In this document: positions 1 to 20,801 of the stretch, piece after piece | Position numbering within the stretch: the first letter of the stretch is position 1 | Layout of the letters: every line of letters begins with the position of its first letter | NCBI RefSeq assembly: GCF_006345805.1 | Contig: NW_021823908.1 | Location: forward strand, 1 to 20,801 | Length of the DNA stretch: 20,801 nt | Reading direction: 5' to 3' | Origin: Octopus sinensis | Taxonomy: Eukaryota | Notes under the pieces: model-generated | The model's input: only the letters and a program-made list of their open reading frames with translations | The model's database searches: none | What the model was told of the DNA's origin: nothing | Made by a program: the position numbers and the translations under genes

Positions 1-92
1 TATCTATCTATCTATGTCTATATATCTCTATCTATGTATCTATCTATCTATCACTGTCTATCTATGACTATCTATCTCTATCTTTCCATATT

Positions 93-145
<53 letters not shown>

Positions 146-161
146 ATATTTCTATCTATCT

Positions 162-203
<42 letters not shown>

Positions 204-222
204 AATCTATCTATCAAACTAT
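1..222 (+). repeat. Degenerate (TCTA)n/(GATA)n microsatellite, paralogous to the LINE tail tract at 9706-9975
   Basis: Visible TCTA repeats with the same interruptions (tcactgtcta, tatgacta) as 9802-9975. Confidence 0.95.
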
Positions 223-827
223 CATGTGTCTGTCTAGCTATCTCTCTATCAATCATTGTCTGTATCTTTATCTTTCTATCTCTCTATCTATTACGTCTCT
301 CCATATATCGATATACATATATATATATAGACACACATATATACATTCATTTACATTTACTTATTTTCACACACACAAACCACACGCAGACACACACTTT
401 CACACACACATATACATAATATAAGGGAGAGGAAAATCAAATCATGGGACGCAACTTACAAGCATTGTACTACAATCCAGGCTCTGGTAAACCACATCGA
501 ATGGTCCGGCAAAACGGGAAAATCTTTATGGTAAACAATCATTGTCTTTCACTTAGTTCCAAAATTCCGAGTTCACTATTTCGGGTTTTATCCTGTGTAA
601 AAGACATTAAATAAGAATTAAATGTTACACATGAAGTAACTTACTTTTTAGCATATTTTATATACAATGCAATTTAGTTATTTTAAACCTGTGAACGACA
701 CGCCTTTCTGCTGCATGTATATTATAACATTAGCATCAGGTTACATCCTGCTGGTTGAAAACTGTACCACCAGTATGCAGTAATTATAACTTAGACTCAG
801 ATACTGATACCGGTGGAATGTAAAATA
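1..827 (+). repeat. Segmental duplicate of 9802-10586
   Basis: Near-identical unique sequence outside the microsatellite, up to ...ccggtggaatgtaaaata, after which the copies diverge (cggctg vs ttaata). Confidence 0.95.
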
Positions 828-1283
828 CGGCTGCATGCCATTGCTTCAATTTGAATAAACAGATGCAACCTACACACCGGCACAATAATCTGCTATGATA
901 CACATATACACACCCGCAACACACCATACTCACACATACACACACACACATTCATATATATATATACGCATAATTGTGTGCGTTGTGTTCTGCTACTTCA
1001 ATGAAAAATCTTTGGTAAATAAACAAATGACGCAATAATATATATATTGCGCAATATATATATACACATTCACTACCTCTTACGAGAGAGACTAACAGCA
1101 CTTTATTGGTAAGTTTACGATTTTCATTATATTATATCGGCCTTCTATTGGCCATTGTCCAGTCTCCTCAACAGCATTAAGGATGGGATAAAAGGGTCTC
1201 CACCGTTAAGACCTCATATGTTTGTGTCCCCAAATTACCTAAAATGTTTTTTATGCTTTTATTTTTACTTCAGTAATTTTCAG

Positions 1284-1493
1284 TTAACCCATTAGCATTG
1301 GCACTGGCCACGTCGGGCCCAAATATTCTTCCTGTTTCTGTGAAACTGAACAGATCAGCCTTTCACAACACCATGCAAAGTTATTCTAAAAGTAAGCAAT
1401 CACATAATCAAAATCTCAAAGCTAGAAGATAACGTATGTTTAATTTTAAACGATGTGAATAAATAAGTAATTCATCTGAATGTTGAAGGAGTA
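1284..1493. mobile_element. Degenerate piggyBac-like MITE (TTAA-CCC terminus)
   Basis: Left end ttaa-cccattagcatt; right end aatgttgaagga is a decayed inverted match; ~210 bp and non-coding. TTAA/CCC termini are established piggyBac features. Confidence 0.45.
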
Positions 1494-2015
1494 TCCCCTT
1501 CTAGCTGGTACAATAATGAAACAGCAATTCCATCTCAAATTACGTGGGGTATTTTTTAAGGACACTTTTCAGGTACGAGGGAGTGGTTAAGAATGTTAGT
1601 AGTACAAAAATCGGGTCGGTATTTTTCTTAGTATTTGACTTTTGTTAATTATTGTTTGAAGCCGAGAAGGGTCAAATGAGAGTAGAGACGGTTGAAAAGC
1701 AAAAATTTGAAGAAATTTGTGATGTGTGTTGGAGAGATTTAGGAGGCTGAGAGGAGGATGAAAAATCGATTGATCATAATACTTGGAATAAATTTGGGAT
1801 GCGTGTTATATATATTTATATTTCTGTAGGTATCTATATATATGCTGACTACTACTTAATGTTTTTAATACTGTGTAAAATGTAGGAGTTTATATGTATA
1901 TATATTGTGCGTATATGTGTGTGTGTTTTGCATGTATGTATGTAAGAGCTTGTATGTATATATTATGTATTTGTAAATGCAATTTTGGATATTTCATATG
2001 TATTGCATATGCTCA

Positions 2016-2170
<155 letters not shown>

Positions 2171-2289
2171 TACATACATATACGTATACATAGACACACA
2201 CACACATATTTGCTATTTGGAATGTGTTCACTTGTCGATTGTCAGGTTGACACTTGTTTTACATTACAGCTTTATTTATTTGGAATTAG

Positions 2290-2960
2290 GGAGTGCATGA
2301 ATGTCGGGCAGTATTTATGCTTACGATAAAAAATAACGTCAGAGAATTTAACAGTGAGGAGTTTGTGGAGGCGAAGAATAGTTAATAACCCTTTTATACA
2401 TAACCTACATTTACCTATATTTGTGTTGTAGAGGGGAGCTTCACATACTATGGACCACGATAGAGCGTGTTGGACATTGTTTTGAATTGAGGTTGTATAT
2501 GTGTGTTGCTAAAGATTGAAATAGTTGAGATTCGGGATTAGTGAAAGAATACATATGAGCACGACAACGACATTGAAAATCCTCAGTGCCTGGTGGGTGC
2601 ATGGGGTAATCACGTGGCACTTATAGATTACGCTTTTGAGGAGACAGGTGTCTGCATACCATATATTTCAGAAGCGCGACAGTTGCAAGTGGTTGGGGCT
2701 TACTAGTAGTAATGTTGATGTTGGTTGGTTTGTTGTTAGTGGGGAGAATCTAAATTAGGATTTATATTAGTATCGGATTGAGAGGTTGTAATGGAACTAA
2801 TATTTGTCGTCTCGTAGACAGGGTTGTAGAATGTTGGCTTAAGATTAGTATTATACAATTGAGGTGGCTTATTAATGTTTGTATTATTGTATTGTGAAGT
2901 TTAGCTTGGGTTTTGGGGAAAATTTTGGTTTTTATCCACACATAAAGCCTACCGGTGTTT
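2290..2960 (-). pseudogene. Penelope-like retroelement GIY-YIG endonuclease relic, copy 1
   Basis: Manual minus-strand translation across frameshifts gives TCNCR..CLLKSVIYKCHV..TEDFQCRCRAHMYSFTNP..LATHIYNL..WSIVCEAPLYNTNIGKCRLCIK, matching the Penelope EN layout (CNCR..CL..VIY..YIG.TE.F..R..H..SF..WSI..C.LC). Boundaries approximate. Confidence 0.8.
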
Positions 2961-3319
2961 TATAAAGACTTATGGAACCACGTGACCGCTGCTAGCTTTG
3001 TTGTTGTTGATGTGTATGTATTTTCAAAATGTTTTATTCTTCAACTTTGAGATGTATTGTTGATTTTTTTATTTTATCTTACTATAATCAGCAACAAACA
3101 CGTTCCGTCAATATTAAATTCTTTATTGGATAAAAAAAAAGACATTATCAAAACATGAAGTTAAAACAAAACAAATGTGATTTGTTTTCTTCCAGGCACC
3201 AATGCCCTGTAGCAATAGTCTTTCATCGACCGACCTTTCCTCCAAAAAAATCAGTGGAATCATTCGATCTCCATACACAAATTATTTTCCTCCTGGAACT
3301 ATAAAAAAAGTTACACACA

Positions 3320-3393
3320 TTAGGCGCACCTTTCTCTAAGCGGCACACTAAATTTCCCAGGTAAAAAATAGCGGCTTATACACCAAAACGGAA
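3320..3393 (-). mobile_element. Probable Tc1/mariner (Tc2/pogo-like) terminal inverted repeat remnant, copy 1
   Basis: Paralog of 15700-15779, where the terminus is better preserved; no partner end identified. Confidence 0.35.
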
Positions 3394-4238
3394 ATGTTTC
3401 TTTTTTTGTCATATTCATATCGACTTTTCCTCCTCCATAAACGTTACACAAACACTTGACTGCGCATGCCTAAATGTCTATATTAAAGCATTTTCTAAGC
3501 TAAATTCTCTTCCTGATCTACAGGCTCATTAGGCCCCCAGTATATCTCGGTATCGAACGTATTTCAACACACAAGGATACAACACACCGGATACCAGTCT
3601 GTCGCAATGTTAACCCCTGGTTAATGCTGGTGCTTTTCAGATGAGAGCACTGGAAGTGTCTTTCTCGTGGACACAACTTACCGAAACAATAATCCATACG
3701 CCTATGTGTGTGTGTGTGCGCGCTTATGTACATATCCGTGCGTATGTGGGTGTATTTTTGTATGCATGTACACACACACACACACAATCTTTTATTCTTT
3801 TATTCTTTTGCTTATTTAAAGGTGAATTTTAAAGTCGTTATGCCAATCACATAATCCCCTTCCGACATAGGCCAAAAGTAAAGCTCCGAAGTGGCTAAGT
3901 TTGGAAGAAAACGAAACACCACATGTGACTGGATGGGAAGTAATTGAGAATCCATAACTTATGTGAATGGATCGAATAAATATAAACATTGTTTAGCTGA
4001 AAGTTGCATATCCTGTTCAGATCTAAGATGCTTAATCCTCTATTGGACTCTAGGTCTGGAATTTTCAGTCGTTGTCAAGTATAAATATTTTTGAAGAACT
4101 GAAAATTCCGTCTATTCTTGATTAGATTTTTGATATTTTATTAGCCTCATAATTCAATGTCTAACAAGAGAACTCTTAAATGCTGTTTTTATTTCCCTTT
4201 TCAAATTTTCGTTTTTGTGCTTTCGCTTTCCGATTTCC

Positions 4239-5581
4239 GGAACACTGGGCATGCTGTGGAAGACATGCACTGGGGCTGCGGCACCTCCAAACATTCTGCG
4301 TAAATGGTGAACAGGTGTGGTCATCGTTTGTCAAACAGGCTTTTCCACATCTCATCTCCTTGAGTAAGCTGCAGTCGTGGGTCAAGAAGAGACCGAGGAA
4401 GGGTTACTGGCATCTGGAATGTTGCTAGGCACTCACTGTCCTCTACCAGGTGGGCAATGCGATCAGTAGAAAATCCACTCTGAAGTTCTATGGAGGGTTA
4501 GTGGAGGGAAAGTGCGATGAAGCACTTGGAGAGACGCTAGGCGTTGACAAAATTGAACTAACCAGTCTGTTGAGGAGGACTTTCAAGTGGGGACGATGGA
4601 TAACTTCTAGAAGTCCCTTGTTATGCAGTGCTGTCGGGGGGCACTGACGGTTCGAGATAAACTCTACAAGCACGGAAGTTCTGTCTGACCGACCTACCCG
4701 ACATGTGCGCAGAGCTATGAAATCATTCTGCACGCACTCGTCCAGTGTCCTTGCATGACTGACATGTGGAGTTATGTTGAACAGCTGTTATCACGTGTAC
4801 GGTGGTTCTATCTATCGGCCGAGTCCGTAGTGAAGATCGATCATCCACTCTCAATCAGTCCGGAATGTCAGGCAATTTACTTATGTCTAATAGCAGTAGC
4901 GAAAGAGGCTGTGTTGTGGACCAGGTTAAAAGGACTAAAGGCAGAGACTTTTCTCTACGGCCAATCACTCGTCAACTTTTTCAAATTTTCTTTGGAAAGA
5001 AGATGAGGGTGCAGAGTGAAGTGCTGCCTCCCAGTACATTTGCCAAAAGGTGGATGAATAGCGAAAATGGTACGTGTGAGTGGACTTACTCTAATAACAC
5101 GCTTTTGAGCTAGTGAATTTGAAAGAAAGGAGAGTGTTCTTCCCAGATGCTCTCGAAGCGTCGAGTGGTTCAGGATTGGGGTGGGGGTACCTGAGCCAAC
5201 TCCAGGGGATTACCTGCACCTATTACGAACTTTCATTGTTATATTCTTTTGTCGAATATCATTGTTATTCTTTTAACTGTGTACTCGTTGTCTCAGCGTT
5301 AAATCTCCACTGTCCATGTCTACTTTATCCTGTTTCTTTACTACCCACAAGGGGCTAAACACAGAAAAGACAAACAAGGACAGACAAACGGATTAAGTCG
5401 ATTATATCGATCACAGTGCGTAACTGGTACTTCTTTAATCGACCCCGAAAGGATGAAAGGCAAAGTCGACCTCGGGGGAAATTGAACTCCGAAGATAACG
5501 GCAGAAGAAATACCGCTTAGCATTTCGCCCGACGTACTAAAGATTCTGCCAGATCTCACCGCTATGCCGGCCCTATTGGCA

Positions 5582-5586
<5 letters not shown>
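4239..5586 (+). mobile_element. 5'-truncated, decayed Tx1/L1-clade LINE (subfamily B): ORF2 C-terminus and 3' UTR, interrupted by a SINE
   Basis: RHALGLRHLQ..GEQVWSSFVKQAFP..FYGGLVEGK..LHALVQCP..WSYVEQLLSRV is homologous to the 8206-9342 ORF; stops and frameshifts present; 3' end gccctattggcaaataa runs into (AAT)n. Confidence 0.88.
5331..5562 (-). mobile_element. tRNA-derived SINE with Meta-like central domain and LINE-like tail, copy 1
   Basis: Minus strand: A-box-like tggcagaatc, B-box-like gagttcaatttcc, central gcctttcatcctttcggggtcgat..gtaccag (MetaSINE-type domain, from recall), tail tctgtgtttagccccttgtgggtagtaaagaaaca. Confidence 0.85.

Positions 5587-5645
<59 letters not shown>
5581..5645. 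repeat. (AAT)n microsatellite
   Basis: Directly visible. Confidence 0.97.
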
Positions 5646-6159
5646 GTAAGGGTTGTTGAAGGATGTTGAACGAAGATGTAGCCCATCTTCTTGGTATAGG
5701 GGATGGGCTCCAGCAAATATTCTGCTCAATACCACAGATTTGCTTGTCAGTTGCTCGACGTTAACCAGTTGAGCATGTCCCTTAGTGGCTGATGATATGT
5801 GCATCTCTGATCACAAGCAGAAGTAGTGGGGGAGTATCATAGCCATGTGTTGAGAGGGATTCTTTGGGGTTTGAATAATTCACCTCTGGAAACATGGGTG
5901 TTTCGTTCAAAATCCGTAAACAACTCTTACTCAGGGACCTTTTGAGCAGGATGGGTTACTCGACCAGAAGAAAATTCTAACTGGTCCCCACCTAAAAGGT
6001 CATGTGCTTTTTATCTTGATATGAGATCATCATGTTTCGCATTTATGGTTGTGATGCATGTGCCTGGTGTACCCTTATCAGACGGGGAGTCATGATGGGT
6101 ATACTGGGCTTCGTATATTTTACCCTAGTGTCACTTTGATGGCATGCACTGCTCTCTCA
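5645..6159 (+). mobile_element. Non-coding interspersed element inserted within (AAT)n; absent from duplicate copy 2
   Basis: ~515 bp complex sequence flanked on both sides by (AAT)n; the paralogous site (17989-18215) has only microsatellite. Orientation inferred from the AAT tail. Confidence 0.75.
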
Positions 6160-6199
<40 letters not shown>

Positions 6200-6204
6200 T
6201 AATA

Positions 6205-6264
<60 letters not shown>

Positions 6265-6318
6265 TATTATTACTATTATTATTATTTTTATTATTATTAT
6301 TATAATTATTATTGTTAT
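6160..6318. repeat. (AAT)n-(ATT)n compound inverted microsatellite
   Basis: Switch from AAT to ATT near 6204. Confidence 0.95.
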
Positions 6319-6647
6319 TGGAAATTTATTCCGGCTAAATATTTCACTCACTTCTTCACAGTAAATTATATCATTAATGCAATCGTTAATGTGATATTCC
6401 CTCCAGTTTCATATTAAAGAAAGCTTAGGCGGGTTATGTATATATTACATCACACACAGACACACACACACACACACACACGAACAATCGTACACATCAA
6501 CTCTCCTCCTCTTCTTTCCCCTCTCTCCTTCTTCTATCACTCCCTCTACCCCCTCTCTCATTTTAACTCTTCCACTTCCACCGCCAATCATCATAAACTG
6601 CTGACTGAAATTTCAAATCGAATTATATAATTAAAATACAGATAACA

Positions 6648-6649
6648 TT

Positions 6650-6714
<65 letters not shown>

Positions 6715-6720
6715 TATATA
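6648..6720. repeat. (TA)n microsatellite
   Basis: Directly visible. Confidence 0.95.
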
Positions 6721-6721
6721 T

Positions 6722-7080
6722 GTCTTAGGATGTGGAATGTTCGTATCAGCTAACACGGACCACGTCATCATAATACTGTCCACGAAGTGTTGATAGGAGC
6801 AAAGCTTATCCAGGAGAAGTCGGTGGGCCTGCAAATCGGCAGATGGAGAGGCAGACCCATACCAACCGACAGTTTGTAGGGCGCTAAAGTGAAAGACAGG
6901 TTAAACTGTTTGGGGTCTGGTCTGCTGTAGACCCCGAGGTGGGACAACAACGGGTGGGAGGTGACGAACAGGATAGTCGATCTCACCCAGAAATTGGCAG
7001 AGAGGAAGCTGTTCGTGAAGGGTCGAGTCGAGGTGGCGAATGCGTACATCGCTTCCGTCAACTATGACTGCCTGAATATA
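6722..7080 (+). mobile_element. Tx1/L1-clade LINE fragment (subfamily C), RT C-terminal region, cut at a rearrangement junction
   Basis: Degenerate YADD region (SANTDHVIIILS), GAKL.QEKSVGLQIG.WRG, VKLFGVW, ERKLFVKGRVEVANAYIASV; continues in the paralog at 19253-20330. Confidence 0.85.
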
Positions 7081-7612
7081 ATAATCACATTGTATCAAAC
7101 GCCAGGATACAAGTGTTCGTCTGGTACGTTGATTTCTGTTAATTTTTATGTCTTGACAAAGGCTGCGCTGATGAGTGAAAAGTGGATTTTGTGCACTAAT
7201 TACGGAATCATATGATGTTCAGCTACGTCTGTTTCTGGAGGCTCGCTTTGAGAGTTGCATTCCCTCGCGTTTTGTACAATGTGGGCATTATAGTAGTTTA
7301 TACTTCAAGAGACCCTCCTAGCGTGAGGCATTTATGTATAAGTAATGCCCTTAATATATATAAATATATTCATAGGGAATAATTAATAAGTTATCCCTTC
7401 TGAGGTTTTTCACAATAACTACTTGATAAATCCTCGTAAAAATGTTATCCTATATTTCAATTATATATATTTATTAGTAGCCCCAAACTTACTTTGTTAT
7501 ATATATACACACACACACACAATCATATGTATATATATATATATATATTTTACATATATGTATATATCTATGTATATGTGAGCGTGTGTATGTATATGTG
7601 TATGTGTTTCAG

Positions 7613-7808
7613 TTTATCCACTATGACCGCTTGGGAAGAGGTTCCGGTTTTTTACGTCCCAGTAATTTGGCCGATCGGTATCTTGTTAAATTCCTTACAA
7701 CCACTTGAAACTTTTCACATTTTTACCACATCATTTTCAAAGCATTTACGTCTGATGCAGAATTGCCTGCCGCTGACGATAATTGCATTCATGTTTTTCA
7801 TTTTTCTG
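7613..7808 (+). other. Candidate exon (possibly pseudogenic) encoding two hydrophobic segments, GPCR TM1-TM2-like
   Basis: tttcag acceptor at 7612, CTG|gtaagt donor at 7808/7809, open frame LSTMTAWEEVPVFYVPVIWPIGILLNSL..LPLTIIAFMFFIFL ending on a codon boundary. Confidence 0.35.
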
Positions 7809-7849
7809 GTAAGTAATAAAAAAAAATCAAAAGTATAAAGTTGCGTAAC

Positions 7850-7990
7850 TGTAGGCAAATCAGCGGAAGGGATCGCGAGAATACGCAGCAGGCTTAACAA
7901 CAAATACTGGGGTCGATTTGTGCGACTAAAACACTTTAAGGCAGTGCCCCAGCATAGGCGCTGCCCAATGGATGACAAACGTAAGGAATT
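7850..7990 (+). mobile_element. Old, diverged 3' fragment of the CORE-like SINE family
   Basis: ctggggtcgatttgtgcgactaaa..aaggcagtgccccagcat resembles the reverse complement of 10950-11070. Confidence 0.6.
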
Positions 7991-8119
7991 GTTTACAGCC
8001 ATGGTTTAAATTCTACGCCATAAATTAGAATTGTCGGATCTCATCGAAGACAGCGAACGGGAATTGAAGCTCTATGGTTTGTGTTCCTGAAATTTTAAAG
8101 GATGCAACAATAGAAAATG

Positions 8120-8205
8120 ATCTATCTATCGATCAATCAATCGATCTTCTATCTATATCTCTATCTATCTATCTACCTATATATCTACATATCTATCTAT
8201 CTATC
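8120..8205 (+). repeat. (TCTA)n microsatellite abutting the LINE 5' truncation point
   Basis: Directly visible; LINE coding sequence (tggaacgag, WNE) begins immediately after. Confidence 0.92.
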
Positions 8206-9705
8206 TGGAACGAGATAACGAGTAGGGTGGTCACTCTCGCCCAGCAATGGGCCGAGAGGAAAGTGTCCCTAAAAGGTCGGGCGGAGGTGGCGAAAGCCTA
8301 CATCGCGTCCATCATCTACTACCGCCTGACCGTCGTACCTTGTCCCGACCCTACCATCACCAAACTAGAACGCATCCTCTTCCGCTTCTTGTGGAAAGGA
8401 TGCTTCCCGATGGTCAGGCGATCCATTTGCTGCCAACACCCGTTAAAAGAAGGGCTGGACATGCCGTGGTTGATGATGCGCAGACACGCGCTGAGACTGC
8501 CACATCTCCGGCTCTATGTTCACGACGGTGAGCAGGTGTGGTCACCGTTTGTGAGGCACGCATTCCCGCAACTCGTCTCCATGACCGAACAACAGTCGTG
8601 GGTCAAAAATAGGCAGAGGAAGGGCGAATGGCACCGCGAGTGTCGCGTTGCTCTCAAGCAACTCTGCCGTCCCAGGTCGACCTCGAGTGACTTCAACACA
8701 ACCAAAGAATTCTATAGGGCATTAGTGGAGGGGAGGTACGACGACGATCTCGTGGCAAACCTGGGCGTCGACGAGGAATACCTGACCCGCCTGTTTCAAA
8801 CGACTTTCGGCCCGGGACCTATGGACAACTTCTAGAGATCCCTGGCCTGGCGGTGCTACCGAGAAGCGCTACCCGTTCGGGATAAGCTCTATAGGCATGG
8901 CTCGAGAAACACGGGGCCGACCTGCCCGAGATGCGGGCAGAGCGACGAAACCGCTCTGCACGCAATCGTTCAGTGTCCAGCAATTTCCGACCAGTGGGCT
9001 TATGTCGAACGACTGCTGTCACGTGTGGGACGTGTCGGTTTATCAGCCGAGTCTATCGTTAATATCGTCACGCCTCCTTCCTTCAAACGGGAAGGAAGAG
9101 CTATTTTTATCATACTTGTGGCTATGGCGAAAGAATGTATCTGGTGGACGCACCCGAAAGGATTGGAGACAAACACTTTCCTCTCTGGTCAATCTCTCAT
9201 CAAATTCTTCAAGTATCACATGAAGAGGAAAGTGAGAGTAGAGAGGCAAATTTTGTCTAGCGAATGTTTTAAAAAAAGATGGGTGAATGTAGCAAGGATG
9301 GCACGTATGAATGACGAAGCCACCTTGACTATGATTCTATGAACCGTAAAAATTAATACAGAGAGTTGCTTATTTGCAAAAAAAAATAAAAGAAAGAAAT
9401 ATAACATGTGACTTCATTGACCGAGGTTACCGTGGTCTTTTCCGTAGCGTTTTCTTTACACTTCATATTGACATTTCTGTGATTACGATCCCTATTGATC
9501 AACTTTTTTTCCTCTCCCCTTTCCTTTTATTTTTTTCCCTCTCCCCCCTTTTTTAAAAAAATCCTCCCCTTTTTTGTCCTCTTTCTTTCCTTTTACGATC
9601 CCTTTTGATCGAAACCCAACCCCCTTTTTTTTACCCCCAAAAGAAAAGCTCTACCTTGTAATTTGTTCTATCTGTGTGCAGCCCTGTGTGGCTAATAAAG
9701 AAACA
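8206..9705 (+). mobile_element. Young 5'-truncated Tx1/L1-clade LINE (subfamily A): ORF2 C-terminus with zf-RVT CCHC finger and complete 3' UTR
   Basis: One frame from 8206 to 9342 with a single internal TAG (8833-8835): WAERKVSLKGRAEVAKAYIASIIYY..FLWKG..GLDMPWL..AWRCYREALPVRDKL..CPRCGQSDETALHAIVQCP..W. Pyrimidine-rich 3' UTR with AATAAA, then a (TCTA)n tail. Confidence 0.93.
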
Positions 9706-9923
9706 TATCTATCTATCTATCTATCTATGTCCATCTATCTCTATCTATCCTTCTATCTATCTATCTATGTATCTATTTATCTATCTATCTATCAATCAAT
9801 CTATCTATCTATCTATGTCTATATATCTCTATCTATCTATCTATCTATCACTGTCTATCTATGACTATCTATATCTATCTTTCCATCTTTCTATCTATCT
9901 ATCTATCTATCTATCTTTATATT

Positions 9924-9961
<38 letters not shown>

Positions 9962-9975
9962 AATCTATCTATCAA
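9706..9975 (+). repeat. (TCTA)n microsatellite, LINE tail or target tract
   Basis: Directly visible; begins right after aataaagaaaca. Confidence 0.95.
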
Positions 9976-10783
9976 ACTATCATGTGTCTGTCTAGCTATC
10001 TCTCTATCAATCATTGTCTGTATCTTTATCTTTCTATCTCTCTATCTATTACGTCTCTCCATATATCGATATACATATATATATACACACATATATACAT
10101 TCATTTACATTTACTTATTTTCACACACACAAACACACACGCAGACACACACTTTCACACACACATATACATAATATAAAGGGAGAGGAAAATCAAATCA
10201 TGGGACGCAACTTACAAGCATTGTACTACAATCCAGGCTCTGGTAAACCACATCGAATGGTCCGGCAAAACGGGAAAATCTTTATGGTAAACAATCATTG
10301 TCTTTCACTTAGTTCCAAAATTCCGAGTTCACTATTTCGGGTTTTATCCTGTGTAAAAGACATTAAAATAAGAATTAAATGTTACACATGAAGTAACTTA
10401 CTTTTTAGCATATTTTATATACAATGCAATTTAGTTATTTTAAACCTGTGAACGACACGCCTTTCTGCTGCATGTATATTATAAGCATTAGCATCAGGTT
10501 ACATCCTGCTGGTTGAAAACTGTACCACCAGTATGCAGTAATTATAACTTTAGACTCAGATACTGATACCGGTGGAATGTAAAATATTAATATCATCATT
10601 TAATATTATCATTAATATTCACTTCAGTTTTATATTAAAGAAACTTATAGGCATGGTTATGTATCTCATTGCATCACACACAGACACACACACACACACA
10701 CACGCACACAGACACACACACAGATACTGGAAGATAATTAGTTTTTTTTTCCAATTTCCTTTTTTATCTTTCACTTTTTGCAG

Positions 10784-10825
10784 AAGGCATCAAGAATACT
10801 GGAGACTTTCTCAGATACAAATACG
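10784..10825 (+). other. Candidate 42-nt micro-exon
   Basis: ~40-nt polypyrimidine tract plus tgcag acceptor; ACG|gtaaac donor; length divisible by 3; all three frames open. Confidence 0.35.
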
Positions 10826-10924
10826 GTAAACAGTTTAGTGGCCCCTGCATGTTTTCCTCTCCCTCTTCCCCTCACTCCTATGAAAATAGGACATCAAACT
10901 ATTGAAGGTTTGGGTACAGATGAG

Positions 10925-11349
10925 CTCTCTCTCTCTCTTTTTTACTCTTTTACTTGTTTCAGTGATTCGAATGTGGCCGTGCTGGAGCACCGCCTTTTGT
11001 CGAGTAAATCGACCCAAGGACTTATTCATGTAAGCCTAGTACTTCTTCTATCGGTCTCTTTAGCCGAACCGCTAACTTACAGGGACATAAACACACCAGC
11101 ATCGGTTATCAAGCAATGTTGGGGCGGGGCGGGACAAACACTGACATACAAACACACACATAGAAATATATATATATGCATATATACAACGGGCTTCTTT
11201 CAGTTTCCGTCTACTAAATCCACTCACAAGGCTTTAGTCGGCCCGAGGCTATAGTAGAAGACGCTCGCCCAAAGTGCCACGCAGTGGGATTGAACCCGGA
11301 ACAATGTGGTTGGTAAGCAAGCTACTTACCACACAGCCACTCCCGCGCC
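10925..11349 (-). mobile_element. Full-length tRNA-derived CORE-like SINE (octopus OR/OK-like)
   Basis: Minus strand: A box tggctgtgtgg (11329-11339), B box ggttcaatccc (11286-11296), CORE-like ggcactttgggcgag, internal CA/TA tract, A/G-rich tail. Confidence 0.9.
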
Positions 11350-11408
11350 TATAGAAGTTTGGAATATAATTGTGTCCATTATTATAATCGTTATATATCT
11401 CAGTGCAT

Positions 11409-11424
11409 CACACACACACAGGCA

Positions 11425-11484
<60 letters not shown>
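11409..11484. repeat. (CA)n microsatellite
   Basis: Directly visible. Confidence 0.97.
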
Positions 11485-11487
<3 letters not shown>

Positions 11488-12146
11488 CAGGACATATACA
11501 CTTGAAGACCCTTCACACCACAAAATCCTCGCCTGTCATCCTTCTTTCGTATAAAATATTGCTACTTTGATAACGAAAATTCTTTTCCCATTACTTTAAA
11601 GCTGCTAAAACCTTTAATTCCTCTTCAGAATTGTTATAATTTCTCTATCATATACTTTATTTCACAAACGTAATTTTCTGAAACGAACTATTGTTAAATG
11701 AATTTGTATCGTTTGCTTCCATGTCAATCATTATATATACCATTTAAATCATTATCGTTATTGATAACTTGATTTTCTGAAGTGACACTATCGTTAAATG
11801 AATCTATCGTCTGCTCAGAGGAAATATTTGGCTGCTATTTCTAGCACATCCAGCTTAAGCTTCAGAGATTCTTCAGGAAGAGAATGGTGGATGACAATGT
11901 GAACACTGGAGGGTCTAACAATGAATTTAGAAATGTACTTCATTTTAATGTTGGCTTTTGACATTGTATTTGGGAAGAGATCGATGATCAATAGTTATCG
12001 AGCAAAAGTGAGATGATTCTAAAACATGAAAAATCTATCGTCTGATCGTATAACAATATTTTAATCATTTCCGGTTAATGTCGCTTTTAAACGATTTTAT
12101 GTTCCATAGCTACTAAATTTCTTTGACGTATGTATATATATATATA

Positions 12147-12776
12147 TCCCTCTCTATAACACGCACGATCAAACACACAGACACAAATTTCACACCTTAC
12201 ATCTAAGTGTATTTCACGTTTGTCTACCTCACACACACAATAACACATACACACACAGACACAAATGCATTTATATACACACTCATACACATACACAATC
12301 ACTCGCAATCATTAACACAAGCACACACCCGCACATAATAATACATACAGCATACATATTGTCCCCTACCTATTTTTACTACTCCCTCCTTCTACCCATT
12401 TTTGAATCATTGCTTATAACGGATTATTTAAAAAAAACACTCATTGTCACTGTGGTCACCATGTAGGCAATCATCAAAAATTTTGTTCGTCTTGTGGCTG
12501 AAAGAGGCTCTTAATCTTTCCTGATGAGAAGATGGCATAATGCACCATTTATTCCTTCGGAATTAAAATTATGCCGTCTTCGAAACATGTGTCGAGAGTA
12601 AAAACCTCGTTCGACTCCATTCTTTCATTTATTCATATAAATAACACAAATTTGCACACAAGAACCCGGAGTTTCTACCCTTGACAGGTCACTTCAACTG
12701 TGTTTTCCGACGTGAATTTGCTACCCAGGTATCGGTTAAACGAATTTTCCATGCTAGGATAATTCATTCACCTACT
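12147..12776 (+). mobile_element. Probable Penelope-type pseudo-LTR or non-autonomous element carrying a hammerhead
   Basis: Non-coding segment bounded by (TA)n tracts and containing a type I hammerhead, a known feature of Penelope pLTRs. Boundaries uncertain. Confidence 0.5.
12516..12598 (+). ncRNA. Type I hammerhead ribozyme
   Basis: Core CTGATGA (12521-27); 14-bp stem II gaagatggcataat/attatgccgtcttc (one G-U); GAAA (12582-85); minimal stem III with palindromic acatgt; GTC cleavage triplet (12591-93); stem I ctttc/gagag. Confidence 0.85.
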
Positions 12777-12808
<32 letters not shown>

Positions 12809-13099
12809 CAAATACATGAATATATACGTTTATATAATTCTGATAACTGTGTGTGCGTGTTATATATATATATATACATACACACACACACACACACACA
12901 GATATCACAATTTGTAAAATAGTACTTAGATTATTTCAAGTTAATTTCAGTTACGCGGATGTAAACAGTCTCATGCAGTTACGCATATACACACACACAC
13001 ATACATACACACATGCAACACCAGACAGTGACATAATTTTCATTTCTCCATTTCTGCTGGAATGCTAATGTCGGGGAAGAAGGAGGGTATACTGAGTAA

Positions 13100-13235
13100 G
13101 TGAAGGGAATATCACATTAACGATTGCATTATATGACATAATTTTATTGTAAATAAGTGAGTGAAAAGTCTAGCCGGAAAAAAATTCCAATAATAATAAT
13201 TATAATAATAATATTAATAATAATAATAATAATAA
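13100..13235 (+). repeat. Inverted copy of the module at 6204-6405 and 18216-18708, ending in (AAT)n
   Basis: atcacattaacgattgc..gtgagtgaaaagtctagccggaaaaaaattccaataat is the reverse complement of tggaatttttttccggctaaacttttcactcac..gcaatcgttaatgtgat. Confidence 0.85.
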
Positions 13236-13384
13236 CTTTCTCCCTCCCTCTATCTCTCTTTCTATCACTTTCTTTCCCCTCTCTCATTTACACTCTTCCA
13301 CTATTAACGCCCGTCTTTGACTGCTGACGCAATCTTTTCATATCGGATTCATATAATGAGAAATACAGACGCCAATCTATATTT

Positions 13385-13422
<38 letters not shown>

Positions 13423-13742
13423 GCATAATTGTGTGCTACTTCAATGAAAAAATGTATGGTAAATAAACAAATGACGCAATATATATATATGCGCACATAT
13501 ATATATATATAGATATATATAAACATTCAGTACCTCTTACGAACAGAGACTAACACCACTTTATTGGTAAGTTACGATTTTCATTATATTATATCGGCCT
13601 TCTATTGGCCATTGTCCAGTCTCCTCAACGGCATTAAGGATGGGATTAAAAGGTTCTCCACCCTTAAGACTTCAAAAATTTGTGTCCCCAAATTACCTAA
13701 AATGTTTTTTTATGCTTTTATTTTTACTTCAGTAATTTTCAG

Positions 13743-13956
13743 TTAACCCATTAGCATTGGCACTGGCCACGTCGGGCCCAAATATTCTTCCTGTTTTATG
13801 TGGAAACTGAACACATTAGCCCTTTCACAACAACCATGCAAAGTTATTCTAAAAGTAAGCAATCACATAATCAAAATCTCAAAGCTAGAAGATAACGTAT
13901 GATTAATTGTAAACGATGTGAATAATTAAGTAATTCATCTGAATGTTTAGGGAGTA
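13743..13956. mobile_element. piggyBac-like MITE, copy 2
   Basis: ttaa-cccattagcatt ... aatgtttaggg; paralog of 1284-1493. Confidence 0.45.
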
Positions 13957-14528
13957 TCCCCTTCTAGCTTGTATACTAATGAAACAGCAATTCCATCTCA
14001 AATTACAAGTGGGGTCTTTTTTAAGAACACATTTCAGGTTCGAGGGAGTGGTTAAGAATGTTAGTAGTCCAAAAAATCGGGTCGGTATTTTTCTTAGTAT
14101 TTGATTTTTAATTATTGTTTGAAGCCGAGAAGGGTCAAATGAGAGTAGAGACGGTTGAAAAGCAAAAATTTGAAGAAATTTGTGATGTGTGTTGGAGAGA
14201 TTTAGGAGGCTGAGAGGAGGATGAAAAATCGATTGATCATAATACTTGGAATAAATTTGGGATGCGTGTTATATATATTTATATTTCTGTAGGTATCTAT
14301 ATATATATGCTGACTACTTAATGTTTTTAATACTGTGTATTAATGTAGGAGTTTATATGTATATATATTGTGCGTATATGTGTGTTTGTTTGCATGTATG
14401 TATGTAAGAGCTTGTATGTATATATTATGTATTTGTAAATGCAACTTTGGATATTTCATATGTATTGCATATGCTCATATATATATATATATATATATAA
14501 TATATATATATATCTGTATATATATATA

Positions 14529-14571
<43 letters not shown>

Positions 14572-14689
14572 ATATATATATATGTATACATAGACACACA
14601 CATATATATTTGCTATTTGGAATGTGTTCACTTGTCGATTGTCAGGTTGACACTTGTTTTACATTACAGCTTTGATTATTTTGAATTAG

Positions 14690-15340
14690 GGAAGTGCATG
14701 AATGTCGAGCAGTATTTATGCTTACGATAAAAAATAACGTCAGAGAATTTAACAGTGAGGAGTTGTGGAGGCGAAGAATAGTTAATGACCCTTTTATACA
14801 TAACATACATTTACCTATATTTGTGTTGTAAAGGGGAGCTTCACATACTATGGACCACGATAGAGCGTATTGGACATTGTTTTGAATTGAGGTTGTATAT
14901 GTGTGTTGCTAAAGATTGAAATAGTTTAGATTCGGGATTAGTGAAAGAATACATATGAGCACGACAAAGACATTGAAAATCCTCAGTGCCATTAATATAC
15001 ACCCTTGCCTGGTGGGTGCATGGGGTAATCATTGGCACATACCGTATATTTCAGAAGCGCGACAGTTGCAAGTGGTTGGGGTTTACTATTAGTAATGTTG
15101 ATGTTGGTTGGTTTGTTGTTAGTGGGGAGAATCTAAATTAGGATTTATATTAGTATCGGATTGAGAGGTTGTAATGGAACTAATATTTGTCGTCTCGTAG
15201 ACAGGGTTGTAGAATGTTGGCTTAAGTTTAGTATTATACAATTGAGGTGGCTTATTAAGGTTTGTATTATTGTATTGTGAAGGTTCACTTGGGATTTTGG
15301 GGAAAATTTTGATTTTATCCACACATAAAGCCTACCGGTG
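14690..15340 (-). pseudogene. Penelope-like GIY-YIG endonuclease relic, copy 2
   Basis: ORF 14841-15038 gives ARVYINGTEDFQCLCRAHMYSFTNP..LATHIYNL; CNCR upstream; N/T/P/S-rich linker at 15119-15322. Confidence 0.8.
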
Positions 15341-15699
15341 TTTTATAAAGACTTATGGAACCACGTGACCGCTGCTAGCTTTGTTGTTGTTGATGTGTAT
15401 GTATTTTCAAAATGTTTTATTCTTCAACTTTGAGATGTATTGTTGATTTTTTTTATTTTATCTTACTATAATCAGCAACAAACAGCTTCCGTCAATATTA
15501 AATTCTTTATTGGATAAAAAAAAGACATTATCAAAACTTGAAGTTAAAACAAAACAAATGTGCTTTGTTTTCTTCCAGGCACCAATGTCCTGTAGCAATA
15601 GTCTTTCATCGACCGACCCTTCCTCCAAAAAAATCAGTGGAATCATTCGATCTCCATACACAAATTATTTTCCTCCTGGAACTATAAAAAAAGTTACAC

Positions 15700-15779
15700 A
15701 CATTAGGCGCACCTTTCTCTAAGCGTCACACTATATTTCCCAGGTAAAAAATAGCGGCTTATACACCGGAAAATACGGT
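15700..15779 (-). mobile_element. Probable Tc2/pogo-like DNA transposon terminus
   Basis: Minus strand reads ccgtattttccggtgtataagccgc..ggtgcgcctaat, resembling Tc2-type TIR starts (CCGTATTT..TATAAG.CGC), from recall. Confidence 0.5.
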
Positions 15780-16623
15780 GTTTCTTTTTTTGTCATATTC
15801 ATATCGACTTTTCCTCCATAAACGTTACACAAACACTTGACTGCGCATGCCTGAATATCTACATTAAAGCATTTTCTAAGCTAAATTCTCTGCCTGATCT
15901 ACAGGCTCATTAGGCCCCCAGTATATCTCGGTATCGAACGTATTTCAACACACAAGGATACAACACACCGGATACCAGTCTGTCGCAATGTTAACCCCTG
16001 GTTAATGCTGGTGCTTTTCAGATGAGAGCACTGGAAGTGTCTTTCTCGTGGACACAACTTACCGAAACAATAATCCATACGCCTATATGTGTGTGTGCGC
16101 GCTTATGTACATATCCGTGCGTATGTGGGTGTATTTTTGTATGCATGTACACACACACACACACAATCTTTTATTCTTTTAATCTTTTGCTTATTTAAGG
16201 TGAATTTTAAAGTCGTTATGCCAATCACATAATCCCCTTCCGACATAGGCCAAAAGTAAAGCTACGAAAGTGGCTAAGTTTGGAAGAAAACGAAACACCA
16301 CATGTGACTGGATGGGAAGTAATTGAGAATCCATAACTTATGTGAATGGATCGAATAAATATAAGCTTTATTTAGCTGAAAGAGTGCATATCCTGTTCAG
16401 ATCTAAGATGCTTAATCCTCTATTGGACTCTAGGTCGGGCATTTTCAGTCGTGGTCAAGTATAAATATATTTTGAAGAACAGAAAAATTCCGTCTATTCT
16501 TGATTAAATTTTTGATATCTTTTTAGCCTTATAATTGAAGGTCTAACGAGGAGAACTTTTAAATGCTGTTTTTACTTTTCCCTTTTCCCATTTTCGTTTT
16601 TGTGCTTTCGCTGTCCGATTTCC

Positions 16624-17993
16624 GGAACACTGGGCATGCTGTGGAAGACATGCACTGGGGCTGCGGCATCTCCAAACATCCTGCGTAAATGGTGAACAGG
16701 TGTGGTCATCGTTTGTCAAACAGGCTTTTCCACATCTCATCTCCTTGAGTAAGCTGCAGTCGTGGGTCAAGAAGAGACCGAGGAAGTGTTACTGGCATCT
16801 GGAATGTTGCTAGGCACTCACTGTCCTCTACCAGGTGGGCAATGCGATCAGTGGAAAATCCACTCTGAAGTTCTATGGAGGGTTAGTGGAGGGAAAGTGC
16901 GATGAAGCACTTGGAGAGACGCTAGGCGTTGACAAAATTGAACTAATCAGTCTGTTGAGGAGGACTTTCAAGACGGGGATAATGGATAACTTCTAGAAGT
17001 CCCTTGCTTTGCAGTGCTATCGGGGGGCACTGCCGGATCGAGATAAACTCTACAAGCACGGAATTGCTGTCTGATCGACCTACCCGAGGTATGCGCAGAG
17101 CGATGAAAGCGTTCTGCACGCACTCGTCCAGTGTCCTTGCATTACTGACTTGTGGAGTTATGTTGAAAAGCTGTTATTAAGTGTAGGGAGTTTCTATCTA
17201 TCGGCCGAGTCCGTAGTGAAGATCGATCAGCCGATTTCCATCAGTCCGGAAGGTCAGGCAATTTACTTCTGTCTAATAGCAAGTAGCGAAAGTGGCTGTA
17301 TTGCGGACCAGGTTAAACGGACTAAAGGCAGAGAATTTACTCTACGGCCAATCACGGGTCAACTTTTTCAAATTTCCTTTGGAAAGGAAGATGAGGGTGC
17401 AGAGTGAAGTGCTGCCTCCCAGTACATTTGCCAAAAGGTGGATGAACAGAGAAAATGGTACGTGTGAGTGGACCTACTCTAGTAAAGTAACTGTGGGCTA
17501 GTGAATTTGAAAGGGAGGAGAGTGCCCTTCCCAGATGCTCTCGAAGCGTCGAGTGGTTCAGGATTGGGGTGTGGGTACCTGAGCCAACTCCAGGGGATTA
17601 CCTGCACCTATTACAACATTTCATTGTTATATTCTTTTGTCAGATATCATTGTTAATCTTTTAACTGTGTACTCGTTGTCTCTGCGTGAAATCCCCACTG
17701 TCCATACTGTATCCTGTTTCTTTACTACCCACAAGGGGCTAAACACAGAGAGGACAAAAAAAGACAGACAAACGGATTAAGTCGATTATATCGACCACCG
17801 TGCGTAACTGGTACTTCTTTAATCGACCCCGAAAGGATGGAAGGCAAAGTCGACCTCGGGGGAATTTGAACTCAGGAGGTAACGGCAGAAGAATTACCGC
17901 TAAGCATTTCGCTCGACGTACTGAAGATTCTGCCAGCTCTCACCGCATTTTCGACTGTATCTTCTCCCATATGCCGGCCCTATTGGCAAATAA
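16624..17993 (+). mobile_element. Tx1/L1-clade LINE subfamily B, copy 2, with SINE inserted in the 3' UTR
   Basis: Paralog of 4239-5586; retains 23 bp of UTR after the SINE that copy 1 lacks. Confidence 0.88.
17715..17946 (-). mobile_element. tRNA-derived Meta-like SINE, copy 2
   Basis: B box gagttcaaattcc on the minus strand; paralog of 5331-5562. Confidence 0.85.
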
Positions 17994-18032
17994 TAATAAT
18001 AATAATAATAATAATATAATAATAATTAATAA

Positions 18033-18063
<31 letters not shown>

Positions 18064-18131
18064 AATAATGATGATAATGATAATAATACAAATATTAATA
18101 ATAATAGTAATAATAATAATAATTATCATAT

Positions 18132-18162
<31 letters not shown>

Positions 18163-18183
18163 TTAATAATAATAATGATAATG

Positions 18184-18215
<32 letters not shown>

Positions 18216-18216
18216 A

Positions 18217-18256
<40 letters not shown>

Positions 18257-18354
18257 GTCTATTATTATCATTATCATTATTATTTTAAATATTATTATTA
18301 TTATATTATTATTATTATTATTATTAATAGTATTATTATTATATATATTATTAC

Positions 18355-18387
<33 letters not shown>

Positions 18388-18502
18388 CATTATTATTTTA
18401 AATATTATTATTATTAGTATTATTATTATTATCATTATTATTATTAATATTATTATTATTATGATTATTATTATTATTTTATTATTATTATATTATATAT
18501 TA

Positions 18503-18545
<43 letters not shown>

Positions 18546-18620
18546 TTATTATTAATAGTATTATTATCATATTATTATTACTATTATTATTATTATTATT
18601 ATTATATTATATTATTATAT
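17989..18620. repeat. Long degenerate (AAT)n-(ATT)n inverted microsatellite
   Basis: AAT-type to ~18215, ATT-type afterwards. Confidence 0.95.
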
Positions 18621-18980
18621 TGGAATTTTTTTCCGGCTAAACTTTTCACTCACTTCTTTACAATAAAATTATGTCATTTAAAGCAATCGTTAATGTGATA
18701 TCCCCTTCAGTTTCAAATTAAAGAAAAGCTTAGGCAGGGTTGTGTATCTAATTGCATCACACACACAGACACACACACTCACACTCACAATCGTACACAT
18801 CAACTCTCCTCCTCTTCTTTCCCCTCTCTCTCTTCTATCACTCCCTCTCCCCACTCTCTCATTTCAACTCTACCACTTCCACCGCCAATCATCATAAACT
18901 GCTGACTGAAACTTTTCAAACCGAAATAATATAATTAGAAATACAGATGCCATATATATATATATATATATATAAAAACA

Positions 18981-19119
18981 CTTTTAACTCTTTCACTTGT
19001 TTCAGTCATTTGACTGCGGCCATGCTGGAGCACCGCCTTTAGTCGAGCAAATCAACCCCGGGACTTATTATTTGTAAGCCCAGTACTTATTCTATCGGTC
19101 CATTTTGCCGAACCGCTAA
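18981..19119 (-). mobile_element. 5'-truncated CORE-like SINE inserted in (TA)n, specific to copy 2
   Basis: Matches ~10940-11075; flanked by (TA)n; the paralogous tract 6648-6720 is empty. Confidence 0.88.
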
Positions 19120-19156
<37 letters not shown>

Positions 19157-19186
19157 ATATATATATATATATATACATACATATAT

Positions 19187-19235
<49 letters not shown>

Positions 19236-19252
19236 TATATGTATATATGTGT

Positions 19253-20330
19253 GTCTTAGGATGTGGAATGTTCGTATCAGCTAACACGACTGTGTCATCA
19301 TAATACTGTCCACGAAGCGTTGATAGGGGCAAAGCTTATCCAAGAGAAGTCGGTGGGCCTGCAAATCGGCAGACGGAGAGGCAGACCCGTACCAACCGAC
19401 AGTTTGTAGGGCGCTAGACGGAAAGACAGGTTAAACTGCTTGGGGTCTGGTCTGCTGTAGACCTCGAGGTGGACAACCACGGGTGGGAGGTGACGAACAG
19501 GATAGTCGATCTCACCCAAAAATTGGCAGAGAGGAAGCTGTTCGTGAATGGTCGAGTCGAGGTGGCGAATGCGTACATCGCTTCCGTCATCTATGACTGC
19601 CTGAATGTAGTCCCATGCCCGATAAAGTTAGAGCGTTTGTTATTCCGCTTTCTAAAGAAGGGACGTGTTCCGCTCATCAGACGGTCCATCTTCTGTCAAC
19701 AACCTCTCAGTGGAGTACTGGACATGCCGTTGCTAATGATTCGCAGACATGCGCTGAGACTGCGACAGCTCCTTCGTTTCTTTAGCGGTGAGAATAGGGG
19801 ATTGACTGTTTGTCAAACGGGACATTCTGCTGCTCGTCTCACTGAAGAAGCTACTGTACTGAGTCAAGCGTTGGCCAAGAAAGGGCGCTTGGCACCTGGA
19901 GTGTCGGCAAGCTCTCACAGCTTTCTGCCTGTCGGGCAACGTGGGCGTTGATAGTTCCACCTTGGATTTCTATAGGGGATTAGTAGAGGGGAAAGTACAA
20001 CGACGAAATCGGGGTAAATTCTGGGCGTTGGTGGATGGAATCAACTAACTGGTCCTTAACTTCCAGAAATCCTTGGCCTGGCAGTGCTACCGGGGAGCTC
20101 TGCCGATTCAAGACAAGCTCTACAGATACGAAAGTGTTGTCGGACGGATATGTCGGGGGTGTGCGCAGGGCGATGAAATAGTCCTGCATGCACTCGTCCA
20201 TCCAGTTTACGAGCCGAGTTCATTGTAAAGATCGCCCCGCCACCTTCTTTAGGCCGGGAATGAAAAGCAGTTTCTTCTGCCCGGTGGCTAAACAAGTAGT
20301 GTGGTGGACCAGACTGAAAACATTAAAGAT
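19253..20330 (+). mobile_element. Tx1/L1-clade LINE subfamily C, decayed ORF2 from RT end to zf-RVT
   Basis: ORF 19469-19951 (ERKLFVNGRVEVANAYIASVIY..LFRFLKKGRVPLIRRS..LDMPLLMIRRHALRL), then NFQKSLAWQCYRGAL and CAQGDEIVLHALV; several internal deletions. Confidence 0.9.
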
Positions 20331-20388
20331 TAAACCTCCTTCACAATGAAATTATGTCATTTGATATTATCATTTAATATTATCATTA

Positions 20389-20615
20389 AACACAAACTGA
20401 CACAAACTGACACACAAACACACACATAGAAATATATATATATGCATATATACAACGGGCTTCTTGCAGTTTCCGTCTACTAAATCCACTCACAAGGCTT
20501 TAGTCGGCCCGAGGCTATAGTAGAAGCCGCTCGCCCAAAGTGCCACGCAGTGGGATTGAACCCGGAACAATGTGGTTGGTAAGAAAGCTACTTACCACAC
20601 AGCTACTCCCGCGCC
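20389..20615 (-). mobile_element. 5' half of the CORE-like SINE (duplicate of ~11140-11349; 3' half deleted)
   Basis: A and B boxes present; the flank 20616-20801 matches 11350-11533. Confidence 0.9.
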
Positions 20616-20690
20616 TATTGAAGTTTGGAATATAATTGTGTCCATTATTATAATCGTTATATATCTCAGTGCATAACACACACACAGGCA

Positions 20691-20725
<35 letters not shown>

Positions 20726-20801
20726 CACACACACACACATACACACACACACACCAGGACGTATACACTTGAAGACCCTTCACACCACAAAATCCTCGCC
20801 T

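Follow-up and report, generated by a model that had tools for sequence, protein, structure and literature searches.

As far as the accessible parts of the published accounts go, known tail-sharing partners of the L1 clade are restricted to plants and algae, and ties between Tx1 elements and SINEs run through a shared target only. The stringent L1-clade pairs are ZmSINE2/3 with LINE1-1_ZM and SINEX-3_CR with L1-1_CR (Ohshima 2012, PMC3472496; Ohshima 2013, PMC3747384), and the available portion of Ohshima's pair table holds L1-clade tails from maize, sorghum and Chlamydomonas only, with no Tx1 or octopus pair among them (PMC3747384). On the Tx1 side, SINEU of crocodilians has been linked to Tx1-Mar by its target alone in the text available (Kojima 2015, PMC4494074). 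The partners given for bivalve SINEs are CR1, CR1-Zenon, L2 and Nimb, and the LINE-derived consensus regions of SINEBase are Bov-B, CR1 and L2, in both cases according to the excerpts available. In the literature that we searched we found neither a tail-sharing Tx1–SINE pair, which Repbase, Dfam or the SINEBase supplements may already record, nor a LINE partner for octopus SINEs, which Repbase or Dfam may record. SINEs make up 11.6% of the O. vulgaris genome, with a SINE/LINE burst at JC 0.065 (PMC13282606, as partly accessible), and a partnership of this kind in octopus would identify the machinery that drove a large share of the SINE expansion.

The window analysed here is the whole stretch of 20,801 nt of Octopus sinensis DNA, in which an initial annotation had noticed that a LINE and a tRNA-derived SINE end alike. 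The LINE, which we call family A, is a 5′-truncated L1/Tx1-like element on the plus strand (8207–9705), recognised by its ORFs and zf-RVT domain and ending without poly(A); its ORF2 remnant (8207–9342) contains an in-frame stop (8833–8835) and is followed by the 3′ UTR (9343–9705). The sequence on both sides, also on the plus strand, is (TATC)n, the microsatellite target of this family, at 8120–8206 on the left and at 9706–9990 on the right, the last boundary being approximate. The portion of the LINE tail homologous to the SINE tail (9662–9705, plus strand) comprises a conserved T-rich block, a hairpin at 9680–9693 (4 bp, 6-nt loop) and AATAAA at 9694–9699. The reported similarity was reproduced, as positions 9671–9705 and the reverse complement of 5331–5365 are identical at 29/35 positions without gaps, and a second SINE copy (17715–17749) matches the LINE terminus equally well (29/35), with local alignment extending to 36/44. 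The best hit on the 232-nt SINE reached at most 21/35 in 2,000 shuffles, and 21/35 is also the score of the next-best site for the LINE 35-mer anywhere in the window; the tails thus align far beyond chance.

The match lies at the 3′ terminus of both elements, as had been claimed: LINE copies share their end base, SINE copies end there with target-site duplications (TSDs), and both small hairpins can form. Since 25 of the 30 top DNA hits of the window LINE share its 5′ truncation point, and are therefore copies of one insertion, independent copies were sought through exact-tail patterns. In five independent family A copies (four loci) the 3′ end base is identical and the 5′ truncations are all different, and the genome contains 4,253 exact copies of the 33-nt tail (macro-repeat copies included), against none for the reversed control. 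In 26 of the first 30 independent copies on contig C1, two or more TATC units come within 20 nt after the 3′ end, and poly(A) is absent after the tail in all 30 inspected. The possibility that the LINE tail is a SINE fragment inserted behind the LINE was ruled out by the presence of the tail in all independent LINE copies. Longer copies of family A encode APE, RT and zf-RVT, together with an ORF1 containing a weak zinc knuckle.

The SINE (5331–5562, minus strand) is approximately 230 nt long and consists of a head with A/B-box-like motifs, a core, and a probably LINE-derived tail of about 60 nt with its hairpin at 5343–5355. ARAGORN and Rfam found no tRNA match for it, and the box motifs, which are visible in the SINE majority sequence, suggest a tRNA origin of the head. 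The exact tail has 50,810 matches in the genome; TSDs of 13–18 bp surround 7 of the 32 SINE copies having a 5′ end, many of the others being array heads, and no poly(A) follows the SINE in the copies inspected. This SINE may resemble the octopus OR1/OR2 elements, reportedly treated by Ohshima and Okada in 1994, in being an abundant octopod SINE with a tRNA-like head. OR1/OR2 have been cited as CORE-SINEs, with no LINE partner given in the available parts of the citing papers (PMC4824008, PMC4758252). Sister families of the SINE studied here keep its core and differ in the tail, with divergence starting about 60 nt from the end, which bounds the borrowed portion; the combination of a shared core with different tails points to a transfer from LINE to SINE.

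In the window, the SINE entered the 3′ UTR of a second, degraded LINE in antisense, producing a 13-bp duplication of which the left copy lies at 5317–5329 (plus strand), whereas its right counterpart has been lost at this locus and persists in paralogues. This LINE, family B, retains the 3′ part of ORF2 and the 3′ UTR (4306–5330, plus strand; 66% DNA identity to family A), is split by the SINE, and resumes in its 3′ terminus (5563–5586, plus strand, with a hairpin at 5568–5580), followed by (AAT)n. The similar end at 5570–5586, which the initial annotation ascribed to 'subfamily B', is the tail of LINE B; it has 27 exact copies, and all 20 that were fetched trace to one insertion amplified by the macro-repeat of the window, so that it provides no independent support for the shared tail. 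Family B searches for independent copies returned macro-repeat copies only. The macro-repeat, of which the window is a part, measures 10–12 kb, consists of nested LINE, SINE and microsatellite pieces, and is present in dozens of copies at 93–99% identity on contigs C29, C97, C1144, C11144, C12053 and others. By self-BLAST, 931–5649 matches 13386–18056 at 91% and 1–827 matches 9754–10586, and the second copy of the same SINE insertion (17715–17946, minus strand) is a segmental duplicate lying within LINE B (16691–17714 and 17947–17993). The window also holds a separate repeat, some 510 nt long and bounded by an (AAT)n tract on either side (5650–6160), and a third degraded Tx1-like family (6727–7130 and 19250–20340), 68–75% identical to family A and starting right after (TA)n.

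In order to place the SINE tail among octopus LINEs, tails were sampled by a zf-RVT search, in which 150 of 24,041 candidates were scored and 70 loci were read, and by a protein search, with 150 of 22,667 candidates scored and 50 read, in a survey confined to L1/Tx1-like LINEs. The same end, formed by TCTRTGT, a hairpin of 3–5 bp and AATAAAGAAA, is found in 36 sampled tail types belonging to L1/Tx1-like LINEs and to elements that carry ORF1 only. Over the last 45 nt, the numbers of positions identical to the SINE majority are 39 for M and D1, 38 for D2 and J1, 37 for J2, 36 for E4 and 35 for E3, so that seven of the 36 tails are closer to the SINE than that of family A (34/45); the tail of family P, with 33/45, is no better than A's. 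The best tail match is that of family M, with 29/30 over the last 30 nt. Families D, E, J, P and M have a hairpin of the SINE type. The upstream block of the SINE (26–29 nt) is matched best by families F and K, whose hairpins differ. A pattern for a LINE joining an F/K-type upstream block to the SINE hairpin gave 111 hits, and the 30 that were fetched are K-type LINEs or SINE variants. A fuzzy scan of the fetched DNA yielded 163 hairpin tails, of which 66 lack the core of the SINE.

Family M emerged from a search with a SINE-excluding pattern, four of whose eight hits belong to this new family. ORF2 homology in the sense orientation is absent upstream of the M tail in all 18 loci, ORF1 homology is present in 6 of them, and no Pfam family was detected in the single frame scanned. 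Its divergence (6.5%) is similar to that of the SINE (5.8%), and its flanks differ from those of the SINE. A second ORF1-only element was found at L306:39–1529. Elements of this type would have to move in trans, and they support the tail as the handle by which they do so.

For the covariation analysis, the 36 tail types and the SINE, picked by hand, related to one another and leaving out P, were aligned with MAFFT, and a 4-pair stem was taken from the SINE. Stem cells are paired in 73% of cases, compared with 57.8 ± 2.5 after shuffling, and the covariation score is 0.485, against 0.238 ± 0.037 in shuffles (0/500) and at most 0.191 in each of six slid controls, although two of the five measures are not significant, the rows are hand-picked and the shuffles ignore relatedness. 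A tail's own stem arms form 3.15 Watson–Crick pairs, against 2.39 ± 0.12 for swapped arms (0/5,000), and the best Watson–Crick stems average 3.68, against 2.71 ± 0.12 in shuffles that again ignore relatedness. RNAalifold gave no consensus structure for the tails, and five single-tail folds are weak and not significant (z from −0.29 to −1.81). The covariation that the initial annotation had proposed to look for thus exceeds both shuffled and slid controls in these comparisons, and the hairpin is supported by comparison and not by energy. On sequence comparison, the tail of the SINE is homologous to the 3′ terminus of an L1/Tx1-like LINE radiation and was likely taken from it, since the shared end recurs in 36 tail types and its stem appears to covary. 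That this end is instead a 3′-processing or polyadenylation signal with adjoining T-rich sequence, with a relaxed enzyme, or one of another clade, moving the SINE, seems to us highly improbable. The AATAAA within the shared stretch, the weakness of the hairpin and a survey made of L1/Tx1-like tails would be compatible with such a signal, but the SINE majority carries AGTAAA rather than AATAAA, the inspected copies have no poly(A) after them, the homology spans the T-rich block as well as the hairpin, and the ORF1-only elements keep the same end.

Regarding the identity of these LINEs, APE, RT and a C-terminal zf-RVT are above the Pfam cut-off in the ORF2 of families A, D, E, K and P, and the nearest solved structure to a family D query is L1 ORF2p (E 2e-68, compared with 2e-24 for R2). 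A zf-CCHC was found in all six ORF1s of one scan, three of them over the cut-off and A's two below it (E 0.002–0.004), and also in P, and no L1 ORF1 family was reported in the ORF1 Pfam scans. An ORF1 with a CCHC zinc knuckle is a feature of the Tx1 clade. Preference for a target sequence has been defined for Tx1 elements as its presence in more than 20% of flanks (PMC4494074, in the part available), and here it amounts to 26/30 in (TATC)n for A and 30/30 at SINE base 47–48 for P, with the copies of K lying at one site of a second SINE. Neither the 120 listed homologues nor the cluster members or Atlas hits include a named Tx1 sequence, and the closest named homologue among those listed is that of Argonauta hians; we infer the name Tx1, rather than L1, from target specificity and ORF1 type. 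An ORF2 tree was built from nine families, F, B, M and N being left out, together with 11 relatives that are unnamed or come from databases. In this tree D, E, J and P group as one clade (100/100), and A branches outside the remaining eight families (100/98).

Several further observations concern related elements. Family K is young and Tx1-like (median divergence 0.6%; L248–L251, L255, L256, L259 and most of L260–L289) and occupies one constant position within the A-box region of the second, tRNA-like SINE family, which is represented in the window at 11133–11350 and 20399–20620 (minus strand); at L107, the SINE studied here sits 3 nt from the K site in this second family, with a 17-bp duplication. 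At L145, a Tx1-like tail directly abuts, on its downstream side, what looks like a complete U1 snRNA sequence, which may reflect either a family that targets U1 or a following copy with a U1 head. The related LINE at L194 terminates in a (TC)n tract, as Kibi does, and on the minus strand of L210, near 830–1250 of the reversed locus, a 5′-truncated Tx1-like copy interrupts the core of a third SINE family and is apparently flanked by a duplication of ~10 bp. Several Tx1-like families also occur in head-to-tail runs, about 3.6–5.7 kb apart and with constant 3′ flanks (L146–L153; C3:72.50–72.53 Mb and C9:76.61–76.62 Mb), a pattern suggesting that they insert repeatedly at the junction they form.

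Our main reading, to which we assign a probability of roughly 0.7, is that the tail of the SINE is LINE-derived and that the SINE was likely copied in trans by an ORF2p of the D/E/J/P clade rather than by that of family A. The initial annotation had taken the LINE in the window as the partner, on the strength of the 29/35 tail match, and the target sites speak against this. Leaving out macro-repeat loci and 15 TATC-selected loci, 125 SINE ends were obtained, 74 of them outside P loci; 36 of the 74 join another SINE (33 at base 47), 13 join a TA repeat and 25 other DNA, and none of these unselected ends lies in (TATC)n, compared with 26/30 for family A. Family A is also younger than most SINEs, with a non-CpG divergence from the majority of 2.4% (n = 20) against 5.8% (n = 67), or 0.3% against 4.4% without subfamily columns, and it falls outside the clade bearing the SINE-type hairpin. 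Genome-wide, 51 SINE-type tails are followed by TATCTATCTAT. This is about 0.1% of 50,810 and a few times the roughly 6–15 expected from a background of 0 to 3e-4 per base, and all 15 TATC-flanked tails that were fetched are SINEs. The SINEs inside (TATC)n (L225–L239) are enriched in a stem C variant (22/51, compared with 5 of the first 100 listed and 4/37), which together with the excess over background makes a rare use of A's enzyme, and hence minor cross-mobilisation of the SINE by family A, possible. As the main partner, family A appears decidedly improbable, and for the bulk of SINE copies this reading is largely refuted; the LINE of the window is probably not the main driver. The broader proposal of a stringent Tx1-clade LINE survives at the level of the clade, through the homologous tail, the apparently covarying stem and the ORF1-only passengers, and is not supported for this particular LINE. 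Two outcomes that had been named as adverse did occur in part for A: a better-matching tail exists (39/45 against 34/45), though in the same clade, and A is younger than most SINE copies, as the divergences indicate.

One LINE that ended directly on a SINE body defines family P, for which 40 of 460 candidates were scored, all at least 99% identical. SINE base 47–48 directly follows P in 30/30 loci (query locus included), and the 20 loci that were extended all contain a full-length element of 5.29–5.36 kb with SINE bases 1–62 upstream, an open ORF2 of 1,134 aa being kept in 6 of them. In the 16-nt duplication around P, the subfamily base at its start agrees on both sides in 20/20 loci, but the duplication is fully identical on both sides in just 6/20 and left-side variants recur, so SINE sequence carried by the P RNA is likely part of the 5′ junction. 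Base 47 is used both by P (30/30) and by SINE self-joins (33/36), and the motif at the 38 non-self SINE ends, D-R-T-A-W, is a relaxed version of the P site. With a divergence of ~0%, against 5.8% for the SINE, the present form of P cannot be the source of most SINE copies, and the near-identity of present P copies implies that the bulk of the SINEs was likely made by an older member of the clade. As regards the P/D/E/J clade as partner, the SINE target is that of P and the SINE age is not that of P and agrees with that of the ORF1-only M; no single sampled family fits the SINE in tail, target and age together.

The SINE arrays contribute to the same question. The 28 adjacent array units differ by a median of 8.2%, compared with 10.0% between arrays, several adjacent pairs are near-identical, the upstream unit is slightly younger (p = 0.052), and private changes shared by several adjacent units number 3.6, against 1.1 between arrays; this mixed divergence indicates that arrays arise by both insertion and local duplication. 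It is conceivable, if unlikely, that base-47 self-insertion reflects RNA read-through pairing or local duplication, that P is a late coloniser of the site, and that the driver of a SINE whose tail is LINE-derived is unsampled or extinct. Such a history would account for the youth of P relative to most SINEs, the SINE-derived sequence that P RNA probably carries, the near-identical array units, and the different flanks of M, which is of SINE age. It accords poorly with the use of one base by P and by SINE self-joins, with most adjacent units differing as separate insertions would, and with the motif being kept at non-self sites, and it would still require a nick. A late arrival of P also leaves the partnership at the clade level intact.

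Returning to copying of the SINE by the D/E/J/P clade, we propose the following mechanism. LINEs of the radiation lack poly(A) and terminate in TCTRTGT, a short hairpin and AATAAAGAAA, the letters of the stem changing with pairing apparently kept. ORF2p would recognise this end, presumably its stem-loop, on any RNA and start target-primed reverse transcription there, and the same recognition would move the ORF1-only elements. Landing depends on the family, as seen for A in (TATC)n, K inside the second SINE family and P at base 47–48 of the SINE. The enzyme that moves the SINE would have P-like specificity, inserting at base 47 of older SINEs, with 5′ ends resolved by homology to give head+(184-nt)n arrays, and using looser D-R-T-A-W sites elsewhere, with duplications of 13–18 bp; most SINE copies would probably come from an older member of the D/E/J/P clade. 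We give even odds to the further idea of a closed loop, in which a stringent, poly(A)-independent Tx1-like lineage moves the SINE via the shared 3′ hairpin and also uses the SINE as its landing site. If true, the SINE passenger would multiply the safe harbour of its driver, and ORF1-only elements would ride on the same tail. An animal radiation of L1/Tx1-type elements that has an apparently covarying hairpin, lacks poly(A) and offers dozens of tail variants as well as young copies of full length allows a test of whether stringency is ancestral among L1-like enzymes, and of how recognition of the tail and choice of the target come to evolve separately.

We compare this system with known ones as they are described in the accessible portions of the sources. 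Family A, like Kibi, Koshi and the crocodilian microsatellite-targeting Tx1 elements, is an APE-type LINE specific for a microsatellite, but its target is (TATC)n and theirs are (TC)n, (TTC)n, (TTCC)n or (TTTC)n (PMC4494074). Family M and the element at L306:39–1529 encode an ORF1-like protein alone, as does HAL1 (half-L1; PMC5753468), but they derive from Tx1-like LINEs and have a hairpin tail in common with a SINE. The single-nucleotide hotspot of Alu insertion into Alu likewise involves a SINE inserting at one base of its own family, and no autonomous LINE family restricted to that base is reported in the part of that paper available (PMC2836564). In SINEU/Tx1-Mar, as here, a SINE and a Tx1 LINE share a landing site inside another repeat, SINE insertions occur in tandem, and Tx1 copies may carry 5′ sequence derived from an RNA gene. 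SINEU has snRNA heads, poly(A) tails and a Mariner target, with no LINE sharing its 3′ end in the available text (PMC4494074), whereas here the tail is shared, poly(A) is absent and the target is the SINE itself. In tail architecture the parallel is with the ZmSINE and SINEX pairs, in which an L1-clade LINE and a tRNA SINE have a common 3′ end of about 50 nt with a variable stem and conserved hairpin flanks; those pairs belong to plants and algae, and in octopus the end is shared by dozens of target-specific families.
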